NCBI GenBank assembly: GCA_964450845.1 | Contig: CAYVGZ010000001.1 | Location: 84,338 to 148,337, forward strand | Source: an uncultured Candidatus Bathyarchaeia archaeon | Lineage (GTDB): Archaea; Thermoproteota; Bathyarchaeia; Bathyarchaeales; Bathycorpusculaceae | Length of the DNA: 64,000 nt | Direction: 5' to 3' | Part shown: positions 1 to 64,000 of the stretch, piece after piece | Numbering within the stretch: position 1 is the first letter of the stretch | How the letters are laid out: each line of letters starts with the position of its first letter | Position numbers and translations under genes: made by a program | Notes under the pieces: model-generated | What the model was told of the DNA's origin: nothing | What the model saw: the letters and a program-made list of their open reading frames with translations, nothing else | The model's database searches: none

Positions 1-2
1 TT

Positions 3-560
3 TATGATTCAATTTCTGGTAGTTTGTATGGCATAGGTTACATTAATGGTGGTATGTCGTTCTATTTTCCACCAACCCCTGCTCCTCCAACTTCATCTGG
101 GGTTCTTAAAAAAGGTATAAAACCATTACTAACTAATAAGTTTAGGTATCCATATAAGATTCCTAAAGAAGTGATAATGTCTAGAGTAGACTTTTTAAAG
201 AATGGTAGACTATCCTACTTAAGCGATCTTCCAGTTGAACTTTGGATGAACTACTCTGGAGAGTGGGCACAAGTAGAAACAAGTACTACAGATAGATATG
301 GGTCATGTTATATTACTCATAGTACTTCAGGAATCCCAAATATAACAAACTGTCTAGGAGTAGTAAAGATTACCTATGATGGTGGCGATTACGTTTCTAA
401 TGTAATGAGATATAATTTTTATAGTGGTCTTGCATATGAAGAAGATTTAGTTTATATTATAGATGCGGCCGCTACTGGCTCAGTTCCAGATAGATTAGCA
501 CACGATATATTCGATGGCGATGGTAGAGATAATTACTTTGACCGAATGTATTATGTATAA
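3..560 (+). CDS. 5'-truncated virion-module protein, possible Ig-like beta domain
   Basis: Frame is open from base 3 (YDSISGSLYGIGYING...), so the gene starts upstream of the window; beta-rich; co-oriented with the structural block; TAA stop. Confidence 0.65.
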   Translation, partial: YDSISGSLYGIGYINGGMSFYFPPTPAPPTSSGVLKKGIKPLLTNKFRYPYKIPKEVIMSRVDFLKNGRLSYLSDLPVELWMNYSGEWAQVETSTTDRYGSCYITHSTSGIPNITNCLGVVKITYDGGDYVSNVMRYNFYSGLAYEEDLVYIIDAAATGSVPDRLAHDIFDGDGRDNYFDRMYYV

Positions 561-575
561 GGAGTTAAATTAACT

Positions 576-1730
576 ATGAGATATTCAGGAATTTATTTAC
601 ATTTTGAAGGAACAACTGCTGAGTGTGATGCTGAGCAAGTAGCAAGGGAGTCAGTATTTGATACCGACTCTGGTCTGTTTAGATATATGGACGCGCTTAG
701 TGGAGTGCATTATTTAAATGCATCAGATTTCGATTTTTCAGGCTACTGGCAAGCAGCGTACAGTGATTCTATATACTGGTATTCTAGTTCAAACTTTTCA
801 GAGATTCGAGTTGGATCTCCCTCTGATTTGTATTCTATTAAAGTTATAAGAGATGTAGCAAACTCTATTTCACAAGTGGCAACAAGTGGGATATTATCTA
901 TATGTGGATCAACTATATTATTCCACACAAATAGTGGGGCTGTTGCAGAGTGTTATGGAAATAAAATGTCAATCTATCCAAACAAATATCTATTATTTGG
1001 CAATTCTTATGTGGGATGGGACATGTATGCTGACGTAGCTGATAATCTATATATTTCTGGACTATCTTATACCAGTTTTAATCTTAAAAGTTACCTTGGA
1101 CTAAATTTGTTAAACTACTCAGGGGATACTAACATAAGTGGGCTGGCAGGTAACACATATATTAAGCAGAATGGAAATGGATCTACTACTGGTAATATAA
1201 CTCTTAATGCTAGCGGCAATTTACTTGGTTATGGAAATTGGGTAAGATTCCAGTCTACTAGCTATGCTCATTTTATGTCTACTGATAGTGATCTTAATTT
1301 TACTGCTCTTAATGGTGCAATCAGTATTTGTGGTAAAAATAATATAGTAATTGATTCCACAAATGGAGATGTATACTCGACTCCTTGGCAAAGTTATTCT
1401 ATAACCGATCCATCTGGCTGGGCTTCTATTACTTTTTCTTCTGTACAATATAAAACTATAGGTGATCTTGTATTTTTATCCTATTATGTTAGTGGTAATG
1501 CTAATTCTGATCAAGTTGCTGAAATAGATCTACCATATAGTCCAAATAATTATTTAGATACCTGTCATGTTGCTAGCGTAGCTGATAGCGGAAATTATGG
1601 TTTTGGTAAAGCGCAAGTACTTATAGGAACAAATAGATTAAGTGTTTCGAATGATCAAGAGCCTTCTCCAACTTGGGCGACTGGAGGAGTTAAGTTAATA
1701 CACGGTCAGTTTTGGTATCAGAAGGCATAA
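576..1730 (+). CDS. Tail fibre / receptor-binding-like protein
   Basis: S/G/N/Y-rich beta composition; C-terminal YKTIGDLVFLSYYVSG...IDLPYSP segment resembles phage fibre C-termini; GGAG SD upstream. Confidence 0.5.
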   Translation: MRYSGIYLHFEGTTAECDAEQVARESVFDTDSGLFRYMDALSGVHYLNASDFDFSGYWQAAYSDSIYWYSSSNFSEIRVGSPSDLYSIKVIRDVANSISQVATSGILSICGSTILFHTNSGAVAECYGNKMSIYPNKYLLFGNSYVGWDMYADVADNLYISGLSYTSFNLKSYLGLNLLNYSGDTNISGLAGNTYIKQNGNGSTTGNITLNASGNLLGYGNWVRFQSTSYAHFMSTDSDLNFTALNGAISICGKNNIVIDSTNGDVYSTPWQSYSITDPSGWASITFSSVQYKTIGDLVFLSYYVSGNANSDQVAEIDLPYSPNNYLDTCHVASVADSGNYGFGKAQVLIGTNRLSVSNDQEPSPTWATGGVKLIHGQFWYQKA

Positions 1731-2633
1731 ATGAAATATTTTATACAGTATCCTGGATACTTAGTTTGTAATCTTAGATGTCCTTATTGTTTTCATTATA
1801 AAGAACTATCTACTGGGCTGTCTAGTGGTGGAGATCCAATAGGCCAAGGTGGCCCAAACTTTACTGTAGAAGAATATATTACTTGGAGAGATACTCATCT
1901 TAACGATGCTGAAGAAATTGTTATTCACTTTCATGGTGGTGAGCCTACTATTGAAAAGAACATAGCTCATATTGAAGACTTCTTCTCTAAATCCAAGCTT
2001 GAACACCTAGACGTTTTAACTAATGGACTAGGGCCAGAATCCAGTTATAACAGATTGATTAATATAAAAGATAGGATATTTAGAGTAGGTTTTACTTATC
2101 ATAGAACTGTTATAAATGATAATGCTGAGCTTAGAAAGATTTTTACTAATAGAGTTTTAATGGTTAAGGCGGCAGGCATTCCTGTCTATGTTAAAGAGAT
2201 GTTATTTCTTAATCATAAGTCTCAGATTTTAGCTAATAAAAGATTCTGGGAAATGATGGGTGTTCCAGTAAAGATTCAAGACTTTAAAGGATATACCAGA
2301 GGCGAGGATTTTACTGAGCTACAAAGATATACTATAAAGGATCTAGAGATCATAGATAAAGAATACATTAAGACTAGCGCTACATGTTCCTGCTTGCCTG
2401 GTTATAGGCAGATTATGATAAGGGGTGGTTGGCAGGCTGGAGATATATTAGGCTGCTGGATTGACCCAGTTGTAGTAGGAAACATAAAAGATAATACGTA
2501 TGATCCTAGATATAAAGTTGAAATTGAAATGAAGCCAGGCGGCAAACAAGTTGTTACTGGCGTTCTTAAGAAATATAAAGGTACCTATGAGGGCGATAGG
2601 TACTATGATAATTTAAAGAAAAATAGCCTGTGA
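1731..2633 (+). CDS. Radical SAM protein
   Basis: CNLRCPYC (CxxxCxxC), FHGGEPT, LTNG motifs; extra C-terminal cysteines (CSC...GCW); ATG directly follows the upstream TAA. Confidence 0.85.
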   Translation: MKYFIQYPGYLVCNLRCPYCFHYKELSTGLSSGGDPIGQGGPNFTVEEYITWRDTHLNDAEEIVIHFHGGEPTIEKNIAHIEDFFSKSKLEHLDVLTNGLGPESSYNRLINIKDRIFRVGFTYHRTVINDNAELRKIFTNRVLMVKAAGIPVYVKEMLFLNHKSQILANKRFWEMMGVPVKIQDFKGYTRGEDFTELQRYTIKDLEIIDKEYIKTSATCSCLPGYRQIMIRGGWQAGDILGCWIDPVVVGNIKDNTYDPRYKVEIEMKPGGKQVVTGVLKKYKGTYEGDRYYDNLKKNSL

Positions 2634-2667
2634 GACTATACTAGTACTGATAATTAAGGAGGAAGAA

Positions 2668-3033
2668 ATGAAGTTAAAGAATGAAGTTGTTTTAAATCCT
2701 GCGTTTGCTAAGGCCTTTGGCCAACTGCTTAAGATGCCTTTTCCTGCAACAGTGGCTCTACAGTTGATAGAAACGTTCAAAGCCCTAGACGAACAGCAGA
2801 AAAATGTCTTCGCTGTCAGAGATACTTTCCTAGAGAGACTTGGAAAAAGAGAGTCTACTGGAGTAAAGTTTAATAGCCCTGAAAGCGAAAAGGAATTTTA
2901 CGACGAAATGGATAAACTTTTAAAGCTTGAATTTGAGATTCCGCTCAAGGATAAGCTTACCTTGGATGATAAGATCCAAATATCTGGCGAAGATATAATT
3001 ACCCTTCAGCCAGTTTTAAACGTAAATATTTAA
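2668..3033 (+). CDS. Small helical hypothetical protein of the kind often found beside tail fibre genes
   Basis: 121 aa ORF with strong AAGGAGG SD; family resemblance is from memory only. Confidence 0.65.
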   Translation: MKLKNEVVLNPAFAKAFGQLLKMPFPATVALQLIETFKALDEQQKNVFAVRDTFLERLGKRESTGVKFNSPESEKEFYDEMDKLLKLEFEIPLKDKLTLDDKIQISGEDIITLQPVLNVNI

Positions 3034-3044
3034 TGGAGGTTTAA

Positions 3045-3473
3045 ATGGCTGGAATATTGCTAGGCAGCGGTCAAACTATGGTCGTAGACGCTATGAAATA
3101 TTACATAGATAACATTACTAGCGGACTATACGTTGGACTAATGACTAATTCATCTGATCCAGATGAAACGTATCAGATAGGCGCTGGAATTACAGAAGTT
3201 GCTCCTTCTGCAGGAAGCGGATACGGGCGCCAGCTAGTTTCTTCTTGGGGAACTACCGCTGGGGTTGATCCAATTCTATCTGGAGATACAGCAACTTTTA
3301 ATGTTTCTGGAACTTGGGAATCAGTTAATGGATACTTTGTATCTCAAACTGAAACTGGAAATGATGCTCTGTGGGCAGAAGTATTCCCAGTATCAAAGCG
3401 CGGAGACAAACATCATGGAGATAAGATTTTGATTACTCCAAAATATGAACAACAGTTTAAAGGAGAGGTATAA
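3045..3473 (+). CDS. Phage tail-associated structural protein
   Basis: LYVGLMT..DP...EV....GYGRQ.V..W.......F...GTW..VNGYF pattern typical of small tail-associated proteins; GGAGG SD. Confidence 0.5.
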   Translation: MAGILLGSGQTMVVDAMKYYIDNITSGLYVGLMTNSSDPDETYQIGAGITEVAPSAGSGYGRQLVSSWGTTAGVDPILSGDTATFNVSGTWESVNGYFVSQTETGNDALWAEVFPVSKRGDKHHGDKILITPKYEQQFKGEV

Positions 3474-4063
3474 TGTTTTTTATTGCAGCTAGAAAAGATA
3501 CGCAAGTAGAACTTGAACGAGGCGGTAGAAGCTTAGATTTTACTAATGATGCTATTAGAGTAGCATTTAGATCTGCTTTATGTACTAATCATAAGATCTC
3601 TGATTCTAACCTTTCGTTCTACTATGTGGCCGACGATGATAGTTCTGTAACAAGAGTTATGTCTGGTGACAGCTATGTCCTAACATGGTCTGCAGTTGCT
3701 CCAACTGGAGAAGTTACTGGACTTGATTTTTCAACAGAAGATGCAAAGCGCTGGGTAAAAGTTACTGCTTCTAAGTCTGAAATTCTTGCCGATAACTCTG
3801 ATACCACAACTATTACTATTGAGCTATGGAAAGCAGACAAGTCAGGCATAGCTACAACTGTTACTGCTAACGCTGATGTTCCAGTTCTAACGCCTAATGG
3901 TCCTCGTAAGGTAAGAGTCAGCTTAGTTAATGGCGTAGCAACAAAAAGTTTTAAAACAGCAATAGCAGGAGACTGGGTTATTCCAGCAAAGACAAGATTT
4001 AACAATGTAAAAGTATTGCAAGCAGCCACTATTGAAGCAATTCAACCACTAGCAGACTTCTAA
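3473..4063 (+). CDS. Hypothetical virion protein with C-terminal Ig-like (invasin-type) domain
   Basis: VTASKSEILADNSDTTTITIEL resembles the bacterial Ig-like signature; TAATG coupling. Confidence 0.5.
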   Translation: MFFIAARKDTQVELERGGRSLDFTNDAIRVAFRSALCTNHKISDSNLSFYYVADDDSSVTRVMSGDSYVLTWSAVAPTGEVTGLDFSTEDAKRWVKVTASKSEILADNSDTTTITIELWKADKSGIATTVTANADVPVLTPNGPRKVRVSLVNGVATKSFKTAIAGDWVIPAKTRFNNVKVLQAATIEAIQPLADF

Positions 4064-4072
4064 GGATAGTAA

Positions 4073-6154
4073 ATGGCTACACTAAAGTCTATTACTAGAG
4101 GTACCGTCACATTAAATAACGTAGTAGGAACTGTTAGTGAATATGTTGATGTGACCGTAACTGCAGTAGACCTAGCTAAAACCTTTGTTAGTTTCACTTA
4201 TAAAGGAGGAACTGATAGAGGCGGTCATGTTCCTATTGCTGGATTCTTTACTAGTACTACTAATCTACGTTTTCAACGTAAAAATTATGATGCTCCTGAT
4301 CAACATTTTACAATTGAATATGAAATAATTGAATGGACGTCAGGTGTTACTGTTCAAACTGGTACAGCTACTAATATCTTTAATTCAGATGGCGATGTAG
4401 ATGTGTCTATTACTAGTGTAAACACATCAAAAGCATTTGCATTTGTTACCATTTATGGTTATTATAGTTGGGATCCTTATCATGCAATTGAATTTGTTTC
4501 TGCTGAGATCACCTCGTCTACTAATTTAAGACTTAAGAACCTATCTGTTGATGAAAATAGTAATACAGTAAAATGGACTGTAGTTGAATATGATTCGTGT
4601 TCAGTTCAGAAAGTTAGTGATGCACCATCTGGTACTAGCGATTCCTATACAATCGCATCAGTTACTACAAATAAAAGTGCAATAATATCTTCATACAGAA
4701 TGAATAATGCTGGTACATCAGACGATAGCGCATTATGGAATTTGTATTTAAGCGATGCTACAACAATTACGTATGCGCGAACAACTGGTGGAACAACTGG
4801 TACTTTTATTGCTTATATAGTTTCATTTACCGATAACTCGTCAGTACAAGCAGGAGAAGTAAGTTTTGGATCTGGCGATACGTCAAAAGATACAACTATT
4901 TCATCAATAAATACAGCAGCATCAATTCATTTTGGTGCTAACTGTGCATGGAATACATTTCAATGTAAGTCTTCTAATTCAGGTGTATTAAGAACTGCAA
5001 CTGCTGCTAAAATAACAAGTACTACTAATCTTAATTCTTCTATTAATCAATCAGGTACTACAGGCACTTTTAGATATCAAGTTATTAGTTTTGATGTAAG
5101 CACGCCTGCTACAAGAAAGTGTTCAGTTCAATATGGTAGCACTACGTTAGCATCAGGAACAACAAGTACAACAGCAGCTATTACATCAATTGATACTGCT
5201 AAGTCATGGTTAGTCTTTTCTACTAAAGGCTCAGGGTCTACAGATGGTACTAATGAACCTGGTAACTCATCAGTTTGTGGTAGTATTAGCTCTGCTACTG
5301 AGCTTTCGTTTGCTCGTACTAATTCTACTATGGGTGTAACAGTACAATGGTTTGTTATAACATTCTCATCTGGAGTATCAGTTCAACGAGGCACTGATAC
5401 TAATGTATCTACAACTGTAGTTAATAAAACTATAACTACAGTAGACACAAATAAATCATTTGTCGTATTATCTACTGCATCTAACGATTTTATGATTAGA
5501 GGTCAAACGATTAGAGCAGATATAACAACAACTACAAATCTTGCACTTGATTCAGATGCACTTGCAGCTAATGAAGTCAGATGGCAAGTTATTCAATATG
5601 ATAATTGCTCAGTTCAGAAAATAGCTAAGACAATATCAAGCGGAACTTCAGCAACAGATACTATTACATCAGTAACACTAACAAAGACATTTTTAGCTCC
5701 TACTGGTAGACATAGTTCTGCTAGTGGATTAGAATATAACTTTTGGCATTTTAGATTGTCAGATGCTACAACATTAACATATGAGTGCGGCATCGCGGAT
5801 GGTACACTTCAAGGTGTTGTTTATGTAGTTTCATTTACAGACGATGCTACAGTTAGCAGATATGTTACTACTGTTGCATCTAGTGATACTACTACAAATA
5901 CGACTGTAACAATAGGTCAAACAACTAGTGCATGGATAGTAGGCCAAGACCATAGTAAAAATTCATCAATTGATGCTGATAGCTGGTGGTATGTTACTGA
6001 TAATGCTAAGGCTATTACGTCAAGTTCAAATGTTGCTAACACTAGATTAGCTAGCGGTTCAGCTGGAGAAACGTACTGGGAATTAATAGAACATACGGCA
6101 TTAAGTATAATGCTTCCTCCTAAGTGGATGCACTTTAGACAGCACAGATTATAA
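4073..6154 (+). CDS. Ser/Thr-rich repeat virion protein (about 8 x 85-aa beta repeats)
   Basis: Recurring ends IIEWTSGVTVQTG / VVEYDSCSVQK / IVSFTDNSSVQAG, echoed as VITFSSGVSVQRG / VIQYDNCSVQK / VVSFTDDATVSR. Confidence 0.75.
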   Translation: MATLKSITRGTVTLNNVVGTVSEYVDVTVTAVDLAKTFVSFTYKGGTDRGGHVPIAGFFTSTTNLRFQRKNYDAPDQHFTIEYEIIEWTSGVTVQTGTATNIFNSDGDVDVSITSVNTSKAFAFVTIYGYYSWDPYHAIEFVSAEITSSTNLRLKNLSVDENSNTVKWTVVEYDSCSVQKVSDAPSGTSDSYTIASVTTNKSAIISSYRMNNAGTSDDSALWNLYLSDATTITYARTTGGTTGTFIAYIVSFTDNSSVQAGEVSFGSGDTSKDTTISSINTAASIHFGANCAWNTFQCKSSNSGVLRTATAAKITSTTNLNSSINQSGTTGTFRYQVISFDVSTPATRKCSVQYGSTTLASGTTSTTAAITSIDTAKSWLVFSTKGSGSTDGTNEPGNSSVCGSISSATELSFARTNSTMGVTVQWFVITFSSGVSVQRGTDTNVSTTVVNKTITTVDTNKSFVVLSTASNDFMIRGQTIRADITTTTNLALDSDALAANEVRWQVIQYDNCSVQKIAKTISSGTSATDTITSVTLTKTFLAPTGRHSSASGLEYNFWHFRLSDATTLTYECGIADGTLQGVVYVVSFTDDATVSRYVTTVASSDTTTNTTVTIGQTTSAWIVGQDHSKNSSIDADSWWYVTDNAKAITSSSNVANTRLASGSAGETYWELIEHTALSIMLPPKWMHFRQHRL

Positions 6155-6164
6155 GGAGAGTTAA

Positions 6165-7883
6165 ATGCAATTTTTAAAACAAAGTACAGCAGTGACTTTG
6201 ATGCTAGGGCCCTTCCTGGACGACACTGACGGTAAAACGTACGAAACAGGTTTAACCTTAGCATCAGGAAATATACGACTATCTAAAAATGGCGGAGCGT
6301 TCGCAACTACTGCGTCAGCTATATCTCTTACTCATAATGAGTGTGGATGGTATAGTGGTACTTTTAATACCACTGACACTAATACAGCTGGACGTTTACT
6401 TGTTACTGTAAGTGGCGCAGGGGCTCTTCCTGTCTGGAGAGAATTTATGGTTCTTCCATCAATGATATATGATTCATTTGTTGGAGGCACAGCTTCTCTT
6501 ACAGTATATCCAACTGGAGTATTTACATCGACAGTTACGGTAAGCGGACTTACTTCTGCAGCACTAGGACAAATTGTCACTAGCGGAACGGCCGCTGGTT
6601 GGAACGATGATATTGTTACTGTATCTGGATTAACATCTGGTGCTCTTGGACAAATTGTAATATCAGGTAATGCAGCTGGCTGGAATACAACTAATGCAAA
6701 CGTAACAGGAATTGCGCCATTAGCTCTATCTCAAATAGTAGCTTCGGGAGACGCAGCAGGTTGGGATGGATACAATCCTGTAACAGTTTCTGGCTTAACA
6801 GCAGGGGCACTATCTCAGATCGTATCTTCTGGCAACGCTGACGGCTGGGCCGACGGAGCAACTGCAGCTGAAGTATGGGCATATGGAACTAAAGCATTAA
6901 CAGCAGCGGTAACAACCTCAGGTCTAACTCCTGAAGCTCTTACACAAATAGTCGCTTCAGGCAATGCTGCAGGCTGGGACGCTACTTCAACAATTACAGA
7001 AGTTACTGTCACTGGCTTAACTTCTGCAGCTCTAACACAGATAGTAGCTAGCGGCAATGCTGATGGTTGGGCAGATGGCGCTACAGCAGCCGAGGTATGG
7101 GGCTACAGCACAAAGGCATTAACAACTCCTGTAACTACATCTGGTCTAACCAAAGAGGCACTTACACAGATTGTAGATAGTGGTAATGCGGCAGGATGGG
7201 CTGACGGCGCCACGGCTGCTGAGGTTTGGGGATATACACCTAAGTCTCTTACTGACGCTGTTACAACTAGTGGTTTAACATCTGACGCTCTATCTCAGAT
7301 AGTTTCTAGTGGTAATGCAGCCAACTGGTCAGGCGTAACACCTGTTACAGACCTAACAACAGTTAATACTAAACTTGATGTAATTTCTGGGTATACTGAT
7401 ACACTAGAATCAAGCATGGTCACAGTACTTGCTAATCAGTCAACTATTAATGGAAACGTACTGGCTCTTCCAGATATTAGTGAGATCATTTCTAGCGGAA
7501 ATGCTGAAGGCTGGAATGCAGACAATTATAGTGTAACTGTTACAGGAATTGCTCCAGCTGCGTTAAGTGAGATAGTTGCTAGCGGTGACGCTGCAGGATG
7601 GAATTCAACAGCCACATTAACAGGTATTGCTCCAGATGTCTGGGCATATGCTAATAGAAGTCTAACAGATACTGGAACGGTTGTAACTGGAATCTTTAAC
7701 GAGATCTTAGCAGGCACATTAGACTTTAGAACAGCTCAACTTGAACAGTGGGCATACGCTGCTAACAACGTTAACATTTCTGGTACAGTGTCTGGTGTAG
7801 CACACGAGTACTTTGACCCAACAGATTCTGGCCTATTCAGACTAGAAGCGACACCAAGTGGAAGAATAAGGACTGACCTATAA
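6165..7883 (+). CDS. Repeat-rich virion (fibre/spike-like) protein
   Basis: Tandem units TVSGLTxxALxQIVxSGNAxGW, some with DGATAAEVWxY; GGAG SD. Confidence 0.75.
   Translation: MQFLKQSTAVTLMLGPFLDDTDGKTYETGLTLASGNIRLSKNGGAFATTASAISLTHNECGWYSGTFNTTDTNTAGRLLVTVSGAGALPVWREFMVLPSMIYDSFVGGTASLTVYPTGVFTSTVTVSGLTSAALGQIVTSGTAAGWNDDIVTVSGLTSGALGQIVISGNAAGWNTTNANVTGIAPLALSQIVASGDAAGWDGYNPVTVSGLTAGALSQIVSSGNADGWADGATAAEVWAYGTKALTAAVTTSGLTPEALTQIVASGNAAGWDATSTITEVTVTGLTSAALTQIVASGNADGWADGATAAEVWGYSTKALTTPVTTSGLTKEALTQIVDSGNAAGWADGATAAEVWGYTPKSLTDAVTTSGLTSDALSQIVSSGNAANWSGVTPVTDLTTVNTKLDVISGYTDTLESSMVTVLANQSTINGNVLALPDISEIISSGNAEGWNADNYSVTVTGIAPAALSEIVASGDAAGWNSTATLTGIAPDVWAYANRSLTDTGTVVTGIFNEILAGTLDFRTAQLEQWAYAANNVNISGTVSGVAHEYFDPTDSGLFRLEATPSGRIRTDL
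6530..7640 (+). repeat. Intragenic protein-level tandem repeats, about 9 units
   Basis: Amino-acid repeats conserved while codons differ, e.g. ggcaacgctgacggctgggcc vs ggcaatgctgatggttgggca vs ggtaatgcggcaggatgggct. Confidence 0.8.
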
Positions 7884-10099
7884 TGGCTTATATTCCAGTA
7901 GTAGCTAGCTGGGAAAGCTCTCTAGTAGACGGCTGGTCTGCATATGCTGGAGCTGTTGAAGATTATTACTCATGGGAGCCTTTAAGTGCTGGCGGTTTCT
8001 GGAAAGCTTACTTAGAAACCGCCGTATCTGGCTATGTATATGGCGAAGGCTTTATTTCTGGTGATATTCAACATTATATTTTATATGCTATTTCTGGAGA
8101 TGTTCAAGGTATAGGTTACATATTCTCTGATATTGTAACTAGAGAAGCAATTATAATCTCAGGTGAGTGTCATGGGTATGGATGTATCTATAGTAGATTT
8201 AATTTCTCCAGACAGAAAGCAGTATTTCCTGCTATACGCAGAGAAGCAACATATGATTGGGTTGACGCACCAATAGCTGCAATTGAATATGTAGATTTTA
8301 GTCCTAATAAAGTTCTTAATGTCATCTCAAGAGAAGACTCGTTATATGAGAATACAGCAGAGTTTTATCTTACAGAAACTGTTTATAATAATGGAACTTA
8401 TTTTCCTATAACTCATTATCCATACATTGATAACGCATCAGGAAAAATAAACTATCTTATAACAGATTATAGATCAGAAGGTCAGAATGGTAAAGCTCTT
8501 TTTTATCAGTATGAACTTCTGTTTGATGCTTATACGGTAGAAGATGGTGAGACTGTAACTCTATACAAGAATAACGAAGTCAAGATAGATAAATCTCAGT
8601 ATATAATTCAGAGTTCATATGACTTGCTTGGTAAAGGAGCAATTAGATACGGTTCTACTACATGGAGACCTCTCGATCCTTCTCAAACCATTCATAGAAT
8701 TAGAATCTTATTACCAATAGATTACAGTTCTAGAGAAGATTTTTATACTATTGATTATAATAAATCAGTCTATGGTGCTAGGACTCCGCAGAAAGAGTTA
8801 GTAGAACTTACTCCTCTCTATCAGGAAGGAATAGATTATATCATTGTAGAAAGTGGCATACTGCTAAAAAGTAGCAAGATACCTTCTAAGACACAATCAC
8901 TTTATATAGTCAAAGATCCAGACGATAGAATAAAACCTATTAGTATTGAGCCGCCATCATATCAACCAGATGAAGTTAGCTCTTGGAGACTAAGATTAAA
9001 TCCAGGTTCAGTTCTTACTCAGTCGGGAATATATAATAATGAGCCAGAGAGATTTTATCTTCTAGAAAATAACTATTTACAGAAAGAACCAACTAAACAA
9101 TACTATGCTGTCACTAACGTTAAGCCGCTATCTATATCAGAAAATATAGTGCGCTTTGGTCAGTATCCAATCTATGTAGATGAAGACACCTATGTGTATC
9201 CTAATTATACGATTGGGTTATATGATAAGAAAGACTTAACATTAACAACAGACGTTGGGCTAGTATCAATCGAAGTCAATGGTAAAGCTAGGACCGATAT
9301 AAAGATACTCTCTGTAGACAGGAAAAAAGGATACTTTCAATTAAGCGAAGTATTAGATCAAACCGACGAGCTCGAATTTAACTTTTATACTGACTCAACT
9401 TACTACATGGTTATTGAAAACTTAGAGCTAAATCCTAAAGTAATTGGCGGTGACGACTTATATCATATATCAGGATTTATGAAAGGTCTAGGAGTAGCGA
9501 TTAAAGAGTACGATCCAGATGATACTCATACTCATTTCCCATACATTTATAACTCCGATTTACCTGAAAGCGAAAGAATATATTATGAGGTCCCAGAAGC
9601 AAATGCCATATCAGGCTATGCCTATGCTTATGGCGCTGGAAACTTCTGGCCTATATGCGAACTTAATCTTAACAGACTATCTACAGATATGGTCAAAGTA
9701 ACTGACGCTAGAAGAATTGGTGGCGGACTTCTAGACAATTCAGCACTAAATACTTGGTTCGCCAAGCCTGAGCATTCTGGTGTAAGTATAAGAGAAAAAG
9801 ATTCATATCTAGGTAAAGCATATTATGGCGGAGATCCTCAATCCTTTGGAAGTACAGTTGTTATTCATGTCCCTAGCGGAGTATTATTTACAGCTAGAAA
9901 CAACTGGATTGCTTCTTTATCAGGTGTTGTAGACGATGCGATAGAGCAGGTAGATAGAGGAACTAGAGAATTTAATTATTATCTAGATCAAGTTATTAAG
10001 CGCTATATCTCTGCTGGGACAGATTATATTCTAATACCAATCGATATAAGTGGCAACTTTATGAAGATCGAGAATCTAACATATGACAACACAATTTAA
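7883..10099 (+). CDS. Large virion structural protein, possibly baseplate
   Basis: 738 aa; TAATG coupling; lies in the structural block; no catalytic motif seen. Confidence 0.6.
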   Translation: MAYIPVVASWESSLVDGWSAYAGAVEDYYSWEPLSAGGFWKAYLETAVSGYVYGEGFISGDIQHYILYAISGDVQGIGYIFSDIVTREAIIISGECHGYGCIYSRFNFSRQKAVFPAIRREATYDWVDAPIAAIEYVDFSPNKVLNVISREDSLYENTAEFYLTETVYNNGTYFPITHYPYIDNASGKINYLITDYRSEGQNGKALFYQYELLFDAYTVEDGETVTLYKNNEVKIDKSQYIIQSSYDLLGKGAIRYGSTTWRPLDPSQTIHRIRILLPIDYSSREDFYTIDYNKSVYGARTPQKELVELTPLYQEGIDYIIVESGILLKSSKIPSKTQSLYIVKDPDDRIKPISIEPPSYQPDEVSSWRLRLNPGSVLTQSGIYNNEPERFYLLENNYLQKEPTKQYYAVTNVKPLSISENIVRFGQYPIYVDEDTYVYPNYTIGLYDKKDLTLTTDVGLVSIEVNGKARTDIKILSVDRKKGYFQLSEVLDQTDELEFNFYTDSTYYMVIENLELNPKVIGGDDLYHISGFMKGLGVAIKEYDPDDTHTHFPYIYNSDLPESERIYYEVPEANAISGYAYAYGAGNFWPICELNLNRLSTDMVKVTDARRIGGGLLDNSALNTWFAKPEHSGVSIREKDSYLGKAYYGGDPQSFGSTVVIHVPSGVLFTARNNWIASLSGVVDDAIEQVDRGTREFNYYLDQVIKRYISAGTDYILIPIDISGNFMKIENLTYDNTI

Positions 10100-10117
10100 A
10101 AGACTTGAGGTAATCTA

Positions 10118-12337
10118 ATGTCTACTTTCAATTTTAACAGTAGCATAAAAGACATACAGAATAAAATGATTGCATCTACAATCAAGGAGGTTTCTAATTT
10201 AGAACTCCTTAGGTCTGAAGAAGCTATCAGAGACGTAATTAAATCTTATACTGATAGGTTTAGAGCAGTAGAGGGTATGCTAACTGATGTGTCTAAGTAT
10301 GTTGCTGTATCAAAAGAAGTTATACGTTTATCAGATTTTAATGACTTATTTGAAAGTTTGCACATAGATTTAACAGCCCTTTATAATGACTTAGATCTTG
10401 TTGACAGCGTTCTCACTTTAAATTTAAATAGAAATAAAAATTACTTTCTTGTTATTAAGAAACGAATGAGAGATCTATGGCAACGCTTAGAGCTTACTAG
10501 ATTACAAGTATACGATCTAGCTCCTGCAGATGAATCTTTTTATGAATCGTTTTATTCAGCAATTAACTCTACCTTTGTTTCAAATGTTAAGGTAGATAAA
10601 AAGAATGGCTTTCTAATACTTGATAGCAAGCGCAGAAGATTACTTAACGATAACCCTTATATTAAGAACGTTACTTCAACCACATATCCTGTTGAGAACG
10701 AAGACGGAGGGGTTCTATTCACAACCAGTCCACTTAATGATATAAACGAAAATTATAAAAATGGAACTAGAGACTTACTAAGTGATGGCTTATGGAAGGA
10801 ACAACTTCTTTGCAAAGATATTCCAGACATGGTTGTTGATATTGGATTAGACCAACCAAGAAATTATAGAGGAGTAGTCTCACTAGTAGATATAGAATAT
10901 ACCTATGCTGTTGAAATGAATCGCATTGATATAGATGTCTTTGGTGAAAAAGTTCTGGATATAGACTGTATCTTATATAAAAGCACAGACGATGACAAAT
11001 GGACTCCAGTTATATTTGAAGGAGAAGATCCAATGGAGGAGGCTAATCCAGTTATTGACCGTAAGTATAAGAGTGTTAGCGGTAGAGCATTTGATATTAT
11101 TTCATTTATTAACATACAAAAAATTCCAGTAAAGCATCTTAGAATAGTTTTTAATCAACAGAACTATTCTCTTCTTGATAGTGCAACTCTTCCTGAAAGA
11201 ACCTTAGAAGACCAAATTGAATTAGATCTTTCCGAACGTAGATACGAACTAGTAAAGTTTGATGCTAGCCTTGAACAAGAGCTAGCTACTCCAGTTAATG
11301 AAAACAATAGATCCCTGTATAGCAAGATTATTTCTATCATTGAATCAACTAGAAATATAGAGATTATCTTAGAAAAGATTAATAAAGTTCTTGTCCCAGA
11401 AGTTAAAACTATAACAACATCATATTCTAAGACTGCCTTGTTTGAAGTTGGTGCTTGGTCAATTGAACCAATGATTGAAGAGTATACAAGACTTCAAGGT
11501 AAATACGACTCAAAGTTATATCAGCTTAAGAATAAGACATTAATAGCAGCACAGATAAAAACAGACCAAATTGTTCCTAATGCTACAACGTGTAACTGGT
11601 ATTTAACAGTTAACGGCAAAGATATTCCCGTCGTAGAAAACGATCTATCGTGGAGGAAAGAACCATTTAATGTAGTAACATCTACTATTACTACTAGTGT
11701 TTTTTCTGACTGGCCTGGAACGTTTATACTATTAGACTTTCCAATAGATCCTCTTAGAGCAGATCAACTTGGGATATATGAGAATGGTAAATTCAATTAT
11801 GAGTTCTCAACTAAGATAGCATTCTTAAATTCTAGACTTATCTATTTACACGATTTGCCTAATCCTTTTAGAGCAGAGTATGTAGTAAGATACCCAATAG
11901 CTAAATATAACTGTGTTAGCATGTATGTTTTAAATTATAAAAATAACCAAAGTGTAATGCCATTATCACTAGGAATAGTAAGCGCTAGAAGAGATATATT
12001 AGAATCTTTTTGTAACAAAGCAGAGTATGGTACAGGTGGTAAAATTAGTACAGACTATACTATTGCTAGTTCCCTTTCGACTATAGAAGAAGCACAAACA
12101 TGGCTTGGCTCAGATTACTCTTCTTGTATCTTTATTGACGAAAGCATTAATGCAGGATTAAAGTTAACAGGAACAAATTTGCTATCTTCTATTGTCACAA
12201 CTAGTATTTCAAAGCTTAGTACGTCTCTTTCTGATGTTGAGACATATTATCAAGGTGGCGGAGTAGGCTCGTCTGATCTTGGAGCCCTAGCCCTTTTTCC
12301 AAACGTTGCCCCATTGGCTATTAAAAGGATTATATAA
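10118..12337 (+). CDS. Large virion structural protein with N-terminal helical region
   Basis: 739 aa; GAGG SD; helical N-terminus followed by beta-rich region. Confidence 0.6.
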   Translation: MSTFNFNSSIKDIQNKMIASTIKEVSNLELLRSEEAIRDVIKSYTDRFRAVEGMLTDVSKYVAVSKEVIRLSDFNDLFESLHIDLTALYNDLDLVDSVLTLNLNRNKNYFLVIKKRMRDLWQRLELTRLQVYDLAPADESFYESFYSAINSTFVSNVKVDKKNGFLILDSKRRRLLNDNPYIKNVTSTTYPVENEDGGVLFTTSPLNDINENYKNGTRDLLSDGLWKEQLLCKDIPDMVVDIGLDQPRNYRGVVSLVDIEYTYAVEMNRIDIDVFGEKVLDIDCILYKSTDDDKWTPVIFEGEDPMEEANPVIDRKYKSVSGRAFDIISFINIQKIPVKHLRIVFNQQNYSLLDSATLPERTLEDQIELDLSERRYELVKFDASLEQELATPVNENNRSLYSKIISIIESTRNIEIILEKINKVLVPEVKTITTSYSKTALFEVGAWSIEPMIEEYTRLQGKYDSKLYQLKNKTLIAAQIKTDQIVPNATTCNWYLTVNGKDIPVVENDLSWRKEPFNVVTSTITTSVFSDWPGTFILLDFPIDPLRADQLGIYENGKFNYEFSTKIAFLNSRLIYLHDLPNPFRAEYVVRYPIAKYNCVSMYVLNYKNNQSVMPLSLGIVSARRDILESFCNKAEYGTGGKISTDYTIASSLSTIEEAQTWLGSDYSSCIFIDESINAGLKLTGTNLLSSIVTTSISKLSTSLSDVETYYQGGGVGSSDLGALALFPNVAPLAIKRII

Positions 12338-13077
12338 TGGCTTATTTTGGACCAATACAAACTCTTAGGTTTATACCAGAATCATATCTCCCTACTGCGC
12401 CTTATATTCCTTCTCAGTTTAGTGCTGAGCCAGTTAGTCTTGATGCAACTAATTTTGAATATGAGTTGGATGAACTTGGACAAACATCGATCATAAGATT
12501 AGAAACAGATGGAAACATTCTAATTCCTTTTGTAGACTTAAATAAATATGATGCTGAAACTAAAGATTGGTTTTGGTATGACCTAACTGAAAATTTTCCT
12601 TATAGATATCTTAAGGCAACTAATAAGTTAGAAAACATGTACCCTAGTAATTACTCAGGACTAACTCCTACTGGTGTGTTTTATTTTGACAAAGATAATA
12701 TTCAGCTTAGAAGAGATGCTATCGCGTCTACTGGAGAAACCGTAGAGTTCTATAAATATTCTCCATTACTTTTAACTGTTAATAACGAAGCCTTTACCGA
12801 CCTATCTGATTATTCAAATTTTAAACCTAGTGATAGGTTAAACAAAGTTGATGTTATTGTTCCTGAATTTTACTACGACTTTGATTCTAGGATTTATACT
12901 AATAGAAATCTGGCGGGCATTGCTCCTACAAATGTTAAGATTCATTTCTTTAAGATATCGGACAACAAAGTTCAAGTTAAATGTAGACTGTCTACTAATC
13001 TAGGAACCGAAACCTATTATACTCCTAGAGTTAATAGCTTTATACTAAAGCTTAAAGGCCAATCGCTGAGGGTATAA
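12337..13077 (+). CDS. Hypothetical virion-module protein
   Basis: 246 aa; TAATG coupling at both ends. Confidence 0.6.
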   Translation: MAYFGPIQTLRFIPESYLPTAPYIPSQFSAEPVSLDATNFEYELDELGQTSIIRLETDGNILIPFVDLNKYDAETKDWFWYDLTENFPYRYLKATNKLENMYPSNYSGLTPTGVFYFDKDNIQLRRDAIASTGETVEFYKYSPLLLTVNNEAFTDLSDYSNFKPSDRLNKVDVIVPEFYYDFDSRIYTNRNLAGIAPTNVKIHFFKISDNKVQVKCRLSTNLGTETYYTPRVNSFILKLKGQSLRV

Positions 13078-14570
13078 TGGCAAATTTTTATAAACTTAAC
13101 AAAGACTATATTAAAACATTTGAGCTCAGAGTTCTTAATCGTTATAAAGACAAAGATAAACGATCTGAAACATCATTCTTTAAATCTTTACTTGAAGAAC
13201 TTAATGAGTTATTTAGAAAGTTTGGCGGCAGACTTGCATCAAAAAGAGATATACCAGACGCTACAGACTATCCAGACTCAGCTGTTTACAACAAACTAAT
13301 TAGTGACATTAGCTTAGATATAGACAAGTTATATAATGCTCAGAAGATTATTGAAAGCGATGTAAATAATCTTATGAACTTTAACTCTACTCAAAGATCT
13401 AAGATATTTGAAAGTCTTACTACCGCTCAGCAAGAAGTTTATTCTGCCTATATAAAATCAAAAAGAAATGCTATCGGTGGCGTAGAAGTTCCAGCAGGAA
13501 ATCCATTTACTAGTGCAGATAATAAGAGTCCTGAATCAGAAGATGTATATATAGATGAAACTAGAACCATTCTAACATTAGGATTTGATCCTCCTCAGGA
13601 TTTTAAAGATGTTGATATTAAAAATACAATGATATACTTTGCTGGAAAACTTCCAGAAAGACCAATTTATCCAGCAGGAGATACTCTTTCTGTAGGGTCT
13701 CATTGGAAGAAGTCAACCACTGATCCTCATTTCATTGACTCAGATGATATAAGCGCACTAGAAACATATAAGACAATGATGATTGATGATCCTAATAATA
13801 ATATTGGAGTAGGGTTCTGCGAGTTCGAGGCAGTTAGAACTAGGGCATATGGGCTTCCTTCTATTACTCGTAGAAGTGAACTAAGGGCATCGGTTGGAGA
13901 CTATGGTGTTCTATTTACTCCTGTTTTTTCCAGAACAAGATCAGAAAACTCTGCCGTTACAACTCTACGAGAATATATAGGGGAGAGATATGGTAAAGAT
14001 CCTGAAGTTGTTTATGTTGATATGGTAAATTCATTGCAGGGTCAGTATGTTGCTGCAGGATTTCCAATATATATTCAGAATGATAGTGTGCCTAAGTATA
14101 AGCTTGTGATTCCATTTACATCCAAAGTTCTAACTAATGAGATAGTTGTAGACTTAGCTGCTAATGCTGACGGCTTTATTCCAAAGATAAATTGGAGTGA
14201 ATCTAAAGTATTTAGTAATACTGGCGGAGCAGATGTTGCGTACGCTTTAATTCCTCCCGCTGACCCAGATTTTATTCCATCCAATGGAAAATATAGCTGT
14301 CATATTGTTAACTTTGTATACCCTACAAGAATGGAACTTGTACTGGAGTATAAAAGCGATTCTTTGATGTGGTCTCCTTTTGATTTCTATATGTCTCACT
14401 ATGTATACTCTGCCGAGAAGACATATGAGATGCCATATTATGATGGCGATGCCAAACTCAATATAGTTTTAAAAAAGAGCTATGATATATTCGTTGACGC
14501 TGAAGCCAATGATACTAAAGAACGAGCTAGGGCTTTAAATGTTCTAAGGTCCTCAAATAGGAGAAGCTAA
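13077..14570 (+). CDS. Virion structural protein with N-terminal helical region
   Basis: 497 aa; N-terminal YNKLISDISLDIDKLY motif paralogous to neighbours. Confidence 0.6.
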   Translation: MANFYKLNKDYIKTFELRVLNRYKDKDKRSETSFFKSLLEELNELFRKFGGRLASKRDIPDATDYPDSAVYNKLISDISLDIDKLYNAQKIIESDVNNLMNFNSTQRSKIFESLTTAQQEVYSAYIKSKRNAIGGVEVPAGNPFTSADNKSPESEDVYIDETRTILTLGFDPPQDFKDVDIKNTMIYFAGKLPERPIYPAGDTLSVGSHWKKSTTDPHFIDSDDISALETYKTMMIDDPNNNIGVGFCEFEAVRTRAYGLPSITRRSELRASVGDYGVLFTPVFSRTRSENSAVTTLREYIGERYGKDPEVVYVDMVNSLQGQYVAAGFPIYIQNDSVPKYKLVIPFTSKVLTNEIVVDLAANADGFIPKINWSESKVFSNTGGADVAYALIPPADPDFIPSNGKYSCHIVNFVYPTRMELVLEYKSDSLMWSPFDFYMSHYVYSAEKTYEMPYYDGDAKLNIVLKKSYDIFVDAEANDTKERARALNVLRSSNRRS

Positions 14571-17500
14571 TGATACCTAACCACGGATTTGCTCCAAAGG
14601 GCTATATACACCATAGACGAGGCTTTGCTGTCACTAGTTATAATGGAAGAGACATAGCATATATATTAAATGTAGAAGGTACAAACGATGATTTTAATCT
14701 AGTTATAGAGATAATGACTAGAGATGGTTCTAGCGACTTTAGAGAGACTTCTATTATTTATCCTGTAATTCCATATAGAATCAATATTGCTGATCCTAAA
14801 ATGTTGACTGTTTTAAATACAGGAAATGGGTTTGCTAATCAAAATGTTGACGGAAGTCCTATTTTTAATCCAGGTATGACTCTTACTTACAATGCTTTAA
14901 ATGTTACACAACCCTTTGGACTACTTACTCCACAGGGTAATATCCAAATAAATGTTACGAGAGACCAGCTAACAACTTTAAATCAAGATACTGCTCCTAA
15001 AGTTTGGAAAGTATGTAATAGTTCTACTACTATAGATTCTGCTACATTTATTAATCCAGGCGGATTAGTGTCTAATTTCAAATACAAAGCTAGAGATACT
15101 CGCGCAAGTATCTTAGTTCAAAATAATAATAACACTGATATTATATACTTGTCAGTTACTGCTACGGTTGTCATGACTGGATTCGAAGGTAGGGTTACAT
15201 ACTATGATAGTGAACCTACTAAAACTACTAGTGTAGAAAATGGTACATATAAGGTATACACATACAGCTTGCCAGTTCTGTTAAAGCTTGAGATAGATAG
15301 AACTAATATAGACTCTAAATATAATGGAGTTTGGTTGAAGCCTACTGCTTGGAGATATTTATTTCCATTAAAAGATAATATTACACCAATTTACGATTCA
15401 TCTGCAAATTTTACTGCAGATTCTTGGAACTGTGATATAATTCCAAGACGAAAAGTAATAGATTTACAAACATTTAATACAGCACCATTACCTGAATTTA
15501 CAGCAGTTCAGGCATACTATCTTCCAGTTGGTCTTGGTTGCATGTGGGATACTGTTTTAAATAAAGATAACGCTAGTCCTTCACTGGTAAGCCTAAGCGC
15601 AATTGGGTCTATAAGTGATTATACTGGTAAGAAAATACAGCCTGTTAAGTGGGTATTCTTTTCTCTTAGTAATATGTCTAATTTATTTAAGTATGAAGAT
15701 GATGGAGGCCTAATAGAGACTGTAACAGAGTTTACTCAGGTTAGTAGAATCTCAGGAGAGGCCAATCAGGGAAAGATGTTGTTTGCTGTATCTAAAGATA
15801 TTCTAGCTAGCTCGTATAGTAGAAGCACGTCTCTTTACTATTTTAATGATAATTATAATATGACTAATATGAATATTAGTAATGCGTCTGCTGCAAGTGT
15901 ATGTAAGAGCGGAGATACATTTGTGCTTGGCTGTGATAAAGTTTCTTCAAATGAGGAAGGCAATGTACTATTAAAGTGCCCTTCTTTTTCTGCAATGAGT
16001 GCTTGGAGAAATAGTAATACTGATTACAAAGATATTAGCTTATTAATAAACAATTCTTTAGGATTTACATATTTAGGATATACAATATACACTCATTTTC
16101 CTTTTTCAAAAAATATTTTTGAGATTGTTTCGCCAAATACTAAATATTACTTTAATGAAATAGAAGAAGATAAATCAATGATTAATTCTTCTTGGTCATG
16201 TTTAGCCAGGTTTATTAGAGAGCTCTATAATTCTACTATAGAATTTTCACTTATCTATTACTATTTTGGATCAGAATATAAGTTTGTTTATAACTATAGG
16301 GTTGATGGCGGCGGTAGCTTACCTGGTCTTACAACTCCGAAAGGCATATCTTCTTATGGCGATGATGGCGGCAGCGATACTGACTTTTTTAGATTTTATA
16401 TCCAAGATAACACATTAAAGATACAAAGCTTTGATACTCAACTTTTAAATATAGATGGAACTCCTAGTATTGGTTACTGGGCTAATCCTACGTTTGATAT
16501 TGGATATCAGGATGGGGCAGGAGTATTCATTACATTTATTCTAAGTAACTGTAGTGGAATTTTCAGGAAGGGAACGGGTGGACCAGAAGACTGGGACGCT
16601 AAGGCGGGAGGCGTCCTAGTCGATCCTGTTTATACAAGACCTGACATACAGTATAATTATGGCGGAAATCATTCTTTGTACTATGAATCTGGTGGTAGTG
16701 GATACTACTGGGCTACCATCAAATATCCTACATGGACTCTAAGCATGAAGTATAATGGTACTGAGCTTGTTCTTAATGACGGCCGCTCATGCTCATTTGT
16801 GGACTATACAACAGCTGGGCTAATGAGTATTCATACACATGTATATCTAGATCTAGAAGGAGTCTTAGACGCATCAAGTAGACCTTATACTGATCCTGAT
16901 TATGAACTTCTTAATGTAGAATATAATCTTACAATAAATACCCCAGATCTTATAGTAGCGAATGGAGTAGTTGATATAGATCCACCTAATCCAACAGCTA
17001 GCATTAGTCCATCAATAGATGTTTATAAAACTATTTCTGATACATTTAACTTTGATGTAAGTAGAGCCGAAGAAACAAGCATTAAAAATATAATTCCTGT
17101 TACTAATGATATTAATCAGACTGAGTTAAGTCCTTATCTTCTTGATAGTCCTCTTACTGGTACGCTAACTAGAACTATGTCTGGCCTAAATAAAGGAGAT
17201 TGGATATCATTCTTGTATACACCTCTTTATCAGAATTCAAGAGGTAGTCCAGTTGAATCAAGGCGTATTACATATGTCAAAGGCCACAAGTATCACTTAG
17301 AGAACGTTGAGATATGGGTAGATGGCTATGATAAAACAGCAGAGATTAGCGAAACTAGTACTGGCTGGCTTTATATTAAAACAGGTGGAAATATTTCTGT
17401 AGGAATAGTAGCAGATATTAAACACGAAGACTTTCCTAATGAAGCATATTCTACTCTTACAAATGTGTACCCTAAGATCGCTAAGACTTATATGATGGTT

Positions 17501-17848
17501 GTGCCTGCGACTTATCCTCCTAGGTCAGAAAGTGCTCTTGTACAAGGCAGGTTATTTACAACAGTATATGAAGAGATCCCTCCTGCAGGTTCGCCGCCAG
17601 CCTATCCTAATTGCGGATATACAATGGCTAATAGAATATATCAACGTTGGACAACAACTGATGCATTAAATAAGGCTAGTGGAGTGTATGGTGCTGTGGT
17701 TGAAATTACAGGTGAGACACTCACGGCTGCTGTTGATACCGATGGACAATATCATATATATCTTATTGTTGAGGATGAGTTTGAACAGAGATCAGCTTGG
17801 TGTATAACTAACATTGCTAAAAACTATAGAGTTCCATTTAGGGGATAA
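14570..17848 (+). CDS. Large beta-rich virion protein
   Basis: 1092 aa intact ORF; TAATG coupling; no enzyme motif recognised. Confidence 0.6.
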   Translation: MIPNHGFAPKGYIHHRRGFAVTSYNGRDIAYILNVEGTNDDFNLVIEIMTRDGSSDFRETSIIYPVIPYRINIADPKMLTVLNTGNGFANQNVDGSPIFNPGMTLTYNALNVTQPFGLLTPQGNIQINVTRDQLTTLNQDTAPKVWKVCNSSTTIDSATFINPGGLVSNFKYKARDTRASILVQNNNNTDIIYLSVTATVVMTGFEGRVTYYDSEPTKTTSVENGTYKVYTYSLPVLLKLEIDRTNIDSKYNGVWLKPTAWRYLFPLKDNITPIYDSSANFTADSWNCDIIPRRKVIDLQTFNTAPLPEFTAVQAYYLPVGLGCMWDTVLNKDNASPSLVSLSAIGSISDYTGKKIQPVKWVFFSLSNMSNLFKYEDDGGLIETVTEFTQVSRISGEANQGKMLFAVSKDILASSYSRSTSLYYFNDNYNMTNMNISNASAASVCKSGDTFVLGCDKVSSNEEGNVLLKCPSFSAMSAWRNSNTDYKDISLLINNSLGFTYLGYTIYTHFPFSKNIFEIVSPNTKYYFNEIEEDKSMINSSWSCLARFIRELYNSTIEFSLIYYYFGSEYKFVYNYRVDGGGSLPGLTTPKGISSYGDDGGSDTDFFRFYIQDNTLKIQSFDTQLLNIDGTPSIGYWANPTFDIGYQDGAGVFITFILSNCSGIFRKGTGGPEDWDAKAGGVLVDPVYTRPDIQYNYGGNHSLYYESGGSGYYWATIKYPTWTLSMKYNGTELVLNDGRSCSFVDYTTAGLMSIHTHVYLDLEGVLDASSRPYTDPDYELLNVEYNLTINTPDLIVANGVVDIDPPNPTASISPSIDVYKTISDTFNFDVSRAEETSIKNIIPVTNDINQTELSPYLLDSPLTGTLTRTMSGLNKGDWISFLYTPLYQNSRGSPVESRRITYVKGHKYHLENVEIWVDGYDKTAEISETSTGWLYIKTGGNISVGIVADIKHEDFPNEAYSTLTNVYPKIAKTYMMVVPATYPPRSESALVQGRLFTTVYEEIPPAGSPPAYPNCGYTMANRIYQRWTTTDALNKASGVYGAVVEITGETLTAAVDTDGQYHIYLIVEDEFEQRSAWCITNIAKNYRVPFRG

Positions 17849-17851
17849 CTA

Positions 17852-19231
17852 ATGGATTATATTATACTATCTACTTCTGCTGTGTCTGATGCTGGGCTTC
17901 AGATTGCTCCTACAGGATATGCTGATGCTGTAAGCTACATGAAGGTTTATAGTCCGAGTTCATATGAACTTAAACCTACAGAAAAGATTTCTATACTAAT
18001 TATTCCAGACAGCGTTGTTATAACTCCAACAGAAGCAAGCGGTTACTTAGCAGATCCAAATAAGACTAGTGATTCGTCAATAGGAATGTATATCTGGAGA
18101 TACACTAATTCAGATACTGTTACTACTCGTACAGACTTTCACGTCTTTCCTCTTGATAGGTCTTATGAAAACGTAAAATACGATCTATATTGGTTACAGG
18201 AACATGATGGCTCAGTCATATTTAATAGTAAAACTGCAGGGGTATATTCTTATCCCCATAATCTCCAGCCTCAAGAACTACGAATAGTTGCTGAGCTTAT
18301 TAATGATAACACTAGGATGAAGTATACATTATACTTTCCTGAAGTTAATAACTCTGGTTCTGTAGACTATGGTGTAGGAAACGCTCCTTATCTTTTAAAT
18401 ATAAGTTATACATATGGTACTGGAACTATAACTGGGTACTTTGGCGCAACAGAATATACATTTGAGAACTCAACAACTTACTTAGGATTTAATGCAGGGG
18501 AGCCAACCACAGGTATAACATTTAATCTTCCTTACTATGACCAGAGACAGGGCTGGAATCAGGTACCAGCACAATACACTTTTAGAGTTGGTTATAACTG
18601 CGCTGACCCATTAGTTACTGGCTCTTTGCCTTTAGTAATCCCAATTAATCACCAGACTCTTTCTGATAACCAGATAATAGATCTTGATTCATGGGTTACG
18701 ACTCACTTAGATGATAATAGGCTTAGAAAAATAGATGAAGTACATATTGAACGAGGAGTTATAGATAGAACTCGCTTATCTATTGGCGTGAAAGACATAG
18801 CAATTAAACAGAATACCTATAAGAAAAAAGGCGTGTATGTTTCAAATCAGTACTCTAGCGAGTTTCCAGTGTATACATTTTCTTTAAGAGTGGATGAATT
18901 TATTCCAGACTATGGCAGCGTTGCTAAGTATGATGCGGTTCAATACTTTATTGAATTTAATAGTAGACCATGGGTAAGAATCTCTCCAATGAATAGAAAT
19001 CTAGAAATAGATGCCGCTGGCAAGCCAGTTCCTAAGATGTTTGTATTTGATAAAGATCCTGGACAGGGAAGTGAGAGCATTAGCTTTCTAGATTATCAAG
19101 CACCTGTAAATATATTTAGACTTAAGATTGTGTTTGATTTATCTGGCGTGGAAGATAATCTTTTTATTCCACCTGAAATTAGAGATTATGAATGTATCAT
19201 CTTTGATAAGAATCAATTATTGGAGCTCTAA
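17852..19231 (+). CDS. Virion structural protein
   Basis: 459 aa; C-terminal beta domain pattern shared with neighbours. Confidence 0.6.
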   Translation: MDYIILSTSAVSDAGLQIAPTGYADAVSYMKVYSPSSYELKPTEKISILIIPDSVVITPTEASGYLADPNKTSDSSIGMYIWRYTNSDTVTTRTDFHVFPLDRSYENVKYDLYWLQEHDGSVIFNSKTAGVYSYPHNLQPQELRIVAELINDNTRMKYTLYFPEVNNSGSVDYGVGNAPYLLNISYTYGTGTITGYFGATEYTFENSTTYLGFNAGEPTTGITFNLPYYDQRQGWNQVPAQYTFRVGYNCADPLVTGSLPLVIPINHQTLSDNQIIDLDSWVTTHLDDNRLRKIDEVHIERGVIDRTRLSIGVKDIAIKQNTYKKKGVYVSNQYSSEFPVYTFSLRVDEFIPDYGSVAKYDAVQYFIEFNSRPWVRISPMNRNLEIDAAGKPVPKMFVFDKDPGQGSESISFLDYQAPVNIFRLKIVFDLSGVEDNLFIPPEIRDYECIIFDKNQLLEL

Positions 19232-19234
19232 GTA

Positions 19235-22200
19235 ATGGATTATAAAATTAATAATTTAAAAGATAAAGTCTATCAAGGATTTATTCGTGGAGAATATGGG
19301 TCTCCAAAGATTCCAAGCCCTAACGAAGTTCTAGAAAAAATAGAATCCTTTACAGACAGTTCATATACTCCTATAACTCCAAGAGATAGAATTAAAGATA
19401 TGAACTATGCCGCTATTAGCGGTAAATTTAATAGTATAATAGATGATATTGATATTCTATTTGAGTCTATAGAAGATGAATCTAGGGATGTTTTAGACCA
19501 GCTTACTGACTCGCTTAAAGAACATAATGGTGTTAAACGAGAGCTTAGAAGAATAAGGTCTCGCGCCAATGATATTATTACTAGGCACCTTGGAGAAGAA
19601 TATTTAGAATATAATTTTACGGAGAGCTTTGATGATGTAGAAAATATTAATGTGGTTTATAGTGATCCTATTGATACCGACGGTGGAGTTTTTACTATAC
19701 TGAGTAGCTCAAGCAATTTGCTGACTCTCAACCATTATAGAGATAAGAAGTTAGAGTTTAATGTAATAGAAGCATTCTCTAAGATAGAGGAATACGGATA
19801 CATAGGAGAAACAAATGCTGCATCTATTTTAAGCAAAGGCGATCCAAAAAGTATTACGTATAGAATTCGTACCGCTAGGCCTACTAGACTAAGAACAGTC
19901 TTAGCAATTCAGCTTCTTCCAGATGGTAAACCTATAGATATTAATGCAGTAGGAATAAGTCTGGACTCTAGTATGACTAAAGGTTTTCTTAGATTATATT
20001 ATCAACGAAACTTTCAATGGAAGGATGTTCCAGCTCTAAGCGTACAGGAAATCAAAGGCGACAATGTTGTATTTAGTTTTCCAACAGTTGAAGCAACACA
20101 TATTAAATTAGAATTTATAAAAGAGTTTCCTGATATTCCTTCTACAAATGAATACTTCTTTACTATCTATGAGTTAGCTATATCTAAGAGCTCTAATAGA
20201 CGTACAGCCCGCCTATATTCTAAACCAATCATTATTGAAAAATATAGCACAGAGACCCCAGTAGTTAATAATGTGTCATGTGTACTCGACGCTGATATTC
20301 CAGATGGATGTTCAGTTAAAGTATATGTAGCTCAAGACACTCCTTTGAGCGGACAATTCATAGATTCAAACGGTGTTCCTGTATTTTCTGATTCATTAGA
20401 AGCAGTTGGTTTTAATCCTGTTGCTACTGGATTTGTCTATCTGTCTGATATGTGGGCTAGGACTGGCATGTCTGGTTTAGATCCATATCGTGGATTTGAC
20501 TTCAATTGGAAAGAACTAAAACCAAGCATAGGGACAGGAGACTCGGTTCCAGAAGTAATAGAATTTAAAAATACAACCAAGCATAACATGCTTGATAATT
20601 CTTTGTTTAATGTTTCGGACTGGTACTTATTTGGTGATGCTGCATATACTGGTCTTTTGCCACAGTATCCAGAGTATGGAACTATATTTGTAAGTGGTTG
20701 GTGTAATAGCGATAATCCTCAATGGGCTCCATTTTTATCTGGTGCGGTAGCATCAGGATGGTTCGTATCTGGTGTAGACATAGCTGCGCTTTTACCCCCA
20801 TATCCTTTGCCATATGATATGATAGAAGACGACCAAGGAAATATTTATCCTGACATAACTGGGCATCCATTATATTCTGGCCAATGGCTTGGCTATGGAA
20901 ACGGATATCCATTTAATTATTATTTAGAAGACCAAGATAGAACTCTAAGATTTGGAGATTATACATCAGCAGTTAATGGATGGTGGAGGCCACTATCAGT
21001 AGCTGTAACTCCGAATGGAATAAATCCAGATTATAGTTCTGATGGATACTTAAACCACGACAGGTATGGCTACAGTCAGCCTGATTTTTATTTTAATGGA
21101 ATAAAATTTTATAAGATATATAAATTTGGATACACTAACAATGTAATAGACTCAAGTATCAGATTGTATTCATATGAGACTAGACCAGTAAGCAATTCAA
21201 ATGATTATTATGACCATAACTTTGTTTGGACATATAGATCAAACTGGAGTATAGAAGCTGGAACCGTGTTAGACTTAAAAGATATTAATCATTCATCCGA
21301 TCCAGACTTTACCAATTATGTTCTTACTCTACCGAAGCTTCAGAGTGTTGGAGATGAATATATTATTGATGGAATATCTGAAGTAAGATTGCATAACTCT
21401 TCAGTTGTATTTGAAAAAAATGTAGACTATATAATCATTAAAGATACACTTGGCAAACCAACTAGTATTTCTTTAGCTCCTCTAAATGAAAACTATAATC
21501 ATCTAACTCCATCTGATAGCTCTTTTGATATTGTATATAATTATCGAATAAAGAATAAATTCGTATCAACTTGGACTAGCTATGCTATAGTTTCTCCAAA
21601 TACAATGGGCGACGTTGTAGTTAAGAATCCTATTTTATATTCAACTTCTACTCTAAAGAAAAGAATTGTTAGTAAGATTGTAGTAGAAGACTTAGATAAG
21701 AATACTATAACAGAGTTCTTTGATAGCGATGGTAAGATAACATTCCGAATGGACGGCTCTGATTCTTCTACTGATAGGCACTTTAAAGTTACTATATACT
21801 GCGCTAGTGATGATAATAGTGGTTTCGTTGGTAAAACTACATCAAGTAAGGCTACTTATTTTATACCAAGCGAGCTTCGCGGAAACATAGAAGTCTCTAA
21901 AGGTGTCAGATTTGTGGCTAAGCTAGAGGCTATTAAGATAGTAGATCTGAGTACGTTGTTATATGATACTCCAATGTCTAATGATAAACGTTGCGCACTA
22001 ATAACAGAGTTCAATGGTGAAAAGTATCTTGTAGCTAAGACTCCTTCTAAAGATATCTTTCCTGGTTATTACTTTGATTCAATTAGTGGATTCTATTTTA
22101 CAGATACCCGTGTTTTAATTAGAAATAAGAGCCACTTTATCAGAAAAACGGAATCAGCTACTGGCTCAACTACCTTTACAACAGGTTCTTCTGGAACATA

Positions 22201-22726
22201 TATCATTGATCCGTATAATAGAATTGATATAACATGGAATAATGGTTCAACAATTCCAGAGTATTCTAACACTATAACTACTGGCGTATATCCAAACCAT
22301 ACAACATGGGGCTATCCTATTATCTTGGATGATTCATCTACTGTGTACTGGGTTGAAACATTGTATTCTGGTTTCATTGACTTAAGGCCGTCGCATAAAG
22401 AAGATACTCTAGTTGATAGTCCTAATTGGACTGGCTGGCTTGCAGTCAATCATCCAAGCGATTACAGCTCATGGCTTAGTTCTAAATCTCAAAATAATGG
22501 TAATGGCGTATTAACAGTTAGAGAAACTATACCAAATAGAGGATTCTTGTTTTATAATACTGGAGAGAATTTACCATCGTTTTATTCAATCTCTTATAGA
22601 ACAGTTAAGAATATGGATGATTCTTATTCAAGGTTCTTATATAAAATTGAACTTGAAAGCGATGGGTCTAGAACAGTGGTTCCTAAAGTAAGGTCAATTA
22701 GATTCAGAGTGAACAGGATAGAATAA
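19235..22726 (+). CDS. Large virion structural protein
   Basis: 1163 aa; helical N-terminus (KFNSIIDDIDILF) then beta domains. Confidence 0.6.
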   Translation: MDYKINNLKDKVYQGFIRGEYGSPKIPSPNEVLEKIESFTDSSYTPITPRDRIKDMNYAAISGKFNSIIDDIDILFESIEDESRDVLDQLTDSLKEHNGVKRELRRIRSRANDIITRHLGEEYLEYNFTESFDDVENINVVYSDPIDTDGGVFTILSSSSNLLTLNHYRDKKLEFNVIEAFSKIEEYGYIGETNAASILSKGDPKSITYRIRTARPTRLRTVLAIQLLPDGKPIDINAVGISLDSSMTKGFLRLYYQRNFQWKDVPALSVQEIKGDNVVFSFPTVEATHIKLEFIKEFPDIPSTNEYFFTIYELAISKSSNRRTARLYSKPIIIEKYSTETPVVNNVSCVLDADIPDGCSVKVYVAQDTPLSGQFIDSNGVPVFSDSLEAVGFNPVATGFVYLSDMWARTGMSGLDPYRGFDFNWKELKPSIGTGDSVPEVIEFKNTTKHNMLDNSLFNVSDWYLFGDAAYTGLLPQYPEYGTIFVSGWCNSDNPQWAPFLSGAVASGWFVSGVDIAALLPPYPLPYDMIEDDQGNIYPDITGHPLYSGQWLGYGNGYPFNYYLEDQDRTLRFGDYTSAVNGWWRPLSVAVTPNGINPDYSSDGYLNHDRYGYSQPDFYFNGIKFYKIYKFGYTNNVIDSSIRLYSYETRPVSNSNDYYDHNFVWTYRSNWSIEAGTVLDLKDINHSSDPDFTNYVLTLPKLQSVGDEYIIDGISEVRLHNSSVVFEKNVDYIIIKDTLGKPTSISLAPLNENYNHLTPSDSSFDIVYNYRIKNKFVSTWTSYAIVSPNTMGDVVVKNPILYSTSTLKKRIVSKIVVEDLDKNTITEFFDSDGKITFRMDGSDSSTDRHFKVTIYCASDDNSGFVGKTTSSKATYFIPSELRGNIEVSKGVRFVAKLEAIKIVDLSTLLYDTPMSNDKRCALITEFNGEKYLVAKTPSKDIFPGYYFDSISGFYFTDTRVLIRNKSHFIRKTESATGSTTFTTGSSGTYIIDPYNRIDITWNNGSTIPEYSNTITTGVYPNHTTWGYPIILDDSSTVYWVETLYSGFIDLRPSHKEDTLVDSPNWTGWLAVNHPSDYSSWLSSKSQNNGNGVLTVRETIPNRGFLFYNTGENLPSFYSISYRTVKNMDDSYSRFLYKIELESDGSRTVVPKVRSIRFRVNRIE

Positions 22727-23031
22727 TGAGAAGAAATTATCCAATATCGTCACAAGAGTTAAATGATATTATACTTACAGCATATGGTGATTTATGTTAC
22801 CTATTGGGATATTCTGATTCAGATCATAATCGTTACTCTGGATTGTTTGAAGCAATAGAAGAATCAGGTATAGCATACTTAGCTACCACTTCAGGTATTC
22901 CTCATCTTGGAAACGTTGATTCAAAGTATCAGCTTGGGCTTAGCACAGATACTACTAGTGAGGTAATCATTAATTTTCTAAAATTTGATTATGTGTATCG
23001 AAAAGATCGTGGATATATAAGGGGAATTTAA
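22726..23031 (+). CDS. Small hypothetical virion-module protein
   Basis: 101 aa; TAATG coupling. Confidence 0.55.
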   Translation: MRRNYPISSQELNDIILTAYGDLCYLLGYSDSDHNRYSGLFEAIEESGIAYLATTSGIPHLGNVDSKYQLGLSTDTTSEVIINFLKFDYVYRKDRGYIRGI

Positions 23032-23032
23032 A

Positions 23033-24154
23033 ATGAGCAGACAGAAGTTACTGGCATATCCGTATATTGATGAGTTAAATTATAGAGATAAGATAGATCC
23101 CTATAAATTAAATTTAATGCTAAGGTCTATTGAAGAATCTGTTCTAAGGTCTATTCTTAGAGGATCTGAGTTAACGGACATGCTTAACAGGCTCAATCTT
23201 GGCGTTGAGACCTCGTATATGGCATTGTCCAAGCAGATGGGTACTTTGCTAAGCTATGATGCTCTTGGGCCCTCTGGTGCCTTCGCAACGGCCTTTGGTA
23301 GTGCTACAGGTGATTGTAACCAAGATAGAGTAGCAGGAATAGTAACTCTTAACTGGGATAAAGATAGGAAGTATACAAAGATTCCTCGATTTGATACTAA
23401 TGATGATAATGTTCCAGACACAGTTTCGCCTGCAGTATCAGTTTATGTTAATGGAGAAAAGAGAGCTGAAGATGATCCAGTATACAATGCGTTAAATCGT
23501 AGAAACGATTCATTCTGGGTTGAACAAACTGTTTTAACGTCTGGTACAATTGAAATCCTTCTTCCACCATCTATTAACAAACTATTTAATTATATAGAGA
23601 TTGCTCCATTTCCAGTATTTGGAATTGAAATAACAGAGGTTGCATATATGGATAGCCATAGTGATTGGCACGTTCTTTATGATCCAGATGCCTCTGCCTA
23701 TAAGTTTTATAATAATGCTGGTCCATTGGTTATGCATGTTGCTCCAAAGGAAACTAATGGCACTTTTAGAATTAAATGTAATATTGATCCAACTATTGGA
23801 GTGATTGGTTTTAGTAACATTGATATAGGCCTAATCGATTATAAAGATGAAACACAAACAGCCTATTTAAAATTTGAGAATGCGCCACTATCCGAACTTA
23901 TTCTTTCTACTGCAGAAATTGATTTCTATGTAGATGATGTTAAGATAGATAAATATATAGTTGAGTTAGCTATTACTAATTCAACAGATGGCTCAGGTGA
24001 TAGCGTTCCTATACGAGTACTAAATACTGATGTATATAGTTTTGGAACTGAAACTATAGATGCAACTAATGGGCTATGGCTTAAGGTTGTAATGAAAGAA
24101 TCAAATAGAACAAGCCCTGTAATTAGGGGTTGCAAGCTAGTATATGAGGTATAA
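23033..24154 (+). CDS. Virion structural protein
   Basis: 373 aa; helical N-terminus then beta region. Confidence 0.6.
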   Translation: MSRQKLLAYPYIDELNYRDKIDPYKLNLMLRSIEESVLRSILRGSELTDMLNRLNLGVETSYMALSKQMGTLLSYDALGPSGAFATAFGSATGDCNQDRVAGIVTLNWDKDRKYTKIPRFDTNDDNVPDTVSPAVSVYVNGEKRAEDDPVYNALNRRNDSFWVEQTVLTSGTIEILLPPSINKLFNYIEIAPFPVFGIEITEVAYMDSHSDWHVLYDPDASAYKFYNNAGPLVMHVAPKETNGTFRIKCNIDPTIGVIGFSNIDIGLIDYKDETQTAYLKFENAPLSELILSTAEIDFYVDDVKIDKYIVELAITNSTDGSGDSVPIRVLNTDVYSFGTETIDATNGLWLKVVMKESNRTSPVIRGCKLVYEV

Positions 24155-24156
24155 CG

Positions 24157-24522
24157 ATGGCAACAAAAAGTAATGAACAACTTACAATCGAATTACAGCA
24201 ACTAAAGACACAGGTTATAACTATACAGTCTATGCTTGCTGAGTTAAAACAGGATGTCAATTCTAGGACCAGACTATCGGATCTTTCTAGGATGTCTCAG
24301 GATCTAGATGATCAGATAAAGGGTAACTCTGAGCTTATATCTAATATAGAACAGAAGCTTGCTAAGATATCTCTTCCAGATGATACTAGATATTACTTAG
24401 AAGAGACAGAGGTTGCTGACTTCAGATCAAACTTCAATAAGTTACTAGCTATGATGGCTAGTTTTGACCAACTATATAAAAACTTAGTTGCGTATTCGGT
24501 TAATAATGTAACAAATGAATAA
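24157..24522 (+). CDS. Coiled-coil hypothetical protein
   Basis: Heptad pattern (IELQQLKTQVITIQSMLAELKQDV); GAGG SD; last gene of the + block. Confidence 0.65.
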   Translation: MATKSNEQLTIELQQLKTQVITIQSMLAELKQDVNSRTRLSDLSRMSQDLDDQIKGNSELISNIEQKLAKISLPDDTRYYLEETEVADFRSNFNKLLAMMASFDQLYKNLVAYSVNNVTNE

Positions 24523-24551
24523 AAGAAATGGCCCGAAAGGGCCCACTCTTA
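24521..24551. terminator. Probable bidirectional intrinsic terminator between convergent blocks
   Basis: GGCCC-GAAA-GGGCC hairpin (24530-24543) with an A-rich left flank and T-containing right flank, at the strand switch. Confidence 0.7.
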
Positions 24552-24559
24552 TTGTGTTA

Positions 24560-24862
24560 CTATATTTTATCTTGAATCATTTGCACTAATACAACAATAA
24601 TTTTTTGTAACATATCATTATATCTATCTGGTAATATAAGCAATGTTGTATCAGCTTTTTCTAGCGGAAGCTGTTTAAACGCAGTGTCTAATAGCATTAG
24701 CTCTAGCTTAGACAGACCAGCAATAGGAAGGCCCGCCAGAGATACTCCTTCTCTCTTAGCAAGCCTTACTAATGCTTCTGTTTCTTGTATTAGAGCTTTT
24801 CTTATTCTTGACTCTGTTGCTGTTGTTGTGGAGCTCTTGGATTCGGAATGTAATACTGGCAC
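24560..24862 (-). CDS. Hypothetical protein, start uncertain
   Basis: Protein-like from about IRKAL; ends in tandem TAG TAA; an ATA at 24805 overlaps the upstream TAA where an ATGA coupling would be expected. Confidence 0.45.
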   Translation of the reverse strand: MPVLHSESKSSTTTATESRIRKALIQETEALVRLAKREGVSLAGLPIAGLSKLELMLLDTAFKQLPLEKADTTLLILPDRYNDMLQKIIVVLVQMIQDKI

Positions 24863-25053
24863 TCTTCTACTCCTACTGCTATTCCTATTTTTGATATTCC
24901 AATAAACGTAGGTAATACTGAACAGATTACATTGTTCTTACAATACGCACATTTACGAGGAACCATTATTTCCTCGTTGTCTCCTGTTTCCACTTCAGTC
25001 ACAGCGTTATTTCTATCTAGCATATCAACAATGCTGTCCAGTGTATCATTCAT
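24802..25053 (-). CDS. Small Cys-containing hypothetical protein
   Basis: CAYC...C...C pattern; ATG directly follows the ClpP stop. Confidence 0.6.
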   Translation of the reverse strand: MNDTLDSIVDMLDRNNAVTEVETGDNEEIMVPRKCAYCKNNVICSVLPTFIGISKIGIAVGVEECQYYIPNPRAPQQQQQSQE

Positions 25054-25629
25054 TTACTTTTCGTCCGATTCTTCTTGTGTGATCACGTTAAACTTGACCA
25101 ACTCAGTAGGAGTAAGATATCTATTTTTCTTCAATAGATTTTTTACTCTTGTAGGTGAAATACCTAAGCGCTTTGCTGTAAAATTAACATACATTTCGTA
25201 TACTGCTTTCGCATCTTTTCTTTCTTTCATAGTATCACTATATGAGCTTTCACCTGTAGTTGTAATATGTTCGTGTACAAATATCTTACAACTTGGGAAT
25301 AGCACTCTAAGGTCTCCAATTAGGAATAAGAAGAAACCTGCAGATGCGCATTCACCTAAACCAAACGTAGAGACGTGAACGTCAAATGTATCTCTTATAA
25401 ATTGTATAGCGTCTATTATAGCAAAGCAATCTTTTAGATATCCACCTTCTGATGCTATGTAGATACTTAGATTATTTATCTTTTCCTTCTGCCAGTCTGT
25501 TTCAAATAGAGCTTTGATAACATCTCTTGAAACTTCTTCATTAATCTCTCCGATGATATATAGCTGCTTGGTCTTTATATCTCCGTCTTCGATTACCGTA
25601 GTATCTTCATTAGTTCTTTCTTCTGCCAT
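25054..25629 (-). CDS. clpP: ClpP-family protease subunit
   Basis: YIIGEI, IASEGG, GECASAG (Ser nucleophile), IFVHE (His); the triad Asp position reads KKNRYL versus canonical ERDRFM/L. Confidence 0.8.
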   Translation of the reverse strand: MAEERTNEDTTVIEDGDIKTKQLYIIGEINEEVSRDVIKALFETDWQKEKINNLSIYIASEGGYLKDCFAIIDAIQFIRDTFDVHVSTFGLGECASAGFFLFLIGDLRVLFPSCKIFVHEHITTTGESSYSDTMKERKDAKAVYEMYVNFTAKRLGISPTRVKNLLKKNRYLTPTELVKFNVITQEESDEK

Positions 25630-25637
25630 AGTGCCCC

Positions 25638-25916
25638 CTATTGTTTAGCTTTTTCTTGAAACTTTTTTATTGATAGATATACATAACAACTACACTTCTT
25701 ACAAACATTGTTATCTATGGCCCTTGGCCAATCCTCCTTGTCCATTATGCGGGCACAACATAATGATGAAATAGATTCATTTAAGACGGGACATTTAATC
25801 TTACCTTGAAGATCTAGTTTAACCCACTTATCGTCTTTGTTTTTAACAAACCATTCATTATAATGAATTTCTAATCTTTTATCGTATATAGATTGAACTA
25901 TTGGTTTCGGATTCAT
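25638..25916 (-). CDS. Small Cys-rich hypothetical protein
   Basis: 92 aa with CP..CC..C..CxC; GGAG SD. Confidence 0.6.
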   Translation of the reverse strand: MNPKPIVQSIYDKRLEIHYNEWFVKNKDDKWVKLDLQGKIKCPVLNESISSLCCARIMDKEDWPRAIDNNVCKKCSCYVYLSIKKFQEKAKQ

Positions 25917-25953
25917 AGATGATGCTCCTTGGAAAAAGTGTCGAAACCCATAT

Positions 25954-27102
25954 TTAATATAGCTTTATAATCTTCTCAGCGGCTTTCTGCCAGCTGAAAT
26001 TTGTTGTAGCATAAGAACTTAGTTCTTCAGACTTTGTTTCATACTTAACTTTATTTTCTTCTACATATTTAATCTTGTCTGCTATATCTTGTGTATTAAA
26101 TACTGACCATTCTCCTTGTTCTCCCTTAAACCATACTCCATCGTTTGCCACTTCTGTTCCAGTTGGAAATACGATAAGTTCGTTTTGAATGGCTGGAGGA
26201 TTGTTTTGTGATGAAAGTTGTTCACCATGACCAAGGCATATCGTAGATATAACAGGAAGGCCGCAGGCCATCATCTCAGTTAAAGGAAGATCCCAACCTT
26301 CTCCCCTACTACATTGTATTCCTACATTAGCAGAGTGATATAGAGTTGGTAATTCTGGAGTCTGAAACACTGGAGCGGTGAAATATATATCAGCTTTTCC
26401 GCTAGTAAACTTATGCCATTTACCATGCCAACCAACATACTTAAATCCATGAGCTTGAGGATCAACACCTGTCCAGCATACAAGATTCTTAAAAGGATGT
26501 TCTTTGGTCTTATTAATAAATGGATTGAACGTATGAGCTATGAGGGCCACTTCTTTGTCGGCCATAGTAGTCATGAATGTCTTAAGAATCTCATCGGTAT
26601 TCTTTCTGACCTCACGTTTGCCAGCAGTTATAAAGGTAAACTTTTTAGTATCTATGGCCTTATCACACGGAATAGTGTTAAACACGCAGTCGTCGACGCC
26701 TTCATTAACAATATGAATTGGCTTAGCTATTTCATTTTCTAATAGAAGGTTTCTATGCGCATCTGTTGTAGTTAAGACTATATCAGCTGGGCCATTGTTT
26801 AGTATCTGCTTCGAGATTGGCTTAAGCTTACTTGTCTCAAACACAGAGAAGGTTATAAGAGGTTTGCCGCTAGCTTGATAGCTATACTCATCATGAAAGA
26901 TGAACAGGGAAGGATTTTTAGCATCAAACTTTAATATATTAGCATCAGCAGCTTTCCAGTATGGTTCAAAGTATGGATCATTCTGGACCTGTCCAAGTTT
27001 TGTTAATGTCAGATCTTGGCCTAAGTCTGTCAAAGCCTTAATAAGATTGTTAGCATGTATTCCATAACCTAGTAAGTTAATTGGAGCAAATATGTTTAAC
27101 AT
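25954..27102 (-). CDS. GT4-like (GT-B) glycosyltransferase
   Basis: GYG at N-terminus, GKREVRKN, SRGEGWDLPLTEMMACGLPVI (Ex7E motif). Confidence 0.85.
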   Translation of the reverse strand: MLNIFAPINLLGYGIHANNLIKALTDLGQDLTLTKLGQVQNDPYFEPYWKAADANILKFDAKNPSLFIFHDEYSYQASGKPLITFSVFETSKLKPISKQILNNGPADIVLTTTDAHRNLLLENEIAKPIHIVNEGVDDCVFNTIPCDKAIDTKKFTFITAGKREVRKNTDEILKTFMTTMADKEVALIAHTFNPFINKTKEHPFKNLVCWTGVDPQAHGFKYVGWHGKWHKFTSGKADIYFTAPVFQTPELPTLYHSANVGIQCSRGEGWDLPLTEMMACGLPVISTICLGHGEQLSSQNNPPAIQNELIVFPTGTEVANDGVWFKGEQGEWSVFNTQDIADKIKYVEENKVKYETKSEELSSYATTNFSWQKAAEKIIKLY

Positions 27103-27169
27103 AGATATATCCTTATCTAAATTCGTCTGAATTGTTTCCGTTGATTTTAATTTGATTTAGTAATAATAG

Positions 27170-27646
27170 TCACACTATTTCGTTATGTTCTTCCTCAGAC
27201 ATTCCGATTTTCTTATAATGCCATTCACAAAACACTTTCTTAATCAGTTTAAAGTTTGGAGATCTAACTAGTTTTCTAAAGAGGTCATACTCTTTACCTT
27301 CAATATCTACTTTTAGTATAATCTCATCAGTCTGATTAAATCTATTAATATATTCTGAAAAATCTATTTCTTCAACTTCGATAAATTCGCTTGATACTGT
27401 TATTTTAGTACTTATTAATGCGTGGTCCATCGCTCCTGTAGGACATATATAGAGATTAGTTGTCCCATTTTTGTCTGAAGCAGCAGCATTATGACATATA
27501 ACTCTTTTTGGTACATTGTGTTGTAGGTCTTTAAATGTTACTGGATCTGGTTCAAAAGCAATAAAGGCATCTACGTCGGCATATCGTTTAATTGCCTTGT
27601 TAATGGTATCTCCATTATAAGCACCTAAGTCTATAAATATCTTCAT
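27170..27646 (-). CDS. FkbM-family methyltransferase
   Basis: FIDLGAYNGDT, AFEPDP, ILKVDIEGKEY, EWH; the frame stays open for 18 more codons after the TGA, to a TAA at 27113. Confidence 0.85.
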   Translation of the reverse strand: MKIFIDLGAYNGDTINKAIKRYADVDAFIAFEPDPVTFKDLQHNVPKRVICHNAAASDKNGTTNLYICPTGAMDHALISTKITVSSEFIEVEEIDFSEYINRFNQTDEIILKVDIEGKEYDLFRKLVRSPNFKLIKKVFCEWHYKKIGMSEEEHNEIV

Positions 27647-27683
27647 AGTCTACCTTAGTATATTATTTTAGTATATTATTTTG

Positions 27684-28442
27684 TTATTTAATTTCTCTTT
27701 CATATTGCTTCCATAGATCAAACATCTGCATAAATTTAGGTGCACACTTTGGGAAATCGTCTTTATAAACTGGTCTATTTACAACATTTACCCATCCACT
27801 TTTATAATGAACAATCTTTGCTTAATCTGGATTTGTCCAGTCATCATGGAGATTATATATTCTCCAAGGAACCTCAATTATATTTAATGTGCTCTTTTTT
27901 CTCATCATACAAAAGGTATATTGATCAGCAGCTCCGTGGCTTCTCATTATACTTTGATGTGCTATTTTGTTTTTCATAAATTGTTCTAGATATAGATACC
28001 ATGAATTTGCAAAGTCCAATAGATGTTGACTCGGTCTTACTGCTAGGAATCCTAGATTCACTGCTCCGCCACGTCCAGCAGTGCATGCTATATCGAACTC
28101 TAGGTCAAATACATCTACAGGATCTTTATTAACCAAAGTGTCTGCATCTAAAATTATTGTCGGTTCTTTTGCTTGTTTAATTATTTCTAGCCAGCTTTGC
28201 ACTTTTTCTGACGAGGATTCTACTTTTCCAGTTAAAGTTGTCTTAGGTATAGATATAAAGTTGGCGTCAATTGTTTCTTTAACCTCTTTGCTTAGATCAC
28301 ATTCATATATATTTAATACATTTCCAGTATTCTTTTTTACACTATATGCTAGCACTCTTAGCATGTTTGAATATAATGAGTATTTAGCTCTATAGCCTTT
28401 TGAATAGAACACACTAGTTGCTATCTTATATGAAATTGACAT
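27684..28442 (-). pseudogene. GT-A (DxD) nucleotide-sugar transferase interrupted by a premature TAA at 27822-27824
   Basis: ILDADT, NLGF..V, DQ, YN motifs; after the TAA the same frame continues AKIVHYK... for 45 aa to a TAA at 27684. Confidence 0.7.
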
Positions 28443-29496
28443 GCGTTTCTTCTTTGTTTAATAGTTTAAGTATAAACTTGTTATGATATTCGTATAAGCA
28501 ATGATAGCCACATCTAACAGTCGGATCAAATTCTCTGAATAGCTTCTTTTTCCTATCTGAATCCCATATATCTTTTAGACCTTCATCTTTAAGGTTTCCA
28601 ATTAGACCGTTTTTGTTAAAGGCTAAAGAGCAGCAAGTAAATACGGAACAGTCTCCCCCAACTACACATAGTACTTCTTTCATTCCGCAGAACTTGTACT
28701 CCTGCTTTCCTATTTTCATATTATTAATTCGTTCTGGGAGTCTGTCATGTATAGTAAAGCCACTATCTTCTAGTTCTTTTTTTGCTTCAGCTACTTTGTC
28801 TTCAGCTTTTTCTAATACACCTTCATTAAAATGAGCTATACCTTCTGGATGAAATGTTGCGCCTATTCTTACATTATCTGCGCCGTTATCCTTTGCAAGT
28901 CTACATAGCTTAACTAGCTCGTCTTCATTTCCGTTCTCTATTACAAAACCTACGCCTAATTTAAAGTCTGGCTTTTTTGAATATTGTTTAAGTAGGGAAA
29001 CAGCTTCCAACGCCTTAGCAAAGTCTGCCTTATTAGTCTTTCTTAGTTTTGAGTATGTCTCTTCTATTCCTGCATCGATTGATATTCGGGCCCAGGTTAA
29101 GTGTGGACCTATTAGCTGTGCTAGGTCAGCATCTAGCTTTACTCCATTTGTTACTAGTCCAATATCAAATCCATGTTTGATTATACGTTCAAACATTTTT
29201 ATTCTATACGGATAAAGTAAAGGTTCTCCGCCACCTGTAATTTCTACAGCTTTTCCACCCATTAGCTTAAAATCATCAAGAAGCTTAATCATTATATCTT
29301 CAGGTATATAAGAGATTTTGTCAAATAGCTCTGTATTCTTGTTTTCGAATAGTCTAAAGCTACAAAATACACAGTTATGATTGCATCTGTTATCAGGCAT
29401 TAAATGAAGTTGTATTGGGTATGGCTGCTCTCCATTTTTCATTGCCACCAAAAGCTCTGGGTGATATATGATCTTGTTTGTAGAGTATATACTCAT
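28426..29496 (-). CDS. Radical SAM protein with SPASM/twitch-like C-terminus
   Basis: CNHNCVFC, ITGGGEP, VTNG, ARISID; C-terminal Cys cluster; start moved to the ATGA overlap at 29496. Confidence 0.85.
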   Translation of the reverse strand: MSIYSTNKIIYHPELLVAMKNGEQPYPIQLHLMPDNRCNHNCVFCSFRLFENKNTELFDKISYIPEDIMIKLLDDFKLMGGKAVEITGGGEPLLYPYRIKMFERIIKHGFDIGLVTNGVKLDADLAQLIGPHLTWARISIDAGIEETYSKLRKTNKADFAKALEAVSLLKQYSKKPDFKLGVGFVIENGNEDELVKLCRLAKDNGADNVRIGATFHPEGIAHFNEGVLEKAEDKVAEAKKELEDSGFTIHDRLPERINNMKIGKQEYKFCGMKEVLCVVGGDCSVFTCCSLAFNKNGLIGNLKDEGLKDIWDSDRKKKLFREFDPTVRCGYHCLYEYHNKFILKLLNKEETHVNFI

Positions 29497-30716
29497 CCTT
29501 TGTTGATCCTTGTATGCTGGTTTAACCACTCTTTAAATTCTTTAGTCTCTTCGTGAAACTCTTCAATACTTCTATCCTTTAGTTTAAATATTTGTAGTAA
29601 AGGAATCTCTCCATTTGAATCAAAAAATCCATAATTATATAATTTTAAGTCTTTTGTTAGTATTTCTACGTTATATTTGTCAGGATTATGCCATACATCA
29701 CATCCAGGTATTGGTATAAAATTCGTGCAGGCTACAAGTTTGTGAGGCACCTGAGTAAGCCAGTATCTATTCTTAGCCATTGTCTCTTTAGTTTGGCCTG
29801 GAGTTCTTATCATTAAGAGTAGTCTAGCATCTATTCCTACTTTATCTAGCAACCATAAAGCATTAACATTATCTGCTACAGTTGTATTCTTTCGAAGAGT
29901 TTTTAGTACTATGTCATCAAAGCTTTCTATTCCAATAGCTGCTTCGCTGCATCCTGCATCCTTCGCGGCCCTTAGCATATCAATATCAAGAGGCTTAGCT
30001 CTTATATTAATTCTAAATTTTACTCCTAGTTTCCCTATCTGATTACATAGTTCTATCATTCTAGACTTGTTGGCAGTAAACATATCATCATGAATAACTA
30101 GTTCTTTAGATTCAAACATAGATATCTCATCTAGTATATTAGAAATAGATCTGTATCTCATTTTGTTATTTGCTAACTTGGGCGAGGCGCAGAAAGAGCA
30201 GCTAAATGGGCATCCTCTGCTTGTTATAATAGATAGAGTTGAAAAGTTAGATTTTACTAGGTGTCTTGCTGGGATTGGAATTTTATCTAAATCTGTTAGA
30301 GTAGGAGTTCTGTATATTTTTTCTAATGATCCTCTTTTAAAGTCATTAGATATAGCTTCTGCAGCTGGTTCTCCTTCTCCTTGAACCAAAGAATCAATAT
30401 TCGACATGTCTATAAGTTCAGGAGTAGCCGTGCCTGGGCCTCCTAATATTATTTTAGATTCAGGAAATCTTTTTTTAATATCAGTGGCAAATCGAGAAGC
30501 TTCTGCTACTTCAAGACTAGTTATTGTAATGCCGTATAGATCTGACTTTGATAATTGACCTAATGCATTCTCGTGAGTGTCTCCAGAGAAGTTCTTAACC
30601 TCAACTTCTGCTCCTACTTTCTCAAAAGCTGCAGCCACATATAATAATCCGAGAGGAGCCATCATATTTGGCCTAACAAGATTAGGATGCGGTAGATATA
30701 TTAGGCTTATCTTCAT
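29493..30716 (-). CDS. Cobalamin-binding (class B-like) radical SAM protein
   Basis: N-terminal PLGLLYVAA...ILGGP...QGEGE B12-binding-type domain; TSRGCPFSCSFC; IGIES. Confidence 0.85.
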   Translation of the reverse strand: MKISLIYLPHPNLVRPNMMAPLGLLYVAAAFEKVGAEVEVKNFSGDTHENALGQLSKSDLYGITITSLEVAEASRFATDIKKRFPESKIILGGPGTATPELIDMSNIDSLVQGEGEPAAEAISNDFKRGSLEKIYRTPTLTDLDKIPIPARHLVKSNFSTLSIITSRGCPFSCSFCASPKLANNKMRYRSISNILDEISMFESKELVIHDDMFTANKSRMIELCNQIGKLGVKFRINIRAKPLDIDMLRAAKDAGCSEAAIGIESFDDIVLKTLRKNTTVADNVNALWLLDKVGIDARLLLMIRTPGQTKETMAKNRYWLTQVPHKLVACTNFIPIPGCDVWHNPDKYNVEILTKDLKLYNYGFFDSNGEIPLLQIFKLKDRSIEEFHEETKEFKEWLNQHTRINKG

Positions 30717-31446
30717 ATCTAAAGTCCTTTTCAATGTGCCAATTGAACCTTAAGATTGCTCCATTCCTATATTTTCCTTGAGCAAAGTCCTGTTGCTTTT
30801 TCATTACCTTTTGAAGATTAGTATGAGCGGTACTAAGCTTGTAGCTATGGTCACCAGTTTCATATTCTTTATATTCAATTATTTTCATTGGAGTCCAGAT
30901 GAACTGGTATCCTAAGATCTTCATCATTGAATTCTTTTCTGGTCGCGTGGGATCTCCGACTGTCATAACTTCATCATGGCCATATGCTCCAGCTAGGTCT
31001 TCATCATAACCACCAGTCTTCCAGAAATCTTCTTTATGTATGATAAAAATGTTTGATGTATTCTTTCCTCTTAGCGATCCATCTGGTTTATGTCTTTGAA
31101 ATAGGTATACTTTAGTTCTTATTTTTGGCCAGGTAATTAGCTTCTCAAAATTTTCAGGTACGTGGTCAATATCTGAAGAAAAAATCCAATCATTATCAGC
31201 TATGGCAAAGCCTAGATTTTTGGCTCCTGATGTATTCCAGTAAATATCTGTATCAATCCGCGCTATCGTTAAGTTTATTGGGAAGTCTGGTTTTAGAAAA
31301 TTCTTTACTGGTAAAGGAGAACAATCATCCACAACTATAAATCTTAGTTGTTTTCTAACTTCATCTGGAATGTTCTTCCAAGTATTTAGATGAATATCCA
31401 TATTTTCTTTTGGGGTATTGTACGATATATATAATATATTTAGCAT
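30682..31446 (-). CDS. GT2/GT7-like glycosyltransferase
   Basis: IVVDDCS, WNTSGAKNLG, SSDIDH, GGYDEDLAGAYGHD. Confidence 0.8.
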   Translation of the reverse strand: MLNILYISYNTPKENMDIHLNTWKNIPDEVRKQLRFIVVDDCSPLPVKNFLKPDFPINLTIARIDTDIYWNTSGAKNLGFAIADNDWIFSSDIDHVPENFEKLITWPKIRTKVYLFQRHKPDGSLRGKNTSNIFIIHKEDFWKTGGYDEDLAGAYGHDEVMTVGDPTRPEKNSMMKILGYQFIWTPMKIIEYKEYETGDHSYKLSTAHTNLQKVMKKQQDFAQGKYRNGAILRFNWHIEKDFRYEDKPNISTAS

Positions 31447-31955
31447 TATTTTATCCTAAGCATTACTAGTCGTTCAGTTAACCCTACTATTTTGTACCAT
31501 TTAAGTACATCCCAATAGTGGGGTCGGTCCCAGTCATGAATAAATACTATAGCATTTTGGTTAAGATATTGTCTTACTTCTTCTGCGCACCATGTTCGAG
31601 CTCTTCCATCTATTAAAACTTTGTCATAAGTACGATTAATTTTATGTACTTCTGTTATATACGATTCAAATTCTTCTCTCTTAACATTTGGAAAGCTTCT
31701 AGGTTTATCTGATAGAACTAGTCTATAATCATAATCTAGTCCTGGTTTTCTATTTAGTTTTAATTCATCGGATACTTTCTTGTACCACTCGCTATCGTGC
31801 TCTATACTTACCAGGACTTTTACAATTTTTGCTGCTTCAATAGTTGATCCGCCACTTCCCCATTCAAGATAACTGTCGTCTTGATTTAGATGGGAAAGCA
31901 GTAACGCTTTTTCTTTTTCAGTCATCCATACGTTAAGGGAGTTTGTGTGGTCCAT
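31446..31955 (-). CDS. SAM-dependent methyltransferase-like protein
   Basis: YLEWGSGGST, SIEHD..WY, LIDGRAR..C, FIHDW. Confidence 0.7.
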   Translation of the reverse strand: MDHTNSLNVWMTEKEKALLLSHLNQDDSYLEWGSGGSTIEAAKIVKVLVSIEHDSEWYKKVSDELKLNRKPGLDYDYRLVLSDKPRSFPNVKREEFESYITEVHKINRTYDKVLIDGRARTWCAEEVRQYLNQNAIVFIHDWDRPHYWDVLKWYKIVGLTERLVMLRIK

Positions 31956-32598
31956 AGATAAAAGTTCTTCCTCGTTCCTCTTTAGTTATTAGCTGGTATT
32001 TATTAAACTTGGTTTTCCATACAGAGTAACCAAAACTTATTTGGTCTCTATGACATCCATTCAAAACTTCATTCCACCAGAAGCCTAGCATGTTGTTTAA
32101 GCTTTCAGAATTTGTTTTTCTTATCTGAGTATTAGCGGCTATGATATGTACTTCATCTCTATATCCATCCAAAGAATATCTTTTAAATTGCTCTAGCATC
32201 TTATGTATGTCAGCTTTACCTTGTCTAGCAATTTCTCTTATTTCAGGAAGAGTTAATCCTCCTTCTCGTGGATGCTTTATAAAGATAGCATGCGTGTCTA
32301 CATCATTTATAGTTTCACATAGTTCGAATAGATTATCCCAAACGATTTTCTTTATACAACCATCTACATAAACATTGATATCACAAGAGTCATCAACTAG
32401 CCATGGCTGAAGTTTGTATAATCTATTTGATTTTGATAGTTCCGATTTTGATAGTCCTAATGGCTTTACGATTCTATTGTCCCATCCATCATATTCTTTA
32501 TCGGAAACACATATTGCTTTTACGTTTTCTGGTAAAGGTCTTAGGTCTCCAGGGATGTCATATGCCCCAAAGACACTTGTATAGATAGTAATTTTCAT
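31933..32598 (-). CDS. DUF616-like glycosyltransferase
   Basis: IYTSVFGAYD, NRLYKLQP, VYVDG, HP.R, RDQISF. Confidence 0.75.
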   Translation of the reverse strand: MKITIYTSVFGAYDIPGDLRPLPENVKAICVSDKEYDGWDNRIVKPLGLSKSELSKSNRLYKLQPWLVDDSCDINVYVDGCIKKIVWDNLFELCETINDVDTHAIFIKHPREGGLTLPEIREIARQGKADIHKMLEQFKRYSLDGYRDEVHIIAANTQIRKTNSESLNNMLGFWWNEVLNGCHRDQISFGYSVWKTKFNKYQLITKEERGRTFIYGPHKLP

Positions 32599-33359
32599 TT
32601 TATTAAATGTTTGAATTGGTTAATGTTTTTTGTTACGTATTCTGGTAGTTCTACTTCAGATACTATGTATTGTCTATCTGTTCTGTTTAAGATATCTTTA
32701 TTTTCTCTTAGTGATGTGTTAATACCATTTAGTACACTTGCATTATTAAATTCTTGATGTAGATATGCGTTGATTTTATCTTTTATTCTTTCTTCTCCTC
32801 CTACAAAGGAAAAGTGCCAACCACATTTTTGTACTAATTTAATAGGGACAGAGAGCATTCTAATTTTTTGTGGCGAGGACATCTGTAGGTATTTCCAAGT
32901 ACACACTCTAGCTAGAGTCCACTTTTTCTCTTTTCCGTCTGCTGTAAATGTAAGGTTATTTAGGTAGTAGTTACAAAAGTTTTGTTCTAGAGCAATAATT
33001 GGACTTGGCTTTAGTTCAGCTATGTTTTTTCCTGGTATCTCATCTAAATCGCATATAGTAATTATGTCTGAATCGTTAGGATTGATTATTAAAAGAGCAT
33101 CCTTAATAGCATCTCTCTGTCCAGATTCTCGTTCTGCTGTCGATGGAAACTGTTTTAAATCAGCGTAGTGATGTATTACCTTGCCAGATACATCTTTAAA
33201 CTTGTCTTTTATCTTTAGCCAAACTGATTCTTTTTCTTTTCCAGAGTGAGTTAAGTTTCCTTCAACCAATACAAACTTATCTACAACGTCATATAGTTCA
33301 TGGAGTCTAATATCAAGTAAGTCTGCTTCGTTATAGAATGTAAAACAATCATATAGCAT
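32595..33359 (-). CDS. GT17-like (beta-1,4-GlcNAc transferase-like) glycosyltransferase
   Basis: DCFTFYNEADLLDIRL.EL.DVVDKFVLVE..THSG, E..QR, DLDEIP, GWHFSF; start at the TAATG overlap. Confidence 0.85.
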   Translation of the reverse strand: MLYDCFTFYNEADLLDIRLHELYDVVDKFVLVEGNLTHSGKEKESVWLKIKDKFKDVSGKVIHHYADLKQFPSTAERESGQRDAIKDALLIINPNDSDIITICDLDEIPGKNIAELKPSPIIALEQNFCNYYLNNLTFTADGKEKKWTLARVCTWKYLQMSSPQKIRMLSVPIKLVQKCGWHFSFVGGEERIKDKINAYLHQEFNNASVLNGINTSLRENKDILNRTDRQYIVSEVELPEYVTKNINQFKHLIK

Positions 33360-34033
33360 TATACTTTCCAATCGATTAATGGTGATTCCCAAGGGCTATG
33401 ACAATGAGTTGCTCTTCCTGGTATTGGTGTAGCAAGTAATCGTCCTTTTAGTTTTAAAGCCATAAATGTTCTAAATGAGTCAGGCACAGGTCCTTCAAAG
33501 TTGTGCTGAAATAGTATAGTTTTGTCTTCTTTTAGTGTCTTAACTTTCGTAGCAAACGTTTGAACTGTAGAATTAGTCAATTTCCAATGACTGCTTTTAG
33601 TTAAGAATACTCTAGTTTGTTCTCCATATTCAGTCACATAGGGATTCGGGCCTCTTATATACTTATCTGCATGATCGTATAATGATACATAATGTACCCT
33701 AGCTAGGCCTTCAAGTAGATACATTCTAGAATCTGATAGATGTAGAAAGTCGTCTTCAACAAAGTATATTATATCTTTATCATCTAGCTCTAAGGCTATC
33801 TCAAATGCTTTTTTTAATGTTCCCGCGTTTCCAAGATTAGTTTCTAATACTTGAGTACCAAATTCTTTTATTCGAGATAGTAACTCAGGTGAACAGTTAT
33901 CTGCTATAATTATAGAGTTACTGTCAAAACCAAAGTTCTCATAAAAGTTAATTAGACACCTTAGCTTTGGTATTCCAGTTTGAGTATTGGGTTTCTTGTC
34001 GCAGATTCTATATATTACTTTTAAAGCGCTCAT
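33359..34033 (-). CDS. GT-A fold glycosyltransferase
   Basis: IIADNC, NLGNAG, IYFVEDDFLH, YVSLYDHADKY. Confidence 0.75.
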   Translation of the reverse strand: MSALKVIYRICDKKPNTQTGIPKLRCLINFYENFGFDSNSIIIADNCSPELLSRIKEFGTQVLETNLGNAGTLKKAFEIALELDDKDIIYFVEDDFLHLSDSRMYLLEGLARVHYVSLYDHADKYIRGPNPYVTEYGEQTRVFLTKSSHWKLTNSTVQTFATKVKTLKEDKTILFQHNFEGPVPDSFRTFMALKLKGRLLATPIPGRATHCHSPWESPLIDWKV

Positions 34034-34034
34034 A

Positions 34035-34391
34035 TTACTTCCTATCTAACTGATTAAACCATGGTATTATGTCACTAGCTACAAACATATGTTGACGCTG
34101 TAAGTCTATGTCTTTGAGAGACACAGTAGTTCCCATATATCTTAGTGTCATTCCTATAATACACATTACATTACACTCAGATATTATTCTTATATTAAAA
34201 ATATTAGAAATAATATCTTCTTTAGTAATGGATTTAAATATGACTGAACCGCTAATTCTAAGATTTGCTCGTCTGATATCTTGTTTTATTCTTTCTCTTA
34301 ATTCTTCATTAATAAATATTGGTGCGGCTCTCTATTTACTGCATAACATATATCCTCTAGCTCACCTATTTTAATTGCTAATGTCTGTCAC
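34035..34391 (-). pseudogene. Frame-broken hypothetical gene
   Basis: About 97 open codons (APIFINEELRERIKQD...LDRK*) lack an in-frame start; the upstream part appears to be split across two other frames after a GTGA overlap. Confidence 0.35.
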
Positions 34392-34911
34392 TTCTGCTTC
34401 TTTATATATTCAAAGTAATCATTTATGTTTTCAGTTCTTTCTACAAATATATTGCATCTATTACATAAGATCTTTCTTACTTTTCCTGTAGAATGATTGT
34501 GGTCTATCTTTGGTTTATTATTGTCGCTAAAAGTTGAACTACATATAAAACATTTATTATCTTGGGCTAGAAGCATGTCATCATATTGCTCCTCTGTTAA
34601 ATTATATCTTGCTAGCAACCTTCTTTTTCTATCATTTATCCTAATTATTAGAATAAGATAATAACTTTGATTTATTTTCTTTATATCTACTTTTAACTTT
34701 GTCCTTTATTCTTTCCTTATTTTTTTCATAATATTTTTTTAGTGTTTGATACTTTTTCTTTGTTATTAGTTCTATACTTAGTTCTATTTTCTTTTATACA
34801 TTCTTTACAGTAAGTACTTAACCCAGATTTTCTACTTTCATCTTTATAGAAATTATCTGTGGATTTCTCTAAATTGCAGCTTACGCAGATCTTCGTCTTT
34901 AATAAGTTCAT
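34388..34911 (-). pseudogene. Endonuclease VII-type homing endonuclease, frameshifted
   Basis: N-terminal CVSC...YCKEC zinc finger and C-terminal YNLTEEQY...CFIC...IDHNHSTGKVRKILCNRCN are in different frames; breaks near 34735 (A-run) and about 34640. Confidence 0.8.
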
Positions 34912-35530
34912 TATAGCCCTCCCATTGGCTTATATCAGTCATAGTAAAGTCATGGAAGCCTAGTTGGGATTGCCATAAATGTCCATATTTAGCGTTGCCC
35001 TCGTGGCTGAACTGGCGAGCAAGGCTCTCGGGCGCGAAAGTACATCCTCTTGATATGAGTAGAGAACGATAGGTTCTACAAAGGACGAGGTCCTCAGGGT
35101 GGAAGTTTTTAATCGGGAGTTCAGAACAGACCTTGAGGAATTTTTCACTCCGTAGACTGAACCCACCGTTGCCGACATTTTTACTGTCTTGAAACCACCA
35201 CGCCGCACCACAGTAATCATACTGTGTGAATGCTTCTGTCCATGCGTCTGCATTAAGGACGAACGCATCCCACTGCGTGCAAAGGGCGAACGGGGTCTGT
35301 ACGTACTTATGTAACTCCTGAATCATAAACTTAGAGTACGCTTGGATTGATGTAATTTCTGGGATCGATACGAGGTTGATCTGGCTTGGTATCTTGGAGC
35401 TTTCCAAGGAGCTCAGTAACTTGACTCTGCCAAATTCTATGTTGCTCATCGATTGGCATAGCGATGTTAGCGCACGTTGCAAATTCTTGCAGTCCACTAT
35501 TAGTAGGGTTACATTCGGTAGCTTTATCAT
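34853..35530 (-). CDS. DUF5672-like, glycosyltransferase-associated protein
   Basis: LPNVTL, YSKFM..EL..YV.T.FAL..QWDAFVLN..AW...F..YDY.GA.W, VGNGGFSLRS, EDLVLC. Confidence 0.7.
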   Translation of the reverse strand: MIKLPNVTLLIVDCKNLQRALTSLCQSMSNIEFGRVKLLSSLESSKIPSQINLVSIPEITSIQAYSKFMIQELHKYVQTPFALCTQWDAFVLNADAWTEAFTQYDYCGAAWWFQDSKNVGNGGFSLRSEKFLKVCSELPIKNFHPEDLVLCRTYRSLLISRGCTFAPESLARQFSHEGNAKYGHLWQSQLGFHDFTMTDISQWEGYNELIKDEDLRKLQFREIHR

Positions 35531-35783
35531 CTTTGACCCATCCTAGTTCTTTCATGTCTTTTTCATCTAAATTATGTATCTGAATATCGTAAGGTAATAA
35601 TATGACTGAATTGTTTTTATTGATAGCTCTTAGTGCGTCAACTATAGACTGGCCAACCATTTGACTGGTTTTACTATCAACTCCAGATGGAAGTCTAATA
35701 ACTATCAGTTGGTCGTCACTAATAGTCATAGTCTCTAGCTTATCAAAAATCATTTCAACAAGCTTATATTTTCTTGTATTCAT
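35331..35783 (-). CDS. Hypothetical protein, probably extended by loss of its stop
   Basis: Overlaps the next gene by 200 nt; TGA TAA sit one frame over at the downstream ATG (aaagATGATAAag). Confidence 0.5.
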   Translation of the reverse strand: MNTRKYKLVEMIFDKLETMTISDDQLIVIRLPSGVDSKTSQMVGQSIVDALRAINKNNSVILLPYDIQIHNLDEKDMKELGWVKDDKATECNPTNSGLQEFATCANIAMPIDEQHRIWQSQVTELLGKLQDTKPDQPRIDPRNYINPSVL

Positions 35784-36309
35784 TATAAGTTACTCCATTG
35801 CTCGACCATAGCCTTGGCTATTTAATTTTGCTCTATCTTCTGATGGCGGCATTTTATGAATAATATGTTCTCTTCCATCTACAATGTTTGTTGGTTGCAA
35901 CTTTGGTAAGTTCTTTAACCATAAACAGGTTGCCTTAGTTTCTCCGTGCTCAAATTGCCAAGGCTGTATTATTTGGTTTGGACATGATTCCTATAGGGTT
36001 TTCAATTGCTATGCGAGCACAAGTAGAGTTAGCAAACAGCATAAAAAAATTAATTGCTGCTTGCTGTCTTCCATCTGCCCTTTTTTCAGGAAACCATCTT
36101 GCGCCGCTAACTGCAAGATGTGTACAGGGTTGGAACGCAATTATCATGTCTCAGTTGTCTTGTAGCAAAGGAGTTACGTCTTGTTGTAGATGCCATTCTG
36201 GATTTGGTACAGATGTTGGTATGATATCACAAGAATATGCTTCTAATCCTAACCTTCTGAACTCACATGTGACTACTTGGCTTTCTTCGCAAGCGATTAA
36301 CGCTTTCAT
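35783..36309 (-). pseudogene. Phage DNA cytosine methyltransferase-like pseudogene
   Basis: Reconstruction MKALIACEESQVVTCEFRRLGLEAYSCDI...QDN*DMIIAFQPCTHLAVSGARWF...IAIENPIGIMS / QIIQPWQFEHGETKATCLWLKNLP...MPPSEDRAKL / IAKAMVEQWS; TGA at 36151-36153 plus two frameshifting deletions. Confidence 0.85.
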
Positions 36310-36548
36310 GCATATATCTCTACTGCTGGGATTCCTAGTTCGCTTACGTAGCCGTCAGATGAGGCTATGAACTGCGTCTTTCCATTTTCATGCGTCACAG
36401 TTGTTTCATCTTGGTCAACCAATTTAAAGATGTCCCCCTTTTTAAGGTCGATCATATTGGTTCTGGTCCAAATGATATCAGAATTTGTACTGGCTCTTCC
36501 GACGTAAACTTTTCTCCAGTCTAGTTCATCTAATTGCGGATTAGACAT
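36306..36548 (-). CDS. Hypothetical protein
   Basis: 80 aa; ATGA overlap with the methylase remnant. Confidence 0.6.
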   Translation of the reverse strand: MSNPQLDELDWRKVYVGRASTNSDIIWTRTNMIDLKKGDIFKLVDQDETTVTHENGKTQFIASSDGYVSELGIPAVEIYA

Positions 36549-37107
36549 ACTTCCTCCATAATTCTAGTCCTTCAAAATATTCGTTATCTGTTATAGTCCA
36601 TTCTGCTTCTACTAAATTTTCTACATTTTTAAATTCGTCCATTAAAATTATATCATATCTTGGTTCTCCTTCTCGCGAGAACCTTGTTAATGGTTTTCTA
36701 AAGGGTTTATTAGTTCTTGGCGAAGGAAGTACATTTTCTGTCCAATTTGGGCAAACTATTAGAGCATACTCTTTGAGTCTCTTTGTTCGTATGAACTTAA
36801 ATATCTTTCCATCTAGAATTGATATAGCATCAGATTCGCCAAATAGCCAGCCAGGTCTTTCAATATTATTTTTATATCTGACTGCTCTATACTCTAACCA
36901 AATGATGTTAGAATCTTCGTTTTGATCTTGTCTATTTTCTTTCTTTGTAGATTTTACTTCAATTTTTATTTTCGTATCTTCTTTTGTGATTTCATAATCA
37001 TAATGTAATTCACGGTCTTCGTAAGTGGTAGACTTTCTTGTAGAGTAGCCCCTATTTGGGGCTACTACTCCAAATAAGACTTCACTAAACGTTGGTTTAT
37101 AAATCAT
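36541..37107 (-). CDS. PD-(D/E)xK restriction-endonuclease-fold protein
   Basis: HYDY...IEVKS motif, then IWLEY...PGWLFGESD. Confidence 0.55.
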   Translation of the reverse strand: MIYKPTFSEVLFGVVAPNRGYSTRKSTTYEDRELHYDYEITKEDTKIKIEVKSTKKENRQDQNEDSNIIWLEYRAVRYKNNIERPGWLFGESDAISILDGKIFKFIRTKRLKEYALIVCPNWTENVLPSPRTNKPFRKPLTRFSREGEPRYDIILMDEFKNVENLVEAEWTITDNEYFEGLELWRKYV

Positions 37108-38588
37108 TACTTAACCTGTTCTGTAGTACTTCTATCAAACCTGTCTTCTGGTTTAGGGAAATTGGTTAACGAGAAGTCTTGTATTGTTGGATCAGATACA
37201 AATGGGTCGCTATATCTATCTGGTAGTAGATCTGACGTATCTACGCTATCTAACATCTCTTCCCATTTCTCACATACCTTATCCCAATCAAGCTTCTTTG
37301 CTAGATTAAGCCCTTTATTTTTCCATTCTTTATAATATACTGGGCTTTCTGCTAGTAGCTTTATTTTCTTTGCTGCATCTGGTACATCAGCTATAGCTTT
37401 AATAAATCCAGTTCTTGGTTCATGTTCGAAGGCCGCCACCTTTGACAACAATAGTGCGCCTTTACCCCAATCAGCGTGGGCAGAGTAGTTAGTTATAACT
37501 GTTGGTATACCAGCAGCAATAGTTTCTAATGCTGGTAGATGCCAGCCCTCAGAGTTTGTCAGACTTAGATGAACATCAAAGCAATTAACTATGTCATTAA
37601 GCTGTTCTTCTGTAGGGCCAATACCAGGCTTTAGTCTTGGGTCAAATATACATCTATCTTCTAGGTTATAAAATCTAGCTAGCCATGTTAGCGGCCAACC
37701 CATTCTGTCGTCTATTGCACAATGGAAGTAGGCCATAATCTTTCTATCTTTTTCGAAGTGGTCTATAAAGTATCTTAAGACCTGAAAGACTGCATCTAAC
37801 CTTTTCCTAGGCTGGTTTCTAGCTACAGATCCCACTAACAATACTTTATTATCTAGTCCAAAGTATTTCTGTCTAAGCTCTGCTCTGTTATCTAGTGGTT
37901 TCCAAATGGAATTGTTTACTCCGTGAGGAATAGTAACCATGTTCTGAAACTTAGGTCTACCTAAGAGTCTTGCTGTTTCGTTTATAACATCTTGGGCCCA
38001 ATTCGTAAATACTATACACTTATCAGCTTTTTCTACTGTGAGCATAGGATCTACTGGCGGTAGATGAACAGAAGGATTTGGAATTTCAATGGCTGGGAAT
38101 AGACATTCACTGTCTATTGCCATATATGGCATAAACTTAAAGCAGCGTCTATTTCTAAGATGTACGATGTTATATAATCCCCAGACATCATTTATTGGTA
38201 TTACAATATCTGGCTTAAAATGCTGTATAACAAAGTATGTAGACATATAGCCGTAGTTATCATTACCCTCAGGGTTACCCTTAATACACGGAGACTGTTC
38301 TTCGTAAAGAGGTACCTTAGGGTCTAGTTTAATTAGATTAATTTGTGGGTTGCTTGGAGATACATATTCTATAAGTCTTCCACGTCCACAGCATTTACTG
38401 TGATCCTTAACCATAGAATAGTAGTGTATAGGAAGGTCTACAACAGATGGTACGTCAGCCAATCCAAGTTGTGCAATTTCGTATTTTCCAGATCTCACCA
38501 GTCTTTGTATAATATTCCGTGCGACCGTTGCATAACCCGTCTTCCTCTTTATACTGTCTGAGATAAAGAGGATTCTTTTTTTCTCCAT
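37107..38588 (-). CDS. GT4-like (GT-B) glycosyltransferase
   Basis: TGYATVAR, IPHGV, VARNQPRK, SEGWHLPALETIAAGIP; start moved to the ATG after a GGAG SD. Confidence 0.85.
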   Translation of the reverse strand: MEKKRILFISDSIKRKTGYATVARNIIQRLVRSGKYEIAQLGLADVPSVVDLPIHYYSMVKDHSKCCGRGRLIEYVSPSNPQINLIKLDPKVPLYEEQSPCIKGNPEGNDNYGYMSTYFVIQHFKPDIVIPINDVWGLYNIVHLRNRRCFKFMPYMAIDSECLFPAIEIPNPSVHLPPVDPMLTVEKADKCIVFTNWAQDVINETARLLGRPKFQNMVTIPHGVNNSIWKPLDNRAELRQKYFGLDNKVLLVGSVARNQPRKRLDAVFQVLRYFIDHFEKDRKIMAYFHCAIDDRMGWPLTWLARFYNLEDRCIFDPRLKPGIGPTEEQLNDIVNCFDVHLSLTNSEGWHLPALETIAAGIPTVITNYSAHADWGKGALLLSKVAAFEHEPRTGFIKAIADVPDAAKKIKLLAESPVYYKEWKNKGLNLAKKLDWDKVCEKWEEMLDSVDTSDLLPDRYSDPFVSDPTIQDFSLTNFPKPEDRFDRSTTEQVK

Positions 38589-38617
38589 GTCTTTCTCCTT
38601 CTCCTTGACTCCTGTAA

Positions 38618-38881
38618 TTATTCTTCTGCTTGTTCGTCGTCCATATAGTTGCAATCGGCTGGATCACCATAGTCCTCCTTCAAAGACTCAATGAACGAAC
38701 GGTAGATCTTACTTACTATTCGTCTGTTCAGACCAAATAAATCATTGTTCTGAGCTTTAAACATATTACCATGAGCAAGCCGAGCATAAACTACTAGCTT
38801 GCTCTCTAGTGGTAATAGTGAAAACTTGGCGTAGGCTGTTGTTTGCAGTTCTTCTGGGATTTTAGTTCTCTGTGCTAACAT
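38618..38881 (-). CDS. Hypothetical protein
   Basis: 87 aa ORF in the operon. Confidence 0.55.
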   Translation of the reverse strand: MLAQRTKIPEELQTTAYAKFSLLPLESKLVVYARLAHGNMFKAQNNDLFGLNRRIVSKIYRSFIESLKEDYGDPADCNYMDDEQAEE

Positions 38882-39047
38882 CTTTTAGCTCTTTCACTTG
38901 CAAGTTAAATGCTTCTGTAAGTTGGTCTGAGCTATAGACGTCTTCTAAATTGGCTTTCTTTCCCTTGATTACAAGTGTATCGCCTTCATTACAATCATCA
39001 GAGATCTCTCCGATTTTCTTTCCACCCTTAGTTACCATTTCTATCAT
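38862..39047 (-). CDS. Small acidic hypothetical protein
   Basis: 61 aa; overlapping starts and stops with neighbours. Confidence 0.5.
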   Translation of the reverse strand: MIEMVTKGGKKIGEISDDCNEGDTLVIKGKKANLEDVYSSDQLTEAFNLQVKELKDVSTEN

Positions 39048-39751
39048 AATAAATTCTCCAGTCGGTCTAATCCATTAATCCATGTAGGATTACAGTTCTG
39101 ACTACATCTTAGGCAATGTTCTCCCCTTATTCGGAGCTTATTGCCTTTGGTCAGCATAAGAAAACCTCGTCTGATAGTATAGTCTTTTTCTTCATAGGGT
39201 ACTAGGAAGAAGGTATTGGTCGATACACTCATAACAAGACAGTCATTTGCCAGACCATTTGTTATATTATAAATATAATTATTAAGCGTAGCAAAGTCAA
39301 GATCCTTTTGAACTATTCCTGCATTTTCATAAGAAAGTAGTAGATTATAATCCTTTGGACCATGTAATATTCCAGATATTTCTCCCTTCATTTTCCACTT
39401 ATAGCAGTAGGAGTCTAATATGTGGTCTATTGAGTACTTTTCAAACAGTGTACTAAGGTTAATAGCGCATTTAGTACAGAAGCTTCTAAATTCTATACGT
39501 TCTGAGGCAGGAATTCTACGAAGGCCAGTAAACGATCTCGAAGAAAGCTCCTCAGCAAAGAGCTCAATTATAGGCTTCTTATCTGTTTTATACTTATAAA
39601 ATATACGATTAAAGAGAAGTCTTACCCCTTTAAGATAAGACTCTTTCTCTTTGAAATAATAACACTTATATAGTCTATCGCAGAAAGTCTTACATGTAAT
39701 TCCTGTTGATGGGTTCTCCACCTTCTTTTCTGCATTCTTCTTTATATTCAT
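39044..39751 (-). CDS. Hypothetical protein, possibly a degenerate Cas4/AddB-like fold
   Basis: N-terminal Cys plus C-terminal HCLRCSQNC; MKGEISG at the usual nuclease motif position, but no D/ExK. Confidence 0.35.
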   Translation of the reverse strand: MNIKKNAEKKVENPSTGITCKTFCDRLYKCYYFKEKESYLKGVRLLFNRIFYKYKTDKKPIIELFAEELSSRSFTGLRRIPASERIEFRSFCTKCAINLSTLFEKYSIDHILDSYCYKWKMKGEISGILHGPKDYNLLLSYENAGIVQKDLDFATLNNYIYNITNGLANDCLVMSVSTNTFFLVPYEEKDYTIRRGFLMLTKGNKLRIRGEHCLRCSQNCNPTWINGLDRLENLL

Positions 39752-40283
39752 TATGATTATACCCTGGAAGGCGCATTAACCAATTCGGATTATCTGGTTG
39801 TAAGCTCATCTGTCTCTTCACCTGCTCAAATGATATAGGATAGTAGTTCCAAGCATCAACTCCAACATCAAATGATTTACCACAACTAGGCAAGGCTCCA
39901 TGAGAATGGCCATATAGATGCCACGAATTAAAGTGGGACTTGTCCCATACTCTCATAGCAAAGTGAGACAGGACTATATATTGACCGTTTATAGACACTA
40001 TTCTTTTATATGGCATGGCTTGGTGACCGTATACATCTAGTATTGCTTTATCGTGATTTCCCCTGACCATCATTATAGTTCCATTTAATCTATCCAAGTA
40101 CCGTTCAGCGGAGCCAAAACAGAAATCACCTAAATGATATACTGTATCATTGTTTTTTACTGTATTATTCCAGTTAGATATGATTGCCTCGTCCATTAGC
40201 TCTACGCTATCAAATGGTCTTTTACAATATTTAATGATGTTTGCGTGACCTAGATGTGTGTCAGAGGTGAAGAATATGCTCAT
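39690..40283 (-). CDS. Calcineurin-like metallophosphoesterase
   Basis: SDTHLGH, LGDF, GNHD, LSH, HGHSH. Confidence 0.9.
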   Translation of the reverse strand: MSIFFTSDTHLGHANIIKYCKRPFDSVELMDEAIISNWNNTVKNNDTVYHLGDFCFGSAERYLDRLNGTIMMVRGNHDKAILDVYGHQAMPYKRIVSINGQYIVLSHFAMRVWDKSHFNSWHLYGHSHGALPSCGKSFDVGVDAWNYYPISFEQVKRQMSLQPDNPNWLMRLPGYNHNEYKEECRKEGGEPINRNYM

Positions 40284-43200
40284 ATTCCTCTTGGCCTTCC
40301 TATTACATTGTTACCGTTTGTTTTCTTATCTTTCAATGCTCTGATTTCACTTTCTGGTACCTCATCCATCCTTAGGTTATAGTCGTTAAGTTTATAGCCT
40401 ATTGGCCTTAACTGACCAGTAATCTTATTTTTCCATATGTTTACTTCTATATATGGCATTGCTCTAATCAATCCGTCTTTCGATGGCCCTTCCCATACTA
40501 GATAAGTATCTTCTTTCACTTGTTTGTCGTTGTGCACGAGTATAATTATATCAGCATCATACTCTAACTGAACAGAGTCCTTTAGATCGGCTAGCTGTGG
40601 CCTGCTTTGAGATCCTTCTAGCTTTCTGAGTTCTACAGTTGCCATTATATGAAGGTCATTTAACTGCGTGAGCTCTTTGATTCTTTCTGATCCATCTGAT
40701 ACAACATCAGTCTTTTTATTTCTTCCTCCAATATTAAATCTTAACTTATGAAAGTTATCTAGTAGGAACAACTTCTTTGGTGTCTTATAATTCTTTGTGA
40801 ACCAATCTACATGGGCCTCAAGAGCATCAATAGTATTTCCTGCGGTTGCATCTGCTAAAATAAATCTATCTGAGTTAGATTCTATCCATCTCCAAGCTTG
40901 TTCTACTGATACTTTCTTATCTGGTGTTAATTCTGAGTATCGTTTGATCTCCGATGTGGATAGTCCAGACTTCATTGCTAGCATCTTTAACGTCATTAGC
41001 TCGGTGGTATCATCAATAGACATGTAAAATATAGCTGCATCTTCTTCAGTATCGATTATGTCCATTGCTAAGCTTGTCATCCACATGGTCTTACCAGCGC
41101 TTGGTCTGCCTCCAACTAGAGATAAACAAGTAGTGTAGGGAATACCGTCAAAGTTTTCATAGAATTTCTTAAACTTCATAGCCCGCATTCCGTATTTAAA
41201 TTCACCAGACTCAATTCTAGTCTTAACATCTTCGAGCTTACTAACATATTCGCTCTTATTATCAATAGCATTGTTATACTGTTTCTCTAGACTCTTAATT
41301 TTTAACAAGCCTTCTTCTAGTATGGATTTAGTATCTCTTGTTTTCTTTCTAGATAGTTGTACTTGTACAAAGTTGTTAATGTCTGATAGTTCTTCTAGGA
41401 ATCTACTTGATTCTTTATTAACTAAAGAGTCTACATCTTTTCTGATGTCAGATTCGCTTATGGCGGTCAATCTAGCTAGCTCTCTTACCATCTGAAGTCT
41501 AACTATGTTACTTTCTTCTGCTGCTATGGTTGGGATAGCTTTCTTTGCTGTTTCCATTGGATCATCTTCAAATGTAGTCCACTTAAGCATCCAAGTAAAT
41601 GGAGACAAAGATACATCTGACTTAGATAGTTCTAAAAACTTTTCTGTACCAAACTGCCTTACATAACTATCTGGATCAAAGCCCTCAGGAAGTTCCATTA
41701 TTCGTACTTTAAAGTTCTTATATCCAGCTAATCTTTCAATGGCTAGTTTAACTCCTCTTCTGCCACCATCATCTGAATCAAGACATATTACTATGTTCTT
41801 AAACTTATCTCTAAACAGCATGTCTACGTGTTCTTCAGTTAGCATCGTAGCGCCTATTGCTGTTACATTTGATATACCTGCTTGTACTAGATATACAGCA
41901 TCGAGGTATCCTTCTACAATAAATAGTGGTCCATCTTCTGGCCTGCAGTTGTTGTAGTTAAATAGTATTTCACTTTTATGATATATATCTGAGTTCTGAG
42001 AGTTAATATACTTTTCTTCGCCATGAGCATTGGCATCCATGTCGGTTCGTCTGGTAACGAAGCCCACGGCTCTACCCTTGTCATCAAATATAGGAATGAT
42101 TATTCCAGTAGTACTGAAGAGTTTTCTATTTGCAAGGTCTGCTGCTTCTAGATAAGACTTATCTGACCAGCCTAGAACTTTCATTTCATCTAGATAATCT
42201 TTATAGCTTTCAATACAACCAATCTGGAATTTCTTTATTGTTGCTTCTGTTATCCCTCTAGCAAGTAGATGTTTCATTGCAGGATGTTCTATGTTTAAGA
42301 CTCGTTTCTTATCTACTTTTTTATAGGACATGCTACAGATAACATTGACTGCATCCTCATATGCTCTTCTCTTTTGAAACTCTCTCTTTTGGTCTTCACT
42401 TATTTCTATAGGTTCATAAGGAATATCAAAGAGCTTAGCAATATACGGTAGCGTTTCTTGATATAGGCCTAGTCCAGATATTGGTTTCTTTTCTAAGAAG
42501 TGTACCGCATGTAGTATGTTTCCCGCCGCACCACAATTATGAACTAGATAATGTTTAGTCATAAACGTGTGAGAATCAGTATTTACTTCTTTTACGGTAA
42601 TGTCATATACTTCCATTAATGGCTTGCTTTTATATATCTTATCTATTCTTAAAAAGGCATATCTATATCCATCATATGCAGTATCGTAGAAACATCCTAT
42701 ATTTTCTTTTTCAAGCCGAGTTAAAGACCAAGTTGGTTTTCTTTCTATACCATCATTACCTATATACGATTCGTTAAATGAATAACTAAATGGTATTTCT
42801 AGATTAACCATTACTTGTTGTGCAGTTGAAATTAGGTTTTCGTTAACTAACGTTAATCTTTTTGGTTTTCTCTTACCTGCATCGCCATCAAAAAGTCCAT
42901 TTAGCCATGCTCGTTGAAACGAATCATTCATACCACATAATATATTATCTGGCATATATTTATGAGAAGAATATTTGCCAATAAATCCTTCAAAAAACAT
43001 CTGTAGATCTGTAGAACTACAACTCATATTTGTTGTATTTGTTTTATAATCGTACTCGTATGTTGAACAGTCTAGGCCAAAGTTATCTTTAATTATTCTT
43101 TTTATCTTTTCTTGAAGCAACTTCTCATTTCTGTGTAGTGTAAAGGTTATGCCTCCTCTGTAACTAGAACCTTTGGCACAGTACAATCCTAGTAGCCACA

Positions 43201-43858
43201 TAGTGTCTTCATTGATAGGATATGTGATTATTCTATTATTTTTTGGCCCAGATGTGTATTCTTTAATCCATATATTTTCTATTCCAGTTAGTACTGAGCT
43301 AACACTTTTTGCTGTCTTTGGAAATATTACGTAGTCATTTTCTTTTAGTTCATCTGCTCTGCATTCTGATATTACTAACTTATTTTTATATTTTATGCTT
43401 CTGGTTTTAGATTTGAGAGATTTAAAGAATCTAAAATCATAACTTATGTTTTTTACTACTTTAAATATATGATTCCCAGTAAATTTAATATTATCATTTC
43501 TTACTATTTGAAGTTGGACTTCTATAGTCTCTTCTTTTGATTCTTGTTTAGTAATATTTGTTATTGTTCCTGTACCATATTGAGAATATACTTCATCTCC
43601 TAATTTTAAATTGCAAATCTGTACTAATCCTTTTGGAGTTCTTATTTTCTCGAATGGTGGTAAGCAGCTAAAGCAATGAAATACTTCTTCATTAGTATTT
43701 CCGCCAATAGAACAGCTTGGATGTGCGTCATCATGGTTTGGGTGTATACATGAGAGGAATCCGCTATCGTCTATCTTTACTCCTCTTTGTTCAAGATATG
43801 ATCTAAGTTTTGGCCTGATAGCTGTAAAAATATCAATCTTGTTCGTCGTCTCTTCCAT
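40280..43858 (-). CDS. DnaG-type primase - DnaB-type helicase fusion, intein-containing
   Basis: Zn finger CIHPNH...CFS|C, EKYINS, TOPRIM EGYLDA and DSD..G, Walker A GRPSAGKT, Walker B LLDNFH, EYDAD; start at MEETT after a GAGG SD. Confidence 0.9.
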   Translation of the reverse strand: MEETTNKIDIFTAIRPKLRSYLEQRGVKIDDSGFLSCIHPNHDDAHPSCSIGGNTNEEVFHCFSCLPPFEKIRTPKGLVQICNLKLGDEVYSQYGTGTITNITKQESKEETIEVQLQIVRNDNIKFTGNHIFKVVKNISYDFRFFKSLKSKTRSIKYKNKLVISECRADELKENDYVIFPKTAKSVSSVLTGIENIWIKEYTSGPKNNRIITYPINEDTMWLLGLYCAKGSSYRGGITFTLHRNEKLLQEKIKRIIKDNFGLDCSTYEYDYKTNTTNMSCSSTDLQMFFEGFIGKYSSHKYMPDNILCGMNDSFQRAWLNGLFDGDAGKRKPKRLTLVNENLISTAQQVMVNLEIPFSYSFNESYIGNDGIERKPTWSLTRLEKENIGCFYDTAYDGYRYAFLRIDKIYKSKPLMEVYDITVKEVNTDSHTFMTKHYLVHNCGAAGNILHAVHFLEKKPISGLGLYQETLPYIAKLFDIPYEPIEISEDQKREFQKRRAYEDAVNVICSMSYKKVDKKRVLNIEHPAMKHLLARGITEATIKKFQIGCIESYKDYLDEMKVLGWSDKSYLEAADLANRKLFSTTGIIIPIFDDKGRAVGFVTRRTDMDANAHGEEKYINSQNSDIYHKSEILFNYNNCRPEDGPLFIVEGYLDAVYLVQAGISNVTAIGATMLTEEHVDMLFRDKFKNIVICLDSDDGGRRGVKLAIERLAGYKNFKVRIMELPEGFDPDSYVRQFGTEKFLELSKSDVSLSPFTWMLKWTTFEDDPMETAKKAIPTIAAEESNIVRLQMVRELARLTAISESDIRKDVDSLVNKESSRFLEELSDINNFVQVQLSRKKTRDTKSILEEGLLKIKSLEKQYNNAIDNKSEYVSKLEDVKTRIESGEFKYGMRAMKFKKFYENFDGIPYTTCLSLVGGRPSAGKTMWMTSLAMDIIDTEEDAAIFYMSIDDTTELMTLKMLAMKSGLSTSEIKRYSELTPDKKVSVEQAWRWIESNSDRFILADATAGNTIDALEAHVDWFTKNYKTPKKLFLLDNFHKLRFNIGGRNKKTDVVSDGSERIKELTQLNDLHIMATVELRKLEGSQSRPQLADLKDSVQLEYDADIIILVHNDKQVKEDTYLVWEGPSKDGLIRAMPYIEVNIWKNKITGQLRPIGYKLNDYNLRMDEVPESEIRALKDKKTNGNNVIGRPRGI
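42536..43666 (-). mobile_element. 377-aa intein with LAGLIDADG domain, inserted in the primase zinc finger
   Basis: Starts CLPPFEKIRTPKG; ends VYDITV...HTF.....LVHN followed by Cys+1; endonuclease blocks LLGLYCAKG and LNGLFDGD. Confidence 0.92.
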
Positions 43859-44096
43859 TTTGTTCCTCTTCTTCAATTACTTCTATAGGTCCTAATTGAC
43901 GCTCTAAAAGTTGTAGCACAGTTTCTTGTTCCAATAGTTTTCTTAAAATGTCGTCTTGAGAGCCTCTTATTCGTGAGACATATCTAGATGACTCTTGATT
44001 AAATAAAGCGCTAAAAGAACGGACCCTAGAGACAACATGTCTGTTGCCCGTTAGGGTCCGCATTTTAGACTTAAAAAAGTCTTTTAATAAATCCAT
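43833..44096 (-). CDS. Hypothetical protein
   Basis: 87 aa; TAATG coupling with the Sak gene. Confidence 0.55.
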   Translation of the reverse strand: MDLLKDFFKSKMRTLTGNRHVVSRVRSFSALFNQESSRYVSRIRGSQDDILRKLLEQETVLQLLERQLGPIEVIEEEEQNGRDDEQD

Positions 44097-44842
44097 TATA
44101 CCAATCCGTTAGGCGGTAGTTCCTCGACGAAGTTAATTAGAGCTTCTAGTTGTTCGTCTGTATCTAGATCCGAGATGGCACTAACTGTTTTGTTTATTTT
44201 CTTTGAAAATTCAGGTAGGTATTTAATTAAAGCTGCACTACCTTTTAATCCATCTTTCTCTACTTTCGCAGCCTTAGCTTGAGTTTCCTTGCTCCACTTT
44301 GGTTTGTTTGGAGTTGAGTATGTTGGTTCTTCTGCTGGTTTCTCGTACTTTTCTGGGTTGCTTCTGCTCGACCCAGCCTTTATTTTGGTATTAACAAAGT
44401 CTGTTAGAGCGTCTCCGTCCCATAGTATGTTACCAGAGTCATCACATGGATAGGTTTTTCCGTTGGTATGTTTCTTAACCTTTACCTTTTGAAGTGGCAT
44501 CTCATACAAGAATCGTCCTACACCCCACTTAACTGCTGCTCTCTTAAAGGCATCAGATGCTTCGCCTTTTTCCTTTTCAGTATTTGATTCTGTCCCGCAG
44601 TCTTCTTTCCATACCCATTCATATGTTCCATCTTCATGCATAACTCGTATGCCCACTCTAGCATAGAGATTGTCATTAATAACTCTGTAGTCACACTGCC
44701 AGTTTTCTGGTCCTACTACCTCGTCCAGTTTATCTTGAACTTGTCTGCTATCTACATATGCTACAACCTGTGCATTATATTCCGTTTGTGCTTGAACTCT
44801 CCACTTAAACGGCATTTTGTCTGTGAGTTTTTTTAGATCCAT
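44096..44842 (-). CDS. Rad52/22-family (Sak-like) single-strand annealing protein
   Basis: AYVDSRQVQDKLDEVVGPENW, KEDCG, KGEASDAFKRAAVKWGVGRFLY; start moved to ATG 44842 downstream of the promoter. Confidence 0.88.
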   Translation of the reverse strand: MDLKKLTDKMPFKWRVQAQTEYNAQVVAYVDSRQVQDKLDEVVGPENWQCDYRVINDNLYARVGIRVMHEDGTYEWVWKEDCGTESNTEKEKGEASDAFKRAAVKWGVGRFLYEMPLQKVKVKKHTNGKTYPCDDSGNILWDGDALTDFVNTKIKAGSSRSNPEKYEKPAEEPTYSTPNKPKWSKETQAKAAKVEKDGLKGSAALIKYLPEFSKKINKTVSAISDLDTDEQLEALINFVEELPPNGLV

Positions 44843-44876
44843 AATTGGTCCTTTCTTCGAAGTTTTTCCTATAGAT

Positions 44877-44905
44877 AATATAATATATTCGGAATCGAAT
44901 GTCAA
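44877..44905 (-). promoter_or_regulatory. sigma70-type promoter for the Sak/primase operon
   Basis: TTGACA-N17-TATATT on the - strand, 34 nt before the Sak ATG. Confidence 0.75.
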
Positions 44906-44910
44906 TATCA

Positions 44911-44940
44911 TTGACTTCTTTTTGAATTGTACTATATTAT
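44911..44940 (+). promoter_or_regulatory. sigma70-type promoter for the Cas4-like gene
   Basis: TTGACT-N16-TATATT (or N18-TATTAT), followed by AAGGAG SD and ATG 44963. Confidence 0.6.
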
Positions 44941-44962
44941 TATATATAGAAAAGGAGCTTAT

Positions 44963-45970
44963 ATGCCAAACAATTTTATTTCTAAAGTATATGTCAGTGA
45001 TATCCTTGCTGCTAAAGCTGACCAACAAGACCATGCTCGTACCCGCCTTCAGAACATTTCCTGGCCATCCGAAGCAAGCGCAGATGTTGGTCCTTTTACT
45101 GTAGGAGAATGTAAGAGAGCTTTATTTTATAAGGTTATCGGAGTTGAACCAAGCGAAGAGATGAGTGTTAGAGGAAGATATATATGTGATGCTGGTTTAT
45201 TCTGCGAACACTATCATATTCAGAAATATAAATCTTTAGGTATGTTTTATGATGAACAATATAAAATAGAGTTTGAAACTGCTACACGAAACAAAGTAAT
45301 AGTATCTGGAAAGGTAGATTTGATTATTAATGACGATGGTGTTTTGAAGGCCATTGAAATTAAATCTATATCAGCCTTTAAGGCCTCAGAGGTTTTCGGA
45401 ACAACTGGCAAGCTTCCTTTGCCTAATGCCAATAACCTAATGCAGGCAATGCTTTATAAGTATTTTACTAAGCATACTGAACTTGGTCAACGCTCTGGCA
45501 TTAAGGAAGTATATCTAATGTACGTTAATAGGAGCGATGGAGCTACATTCTATTTTGAAGTAGACCTTGATGATTCTGGATATCCTATTCTTCGTGCTAT
45601 AGACCAGTCTGGTAAAGAAATATACAAGATGAATCTTGCTACTCAGAAGTCTTATGATGAGCTACTGGCTTCTAGTAGAGAAGCAACCTCTGATGAGGGA
45701 AGGATGGCTGAGCTTAGAATTAATGTTAATGATATCTTTTCTAAGTTTGATGAGGTATATACTGCAGCTAAGACTAAGGTTCTTCCTGAGCCAGATTATA
45801 AAATGATATATTCTACAGATGACCTTGATAGAGATCTTAAATGTGGTAGGATTACTAAGCGTAAGCTTACTATGCTTAAGAAATCAGGAGAAACCTTTTC
45901 TGACTATAGATGTTCTATCTGTAGTTATAAAAGAAAATGTCTTGCTGATTCAGGAGTACACTTCGAATAA
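44963..45970 (+). CDS. Cas4/AddB-like PD-(D/E)xK exonuclease with Fe-S cysteines
   Basis: GECKR (Cys1), SGKVD...IEIKS, QAMLY, CSICSYKRKC; the only convincing + strand gene right of 24.5 kb. Confidence 0.85.
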   Translation: MPNNFISKVYVSDILAAKADQQDHARTRLQNISWPSEASADVGPFTVGECKRALFYKVIGVEPSEEMSVRGRYICDAGLFCEHYHIQKYKSLGMFYDEQYKIEFETATRNKVIVSGKVDLIINDDGVLKAIEIKSISAFKASEVFGTTGKLPLPNANNLMQAMLYKYFTKHTELGQRSGIKEVYLMYVNRSDGATFYFEVDLDDSGYPILRAIDQSGKEIYKMNLATQKSYDELLASSREATSDEGRMAELRINVNDIFSKFDEVYTAAKTKVLPEPDYKMIYSTDDLDRDLKCGRITKRKLTMLKKSGETFSDYRCSICSYKRKCLADSGVHFE

Positions 45971-46000
45971 AAAAAGGCCAGTTTAACTGGCCTTCTTCTT
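45971..46000. terminator. Bidirectional intrinsic terminator
   Basis: AAGGCCAGT-TTA-ACTGGCCTT hairpin (45974-45994) with an A-run left and TTCTTCTT right, between convergent genes. Confidence 0.85.
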
Positions 46001-46787
46001 ATAGCTCTGTCGAATTTATCTTCAACATGTATTTTATTTCTTCGAGTGTATGAGGATAGTCTTTTCCTATACCAAATCTTAACTTAACTATGTCTTGGAA
46101 TTTCTGAGGTTTTTTTTCAAGTTCTTTTAGAATATTCATTTCCATTCGTTGGAATACATCGTCTCTATCATCTTCAGAACTAACCTGCTCATTGAACTCG
46201 CTTATAAAACTTTCTTCGAAACCAGAAGAGTTTAAGTCTAATAGTACAACTATGTTATCTATCATACTCTCTGTTAGGCTTATTCCTCGCCGTCCTTTTA
46301 GTGCTGTTGCTAACTCAGATGTAAGAGGTTCTCTTTGAAGTTCAGTATAGAGCTCGCTCTTAACTTCGTTGACGTGCTTCATGTTTCTAGCTATGTCTCT
46401 AGGAGCTCTAACGATCTTGTTCTTCTTTATGAAATCTATTATTCGTTTTCTTACATGAAAAAACGCATGGGTAGTAAAGGATGTTTTAAAGGCTACGTCA
46501 TAGCAATCTATAGCTTCTATTAAGCCTAGGTTAGCTTCTTGAAACAAGTCCATAATGGAAACTTCATCATTTAATACAGTCTTGTATTTCATAACATATT
46601 TCATAGCAAAGCCGCCGTTAGACAATACTAGTTTCTCTCTAATCTTATAATAGAGTTTTGGCTTAGGATTTAGAGAAGCCATAGAAGCCAACTGCGTTAG
46701 TAATGCGTCGTTCTCTTCCCTAGTTGGCCTAGGATATTTGTCTATGTAAGTACTGACAGATCGTCTCAATTCAAAATATTCTTCCAT
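45999..46787 (-). CDS. Phage RNA polymerase sigma-70-family factor
   Basis: Region 2 DLFQEANLGLIEAID.YD....FTTHAFFHVR; IVRAP; region 4 IVKLRFG...TLEEI. Confidence 0.88.
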   Translation of the reverse strand: MEEYFELRRSVSTYIDKYPRPTREENDALLTQLASMASLNPKPKLYYKIREKLVLSNGGFAMKYVMKYKTVLNDEVSIMDLFQEANLGLIEAIDCYDVAFKTSFTTHAFFHVRKRIIDFIKKNKIVRAPRDIARNMKHVNEVKSELYTELQREPLTSELATALKGRRGISLTESMIDNIVVLLDLNSSGFEESFISEFNEQVSSEDDRDDVFQRMEMNILKELEKKPQKFQDIVKLRFGIGKDYPHTLEEIKYMLKINSTEL

Positions 46788-47249
46788 TTATACCTTCTCT
46801 ATGAATGTTGCCTTGCGTCCTGCCCGCTTGAACCTATCTACTAACTTCTGATCGTTGTCTACTAGGTAGTCAACCTTTTCATATATAGATGAGTCTTTGG
46901 TATGGTATCCAACTATCCAATCTGATAGTCTCCAACTTTTGTTAGGATCATTCTTTACGTAGAATCCAACCATTTTTACATCTATCTTTAACTCATCTGC
47001 TATTTCCTTGTATGTCTTCTTGTTTTTATTTCTTAGTTCTATTGCTTTGACATGCAAGTCTTTCTTGTATTCTTCTGGTGTAATTATTAGATTAGTACAA
47101 TACTTCTCTATTTCACGAGGAGTAACTGTCTTGCTCCACAAGTGAATTCTTTTCCCAGCTATTATTAGAAGATCTAATTCCTTGTATAGTGAGTTTGGAT
47201 CGCTTCGTTTTATTATCTCGAAGTCTATAAATACGTTGTATTCTTCCAT
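46788..47249 (-). CDS. Hypothetical protein with HTH-like segment
   Basis: TYKEIADELKIDVKMVGFYV; start at the ATG after AGGA. Confidence 0.55.
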   Translation of the reverse strand: MEEYNVFIDFEIIKRSDPNSLYKELDLLIIAGKRIHLWSKTVTPREIEKYCTNLIITPEEYKKDLHVKAIELRNKNKKTYKEIADELKIDVKMVGFYVKNDPNKSWRLSDWIVGYHTKDSSIYEKVDYLVDNDQKLVDRFKRAGRKATFIEKV

Positions 47250-47336
47250 ACTGTTTTTTCCTGTCAGCTGACTTAAAGCCAGCAATGAAGCCAGCTATAA
47301 AAGTATTTGCAAGGTGCATTTTTACCCCCTAATACA

Positions 47337-47365
47337 AATATAATATATTAGGAAGTAAAAGTCAA
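47337..47365 (-). promoter_or_regulatory. sigma70-type promoter upstream of the sigma-factor operon
   Basis: TTGACT-N17-TATATT, the same -10 as the Sak promoter. Confidence 0.7.
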
Positions 47366-47368
47366 TAC

Positions 47369-47899
47369 TTATTCTTGGTGATCTACCCTTAGCGATATTG
47401 CGGAAGGATTCTCAAAAGAATAGTATAACGTAATATCTTTGAGTAAGTCAGGCATTCCTTCTATATAGTTGTTATGCATCATAGTTGTGCTAGATAGCAC
47501 AGTTTCATCAGGTTTGCTTTCATCTATCTGTATATAATTTAGCTTTAACGCTATCTTAGTTAAATCCTCAGTCCCGTAGTTCCAGCTTTTGTCATCTTTT
47601 CTTTTCTGTTTTATTTCTTCAATCTTAGCTTTATCTTTATGAAGATTTTCTATCTTTTTTTCAAGATCTGGCTTTGAATCAATTAGTAAGAATGATTCTT
47701 TCTTTTCTTCTATATCAGATAATCTGTCATTAAGATACTTAAGATTTTTATCTATAAGTTTTATTATGGCTTCTGGCATAAGCCATGGCCAGTGTGAGTT
47801 CTCATGTATTTGATTAAGGACCTCATTAAGAGGTCCCTTGATCGTAATATAATAACTCACACTAGAGCTGTTACTAACAAACCCTAGTCTTATTTTCAT
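47369..47899 (-). CDS. MKIRxGFVSNSSS-motif protein 1 (function unknown)
   Basis: N-terminus MKIRLGFVSNSSSVSY; central coiled coil. Confidence 0.75.
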   Translation of the reverse strand: MKIRLGFVSNSSSVSYYITIKGPLNEVLNQIHENSHWPWLMPEAIIKLIDKNLKYLNDRLSDIEEKKESFLLIDSKPDLEKKIENLHKDKAKIEEIKQKRKDDKSWNYGTEDLTKIALKLNYIQIDESKPDETVLSSTTMMHNNYIEGMPDLLKDITLYYSFENPSAISLRVDHQE

Positions 47900-48105
47900 T
47901 ATACCTTCTTCTCCTCTGCTTCCAGCCTTAGCTTCTCTATCTCTAGAGCCTGAGCCTCGGCCTTAGCTTTAAGTTCTTCAACTACGTTTTCTACGTCCTT
48001 AAGCCTAATGAGTACGTCAGCTGGCTGATCTGATTCTTTTGGACTAGTCAGCTTGCGGACTCTGCACTTTAAAACTTCGTATAGATCAGGTATAAATAAT
48101 TCCAT
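47899..48105 (-). CDS. Small coiled-coil hypothetical protein
   Basis: 68 aa; AAGGAG SD; TAATG coupling. Confidence 0.6.
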   Translation of the reverse strand: MELFIPDLYEVLKCRVRKLTSPKESDQPADVLIRLKDVENVVEELKAKAEAQALEIEKLRLEAEEKKV

Positions 48106-48209
48106 TTCGTAAACTCCTTGTGTATAGTTTGTGTATAGTTATTATATTAGTTGTTATATATAATATAATAGTGCTTATAGAGACATACATCGACCTATAT
48201 AAATCAATC

Positions 48210-48233
48210 ACTTACAATTTCTAAATTGTAAGT
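48210..48233. promoter_or_regulatory. Perfect 11-bp inverted repeat in AT-rich intergenic DNA
   Basis: ACTTACAATTT-CT-AAATTGTAAGT. Confidence 0.55.
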
Positions 48234-48261
48234 TTAATTTATATATATTAATTAAACATAA

Positions 48262-49314
48262 TTATAAACATAATGATACTGTTTCAAACATAGGACAACG
48301 TCTGCATATTGATTTAATATTACATTGACAAAGTGAACAGGAATTTAGTAACTGGTCTCTCCACTGTACTGCTCGTGGATGATTCCAAATGTCCTTTAAA
48401 AACTCGGTATCCTCTTTTATTTCTAGACCTGTTTCCCATTCTCCTATACCCTCCATGAAGGAACATGGAAAGAATTGACCATCAACATTACAGTAGGAAG
48501 AGAAAAGAAACGCCTCACACGGCTCTATGAACTGAGCAAATGTATCGAATTTAGAATGTAGTTCTACTGCTTTAAGGAAGCTTGGGGCACTACATGAATC
48601 AAAGCCAATAGGTATATCGTTGTGCAACGCCTTAGCTACTACTGTTTCGAATTGAATTTTTGATATAGGAGTCATGCCAATCGCTCTACCTCTAGGCTTT
48701 AGCATTAAGAATACAACAGCATTGAGCTTTTCTAATCGAGGGTCTGTTTTTACTTTATCTATTAAGTCTAGACATTCTTGGTAGCTATCATATGATAGCA
48801 CCTGGTGTATATTAACTTGTTCTAAGCCTCTGCTGGTTAGTTCCCTGACGGCATTAAAGCAGACGGCGTCATTATACCTTGAGACCGCGACACTACCACA
48901 GTTGTTTGAAAGGATTGAATAGGTTCTATCATTACATCTGTAACCGTTAATTGTAATGTTGGGAATAATTCCGCTGTCACGAGTTTTCTGAAGTATCTGT
49001 TCGAGCTGCGGATGACCGTCAATGTCACCAATTCCAAACGCAATTTGCGTGAGGTTGTGTGGCATTGTGTTGAGGATAAGATCGAACTTCTCGAGCGGCA
49101 TAAACTTACCTTTTGGTGTATTGGACTTGTAACAGAAGTTACACGGACCCTTCTCTGTTCCGTGACAGATTGTGCTGATCTCAAGATCGAGTATCTCTGG
49201 ACCCAACGGGCTAAAGGAAGGATTGTCATTTTGTGTCTGTCCCCATCTGCTAAAGTATCCATTAACTGTGTCAAAGTCCCAGTTATAATCTTTGCTCCTA
49301 TATGATCTTATCAT
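48262..49314 (-). CDS. Radical SAM protein with SPASM-like C-terminus and CX7CX2C motif
   Basis: CHGTEKGPCNFC, QIAFG, PNITING, VAVS; C-terminal PCE..YC..DG..FPCS...CSLC.C...CRRCP. Confidence 0.82.
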   Translation of the reverse strand: MIRSYRSKDYNWDFDTVNGYFSRWGQTQNDNPSFSPLGPEILDLEISTICHGTEKGPCNFCYKSNTPKGKFMPLEKFDLILNTMPHNLTQIAFGIGDIDGHPQLEQILQKTRDSGIIPNITINGYRCNDRTYSILSNNCGSVAVSRYNDAVCFNAVRELTSRGLEQVNIHQVLSYDSYQECLDLIDKVKTDPRLEKLNAVVFLMLKPRGRAIGMTPISKIQFETVVAKALHNDIPIGFDSCSAPSFLKAVELHSKFDTFAQFIEPCEAFLFSSYCNVDGQFFPCSFMEGIGEWETGLEIKEDTEFLKDIWNHPRAVQWRDQLLNSCSLCQCNIKSICRRCPMFETVSLCL

Positions 49315-49315
49315 T

Positions 49316-49966
49316 TTATCCCCTGAATCTAAGTGGCTTCTTTATAATATACTGCGGTGAATTTTTTACTCGTAATGCTGGGCTTAAGACCATATCTTTG
49401 TTACCAGCTATTTTATAGCACTCAACACAAACAATTTTATTATCTGTGGTTTTTACTATGTCAGCATAATGCTGTTCTTTTAACCAGCAATACGCATAAG
49501 ACAGATCTCGTATCTTATACTGTGGGTTTTCTTTGACAAACTTTTTCCATTCTTTATCAGTAACAGGCTTGCCCATTACCCCTTCTTTTATATACCAGAA
49601 GTAAGTTGATGTCTTTGATATTTCTAGGTCATCATTAAAGAGTACAGAGACGTCTGTTTCAAGCTGAGACCAATCCTGATTATTACACGTTGCTACAAGT
49701 AGCTCTCCAAATTCACTTCTTACTATGTATGTCTCATAGTTAGTAGTAGAAAATACTACAGGAGTGTTAGGATTTTTAAATAGATTTTCTGCTGTTGCTA
49801 GCTTGAATAACTCTCCACCTGGTTCTCTCGAATCAGTCTCCCAGTCAGAGTCTCGTATCTCTAGCATTCTTTTAGCTAAAGCAAAGATTGTTGGTATTCT
49901 TTCATTTGGTATAACTAAAAAGCTAGACGATGAACTGTTTGAAACAAACCCTGTTCTTATTTTCAT
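49316..49966 (-). CDS. MKIRxGFVSNSSS-motif protein 2 (function unknown)
   Basis: N-terminus MKIRTGFVSNSSSSSF; C-terminal C...H...CVEC possible Zn site. Confidence 0.75.
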   Translation of the reverse strand: MKIRTGFVSNSSSSSFLVIPNERIPTIFALAKRMLEIRDSDWETDSREPGGELFKLATAENLFKNPNTPVVFSTTNYETYIVRSEFGELLVATCNNQDWSQLETDVSVLFNDDLEISKTSTYFWYIKEGVMGKPVTDKEWKKFVKENPQYKIRDLSYAYCWLKEQHYADIVKTTDNKIVCVECYKIAGNKDMVLSPALRVKNSPQYIIKKPLRFRG

Positions 49967-50316
49967 AGTTGCTCCAATGGGCTTGGTATATTTTGATCTA
50001 GATCTGTTTCTCTCTTAAATTGCTCCTGCATATGACGAAGAATATCTGGTCTCATTACCCAGCAATCCAGTGTTGCATCGTATATAAGAGAGCTGATAGG
50101 AATAGTTAGTCTATTCCATTCTTCTGGTGCGTTTGGTGGTTTTACACATATAATATCGCCATTTCTTGGCTGAAATGGTAGCTCTATTATTTCACACATT
50201 TCAGGCATGTCTTTCCTATGGCAACATATTTTAAGTCTATGCTTAGGCTTTAATGCTGTTATAAAGGCCTGGATAAATTGTTCATTTGTTAGTCCATCTT
50301 TCTTTTTTCTTGGCAT
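49963..50316 (-). CDS. Hypothetical protein
   Basis: 117 aa; GGAG SD; ATGA overlap downstream. Confidence 0.6.
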   Translation of the reverse strand: MPRKKKDGLTNEQFIQAFITALKPKHRLKICCHRKDMPEMCEIIELPFQPRNGDIICVKPPNAPEEWNRLTIPISSLIYDATLDCWVMRPDILRHMQEQFKRETDLDQNIPSPLEQL

Positions 50317-50924
50317 TAGTGTCTCCTATTGAATGGTTATATACTTGTTTTATCCAGGTTAAGAATTTTTCTTTTGACATTTCTTTTTTTTTTCATAATT
50401 ACATGTTTTACAACAAGGTACACAATTGTCTAAGGTATATCCTAAAGAATTATTAACCCTATCAATTCCGTTATAAATATATACATTTTTTATTTTTTTC
50501 TTGTTGAGATGGAGATACTCCGCAGTAAGTACAGTTAGATTTTGTTAAAAGCTTGAACTCTTCTAAAGATAACTTAGCAGATCTCTTATATTTTGAGAAT
50601 AATGAATTTAAAGCTGGAGTTATACCATCTAATAGGTGAGATGTTGTAAAACATTTTTCTCTACCACAATCACATTTACATAATTTAGTGTATCCGTCTT
50701 TTTTATAACAGTTAATTTTCCAAACTTTTTTCCTACTAGGTTTTGTTTATTTTCAAAACAATTTCTACACGTAGTTTGTTTTGATATTACTAAAGAATAT
50801 CCCCTAACTACTATTTTTTACCACACGAACAAACACAATTATATTTTACTTGATAATTTTTAATGAATTCACTTATAACTTTTAATTGTCCAAATGTTTG
50901 TCCTGTTAAACCAGAATATTTCAT
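50317..50924 (-). pseudogene. HNH-type homing endonuclease pseudogene
   Basis: GGGAGG SD, then MKYSGLTGQTFGQLKV...CVCSCG / LVGKKFGKLTV / CKCDCG...SNCTYCG / YNGIDRVNNSLGYTLDNCVPCCKTCN, across at least four frameshifts. Confidence 0.85.
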
Positions 50925-50957
50925 AGCGTCCTCCCTTTAATATATAGTACAGGACAC

Positions 50958-51542
50958 TCAATGACGGCGAAATGCTATATTATGCGGTACGTTTATTTTA
51001 CAGAGGTTGCATCGTTTGCAGGACCCTGGGCAGATAAGATATCCGTCTGGGACTGGAGCATCTCGTTCAATGACTGTGCAATTGCCATTGTTGCCTTTAG
51101 TACTTCCACTTCCTTTGATAAGGAATCTCGAGTTTGAGAAATCAAGATCTGATCTTGCGGAGTATCCGTAGGTTGTGACCCCAATTGTTGCAAGTCCTTC
51201 AGCAACGAATGATAGCTTGTCGATATCTTGCTGATCATGGAAGTCACCAGACTCATTGTACCTGAGATATCTGGTAGTTTTCCTTCTGCTTTGGATTCGT
51301 TCAGCAATTTCTTGAAGGATTGTCTCTGCTCGTTGATTTCTCCAGTATGTTTCTTGAGCATTTCTGTAAGCTGGGACAGTGTTTGGGTATTGAATTTCTG
51401 CTTTTTCTGCATAGCATCTTATTCCTTTATTTATAACTTCGCATAGGCCAAGTTGCTTTGATGGGCATGTATTTGCTGGACCCATGTTGATAATAGCTGT
51501 ATCATCTCCGAGCTTATGGTTTCCAAATTTAAGTCTAATCAT
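50958..51542 (-). CDS. Phage gp88-like Cys-rich protein
   Basis: GNHKLG, TCPS..LGLC...CYAEK, YLRYNESGDF, CPGSCKRCNLC. Confidence 0.6.
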   Translation of the reverse strand: MIRLKFGNHKLGDDTAIINMGPANTCPSKQLGLCEVINKGIRCYAEKAEIQYPNTVPAYRNAQETYWRNQRAETILQEIAERIQSRRKTTRYLRYNESGDFHDQQDIDKLSFVAEGLATIGVTTYGYSARSDLDFSNSRFLIKGSGSTKGNNGNCTVIERDAPVPDGYLICPGSCKRCNLCKINVPHNIAFRRH

Positions 51543-51562
51543 GTTAACTCCTCGTTTGAGGA

Positions 51563-54001
51563 CTAGGAGTGCTCCTCTTCAAGATCCTCTTTAGGGATCG
51601 TGTCTAATTTCTTTGCACTAGTAGGCCTAGAATCAAAGTCGTCTCCGAATAGATTTAGTTGTAAATTTTTTTTTATTCCAAACTTATCTAGTGCTTTCAA
51701 AACCAAGTCCTCATAGTAATTAAGGTCTAGTTGCGATATATCGTCGACCCATTTAACGAATGTATAATTCTTTCCATTGATTTTATAATACGGTTTTAGT
51801 TCTGGAAATGGTAATGGTTTCTTTGTTACTACATAATTGATCTGGGTACCTTGTGTGGCAACCTGCCCAGTTTTCATTTCCATTTGTTTACCAAGGAATA
51901 ATCTCATGTCATACGCGTCATCATATTCTCTTGGTTCCTTTGAAAGCTTAACGCGTTCTTCAAAGTCTTCCAGCTTTGCATTCTTAAAGTCTAAGGATTT
52001 CTGTAATACTTCATCCTTTGGCAAGCCATTGAATACATGTTGTATAGCTAGCTGTATTGCTCGGTCTACTATGTGTGCTGCACGAGATGCTTTAAATGAT
52101 GAACCATGTATTAGATACTTTCCATTCTCTTCAACTACATAGTTTTTCATAGCATAGAAGTAAGCTCTGCCAAAGTCATCTAACTCCATTTGCATGTAGT
52201 TATCTTTGATTCCAAACTTAGATTCTATTAGCTTGTCTAGCCATGTATTAATCTCTTTTTCTGATACTTCTTTATCTAGGATTAATCCATCTGTATCTAA
52301 CTCTATTAGATTATCTCGTAGTTTTCTAATTACATTTCCAGTAGTCCATCTGCACATAGCAGTAACCATTACTGCAGACATCATGTCTCCATAGGTACTA
52401 CTCTTAAGCCCCAAGATTCCGTATATTGAGTTGAGGATAACCTTGATGGCGTACTGTTGAGAATCCAGCGCGGGTCGCTCCGATTCTGTAGCGGTCTTAA
52501 GCTGCTTTTTAATCTTAACACGCTCAGCACGAAGCTTCGATATTTCTGTCTTGAGTACACCTTCGACGTCGTTCCTGACCTTAATAAGGATATCACACCG
52601 AAAGTTAGCATCTGGAATCCTATACCAGTTGTATTTCGAGTCTTTCTTGAATGTGTATTTACCAGTGTACGGAAGCTTCTTGACGAAAGATGTGGTATCT
52701 GGCCCGAGGTTCCAAGTTTGGATGCTGCTGGGATACATGCTGGAAAAGTCCAGTTTATAGACTTGAGGGAAATAACCATCTTTATATAGTCCTACTAATG
52801 CTCCTTCATACTTCGTTCCAATTTCTGCTATAGACCCATTGCTGGCATTGTATCTTTGAAAGTTGCTATCTGTAGCAATAAGACCTTTCTTTTCCATGTT
52901 TCGGGCTAGGAATAACTTTGGTACGAAGCTGGAGTACATTGTTATAATGCTATTGAGTGGAACACTTAGCATCTCTGCTAGAGTTATACAGTTTCTCATG
53001 TAGACATGGCCAACCCACTCGGTTCTGTATATGTCATCATCTAAGTATGAGTAGAGTTTATCTGAGTCCTTCTTGTATAAGTCCACTAGATTTTCTACGT
53101 GGTCTTTTACTTCTATATCTTCTAATGCTTCTTCTCTCCATATTCCATTTATTATTTCAGTTCGCTTTGCTTTATAGAACCTAGCAATTTCTTTTAGAGA
53201 CCTAGATTTGATACCAAACAGAGTTTGGTCTTTGGATACTCCAGCATTGGAATTATATATATCAAAATGTATTCTTCCAGGAATTCTTAACTGGTCTTCA
53301 ATGAAATATGGTGCCTTGTGTTGGCGACCAATCCCTTTCATACTTATATCTAGTAGCTTACACCTATCCATGATATATGGAAAGTCGAAATCTAGCGAGT
53401 TATACCCAGCTACAATGTCTGGATCGTTCTTCTCTACATCATCTATAAATTCAAGCAGTATCTTTTTGTCACCGTCAGTGCTTTGTCCAATACTTGTTCC
53501 TTTCAAATCAAATCCTTTTATGATCTTATGTTTGAGCTTTTCTTTTGTACCATTGTTCTTATAAATCCAAATACTATATCCTATACATAAGATTTCATTT
53601 GATATTGACTTAGGAAAGAATCCATCACCCTTTGTTGCTACTTCTATATCAAAGAACATTATCTTTAGATCATTTGTATGAGGAAAGCCAAGAAGATAAT
53701 CTGGCCTAGATATATACAGCTGTTCGATAAAGCTATTAGCTTGTATAAACCGTTGTCTATCTAAGCTTCTCTTTCTAAATTCTGTATATCCTTCTAGGTC
53801 TGGGAACTGAAGTCTAAGATATTCTCTTTCTTCATATTCTGGAACCTTAATCCACTTTTCTACTGGCGATTGAACGTCAGGAAACATGTCTTTTTGTGCT
53901 AAGACAAATGGTTTCATTGGGTGTTGGACCCGCTGTTCTAATCCATTTGCATATATAACTAATTCATCATTTGTTGGTATTACCGATAAAGGTATTTTCA
54001 T
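51563..54001 (-). CDS. Family B DNA polymerase
   Basis: Exonuclease FDIEV, GYNSLDFDF, Y...D; polymerase DFSSMYPS, KVILNSIYG, ELDTDG, KNY. Confidence 0.95.
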   Translation of the reverse strand: MKIPLSVIPTNDELVIYANGLEQRVQHPMKPFVLAQKDMFPDVQSPVEKWIKVPEYEEREYLRLQFPDLEGYTEFRKRSLDRQRFIQANSFIEQLYISRPDYLLGFPHTNDLKIMFFDIEVATKGDGFFPKSISNEILCIGYSIWIYKNNGTKEKLKHKIIKGFDLKGTSIGQSTDGDKKILLEFIDDVEKNDPDIVAGYNSLDFDFPYIMDRCKLLDISMKGIGRQHKAPYFIEDQLRIPGRIHFDIYNSNAGVSKDQTLFGIKSRSLKEIARFYKAKRTEIINGIWREEALEDIEVKDHVENLVDLYKKDSDKLYSYLDDDIYRTEWVGHVYMRNCITLAEMLSVPLNSIITMYSSFVPKLFLARNMEKKGLIATDSNFQRYNASNGSIAEIGTKYEGALVGLYKDGYFPQVYKLDFSSMYPSSIQTWNLGPDTTSFVKKLPYTGKYTFKKDSKYNWYRIPDANFRCDILIKVRNDVEGVLKTEISKLRAERVKIKKQLKTATESERPALDSQQYAIKVILNSIYGILGLKSSTYGDMMSAVMVTAMCRWTTGNVIRKLRDNLIELDTDGLILDKEVSEKEINTWLDKLIESKFGIKDNYMQMELDDFGRAYFYAMKNYVVEENGKYLIHGSSFKASRAAHIVDRAIQLAIQHVFNGLPKDEVLQKSLDFKNAKLEDFEERVKLSKEPREYDDAYDMRLFLGKQMEMKTGQVATQGTQINYVVTKKPLPFPELKPYYKINGKNYTFVKWVDDISQLDLNYYEDLVLKALDKFGIKKNLQLNLFGDDFDSRPTSAKKLDTIPKEDLEEEHS

Positions 54002-54333
54002 ATTATCTCCCAGTCTTTCGTATCTCTGGCCGTAATGGCCTTAAGAGCATTACCTCGCGGGATTAATAATGCAGTTCCGTCTTCGTTTACGTGCTCGCAC
54101 TTATAGATTTTATATCCATGCTTATATTCCTGCCCAGATATAAATTTTTCATCAAATATTTTAATGTGTCCACCGATTCTTCTTGTTATAACTTTGGTAA
54201 ATGTTCTAGGTTCCCAGTTAATTCTTTTACCAGTTAGATGTTCAAAGATTTCTACTGTAAATGAGCAGTTCTTTTGAGTTGAAGGATCGTATGTGCATTC
54301 CGTTACTCTTCCATCAAAATACATCCATATCAT
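53998..54333 (-). CDS. Hypothetical protein
   Basis: 111 aa; coupled at both ends (TAATG, ATGA). Confidence 0.6.
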   Translation of the reverse strand: MIWMYFDGRVTECTYDPSTQKNCSFTVEIFEHLTGKRINWEPRTFTKVITRRIGGHIKIFDEKFISGQEYKHGYKIYKCEHVNEDGTALLIPRGNALKAITARDTKDWEII

Positions 54334-54914
54334 TATAACATCTTCCTTAAGTTAATAGAGGAAGGTTTTCCTCCAGCTAGTAGTAGCAATCTTTCTGATG
54401 TTAATCTCCACCTAACTGCGTCTATAGTCTGTGCTGTAGGATAATTCCTATATAAAGTTGTTTCTTTCTCTATCATTTGCTTTATTATCTCTTGTAATTC
54501 AAAGCAAGTATTTTGAGTTAGATTATCTATGGAATCATCCTTACGCATAAACCTATAGTAATAGCTAAGATATATAACCTTGTCTAGTCTTGCTTTCATT
54601 TCTCCTTGATCTGAGCCTAATAAAATATTTGCAACTAAAGAGTTTCTGAAGTGTGCTAGGTCATAGTTTTCTATCCAGTTGAAGTCTCTTTCTCTTCTTC
54701 TGAATGAGAATCTATATCCTTCATTTTCAACTACTAGAAATGGTTTTTCTCCTGCGAGATTATTCCAGTTTGCTGCTATATGTTCTCTCATGGCCTCATT
54801 ATTAGCTGTGTAGAATCTTAATAACTCTTCTCGCTTTAAAATGAGATCTTGAAAGTGTAGCCTAGATTGAGAACCGATATCTTCGATTACTTTATCTAGT
54901 CCTATGATTTCCAT
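54333..54914 (-). CDS. Hypothetical helical protein directly downstream of the Ubl gene
   Basis: ATG at 54914, one base after the Ubl TAG. Confidence 0.6.
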   Translation of the reverse strand: MEIIGLDKVIEDIGSQSRLHFQDLILKREELLRFYTANNEAMREHIAANWNNLAGEKPFLVVENEGYRFSFRRRERDFNWIENYDLAHFRNSLVANILLGSDQGEMKARLDKVIYLSYYYRFMRKDDSIDNLTQNTCFELQEIIKQMIEKETTLYRNYPTAQTIDAVRWRLTSERLLLLAGGKPSSINLRKML

Positions 54915-54915
54915 T

Positions 54916-55143
54916 CTAACCGCCAATCAGTTGATTAGTAACACTAACCTCATGTTTAACTTTCTTGAGGTCGTCTTCTTGAATAACTTCTCCACCAAAG
55001 TGTTTTCCATCGATAAAGATAGTTCGTTTATTCTCTATTTCAGTATTCAAGATTCTTATTGCATCTGCTAATGCATACTCTTCGGATTCATATCCTTTAG
55101 TTGGTATGGTACGTTCTATTCTAATCTTTTTTTCTTCACTCAC
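54916..55143 (-). CDS. Ubiquitin-like (beta-grasp) protein ending in Gly-Gly
   Basis: 75 aa; strand-strand-helix-strand(IFIDG)...EDDL...EVSVTNQLIGG*; GGAGGAGG SD and GTG start overlapping the upstream stop. Confidence 0.8.
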   Translation of the reverse strand: MSEEKKIRIERTIPTKGYESEEYALADAIRILNTEIENKRTIFIDGKHFGGEVIQEDDLKKVKHEVSVTNQLIGG

Positions 55144-57484
55144 TTAGTTCCTCCTCCAGATTATAGATTGTTCCTGCTATTACTGAGTCATTCTTCAGTG
55201 CTAATAACTTAGATATAACAGTATCATATCCAATGTTCGATTTAATATTACTTTGATCTATCATGCACACGTATTTTCCGTTCTCATATACATTCTTTGC
55301 ACCCTTCTTTAATTCAGGGTCTATAAATACGTATGAATCCTTGTTATCATAGGCAATAATATATCTGTGACCAGACATACCAACAAGGGTTATAGCAGTC
55401 ATGTTCCTATTTCCTTTAGAGTTCCAATAAGAACAAAACTCTCCTTGTACGTCTGTAACTTTTTTTGTCAGAAATGCTTGAGATCTTTCCTTAAAGGCCT
55501 CATATGCTGAGTCTATTAAAAACTTATATCTAACGTAGTCTTTTGAACTTTCTACAGATTCAAATATAATCTTTTGTATCTTGTCTTCACAGCTAGTAAC
55601 CTGTTCTCCAATAAACTTAGCAAAGAGTATGTTAACTAGTTCTTTTCCCTTAATTGGAATCTCTATCGTGTCTAAGATCATCACATATTTAGATCTACCC
55701 TTAAGCTTTTTAAATCTAAATAGCTTGTTTGAACTACCAAGCTTAAGCTCATAACCAGAAGTCATTCCAATGTATACAGATAGACCTAACTTACCAATGT
55801 TAGATATAAATTTGTTTGCTTCCTCTTGGCTTCTATAACATGTTAATTCTCTTAGAACAGTTAACACTTCATTCCTATTAAATCTTTGACCATTGAGATA
55901 GGTAAGCTTTGCTTTATTAGCAGTAGTTTTAATCTCTAGCTTAATCTCTATACAGTCGTTTAATTTAATAGTTATTACAGAGTTTTCAGCAGAATACGAG
56001 TTAACTCTGTTCTTAAGTTCGGTAAAGATCTTGTCTAGAATATCGTTTAAGATAGTCTCTTCACTTGTCTCGCCTCTGTAGTATGTTATCAGGTATGATT
56101 CAAATGTTTGGAACAGTCTCTGCTTTAGTAACTCGTCATCTATAGCTATACTGAAATCATTGTATGAGACTTTTCCTTCTGAATGGTTATACTTAATCTT
56201 ATCACTTATATTGACATCAGAACCAACTGCCTTCTGTTTCTGTACAATATACTTATATTCGTCTACCATCTTCTTTAAAGCCTTTAGTCTTATCTGTAGT
56301 GGCTTTACCTCTGTAGAATCCTTTGATACAGCTGACTCGAATGAGTCGTAGTTCATATGTATCTTGCCTTTTATAATGGTAGTTCCAGTTAGCTTAGTTA
56401 GATTCTTAGTTAGAACATCAACATACTTTTCTAGTACTGTTTTAATATGTTCTATTGGCTCTTTATCTATTCGAGGGTCTGGTCCGATTATTATATCGTA
56501 ATGACCACCATGTCTAGGTATACTTAATATAATTCTGCCTTCATCTACAAAGTTATATGGCATTCGTCCAAAGTTTGTTATCTTAGCATCATCATATGTC
56601 CAAGGTCTTGTTTCGGCCATCCATAAGTCTTCAAGATTACTAAGTTTAAGCGCATCTCCTTGTACTCCTGCCTTAGCAGTAGCTACTAATGTTGATTGCT
56701 TAATCTCATCCATACCATCAAATGGTAGTATCTTTATTTGATAAGTTCTGGTATTGTTTCCTTGAAGAACCTTTGTAATTTTACCTATATATACAGCTCC
56801 GCTTTTTATGCAGTTGTGAACTACATTTAATCTTAGAGGATCACATTCAAGCTTCTTTGCGAAAGCGGATATTATTTCTCTTATCTCTTTTCTTTTTAGT
56901 TCCTTCACACTATTGAAGTGCTCAAATATACTATTGAGCTCTTTTGTAGTAGATCCATCGGTCTGCTTTGATATGCTTATGTTCTTTGTTTTTCCATTGG
57001 AAGACATAAACTCACATTGATCAGTAAATCTTTTCTTTGATACTACCTGTCCCATAAGAGAATCAGCAATAATATAATCTATCATATCGTCAGGATAGGC
57101 ATCAAACCCCTCATTCTTATTTCTGTAGTCGTCAGTCGTAGTAGACATCCATTGTAGTATGTCTTCGTCCCCTGAGTCTAATGCCTTTGCTTCTATTCCC
57201 TTTTCAATCTTTTCATTAATTGTCCAAGTTAGAATAGTAAATGGATACCATCGTCCAGCAGATTTGTTGATCAAGTGAAGATTACTTTTTTTGTCATTAG
57301 TAATCTTAATTAACCTAAATCCTGTTTCTTTTCCCTCAAAACTGTCAGTAGCTTCGCACACCGTTTTAATTGCTACCTCGGCATTGTTAACACTATCTAC
57401 GTCTAGCTTATAGTTTAACAAGGTATCTAATACTTCACGAGGTGTGCTAACTTTTTGTTCTGTAGCTTCGCCTTTTTGTCTCAT
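55136..57484 (-). CDS. 782-aa protein between E1 and Ubl, with a putative E2-like C-terminal domain
   Basis: Intact ORF; C-terminal GKYVCMIDQ...DTVISKLLALKND recalls the E2 G.vC...helix arrangement (inference). Confidence 0.5.
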   Translation of the reverse strand: MRQKGEATEQKVSTPREVLDTLLNYKLDVDSVNNAEVAIKTVCEATDSFEGKETGFRLIKITNDKKSNLHLINKSAGRWYPFTILTWTINEKIEKGIEAKALDSGDEDILQWMSTTTDDYRNKNEGFDAYPDDMIDYIIADSLMGQVVSKKRFTDQCEFMSSNGKTKNISISKQTDGSTTKELNSIFEHFNSVKELKRKEIREIISAFAKKLECDPLRLNVVHNCIKSGAVYIGKITKVLQGNNTRTYQIKILPFDGMDEIKQSTLVATAKAGVQGDALKLSNLEDLWMAETRPWTYDDAKITNFGRMPYNFVDEGRIILSIPRHGGHYDIIIGPDPRIDKEPIEHIKTVLEKYVDVLTKNLTKLTGTTIIKGKIHMNYDSFESAVSKDSTEVKPLQIRLKALKKMVDEYKYIVQKQKAVGSDVNISDKIKYNHSEGKVSYNDFSIAIDDELLKQRLFQTFESYLITYYRGETSEETILNDILDKIFTELKNRVNSYSAENSVITIKLNDCIEIKLEIKTTANKAKLTYLNGQRFNRNEVLTVLRELTCYRSQEEANKFISNIGKLGLSVYIGMTSGYELKLGSSNKLFRFKKLKGRSKYVMILDTIEIPIKGKELVNILFAKFIGEQVTSCEDKIQKIIFESVESSKDYVRYKFLIDSAYEAFKERSQAFLTKKVTDVQGEFCSYWNSKGNRNMTAITLVGMSGHRYIIAYDNKDSYVFIDPELKKGAKNVYENGKYVCMIDQSNIKSNIGYDTVISKLLALKNDSVIAGTIYNLEEELSE

Positions 57485-57493
57485 GTTTATTCC

Positions 57494-58063
57494 TTAGAAG
57501 TGGATCATTAGGTCGTTCGGTAGTTTCTTTGTTCTTGTATATGATAAGACTGCTTGAGCAAGCGCAGCAGCTACTATCACGTTACCGTATTCGATTTCTT
57601 CCTTAGCTATCTGAAACGGATTCTGACAGCTTTGGCTCTCGCTTGATTCGTCTATTGTGGAGATATAGTTCTCTGTTTCGCTTGAGAATATTCCAATCAT
57701 TTTACCATTTGCCCTAGCATCTATAAATGGTATTCCTGATGTTACAAATGCATCGTGAGCGTTACGTCTTATCAGATTATTATCAGCACATAGAATGATA
57801 AGACTAAAGCCATTTAAATCTTTTCTTTCTATTCGTTTGTTCTCGAATGCTACATTTAAGCACCTAAATTCTAGAGCGGAGGTCTTGTATTCTCCTATGT
57901 CTCCAGGTTCAAAGTTCTGATATAGAATGTTTTTCTTCTCTACCTTATCATCATCAAAGAACTTGAAGTTAACATCTTTTATTTGCTCTAGATCAATTAG
58001 CCTGTTAATATGTTCTGCGAAGTACGATCCAATTCCTCCACAACCTACTACTGCGACGTTCAT
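57494..58063 (-). CDS. ThiF/E1-like adenylating enzyme
   Basis: VVGCGGIG, DDDKVEKKNILYQNF, ILCADN, FIDAR, candidate thioester Cys in SQSCQ; no CxxC Zn motifs. Confidence 0.88.
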   Translation of the reverse strand: MNVAVVGCGGIGSYFAEHINRLIDLEQIKDVNFKFFDDDKVEKKNILYQNFEPGDIGEYKTSALEFRCLNVAFENKRIERKDLNGFSLIILCADNNLIRRNAHDAFVTSGIPFIDARANGKMIGIFSSETENYISTIDESSESQSCQNPFQIAKEEIEYGNVIVAAALAQAVLSYTRTKKLPNDLMIHF

Positions 58064-58677
58064 ACTTGCTCCTTTAATCGTTTGAGCCCAAGTTCAGCTA
58101 TAACTACTGCATCAGCTATGTGCTCAAACTCACCTTTATTATATATATTTAAAATTCCAGCTTCCTGTACTCTGCTGCAATTTATAATGAACTTCTTGTT
58201 ATTGGTTCCTATTTGGTTACTATAGTTTTTAACTACGTAATCTATCACTTCATTCTTTGTAGCCTTGGCCTTGCCAGTAACCTGTTTATGAACCTCAGTT
58301 GGCGTCACAGGAGCACGCATCCATGACCCAGCATCTATATTTTCAAACATCTGCTGCGATAATACTGATGCTATGACTCCTTTAGCCATGCCTAAGCAGG
58401 CAGCTGCTCGTTGACTCTGAGATCCTCCAGGTACTTCAAATGCAAATATTTTAATACCAGATCTATTCATTAGAGTATTCATGAACATCTTTACTCCAGA
58501 GTATAAGATAGATGCTCGGTCAAGATCTATTAGACTGGACGACTTAGGAAGCTTTGGATTCTTTATCAGCCGCGAAGTCTCAATACATGGCTTGATGCCC
58601 TTACGATCCTGTCGTAAGATGACGCATCCGCAGAAATTAAAGGAGCAATCAATTGCTCCGACGTAAATTTTAGCCAT
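58060..58677 (-). CDS. RuvC-like Holliday junction resolvase
   Basis: GAIDCSFNFCG, AFEVP, PTEVHKQVTGKAKATKNEV, HIADAV. Confidence 0.75.
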   Translation of the reverse strand: MAKIYVGAIDCSFNFCGCVILRQDRKGIKPCIETSRLIKNPKLPKSSSLIDLDRASILYSGVKMFMNTLMNRSGIKIFAFEVPGGSQSQRAAACLGMAKGVIASVLSQQMFENIDAGSWMRAPVTPTEVHKQVTGKAKATKNEVIDYVVKNYSNQIGTNNKKFIINCSRVQEAGILNIYNKGEFEHIADAVVIAELGLKRLKEQV

Positions 58678-59279
58678 TTGTCTACTCCAATTCTAGTGTA
58701 TCCTTCTTCCCAAACTATGTTAGTTCTTGGGACTGGCTTTCCATCTTCAAACTTTTCAGATACTCTTATAACTGTATCGCCTTTTTTAGCTATTAGTTTG
58801 TTAAATCCTTCGCAAGTTCCATCAATCCCAAGCGTATATAATGATATTAAATTATGTACTTGATCTAATCCTGCATATAGGTGTCTTCCCTTTACAGATC
58901 CATTCTCATTAAATGATGAGATAGCTATGTCAAGTACCTGCACTCTTTTGTCCTCGAGCAGTAAGTTTTTAACAAAGCTAATTGACTCTGAATCAGGTTC
59001 ATCGAAATCAAATATTAATACATTAGTGCAATAAGGATCAAATAGCAAGCCATATGCATGTGGTGTCGTTCCAAGTAATTTAAAAGGAGAGAAGCTCTCC
59101 GATGTTGGAGCTTGTTTCCATCGATGCATTTGGTGTGAAACGAGCACGTGGTGTTGCTGGACGAAAAGCTGGTTGTAGTCTTTCATCAAGCTGTATACGA
59201 TCTCTTTTGAGTGTTTCTTGTATTCTTGGTGAAAGATTAGCGGGCTTCTTGAGTCTTCTGCGTTCTGTATTAAAACCAT
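58566..59279 (-). CDS. Hypothetical protein
   Basis: 237 aa; LIFDFD and GRHLY hint at a primase-like palm; 3' end overlaps RuvC by 112 nt. Confidence 0.45.
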   Translation of the reverse strand: MVLIQNAEDSRSPLIFHQEYKKHSKEIVYSLMKDYNQLFVQQHHVLVSHQMHRWKQAPTSESFSPFKLLGTTPHAYGLLFDPYCTNVLIFDFDEPDSESISFVKNLLLEDKRVQVLDIAISSFNENGSVKGRHLYAGLDQVHNLISLYTLGIDGTCEGFNKLIAKKGDTVIRVSEKFEDGKPVPRTNIVWEEGYTRIGVDKWLKFTSEQLIAPLISADASSYDRIVRASSHVLRLRG

Positions 59280-59721
59280 TTATATGATCCTTCAGTTGTT
59301 CTGTTAGGAATTCTTTAGCAGCAATGCTTGGTCTTCTTAATCCATCATCTCCTATTAGAACTATTTGTGGAACTGGATTAAGTTTCTTTCTCATCATAAT
59401 GTCAATCTCTAATCCAAATGCATTTCTAGTCAACATTTGGTTTTGTATATAGTCTGGATTAGCCTGTCGTATTGTTCCAGGATATGTTATCAGTCTTAAC
59501 TGATATACTTTAGATCTAGGTTCAGTCTTTACTAGATCTAATAAGGCAAGTCGCCCAGACAAGCCAGCAGTTTGAAAAACTGAATATACATATTTAGGAC
59601 TGACTTTACTTAGCTGCTCTGTTATGTCTGGCTCTGTCCGTCTTATTAATGATATAGATAATGTTGGAGTAAAATCTGTAATACTAGTTAATAGCTTTTT
59701 AAGTTCTCCTAGGTACGCCAT
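59080..59721 (-). CDS. Hypothetical protein
   Basis: 213 aa; overlaps the next gene by 200 nt, so the true 3' end is uncertain. Confidence 0.45.
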   Translation of the reverse strand: MAYLGELKKLLTSITDFTPTLSISLIRRTEPDITEQLSKVSPKYVYSVFQTAGLSGRLALLDLVKTEPRSKVYQLRLITYPGTIRQANPDYIQNQMLTRNAFGLEIDIMMRKKLNPVPQIVLIGDDGLRRPSIAAKEFLTEQLKDHINGFNTERRRLKKPANLSPRIQETLKRDRIQLDERLQPAFRPATPRARFTPNASMETSSNIGELLSF

Positions 59722-59947
59722 ATATGTTTGCCCCTCCTGATGTCTTGTATTCTGGCGGAACAGTATTTCCCATTGTTCTTTTGGTCTTTGATATCGCGCC
59801 AGGAGTCATTGTAAAGCTGAACATAGGTGGTCTCTTGGACATTGGTTTTCCGCATTCCAAGCAGAGTACTGGAGCATCTGCATCATTAATCAAAACATCA
59901 TTCTGGTCTGCTCCGCATTCTTCACAATAAAAGTCAAATATTGGCAT
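59699..59947 (-). CDS. FmdB-type zinc ribbon protein
   Basis: MPIFDFYCEECG...CLECG; GGAG SD. Confidence 0.75.
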   Translation of the reverse strand: MPIFDFYCEECGADQNDVLINDADAPVLCLECGKPMSKRPPMFSFTMTPGAISKTKRTMGNTVPPEYKTSGGANIYGVPRRT

Positions 59948-59948
59948 C

Positions 59949-60211
59949 TTATACTCCTCTTTTAATTGCTGGCTCTGATTTGATTGAGCCTCGTTCTATA
60001 TCTCTATAATGAATTGTTGTTAACATTCGATCAGTAGTAGGTATTCGTTGAATACCTAAAATGTATTTAGGTGTTTCATTAAGAAAGTTGTTAATTTCTT
60101 CATCATCATCGTTTTGACCTTCGTGTTTCCAAACTTAACCAAACCTTGATTGACTTCGTGTAATACTGTGTAAGCGAAAGGCTTTTCCGCTATTTCTGTC
60201 CTGAGGTTCAT
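59949..60211 (-). pseudogene. Small hypothetical gene apparently split by a 1-nt deletion near 60135
   Basis: ATGA-coupled start MNLRTEIAEK...GLVK; a second frame VWKHEGQNDDEEINNF...KRGV* ends at the next gene's SD. Confidence 0.45.
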
Positions 60212-60798
60212 TTGGCTTTCTCCTTGTATAGCTTAGCGATCTTTTCCCAATCATTTCTTCTTATGAAATCTTTGTAGCTTGGATCTTCGTACTCTGACTT
60301 TTCTAAATAATAACTCATAGGATAAGATAGAACTACATCTACTCCTGTTGAGGTCTTTGCTATAATTTGTCCGTGAGTATCTCTTAATATATTTTTTCTT
60401 TTAACGAAGGCAAACTGGGCATCTTCGCCAAGAACAACTACAAGGTGTGGTCTAAATATCTCAACAAGCTTTTCTGTCCAAGTTCCAAACGCTTTAATAT
60501 CGTTCTTGGATACCTGTTCAAGCGGGATTAGAAAGCAGGAAGAAAGTACCACGTTGTTTAAAGAAAAGTCATTAACAGTTTGAAAAAGATATTTAGAATA
60601 TTTGTCTTGGAATGGTTTATCTCCATTTAATGGAGGGCCCAAAACTAATAAGCAATTACCTACGTGTTCAGGATATCCATATGCTACATAAAGTTTCTTT
60701 CTACCAAAGTCATACCCATAAGTCAGAGCAACTTTTTTAAGGTCCTTTTTGAATGCTTCAATGTTTTCCTCAAATGTTGTACCATAGAACAAGTCCAT
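60208..60798 (-). CDS. Uracil-DNA glycosylase superfamily fold, catalytic motifs degenerate
   Basis: LLVLGPP...KPF, IFRPHLVVVLGEDA, THGQI, VVLSYPM.YYL, DW.KI align to family-4 UDG, but the GEAPG Glu, Asn and HP His are replaced. Confidence 0.55.
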   Translation of the reverse strand: MDLFYGTTFEENIEAFKKDLKKVALTYGYDFGRKKLYVAYGYPEHVGNCLLVLGPPLNGDKPFQDKYSKYLFQTVNDFSLNNVVLSSCFLIPLEQVSKNDIKAFGTWTEKLVEIFRPHLVVVLGEDAQFAFVKRKNILRDTHGQIIAKTSTGVDVVLSYPMSYYLEKSEYEDPSYKDFIRRNDWEKIAKLYKEKAK

Positions 60799-61067
60799 TA
60801 TCTTCCTCTCATACCAGCAACAGTTAGTTTTTCTTTCTTAATCGGATCTGGTTTTATTAGAGTATGCTTAGAATCGTCATTCATCCAGAAGTTTATACAA
60901 GCCTTTGTAGTTAAGTCTAACTTGCCCTTATTTATTACAGCTAAGCAGTCTTGATTTGGTGTCTCGTTAAAATAGGTCTGCCATAGGCCGTTAGCTTTGG
61001 CTTTGTATCTGTAGCAGTACTCTTTAGCTGCACAGTTTACTCCGTGACACATTGATATATCAGCCAC
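60798..61067 (-). CDS. Small Cys-rich phage protein
   Basis: MADISMCHGVNCAAKEYCYRY. Confidence 0.6.
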   Translation of the reverse strand: MADISMCHGVNCAAKEYCYRYKAKANGLWQTYFNETPNQDCLAVINKGKLDLTTKACINFWMNDDSKHTLIKPDPIKKEKLTVAGMRGR

Positions 61068-61068
61068 A

Positions 61069-61359
61069 CTAACCTCTTACTTTTAGAGTTCTAGATGATT
61101 TCTTTAATGGTTTTTCGGCGCTGTTAACTGGAAATGGAATAAGTCTAATCTCAGCTATAGCAGCTTCTCTAATCTCGTTTATCTGCTCAGGTGTTAAACT
61201 TCCAGTAATTGGAGACAATGTAAAAGTAATTTGAATTTGAGCAGTTTCATTTTGACTAGTTGTGATGCTTTTGTCTAACATATACCATTGTGTGCTAGTA
61301 TATAAGTTTGAACTTACTTTCCAATTATTAAAAGGAAAAGTTAAATTTCCTATAGTCAT
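61069..61359 (-). CDS. Hypothetical protein
   Basis: 96 aa ORF in the operon. Confidence 0.5.
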   Translation of the reverse strand: MTIGNLTFPFNNWKVSSNLYTSTQWYMLDKSITTSQNETAQIQITFTLSPITGSLTPEQINEIREAAIAEIRLIPFPVNSAEKPLKKSSRTLKVRG

Positions 61360-61368
61360 TGGTCAAAA

Positions 61369-61806
61369 CTACCTTCTTATTTTAAAGTTCTTTTTCTTTG
61401 ATACTTTAGTTTTCTTTTTTGGAGTTTCACTCGCAATAGGAGGACTTATAAGAGTATCAATATCTCTAAACTCTTGAATGTTTCCAAGCCTTGTTTTAAT
61501 AACTCTTTTCGTGTTATTACGTTTTATATTACTTAGCAGTATACTTTCGTTTGGAAACGCCTTCTCGGCTTCTTCAGCTGTATATACTGTACCACCAAAG
61601 TAGTACGTTCCACTCCAATTCTTTCGCCTACCTTTTAGTATTTCTCCTGAATCACTTTTACTTTCTTCTATATCGAAGAATCTAAATGCGAAAGTGCCAT
61701 TTCCAGGATCTTTTACGTTCTCAGGTTTTCTGTCTTTAACTTCTGTCTCCGATGTTTCACACATCAGTAGGCCAGGATATAAATATTCAACATAATGTTT
61801 AAGCAT
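61369..61806 (-). CDS. Hypothetical protein with basic C-terminal tail
   Basis: 145 aa; GGAG SD. Confidence 0.6.
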   Translation of the reverse strand: MLKHYVEYLYPGLLMCETSETEVKDRKPENVKDPGNGTFAFRFFDIEESKSDSGEILKGRRKNWSGTYYFGGTVYTAEEAEKAFPNESILLSNIKRNNTKRVIKTRLGNIQEFRDIDTLISPPIASETPKKKTKVSKKKNFKIRR

Positions 61807-61807
61807 T

Positions 61808-63496
61808 TTATACTCCCATTTCTTGTATGAATCTAGGCGTAGGCCCAGAATAGCACATGTATAGCTTATTCTTGGCTCTAGTCACGCCAACATAAAATAA
61901 TCTTCTTTCATCTTCTATTTCTATTTTTCTTCCTGGCTTTGCTTCAAGGTACATTTCACACCAAGGAAGAATTATTACTGATTGTTCTAATCCCTTGTAT
62001 CCATGAACTGTAGATAGTTCTATCTTTGCTGTATCTGAACCTTGTTCTTCTTCTGGTCCATTTAAGCCTAGCTCATCTGCTAACATATGGATACTGTCTT
62101 GAGTAATAGACATACTTTTTGTTATATCTATTAGAAACTCTCTCATCTCGGATTGATAATCAAAAGACTTCATGAATACATTCTCGGCAAGGCGAACTAG
62201 CACGTCCAGCGCTGAATTAATATGGCTCTGAAATGTATCTTGAAGAAATTTTAAACTCGAAAGTTTCTTTTGTTTCTTAGGATCGGCTAGCCACTCACTA
62301 ACTACAGCTTGAATAGAAGTTTTTTCGGATTCTTCTTTAAGCTTCTTGATACTTGCTGTGCCTAGACCTTTTAATGCTTTAGAAGCTTGTTCTAGGTCAA
62401 AGATATCATATCTATTAGAAGCAATCTTAAGGCAGGAGATCATTACCCGTACCGCAGAGCGGTCAGTTATATCAAGGAAGTCGTTGACCTTGTACTCTAA
62501 TCTAGCTTTGCGAAGAGCAAACTCTAGATGGTATTTAAACGTTCTGTTCCTATAGAGTATAGCTATGTTAGTGTCAGGGTTCTGTTGACACTTGAGGACA
62601 ACGTAGTCTACCTGCTCAAACGGATTGGCACACTTGTAATGTAAAACCTTACCTTCTTCTTGGCTGTATGCCTTAATTACTTTCTTAATTCTTATCTTGT
62701 TGTTTTCTATTAGCTTACTAGATAGCTTAACAATTTTTTTATCTGATCTAAAATTGACTCCCATGTTCATAACTTCACAATTAAATTCTTTAATGAAGTC
62801 TGCTACATTTTGTGGTCGCGCCCCCCGCCAAGCATATATACTTTGGTCGTCATCAGCGACTCCGATAACATTACAATGTGTCTGACTGAAAATTCTCTTG
62901 AGCATTTCGAGCTGTGGACCTGATGTGTCTTGGAGTTCATCAACGAGTAAGTGCGTAATTTGGATATACTTGTTCTCAGTACACTTCATGTCTTTGCTGT
63001 TGCTAATATTGATGAACCTGAGAATGATGTCATCAAAGTCGAGTAGATTGTACCGTGCGAGTTCTTCGTTGTACTTCTGGATTATTGGAGTGGTATTAAC
63101 GGGAAACGCGCTTTTCGCATTAGAGATATGTTCATAAATAGATTCAAATCTATCCTTGTCTTTTCTGCAGTTGAAAAGAGTTTTTATTATCAGGCGCTTC
63201 TTATGCTCGTCGCATATCGAAGCAGTTAAACCGCTCTGCTTCATTAATCTATATGCTATTCCGTGGAAGGTGCCAGAAATTATTCTGGACTTGTCTAACT
63301 CACCACACTTAGCAGTGATTGATTCAGCTGCTTTATTGGTAAAGGTTACCAACATTACGCGGTTGGATGGGTCTTGTAATAGCTTTGCGCAGATCTGAGA
63401 GAGCATGGTGCTCTTACCAGAACCTGGTGCTGCACTAATGTAAATGTTCTTATGAGAGTTAGATAGTATTGCTTTTTGTTCATCCGTCAGATTCAA
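61808..63496 (-). CDS. UvrD/Rep/PcrA-family SF1 helicase
   Basis: AAPGSGKST, TFTNKAA, GTFH, VDELQD, DDDQSIYAWRGA, NFRS, LYR, STVHGYKGLE, EDERRLFYVGVTRAK. Confidence 0.95.
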   Translation of the reverse strand: MNLTDEQKAILSNSHKNIYISAAPGSGKSTMLSQICAKLLQDPSNRVMLVTFTNKAAESITAKCGELDKSRIISGTFHGIAYRLMKQSGLTASICDEHKKRLIIKTLFNCRKDKDRFESIYEHISNAKSAFPVNTTPIIQKYNEELARYNLLDFDDIILRFINISNSKDMKCTENKYIQITHLLVDELQDTSGPQLEMLKRIFSQTHCNVIGVADDDQSIYAWRGARPQNVADFIKEFNCEVMNMGVNFRSDKKIVKLSSKLIENNKIRIKKVIKAYSQEEGKVLHYKCANPFEQVDYVVLKCQQNPDTNIAILYRNRTFKYHLEFALRKARLEYKVNDFLDITDRSAVRVMISCLKIASNRYDIFDLEQASKALKGLGTASIKKLKEESEKTSIQAVVSEWLADPKKQKKLSSLKFLQDTFQSHINSALDVLVRLAENVFMKSFDYQSEMREFLIDITKSMSITQDSIHMLADELGLNGPEEEQGSDTAKIELSTVHGYKGLEQSVIILPWCEMYLEAKPGRKIEIEDERRLFYVGVTRAKNKLYMCYSGPTPRFIQEMGV

Positions 63497-63716
63497 TATA
63501 TAATCCTTGGTCTGAAGCTAAGATAAGGTTCTGTTCATTTACATATGTATGTTGACCAACCTTAACCTTATACTTGGTAAAATCTAGAATTCTAACTGGG
63601 AATACCCAAGTTCTAGTTCTGTTTGACATAGATACAGTTTTTATTCTAAAACAGATATCACCAATATGTAGTTCTCTTCCGAACTTATCTTGTATTTTTT
63701 CTTTTTCTGTTTCCAT
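63480..63716 (-). CDS. Hypothetical protein
   Basis: DKFGRELHIGD motif; start moved to METEKE. Confidence 0.55.
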   Translation of the reverse strand: METEKEKIQDKFGRELHIGDICFRIKTVSMSNRTRTWVFPVRILDFTKYKVKVGQHTYVNEQNLILASDQGLYIESDG

Positions 63717-63717
63717 A

Positions 63718-63999
63718 TTATTTTGGATTGGTTGGTAGTTGGTAAGGCCATGGAGTTGCATCAACTATAGCATCAGTATTAACATATAACGGGTGCTGAA
63801 ATGGTTCAACTTCTATGAACACGTCAGTTTTTCTTAGGCATTCAAAGAACCTTCCAGTATCAGCTATCCAGCTGGCGTCTTCCATTACTATGAATTTGCC
63901 ACATATTCGTGTTACTCTACCAACATCTACCATAGTGATTGTTCTAATCAAGTAGCTTTTTCCAACCTCAAATGGTAGTTGTGGATTAACTGCTGCTCG
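63718..63999 (-). CDS. 5'-truncated conserved phage hypothetical protein
   Basis: Frame is open to the window edge (PFEVGKSYLIRTITM...EDASWIADTGRF). Confidence 0.6.
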   Translation of the reverse strand, partial: RAAVNPQLPFEVGKSYLIRTITMVDVGRVTRICGKFIVMEDASWIADTGRFFECLRKTDVFIEVEPFQHPLYVNTDAIVDATPWPYQLPTNPK

Positions 64000-64000
64000 T

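Follow-up and report, generated by a model that had tools for sequence, protein, structure and literature searches.

A radical-SAM enzyme and a short N-terminal tag on unrelated proteins co-occur across divergent phages and point to a putative protein-modification system

RESULTS

Organization of the locus

The window, the whole 64-kb stretch of DNA analyzed here, belongs to a large uncultured phage. It carries one radical-SAM enzyme and two tagged client proteins, the minimal version of the system, and the genes for these three form a single co-directional, tightly packed run within the replication module. Client 1 (49316..49966, minus strand; 216 aa) opens with a 16-residue N-terminal tag (49919..49966, minus strand; the ORF starts MKIRTGFVSNSSSSSF), continues into an alpha/beta domain in which NY[ED]TYI and TCNN motifs are conserved, and finishes with a C-terminal CxxC zinc-ribbon-like end. 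The enzyme (48262..49314, minus strand; 350 aa; phrog_7293, E 4e-86), a putative maturase with a SPASM/twitch-like C-terminal domain, lies between the two clients, and its ATG falls 1 nt past the client 1 stop codon (...TAA A ATG...), as the sequence-only reading of this DNA had described. Between the enzyme and client 2 sits a 68-aa ORF (47899..48105, minus strand), the stop codon of which overlaps the client 2 start (TAATG); it matched no Pfam or PHROGs family and was not conserved in other loci, forming no cluster among the neighbor genes. Client 2 (47369..47899, minus strand; 176 aa) also begins with a 16-residue tag (47852..47899, minus strand; the ORF starts MKIRLGFVSNSSSVSY), followed by a helical region and a conserved T-x-M-H-N-N-Y motif. 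These are the only two ORFs that start with the tag, both in the window and in the entire 1.6-Mb assembly.

The ORF listing placed both tagged ORFs on the minus strand at the coordinates given in the sequence-only reading, which had described them as sharing an N-terminal motif and nothing else. Profile-profile comparison of the client 1 family (20 members) with the client 2 family (8 members) bore this out, aligning residues 1-20 and nothing beyond. The term "paralogues" used in that reading was too strong, as the 16-20 residue tag alone is demonstrably homologous. Within the client 1 family, the tag, T79, T93, and N96 were invariant and C180/C183 near-invariant. The AF2 model of client 1 reached a pLDDT of 78 overall, with tag residues 1-11 below 50 even though they are the most conserved, a prediction that fits an exposed linear motif but does not prove one. 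Foldseek searches of this model against PDB and BFVD returned nothing at E<=1e-3, a wide structural search gave only generic ferredoxin/RRM-like matches (Z ~5), and neither tblastn with client 1 nor blastn with the locus matched cultured phages. The client 1 type was rejected as a universal core component, being present in about one of the enzyme-anchored loci.

A portable tag maintained at the protein level

The tag follows the 16-residue consensus M-K-[IV]-R-x-G-F-V-S-N-S-S-S-[ST]-S-[FY], the window pair reading M-K-I-R-x-G-F-V-S-N-S-S-S-x-S-[FY], and residues S9, N10, S11, and S12 are completely invariant. Because the motif pattern matched 428 times in real loci and not once in 2.19 Mb of reversed control sequence, the sharing cannot be put down to chance. 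The two window copies differ in their serine codon box (TCA vs AGT), and across 322 distinct tagged genes every Ser position uses all six Ser codons; the tag is thus kept by selection on the protein rather than as a DNA repeat, and a recent DNA duplication or a nucleotide-level element was rejected on the same grounds. Upstream of the tagged genes we found just an ordinary purine-rich ribosome-binding site.

Approximately 24,592 protein-cluster representatives matched the tag at E<=1e-3, and in 143 of the best 150 it begins at residue 1. The tails behind it are mostly acidic and mostly unrelated to one another: 337 tails fell into 99 clusters, and within arrays only 29 of 776 pairs showed tail similarity. 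Client lengths have a median of 127 aa and extend to 434 aa, and some clients contain folded domains, including LRR, STAS-like, and zinc-ribbon domains. The tag is portable between unrelated proteins. An initial guess, that it supplied the opening strand and the catalytic loop of a single conserved enzyme fold, was rejected because residues 1-20 alone align, the tails are so diverse, only 31 of 344 tagged proteins contain a second motif (T-x-M-[DH]-N), and the first 11 tag residues are modeled with such low confidence. Intein-like N|S cleavage at the tag was also considered and does not fit. Searches of the tagged proteins against Pfam, PHROGs, NCBIfam, and PADLOC gave nothing named except phrog_7397, the family formed by the T4-like clients themselves, and an ESM Atlas search returned unnamed viral clusters only. 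The tail of one T4-like tagged protein weakly matched a head-tail adaptor PHROG (phrog_132, E 9e-10).

Co-occurrence of enzyme and tag

A locus search with the single enzyme protein found nothing, and the enzyme-anchored IMG/VR loci were obtained by profile. At least one tagged ORF lay within 10 kb of the enzyme in 70 of 80 such phage loci; this and the other co-occurrence counts draw in part on related phages and are not phylogenetically independent. The nearest tagged ORF was separated from the enzyme by a median gap of 350 bp, and among the 268 tagged ORFs in these loci, 267 were on the enzyme's strand and 219 downstream of it. Five of the ten loci without a nearby tag were checked, and all five had 1-12 tagged genes elsewhere on the contig. 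Anchoring on the tag instead recovered the enzyme within 10 kb in 23 of 41 loci; it was farther off on five more contigs, and another two loci lie on contigs that also yielded enzyme-anchored loci. Similarly, 25 of 44 MAG loci with the tag had the enzyme in the locus, and five bacterial genomes (3.4-9.1 Mb) each held exactly one tagged gene, adjoining the enzyme. The test of co-occurrence, set beforehand and run in both directions, was therefore strongly positive: enzyme and tag travel together in hundreds of phages. Tagged proteins commonly occurring without the enzyme, the outcome that the sequence-only reading had named as evidence against itself, was not what we observed, given that the enzyme was missing only from fragments at 6-45% completeness.

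The radical-SAM enzyme was the sole conserved non-tag gene near the tagged genes; no protease, transporter, glycosyltransferase, or kinase was conserved across loci, nor was any nucleotide-metabolism gene near the tagged genes. The tag stays the same even where the enzyme has diverged to 28-29% identity, and the pair is found in very divergent phages whose genome types are unrelated, in archaea-binned contigs, and in a bacterial operon. Some genomes carry arrays of up to 14 unrelated clients. Both enzyme and tag are also present in the cultured T4-like phages RB43, RB16, Lw1, and KP15, which infect E. coli and Klebsiella, with tagged genes about 20 kb from the enzyme in T4-like phages. On the bacterial side, a rare four-gene chromosomal operon of immune type combines the enzyme and a tagged gene with an Avs2-like (SMEK-NACHT) STAND NTPase and a fourth gene, orf128. 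The STAND protein gave a partial Avs2/SMEK match and was the only operon neighbor with such a match in PADLOC and NCBIfam; among 201 sampled genomes of the phylum, the query genome alone had the operon. This link suggests a role in phage-host conflict.

Sequence and predicted fold of the enzyme

The atypical CX7CX2C cluster motif noted from the sequence is present (C50-x7-C58-x2-C61; 49132..49167, minus strand), and its three cysteines were invariant in an alignment of 18 homologues, but the spacing is a loop-insertion variant found in a minority of homologues, the majority having the canonical CX3CX2C. As to the SPASM-like tail, the window enzyme matched Pfam SPASM weakly (17.3 against a cut-off of 21.5, E 0.006) and one homologue passed (30.9), but the C-terminal auxiliary-cluster region (48295..48594, minus strand) has only four cysteines invariant across the 18 homologues, C241, C266, C284, and C340. 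A canonical SPASM domain has a seven-Cys motif and two auxiliary clusters, and a twitch domain has one cluster; judged from the alignment, the four cysteines would suffice for one. Matches of the homologues to the NCBIfam twitch and SPASM domains were near or below cut-off.

Against Pfam Radical_SAM, the window enzyme scored 22.1, below the gathering cut-off of 29.5, and a bacterial homologue at 29% identity scored 51.5, above it. This above-cut-off match through the homologue, the three-Cys motif, which in radical SAM enzymes binds the SAM-cleaving [4Fe-4S] cluster, and the partial TIM-barrel core fold assign the enzyme to the radical SAM superfamily (PF04055). Its AF2 model (pLDDT 89.5) matched 173 radical-SAM chains in PDB (Foldseek, E<=1e-3). 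The best structural matches by Z score were SuiB (Z 24.4; 5v1t, rmsd 3.4, 314 residues aligned) and SkfB (Z 22.8; 6efn), followed by CteB and anSME (both Z 19.7), viperins (Z ~18), and PFL-AE (Z 13). The predicted fold is therefore closest to the peptide-modifying SPASM/twitch maturases. The best partial NCBIfam matches of the bacterial homologue were also peptide maturases (MftC, WgkB, GeoRSP, ScmE, PqqE, and KxxxW maturase), every match to the curated NCBIfam families being far below cut-off. PADLOC gave weak pVip core matches only, and Pfam gave no match to an RRE or PqqD. The SuiB and SkfB alignments begin at residue 1 of the model; the alignment with the SuiB N terminus is not diagnostic of an RRE.

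Residues 1-45 (49180..49314, minus strand) form a family-specific N-terminal extension with three predicted beta strands (2-5, 11-15, and 21-24). F14, G19, G25, P39, D43, and E45 are invariant, and the bacterial homologue, at 29% identity, retains the extension. We infer that it is a candidate tag-binding element.

DISCUSSION

Radical-SAM/SPASM enzymes are known for maturing short peptides and a small number of enzyme families. Our results point to an undescribed system in which one enzyme recognizes a common tag on thousands of proteins and probably alters that tag chemically. The co-occurrence, the enzyme's standing as the sole conserved non-tag neighbor, and the maturase-like predicted fold support the earlier suggestion that the Ser-rich motif serves the enzyme as a site of recognition or modification. 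A two-part arrangement, in which one maturase of the SPASM/twitch kind serves many clients that share an N-terminal tag, is in our judgment the probable explanation, held with moderate confidence. The flexible tag would be the enzyme's handle and may dock through beta-strand pairing on the N-terminal sheet particular to this enzyme family, an arrangement that would bring the invariant F-V-S-N-S-S to the SAM cluster. A 5'-deoxyadenosyl radical would then abstract a hydrogen from the docked tag, and the product could be either a side-chain cross-link (e.g., a three-residue Phe-to-Ser cyclophane of the kind reported for FxsB on F-x-S-x-x) or an anSME-like oxidized serine. Both the choice of residue and the product are conjectural, and the F-x-S match, three residues in a serine-rich peptide, could be a coincidence. 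Through its variable tail, each client would have a separate target, plausibly in host takeover or anti-defense.

More tentatively, and at well under even chances, the tag could carry a new radical modification (e.g., a Phe-Ser/Asn cross-link or an oxidized serine) placed on a universal N-terminal tag of folded proteins and needed for a very large, fast-evolving arsenal of acidic phage early proteins to function, probably for host takeover or anti-defense, with the Avs2-like STAND operon using the same pair. Several observations count against the maturase model. The clients are proteins of 80-430 aa rather than short peptides, and their conserved neighborhood includes neither a protease nor a transporter, nor an RRE detectable by sequence. 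The enzyme has four invariant C-terminal cysteines against seven in canonical SPASM domains, and FxsB was absent among its listed NCBIfam matches. In T4-like phages, the distance of about 20 kb between enzyme and tag also counts against it.

The same data can be read with the tag as a leader or docking handle only, chemically unchanged, and the enzyme modifying the variable tail or merely holding or chaperoning its clients. An invariant N terminus ahead of a hypervariable rest follows the leader/core logic of RiPP families in which one maturase serves many precursors, and some tagged subfamilies place a Cys or Tyr, typical radical cross-link partners, directly after the tag (e.g., ...SSSFCIYG and ...SSSYICDxCG). 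However, the tails have no common motif, as their 99 clusters and the scarcity of T-x-M-[DH]-N indicate, so a single active site would have no common target outside the tag, and the complete invariance of S9, N10, S11, and S12 exceeds the usual needs of docking; we consider this reading unlikely. Prochlorosins with ProcM exemplify one maturase acting on many leader-sharing precursors. The tag system resembles them in pairing a single enzyme gene with gene arrays that have an invariant N-terminal segment and a hypervariable remainder, but its conserved part is only 16 residues and is followed by folded domains (LRR, zinc ribbon, alpha/beta) in place of short cores, and the system is viral. A RiPP maturase system proper, with a short precursor, an RRE, and a leader protease, is not what we found, given the median client length and the lack of an RRE match in Pfam and of a conserved protease.

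The resemblance of the enzyme model to viperins, the weak pVip matches, and the frequency of phosphate binding in Ser-rich loops leave a slim chance that the enzyme works with the tagged proteins instead of on them, making a small molecule (e.g., a viperin-like modified nucleotide or a cofactor) that is bound by the tag or covalently loaded on it. The peptide maturases match clearly better, and their alignment covers the whole chain, with both the N-terminal extension and the auxiliary-cluster domain, which viperins lack. In addition, no conserved neighbor is a nucleotide-metabolism gene, and ligand binding hardly accounts for arrays of so many unrelated clients.

T4 internal proteins, which are unrelated, have a short N-terminal capsid-targeting sequence in common. 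That parallel with unrelated, fast-evolving phage proteins sharing an N-terminal peptide, together with the phrog_132 match and the separation of tag and enzyme in T4-like phages, would favor an address or turnover signal (T4-like capsid packaging, a degron, or localization) that works without the enzyme, their co-occurrence stemming from shared ancestry or regulation; this is improbable, since the pairing persists to 28% enzyme identity across unrelated phages, archaea-binned contigs, and a chromosomal bacterial operon in which a phage packaging signal has no role, and the tag has no L-x-E type prohead-protease site. The T4 targeting sequence itself was considered as the identity of the tag and does not fit, the tag being strictly coupled to a radical-SAM enzyme.

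Turning back to the maturase model, the nearest known systems differ from the present one in several respects. Like the window enzyme, SuiB/StrB, which acts on SuiA/StrA (streptide; a radical-SAM/SPASM Lys-Trp cyclase), and SkfB, a twitch sactisynthase, join a C-terminal auxiliary Fe-S domain to a radical-SAM core, and their substrate is a ribosomal peptide encoded next door. In contrast, the window enzyme is only 13-17% identical to them in sequence, matches no curated family, and has only four invariant C-terminal cysteines and no sequence-detectable RRE; its putative substrates are N-terminal tags on whole proteins, up to 14 per genome, with no protease or exporter and no Trp or Cys in the tag. 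The anSME/AtsB enzymes are likewise of the radical-SAM/SPASM type and modify a short Ser/Cys-containing motif in full-length sulfatases, with many paralogous clients. Membership in that system was rejected: the tag has no (C/S)-x-P-x-R, with no Pro or Arg in register, and no sulfatase domain occurred in 126 diverse clients. In addition, anSME has two auxiliary clusters, and the tag here is strictly N-terminal.

Published work reports that FxsB installs cyclophanes on its peptide (PMC10114670) and that, in conflict systems, FxSxx peptides with a radical-SAM/SPASM enzyme are associated with STAND NTPases (PMC7159879). The FxSxx-COOH/FxsB ("triceptide" maturase) precursors diverge rapidly and contain F-x-S-x-x, the tag contains F-V-S-N-S at residues 7-11, and both systems pair with a radical-SAM/SPASM enzyme and are STAND-associated in bacteria. 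However, the FxSxx motif is at the extreme C terminus and is freed by a metallopeptidase, whereas the tag is at the extreme N terminus with no conserved peptidase, and the STAND protein here is SMEK-NACHT (Avs2-like) rather than TIR-AP-ATPase. FxsB was also not among the enzyme's listed NCBIfam matches (for the bacterial homologue, the best 25 of 39), and the system was not assigned to this class. A glycyl-radical enzyme with its activase was rejected as well: R-V-x-G-[FWY] is expected near the C terminus of a barrel enzyme, whereas [IV]-R-x-G-F lies at the N terminus of small proteins, and the window enzyme has a C-terminal Cys-rich domain that the activase lacks. Nor did the pair correspond to a component of a known PADLOC anti-phage system, the tagged proteins having no match and the enzyme only the weak pVip one.

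Literature searches found no publication for the motif strings and nothing relevant on phage radical-SAM/RiPP systems or on the KP15/RB43 group. If the tag is modified, the system would be among the most widespread phage systems of post-translational modification yet to be studied and would offer a first handle on thousands of "hypothetical" early genes. It could also reveal new radical chemistry on Ser, Asn, or Phe and provide a short, portable tag through which an enzyme could be directed to modify proteins; a new modification of the tag would be an equivalent of RiPP maturation at the level of whole proteins and across viruses. Because the cultured E. coli phages RB43, RB16, and Lw1 each have one enzyme and two clients, the system can be tested directly.

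A peptide tag shared by two genes around a radical-SAM gene

Two ORFs in the window, client 1 (216 aa, 49316-49966, minus strand) and client 2 (176 aa, 47369-47899, minus strand), begin with M-K-I-R-[T/L]-G-F-V-S-N-S-S-S and flank the gene for a 350-aa radical-SAM protein (48262-49314, minus strand; hereafter the enzyme), confirming the shared start described in the sequence-only reading. The enzyme's ATG lies one base past the client 1 stop, and a 68-aa ORF between the enzyme and client 2 overlaps the latter at a TAATG. These genes form one co-directional, close-packed run within the replication module. No further ORF with this start was found across the window or across the 1.6-Mb assembly. 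The system is carried by a 196.6-kb uncultured phage contig. The lack of similarity beyond the motif also held, as profile-profile comparison of the client 1 and client 2 families (20 and 8 sequences, respectively) aligned residues 1-20 only. Between this run and the family-B DNA polymerase gene (51563-54001) sits a gene (50958-51542, minus strand) for a Cys-rich 194-aa protein with a Pfam GP88 match (E 2e-8). The system is followed immediately downstream by two adjacent genes (45999-47285, minus strand), one sigma-factor-like (262 aa) and one encoding 165 aa, a pair kept together in one other tag-bearing contig (L006:3364-4458; 39% and 32% identity).

The two copies of this 16-residue Ser-rich peptide (the tag) in the window differ at synonymous sites and use separate serine codon boxes, and all six Ser codons were found at each Ser position among 322 distinct genes with the tag start; because the serine codons vary, selection acts on the peptide rather than on the DNA. 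The motif pattern matched 428 times in the real loci and 0 times in a reversed-sequence control of 2.19 Mb. Our consensus from 344 distinct proteins was M(94%) K(93%) [I/V/T] R(96%) x G F(99%) V(95%) S N(100%) S S S(91%) [S/T/A] S(95%) F(93%)/Y, with two hydrophobic residues next in line. When client 1 was modelled with AF2 (pLDDT 78 overall), tag residues 1-11 were the sole N-terminal part below 50 and, despite this, the best conserved, a combination that fits an exposed linear motif.

Clients with mostly unrelated tails

IMG/VR loci fetched with either client family contained tandem arrays on a single strand, with as many as 14 genes, all starting with the tag. The tagged proteins have a median length of 127 aa across the 344, and their remainders, or tails, are mainly acidic (median pI 4.6; 87% below 5.5), the window clients being less acidic than tails generally. 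The tails are mostly unrelated: 337 of them fell into 99 clusters, and similarity was detected in just 29 of 776 within-array pairs. Pfam searches on 126 diverse tagged members returned only single cases of LRR, STAS-like DUF4325, DUF6745, and zinc ribbon, and fold searches with client 1 beyond the tag gave no informative match. A 423-aa tagged protein with leucine-rich repeats (L138:2640-3908; MAG contig binned as Promethearchaeota) and a 434-aa one with DUF6745 (L155:10001-11302; MAG contig binned as Planctomycetales) both lie beside the enzyme gene. When a profile covering residues 1-34 was searched against 1.84 billion cluster representatives, 24,592 matched at E<=1e-3, and the tag stood at residue 1 in 143 of the best 150 matches, the remainder being mainly in-frame tandem fusions. 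Protein records P0031-P0037 join two tagged proteins in this way, with the second tag keeping its Met; they may be genuine fusions, have lost a stop, or stem from gene calling under a recoded stop codon.

Coupling of the tag and the enzyme

The co-occurrence check proposed in the earlier reading was run from both sides and was strongly positive. On the tag side, an enzyme homologue (37-45% identity) lay <=10 kb away in 23 of 41 tag-anchored loci, where it was the sole conserved non-tag gene, and whole-contig searches located it in five further tag-bearing contigs; those lacking it were estimated to be 6-45% complete. Starting from the enzyme, a profile built on 18 homologues identified 187 relatives in IMG/VR; among the best 80 loci, 70 had tagged ORFs <=10 kb away. 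These ORFs number 268, of which 267 share the enzyme strand and 219 lie downstream (median gap to the nearest, 350 bp). Of the other ten loci, five were searched contig-wide, and all five carried 1-12 tagged genes elsewhere. Among cultured T4-like phages of the RB43/RB16/KP15/GAP161 group, the enzyme appeared in 173 records and the tagged family phrog_7397 in 175, the tagged genes being located ~20 kb from the enzyme. In T4-like phages, the two tagged genes stand on either side of three small genes and one of 748 aa (Cronobacter phage GAP161, 66014-70428; L044:1515-5929), and the tail of one tagged protein, GAP161_106, has a weak phrog_132 'head-tail adaptor' match (E 9e-10).

The tag was also present on contigs of MAGs from numerous phyla, both bacterial and archaeal by assignment, with the enzyme in 25 of 44 such loci; some of these contigs may be mis-binned viruses. 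Contigs of 60 and 249 kb that were binned as one Nanoarchaeota MAG (L128, L131, L145, L148, L161) hold many tagged genes and the enzyme, and may represent a large virus placed in the wrong bin or one that infects archaea. A chromosomal four-gene operon was found in Acidobacteriota and Verrucomicrobiota (L125:6736-11502, also L126, L127, L129, L132, L136, and L137), encoding a SMEK-NACHT STAND NTPase that matches Avs2 in part, a 128-aa protein of unassigned function, a 137-aa protein that is the operon's sole tagged member, and an enzyme homologue. The genes are tightly coupled, overlapping or with 3 nt between them. The tagged gene and the enzyme recur in all seven loci, as does the 128-aa gene where the contig extends that far, and the STAND gene was matched in six. 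Five operon genomes have exactly one tagged gene each, adjoining the enzyme, and the tag stays constant while the enzyme diverges to 28-29% identity with the window enzyme in an end-to-end alignment. The operon is rare: when 201 genomes of its phylum were sampled, the query genome alone was found to carry it. At L125 its flanks hold integrases and an ArdC-N gene.

A putative maturase and its proposed substrates

The enzyme matched Pfam Radical_SAM and SPASM weakly and the unannotated phrog_7293 strongly (E 4e-86), and none of the curated families, including NCBIfam, claims it. Its AF2 model (pLDDT 89.5) most resembled SuiB (Z 24.4), with an alignment of 314 residues that starts at residue 1, and SkfB (Z 22.8), followed by CteB, anSME, ChlB, and PqqE (Z 18.5-19.7) and viperins (about 18). 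A family-specific N-terminal extension of ~45 residues with three predicted beta strands is kept even in the bacterial homologue. The atypical CX7CX2C motif pointed out earlier is indeed present in the window enzyme, but it is a loop insertion, because most homologues have CX3CX2C. Besides C50, C58, and C61, the invariant cysteines are C241, C266, C284, and C340; the C-terminal ones suffice for one auxiliary cluster and are fewer than in a canonical SPASM domain.

By computational criteria, the system belongs with radical-SAM maturases and their substrates, and the co-occurrence data support, on the same grounds, the earlier proposal that the tag is a recognition or modification site. The data fit one maturase that serves many tagged clients, with the tag as its handle; because the tails share nothing, the tag is most parsimoniously the enzyme's target as well, and docking alone is the less likely reading. 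It is also less likely that the enzyme yields a small-molecule product, or that the tag is an address or degron signal independent of catalysis. Our literature search found no paper on the tag or its pairing with the enzyme. FxsB has been reported to form cyclophanes on F-x-S-x-x peptides (PMC10114670), a motif matched by the invariant F-V-S-N-S stretch of the tag, and FxSxx peptides have been linked to STAND NTPases (PMC7159879), an association shared by the bacterial tag operon. However, the motif is C-terminal in FxsB peptides, unlike the tag, and FxsB is no close relative of the enzyme, so that an FxsB-type cyclophane could serve by analogy as a chemical lead only; anSME-like serine oxidation would be the other obvious candidate.

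In four phage contigs (L007:7204-9553, also L012, L014, and L037/L041), the radical-SAM gene is split just past the cluster motif into three ORFs: an N-piece with a terminal HINT/intein N-part (Pfam PT-HINT, Intein_splicing), a stand-alone ORF (about 294-345 aa) without a family, and a C-piece with an intein-C-like segment at its start and the SPASM domain. This arrangement looks like a split-intein 'fractured gene'.

Follow-up and report, generated by a model that had tools for sequence, protein, structure and literature searches.

A circular phage contig of 196.6 kb carries a cassette of three genes, encoding a small E1-like enzyme (mini-E1), a protein of 782 aa and a 75-aa ubiquitin-like protein (Ubl), that probably constitutes a ubiquitin-like activation and transfer (protein-tagging) pathway owned by the phage. 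The cassette lies in the window, by which we mean the whole 64,000-nt stretch of DNA analysed. The bin containing the contig is archaeal by S28e, and its only sigma-70 gene sits on the phage contig; the contig comes from an uncultured bacteriophage and was mis-binned into an archaeal MAG.

The cassette and its conservation

The original prediction described three tightly packed genes between RuvC and PolB. All three ORFs are present on the minus strand (Table 1) and the order holds, except that PolB is not adjacent: genes of 193 and 111 aa intervene. Nine nucleotides separate the E1 stop from the ATG of the 782-aa gene, whose own stop overlaps the GTG start of the Ubl gene in GTGAGTGA, with a GGAGGAGG Shine-Dalgarno just upstream; the three genes are translationally coupled. 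The GTG start is supported by homologues that begin with Met at the same position. On the upstream side the RuvC-like stop and the E1 start share 4 nt, and on the downstream side the Ubl reading frame closes with VTNQLIGG-TAG, 1 nt before the ATG of the next gene. A promoter and terminator scan inside the block gave no signal exceeding shuffles. A C-terminal GG is found in merely 4 of the 1052 contig ORFs of at least 50 aa; since such ends are rare on the contig and the three genes keep their synteny in all relatives examined, the cassette is not a chance arrangement.

Table 1. Features of the cassette and its neighbours (positions in the window)
Feature	Coordinates	Strand	Remarks
RuvC-like resolvase	58060-58677	minus	phrog_159 E 8e-14; Pfam RuvC E 0.003, below cut-off
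Mini-E1, ThiF family	57494-58063	minus	189 aa
E1 features	57626-57628 (Cys146)	minus	FDDD motif, K60, CADN Asp94, R99, invariant Cys146 (SCQ); from ThiF alignment
Orphan protein	55136-57484	minus	782 aa
Cys549 codon	55838-55840	minus	Second conserved cysteine of C-terminal module; 95/99 family members, invariant in close clade
Putative E2-like domain (UBC/UEV/RWD superfold)	55139-55546	minus	Residues ~647-782; weak structural matches
Cys740 codon	55265-55267	minus	In GKYVCMIDQSN; kept in 98/98 aligned members
Ubl	54916-55143	minus	75 aa; GTG start; C-terminus VTNQLIGG-stop; Gly74 54922-54924, Gly75 54919-54921
193-aa conserved neighbour	54333-54914	minus	True start ATG 54914; C-terminal end ...LAGGKPSSINLRKML
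111-aa conserved gene	53998-54333	minus	Between cassette and PolB; no Pfam/PHROG match
Family B DNA polymerase (PolB)	51563-54001	minus	Downstream anchor of conserved block; PF00136 E 6e-27, PF03104 E 2e-15, phrog_262 E 1e-47

Co-conservation of the three genes, which had been expected, proved to be strict. Besides the window, all three genes occur together in 12 close loci (L002-L007, L011, L012, L014 and L026, together with L013, a repeat of L007, and L029, a repeat of L012). Among metagenome loci retrieved via the C-terminal domain of the large protein alone, a Ubl with GG-stop lies just downstream in 36 of 38, and the E1 is present in all 20 whose contig reaches far enough. The cassette is upstream of PolB in all 11 distinct relatives with the polymerase region covered; in a comparison of 10 close loci (9 distinct, L013 being a repeat of L007) PolB lies downstream of it in every one. 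Nine of these 10 have a homologue of the 193-aa protein directly after the Ubl, and the INLR[RK] motif at the C-terminus of this protein, which has no family match in Pfam, NCBIfam, PHROGs or PADLOC, recurs only within the cassette. The position of the 111-aa gene is taken in L002-L007 by a gene of 106-138 aa.

The phages of this clade form a large uncultured group (120-440 kb). Among cultured phages (50,697 records), neither blastn with the block nor tblastn with the 782-aa protein found a match, and this absence weakens the case for tagging. In a distant branch (Type B) the gene order is large protein-Ubl-JAB-E1, and the Ubl either ends in GG or has an extension past it. The phage of the window has no JAB across its 196.6-kb contig, which extends the same observation in the original prediction. 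An HxHx7SxxD string on the contig, considered as a JAB, belongs to a protease of the ClpP family (PF00574, E 3e-19) and is a coincidence.

The slow divergence of E1 and Ubl is roughly on a par with that of the PolB exonuclease domain. Genes with an anti-defence role tend to be accessory and patchily distributed; given this slow divergence and the fixed site upstream of PolB, the proposal that the cassette serves to jam host Ubl defence finds no support here. The strict 1:1:1 linkage, the translational coupling and the fixed site in the clade, with no E3 or substrate gene identified, would also suit a self-contained complex, in which the Ubl is attached to the 782-aa protein alone (by a thioester or auto-isopeptide) as a switch or assembly step of a replication-associated factor. 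We think this improbable: highly variable N-terminal regions combined with a conserved, catalytic-looking module fit target selection better, and the JAB of the relatives implies turnover.

The mini-E1 and the Ubl

The ThiF/E1 identity proposed for the 189-aa protein was confirmed by Pfam (PF00899, E 3.4e-13, 49.7 bits, over the cut-off of 28.1), by a profile search of the PDB (ThiF 1zud, E 3.5e-4; MccB, E 5e-4; UBA5 also) and by alignment with E. coli ThiF. The GCGGIGS nucleotide loop is invariant across the family, and so are the ThiF columns D59, N67, K83, D127 (Mg), R132 and C184. The last of these is Cys146 of the phage E1 and is kept even in the distant E1s of L009, L010 and L015; we take its position to be the crossover-loop site where canonical E1s bear their catalytic cysteine. 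Cys146 is the residue singled out in the original prediction, but it is not the lone cysteine of the protein, which has four (C8, C68, C92 and C146, with C92 and C146 invariant). There are at least 148 homologous clusters, with identities of 54-84% among the 120 listed, and among 185,579 species genomes a close E1 was found in only one, on an Omnitrophota MAG contig. The best NCBIfam match, PRTRC_ThiF (TIGR03736, E 7.6e-12), spans residues 1-107 only and scores 45.1 bits, below its cut-off of 144.75.

Compared with ThiF, the enzyme is reduced. Both CxxC zinc motifs are missing from the alignment, as had been noted, and the C-terminus falls ~45 residues short of the second. Tyr48 takes the place of the NLxRQ arginine (ThiF Arg70) throughout the family, nothing corresponds to the initial ~28 residues of ThiF (the N-terminal helix, with its Arg), and the alignment shows no UFD-like E2-recruiting domain. 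A 189-aa E1 lacking both zinc site and arginine finger is the smallest E1 known to us. The family membership, the kept catalytic residues and the alignment of Cys146 with ThiF Cys184 favour protein tagging. It is weakened by the absent arginine, helix and UFD-like domain, and because the nearest solved relatives, ThiF and MccB, are sulfur-carrier or peptide-activating enzymes.

One alternative raised by these relatives is MccB-like chemistry, in which the Ubl C-terminus would be activated for a non-protein acceptor (a nucleotide or amine), yielding a modified protein or peptide-nucleotide in place of an isopeptide. The MccB match and the minimal E1 without the usual arginines point this way, but the match is limited to the nucleotide-binding N-terminal 70 residues, and the invariant SCQ cysteine with the invariant Cys of the partner suggests thioester chemistry, so we give this reading very little credence.

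The 75-aa protein is predicted to fold as a beta-grasp, in line with expectation. Its AF2 model (pLDDT 88.7) has the order beta-beta-alpha-beta-beta-(alpha)-beta, the Foldseek matches listed (prob 0.89-1.0) are all Ubl domains or proteins of the Ub/NEDD8/SUMO/ISG15 type, and VIA-align gave Z 4.5-5.4 over 62-72 of the 75 residues, the matches listed, MoaD and a bacterial Ubl among them, all being of the beta-grasp fold. In each of three structure searches the best 50 matches were beta-grasp proteins or domains. Pfam, NCBIfam, PHROGs and PADLOC gave no match. In 25 aligned Ubl sequences N70, L72, I73, G74 and G75 do not vary, and GG-stop closes each of the 36 metagenome homologues; with such an end the Ubl would be made in its mature form. 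The predicted fold with its invariant GG-stop, together with the strict gene linkage, again favours tagging. The final Lys/Arg is K63, so that trypsin leaves a 12-residue remnant and diGly-remnant proteomics, a check that had been suggested, is unworkable as written.

The 782-aa protein and the proposed pathway

The large protein has no match in Pfam, NCBIfam, PHROG or PADLOC. Its profile found 46 representatives at E<1e-30 and ~100 further proteins, 620-1400 aa long, alignable at positions ~500-776 only. The N-terminal ~490 residues are clade-specific, with a PAS-like domain at residues 5-94, while the C-terminal ~290 residues are a module common to more than 100 other phage proteins; family members are 620-1476 aa long, with very variable N-terminal regions and the C-terminal module conserved.

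The designation of this protein as a putative E2 survives in part: an invariant Cys740, the JAB of relatives and the UBC-like matches agree with it, but the fold matches are weak. In the AF2 model (pLDDT 76.7) the candidate domain runs from a long helix through a four-strand meander and the Cys740 loop to a helix DTVISKLLALKND. Cys740 is thereby modelled where the catalytic Cys of an E2 would be, past the meander and ahead of the crossover helix, and the loop that follows it is modelled at pLDDT <50. In addition, D766 is kept in 98/98 and N765 in 96/98 aligned family members. VIA-align matched six UBC/UEV-fold proteins across residues ~657-782: Vps23 UEV (Z 5.4, 97 aa), FANCL (Z 4.7), the bacterial E2s BubB (9eav_D, identity from 10.1101/2024.11.21.623953, Z 4.5, residues 668-772) and Cap2 (E2 domain, Z 4.4), VPS37A UEV (Z 4.2) and a Plasmodium E2 (Z 4.1). 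A seventh match, Knl1 tandem RWD, spans residues 579-766, and one further match over the region, a Mediator chain, was set aside from the UBC/UEV/RWD count. All E2-fold matches (Z 4.1-5.4) fall below the VIA-align reliability guide of Z ~8, and we call the domain putatively E2-like.

The UBC/UEV-fold matches and the presence of Cys740 in 98/98 members at an E2-like site favour tagging; it is weakened by the low Z-scores, by the lack of an HPN motif ahead of Cys740 and by the lack of any E2 family link by sequence in Pfam (at E up to 10), NCBIfam, PADLOC or a profile search against PDB sequences. Foldseek of the whole model gave no PDB match at E <0.001; a sliding-clamp hit (E 0.02, prob 0.15) was dismissed as noise. 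BFVD returned three viral proteins without names and nothing else, and the ESM Atlas had no usable match for either part of the protein. The C-terminal module was also considered as a papain-like protease and this was discarded, the sole semi-conserved His (571) being Tyr clade-wide.

A different use of the same cysteines would be in a sulfur-carrier system. The E1 would adenylate the Ubl, a host persulfide would turn it into a Ubl-thiocarboxylate, and the 782-aa protein would be a new sulfur-transferring enzyme with a Cys549/Cys740 relay, which during replication would thiolate DNA, tRNA, a nucleotide or some small molecule. ThiF is the closest solved relative and Cys146 aligns with its acyl-disulfide cysteine; the E1 is single-domain with no E2-docking domain; the cassette sits among replication genes, and copies in relatives have the nucleotide-metabolism genes RNR, dUTPase and ThyX as neighbours. 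JAB peptidases serve sulfur-carrier Ubls as well, and the case for tagging is weakened because E1, Ubl and JAB trios occur in sulfur-carrier pathways too (CysO/Mec+, QbsE/QbsD). In L006 the gene immediately upstream of the E1 is a radical SAM gene, but this neighbour is not conserved across loci. The genome-wide search for sulfur partners covered rhodanese and PP-loop enzymes: rhodanese is absent from the whole bin, and PP-loop enzymes occur on host contigs only, so the reported lack of a rhodanese or PP-loop thiolase holds for the entire phage contig and counts against a sulfur relay. Pfam and NCBIfam reveal no sulfurtransferase, PP-loop or Fe-S motif in the large protein, and its conserved end best matches E2-type folds. 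We regard a sulfur carrier as unlikely, though it deserves serious consideration.

In the protein-tagging pathway that we prefer, the mini-E1 would use ATP to adenylate Gly75 of the Ubl and capture the acyl-adenylate on Cys146. The 782-aa protein would then receive the Ubl on Cys740 of its UBC-like C-terminal domain, with Cys549 as a possible second relay or resolving cysteine, and the lineage-variable N-terminal ~490 residues may select the substrate. The final acceptor would be a lysine on a phage or host protein, joined by an isopeptide bond. The Type B JAB may trim the Ubl, remove it or both, and would have been lost in the clade of the 782-aa protein. More speculatively, and to our mind doubtful as a whole, the phage would conjugate a vertically inherited Ubl to its own replication machinery or to a host factor at the replication fork, using a hybrid enzyme with E2 and E3 in one chain and a Cys740-Cys549 relay; such a pathway would be the viral equivalent of PCNA ubiquitination/SUMOylation, and perhaps a reservoir for bacterial anti-phage Ubl systems.

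Comparison with known systems

We found no description of a phage E1/E2/Ubl system in the full-text literature searched, jumbo-phage reviews included; where virome papers mention viral ThiF, it is solely as an auxiliary gene for 'sulfur relay'. Prokaryotic E1/E2/Ubl conjugation (Bil, CBASS Cap2, Bub) is described in searchable papers as a cellular anti-phage weapon, while here its logic is conserved, and evolves slowly, in a large phage clade. The 782-aa protein is one of over 100 orphan proteins that make up a family with a two-cysteine C-terminal module in common. Were conjugation confirmed, bacterial viruses would tag proteins using their own ubiquitin-like modifier, a new E2-type family would be defined, and a minimal E1/Ubl pair would be at hand for protein-ligation tools.

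Bil (BilA Ubl, BilB E2, BilC JAB, BilD E1) is a bacterial anti-phage defence (10.1101/2024.11.21.623953; PMC10557695). The phage cassette resembles it in the GG-ended beta-grasp Ubl, the ThiF-type E1 and the Cys-bearing E2-type partner, and its distant phage relatives have a JAB. Neither has an E3, and Bil E2s are proposed to pick targets directly (10.1101/2024.11.21.623953). Unlike Bil, the cassette is phage-encoded and fixed beside PolB in every close relative examined; its E1 is a single domain whereas that of Bil has an IAD-AAD-CYS architecture, and its E2-like domain is the C-terminal part of a 782-aa orphan that has another conserved Cys, with no JAB in the clade. The defence-system models of PADLOC showed no similarity past the E1 nucleotide-binding motif. 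Bub (6E/DUF6527) operons, which form serine oxyesters with BubE/DUF6527 (10.1101/2024.11.21.623953), are likewise a diverged bacterial E1/E2/Ubl set, and their BubB E2 is among our structural matches (Z 4.5), but in the phage cassette cysteines are invariant in the E1 as well as in the E2-like domain, and DUF6527 is absent.

ThiF/ThiS and MoeB/MoaD share with the cassette the E1 core residues, the Cys184 equivalent and a GG-ended beta-grasp partner. The phage E1 differs in lacking the zinc CxxC motifs and the N-terminal helix and in having Tyr for Arg70; the rhodanese/PP-loop partner is absent on the phage, where no ThiG or MoaE was seen either, and an E2-like partner is added. PRTRC systems of plasmids and ICEs supply the best NCBIfam match of the phage E1, but the five other proteins scanned (Ubl, 782-aa, 193-aa, PolB and RuvC-like) match no PRTRC model. 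The tail-assembly genes of lambda and T1 pair the Ubl TAPI with the JAB-NlpC protein TAPK (PMC1779556). TAPI too is a beta-grasp protein encoded by a phage, its C-terminal Gly is conserved, and a JAB peptidase accompanies it; that pair has no E1/E2 and belongs to the tail module, whereas the cassette described here has its own E1 and lies in the replication module.

Gene order and linkage of the cassette

The cassette is a minus-strand trio encoding a 189-aa ThiF-family mini-E1, a 782-aa protein with a putative E2-like C-terminal domain and a 75-aa ubiquitin-like protein (Ubl), and its coordinates and junctions bear out the three-gene observation of the original prediction. As stated there, the E1 and 782-aa genes lie 9 nt apart and GTGAGTGA forms the overlap into the Ubl gene; GGAGGAGG directly precedes the start of the 75-aa gene, whose reading frame ends ...LIGG followed by TAG, with the ATG of the following gene 1 nt beyond. 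The trio had been placed between RuvC and PolB; the order is right, but PolB does not adjoin the Ubl gene, since two genes intervene. A promoter and terminator scan found nothing within the block above shuffled controls.

Coordinates of the cassette, its neighbours and related features (window coordinates unless a locus is named)
Feature	Location	Strand	Remark
RuvC-like gene	58060-58677	-	
189-aa ThiF-family protein (E1)	57494-58063	-	
782-aa protein	55136-57484	-	
75-aa protein (Ubl)	54916-55143	-	
193-aa protein	54333-54914	-	
111-aa protein	53998-54333	-	
PolB	51563-54001	-	812 aa, no intein
PolB of relatives	L002 11571-15200; L004 9267-12758; L005 11026-14445		1139-1209 aa, intein with homing-endonuclease domains
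INLR[RK] sites	54333-54350; L004 8351-8944; L006 7586-7801, 10125-10322; L007 7564-7824, 10090-10311; L012 6528-6812		window site at C-terminus of 193-aa gene
Distant mini-E1/JAMM/small-ORF contigs	L015 412-666, 5992-6546, 7148-7735; L016 891-1481, 1765-2343		
Radical SAM gene of a relative	L006 6080-6991		directly upstream of mini-E1
Observation on bin and C1 origin	whole bin; 46416-46631		archaeal markers vs sigma-70, terminase, lower GC on C1
Co-directional block	576-22726	+	ten largest ORFs 300-1163 aa
Radical SAM domain in block	1731-2633		
ClpP-family serine protease	25054-25629	-	PF00574, E 3e-19

Six homologue-bearing contigs (L002-L007) preserve the order E1, ~780-aa protein, Ubl (VTNxLIGG-stop), ~195-aa protein, ~110-aa protein, PolB, despite large-protein identity as low as 34-39%, and the trio also occurs in four IMG/VR loci and at the single locus from a species genome. 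Metagenome contigs were also searched with the C-terminal domain alone, yielding 38 loci. A Ubl HMM match lies directly downstream of the large gene in 36 of these, with GG-stop in 36/36; the two others are contig fragments of 1.7-2.4 kb. Wherever the contig continues beyond the large gene on the side in question, the E1 is found (20/20 loci); in the 18 loci without it the large gene is truncated by the contig end. We consider it very likely that E1 and Ubl function together as an activating pair.

Type A, the arrangement of the window's clade, is E1, large protein, Ubl, without JAB; the reported absence of JAB extends to the whole of contig C1. Type B (L008-L010, L064, L065, L067, L069, L071) is large protein (658-1476 aa), Ubl, JAB, E1. 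Its Ubl ends at GG in six loci and continues beyond GG in two, with an acidic extension in L010 and one of ~150 residues in L009. Where the Ubl is already mature, a neighbouring JAB suggests that the Ubl is removed from a product and not just trimmed. Two distant viral contigs (L015, L016) carry a mini-E1 at 32-37% identity and a JAMM-motif protein, and a small ORF of L015 ends ...AIVGG-NV. No large protein with the C-terminal module was found within 6 kb on these contigs, and an E2-less variant of the cassette may exist. In the window, the HxHx7SxxD string of the ClpP-family protease was considered as a JAMM motif and rejected as a coincidental mimic.

In close loci, identity to the window copies is 52-77% for E1, 39-87% for Ubl, 41-75% for the PolB exonuclease region, 32-67% for the large protein and 31-56% for the 193-aa neighbour. 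E1 and Ubl have thus diverged at roughly the slow rate of the polymerase, and the cassette always keeps its position. Slow evolution and a fixed place are typical of core genes rather than of an anti-defence accessory of sporadic occurrence.

A motif, [IL]-N-[LF]-R-[RK]-x(0-2)-stop, ends differing proteins only inside the cassette: in the window and L004 it is carried by the 193-aa neighbour, in L006, L007 and L012 by additional 65-94-aa ORFs inserted next to the large gene. It occurs in 9/1574 locus ORFs, all within the cassette, and in 1/1052 ORFs on C1. The motif recalls the LRLRGG tail of ubiquitin minus GG, and could be a docking peptide.

Origin of the contig

Contig C1 (window at G000:C1:84338-148337) is 196,613 bp long and looks circular, because its first ~50-100 bases are found again at position 196,511. 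It encodes a large terminase (Terminase_6N), a primase-helicase, a UvrD-type helicase and PolB, and four relatives of its E1 sit on IMG/VR viral contigs of 147-230 kb. The bin is archaeal, with ribosomal protein S28e on contig C50, S7/S12 genes and an ATP-dependent ligase. Since C1 has the bin's only sigma-70 gene, a terminase and a lower GC (37.7% versus 41-42% in the other large contigs), we read it as the genome of a bacteriophage that was wrongly binned with an archaeal MAG. For the co-directional block, Pfam (all ten largest ORFs) and PHROGs (six of them) gave no match except the radical SAM domain; the block, should it be the virion module, would lie very far from any phage described.

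Folds of the three proteins and proposed mechanism

The E1 scores above the Pfam cut-off for ThiF, and its profile (25 homologues) matches solved structures of E. coli ThiF, MccB and UBA5 (E 3.5e-4 and weaker). Its family comprises 148 clusters or more; identity to the window E1 is 54-84% across the 120 listed, several of which are on contigs of 107-437 kb. In alignment with E. coli ThiF (MG1655 sequence) the invariant columns are ThiF D59, N67, K83, D127, R132 and C184. As the C184 column is invariant, Cys146 (SCQ) of the phage E1 occupies the ThiF Cys184 position; it is one of four cysteines, not the lone one originally described. Compared with ThiF, the E1 lacks ~28 residues at the start and ~45 at the end, as well as both CxxC motifs. 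In all family members a tyrosine replaces the NLxRQ arginine, and both ATP-binding arginines are lost in the phage E1.

This likeness to ThiF, together with the lack of an E2-docking domain in the E1 and the setting of the cassette amid replication and nucleotide-metabolism genes, favours the main rival explanation, in which the Ubl is a thiocarboxylate sulfur carrier and the large protein a new sulfur-transfer enzyme. The radical SAM gene of L006 points the same way, but a gene at that position is found in one relative only and is not conserved, and neither rhodanese nor PP-loop enzymes were found on the phage contig.

The AlphaFold2 model of the Ubl (25 sequences; pLDDT 88.7) has the order beta-beta-alpha-beta-beta-(short helix)-beta. 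All Foldseek matches listed are ubiquitin-type modifiers or Ubl domains (ubiquitin, NEDD8, SUMO, ISG15, UFM1; probability 0.89-1.0, E 4e-3 to 3e-2, TM about 0.45-0.5). Two VIA-align lists hold, among the matches listed, beta-grasp proteins only (Z 4-5.4, 62-72/75 residues); MoaD is one of them, as is the Ubl from a bacterial E1-E2-Ubl complex. The fold does not discriminate a ubiquitin-type modifier from a ThiS/MoaD-type carrier. N70, L72, I73, G74 and G75 are invariant, and the tryptic remnant after K63 has 12 residues, making diGly enrichment proteomics unworkable for this Ubl.

The 782-aa protein has no match in any profile library searched. A word-seeded search found 14 homologues; an exhaustive profile search gave 46 representatives at E<1e-30 and ~100 further proteins (620-1400 aa) that match positions ~500-776 only, always at their own C-termini, and Pfam found no domain in ten of these. 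Among 103 aligned members Cys740 is conserved in 98/98 ungapped sequences and a second cysteine, Cys549, in 95/99; conservation at N531, E539, G577, R/K759, N765 and D766 is almost as high. The AlphaFold2 model (pLDDT 76.7) places a helix at 647-678, four strands at 682-721, a short hairpin, the Cys740 loop (low confidence) and a helix at 753-764. Foldseek found nothing significant with this model. The top match of an exhaustive VIA-align search is the Vps23 UEV (Z 5.4, 97 residues), followed in the same region by FANCL (4.7), the Citrobacter BubB E2 (4.5), the Cap2 E2 domain (4.4), the VPS37A UEV (4.2) and a Plasmodium E2 (4.1), all Z values under the tool's own advised trust level. Knl1 (tandem-RWD) matches over 579-766, and a human Mediator chain of unassigned fold class also matches the putative E2-like region. 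The E2-like reading of the predicted domain is putative and rests on agreement among matches, topology and the invariant cysteine. Residues 5-94 look PAS-like (Z about 5), and the remaining N-terminal half gave no convincing structural match.

These E2-type fold matches also speak against the sulfur carrier, which we judge unlikely. The most economical reading, and a somewhat probable one, is a cascade in which the Ubl would pass from the E1 through the E2-like cysteine to a target. The original interpretation, that the phage conjugates its own Ubl to proteins, is partly supported.

Comparison with known systems

In Iyer et al. 2006 the sole phage Ubl under discussion is the tail-assembly protein of lambda/T1, which comes with a JAB but without an E1 (PMC1779556), and two jumbo-phage overviews (PMC7824862, PMC13282480) make no mention of a phage E1/E2-like/Ubl system. 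PRTRC_ThiF, of the PRTRC plasmid/ICE cassette, is the best NCBIfam match of the E1, yet far under its cut-off, and matches to PADLOC defence models are confined to the E1 nucleotide-binding loop. Among systems already described, the bacterial Bil and Bub operons and CBASS Cap2 come closest (PMC10557695; 10.1101/2024.11.21.623953). The cassette resembles these in outline but belongs to none of them: unlike theirs, the phage E1 is a single domain, and no sequence link connects its E2-like partner with the E2s of those systems.
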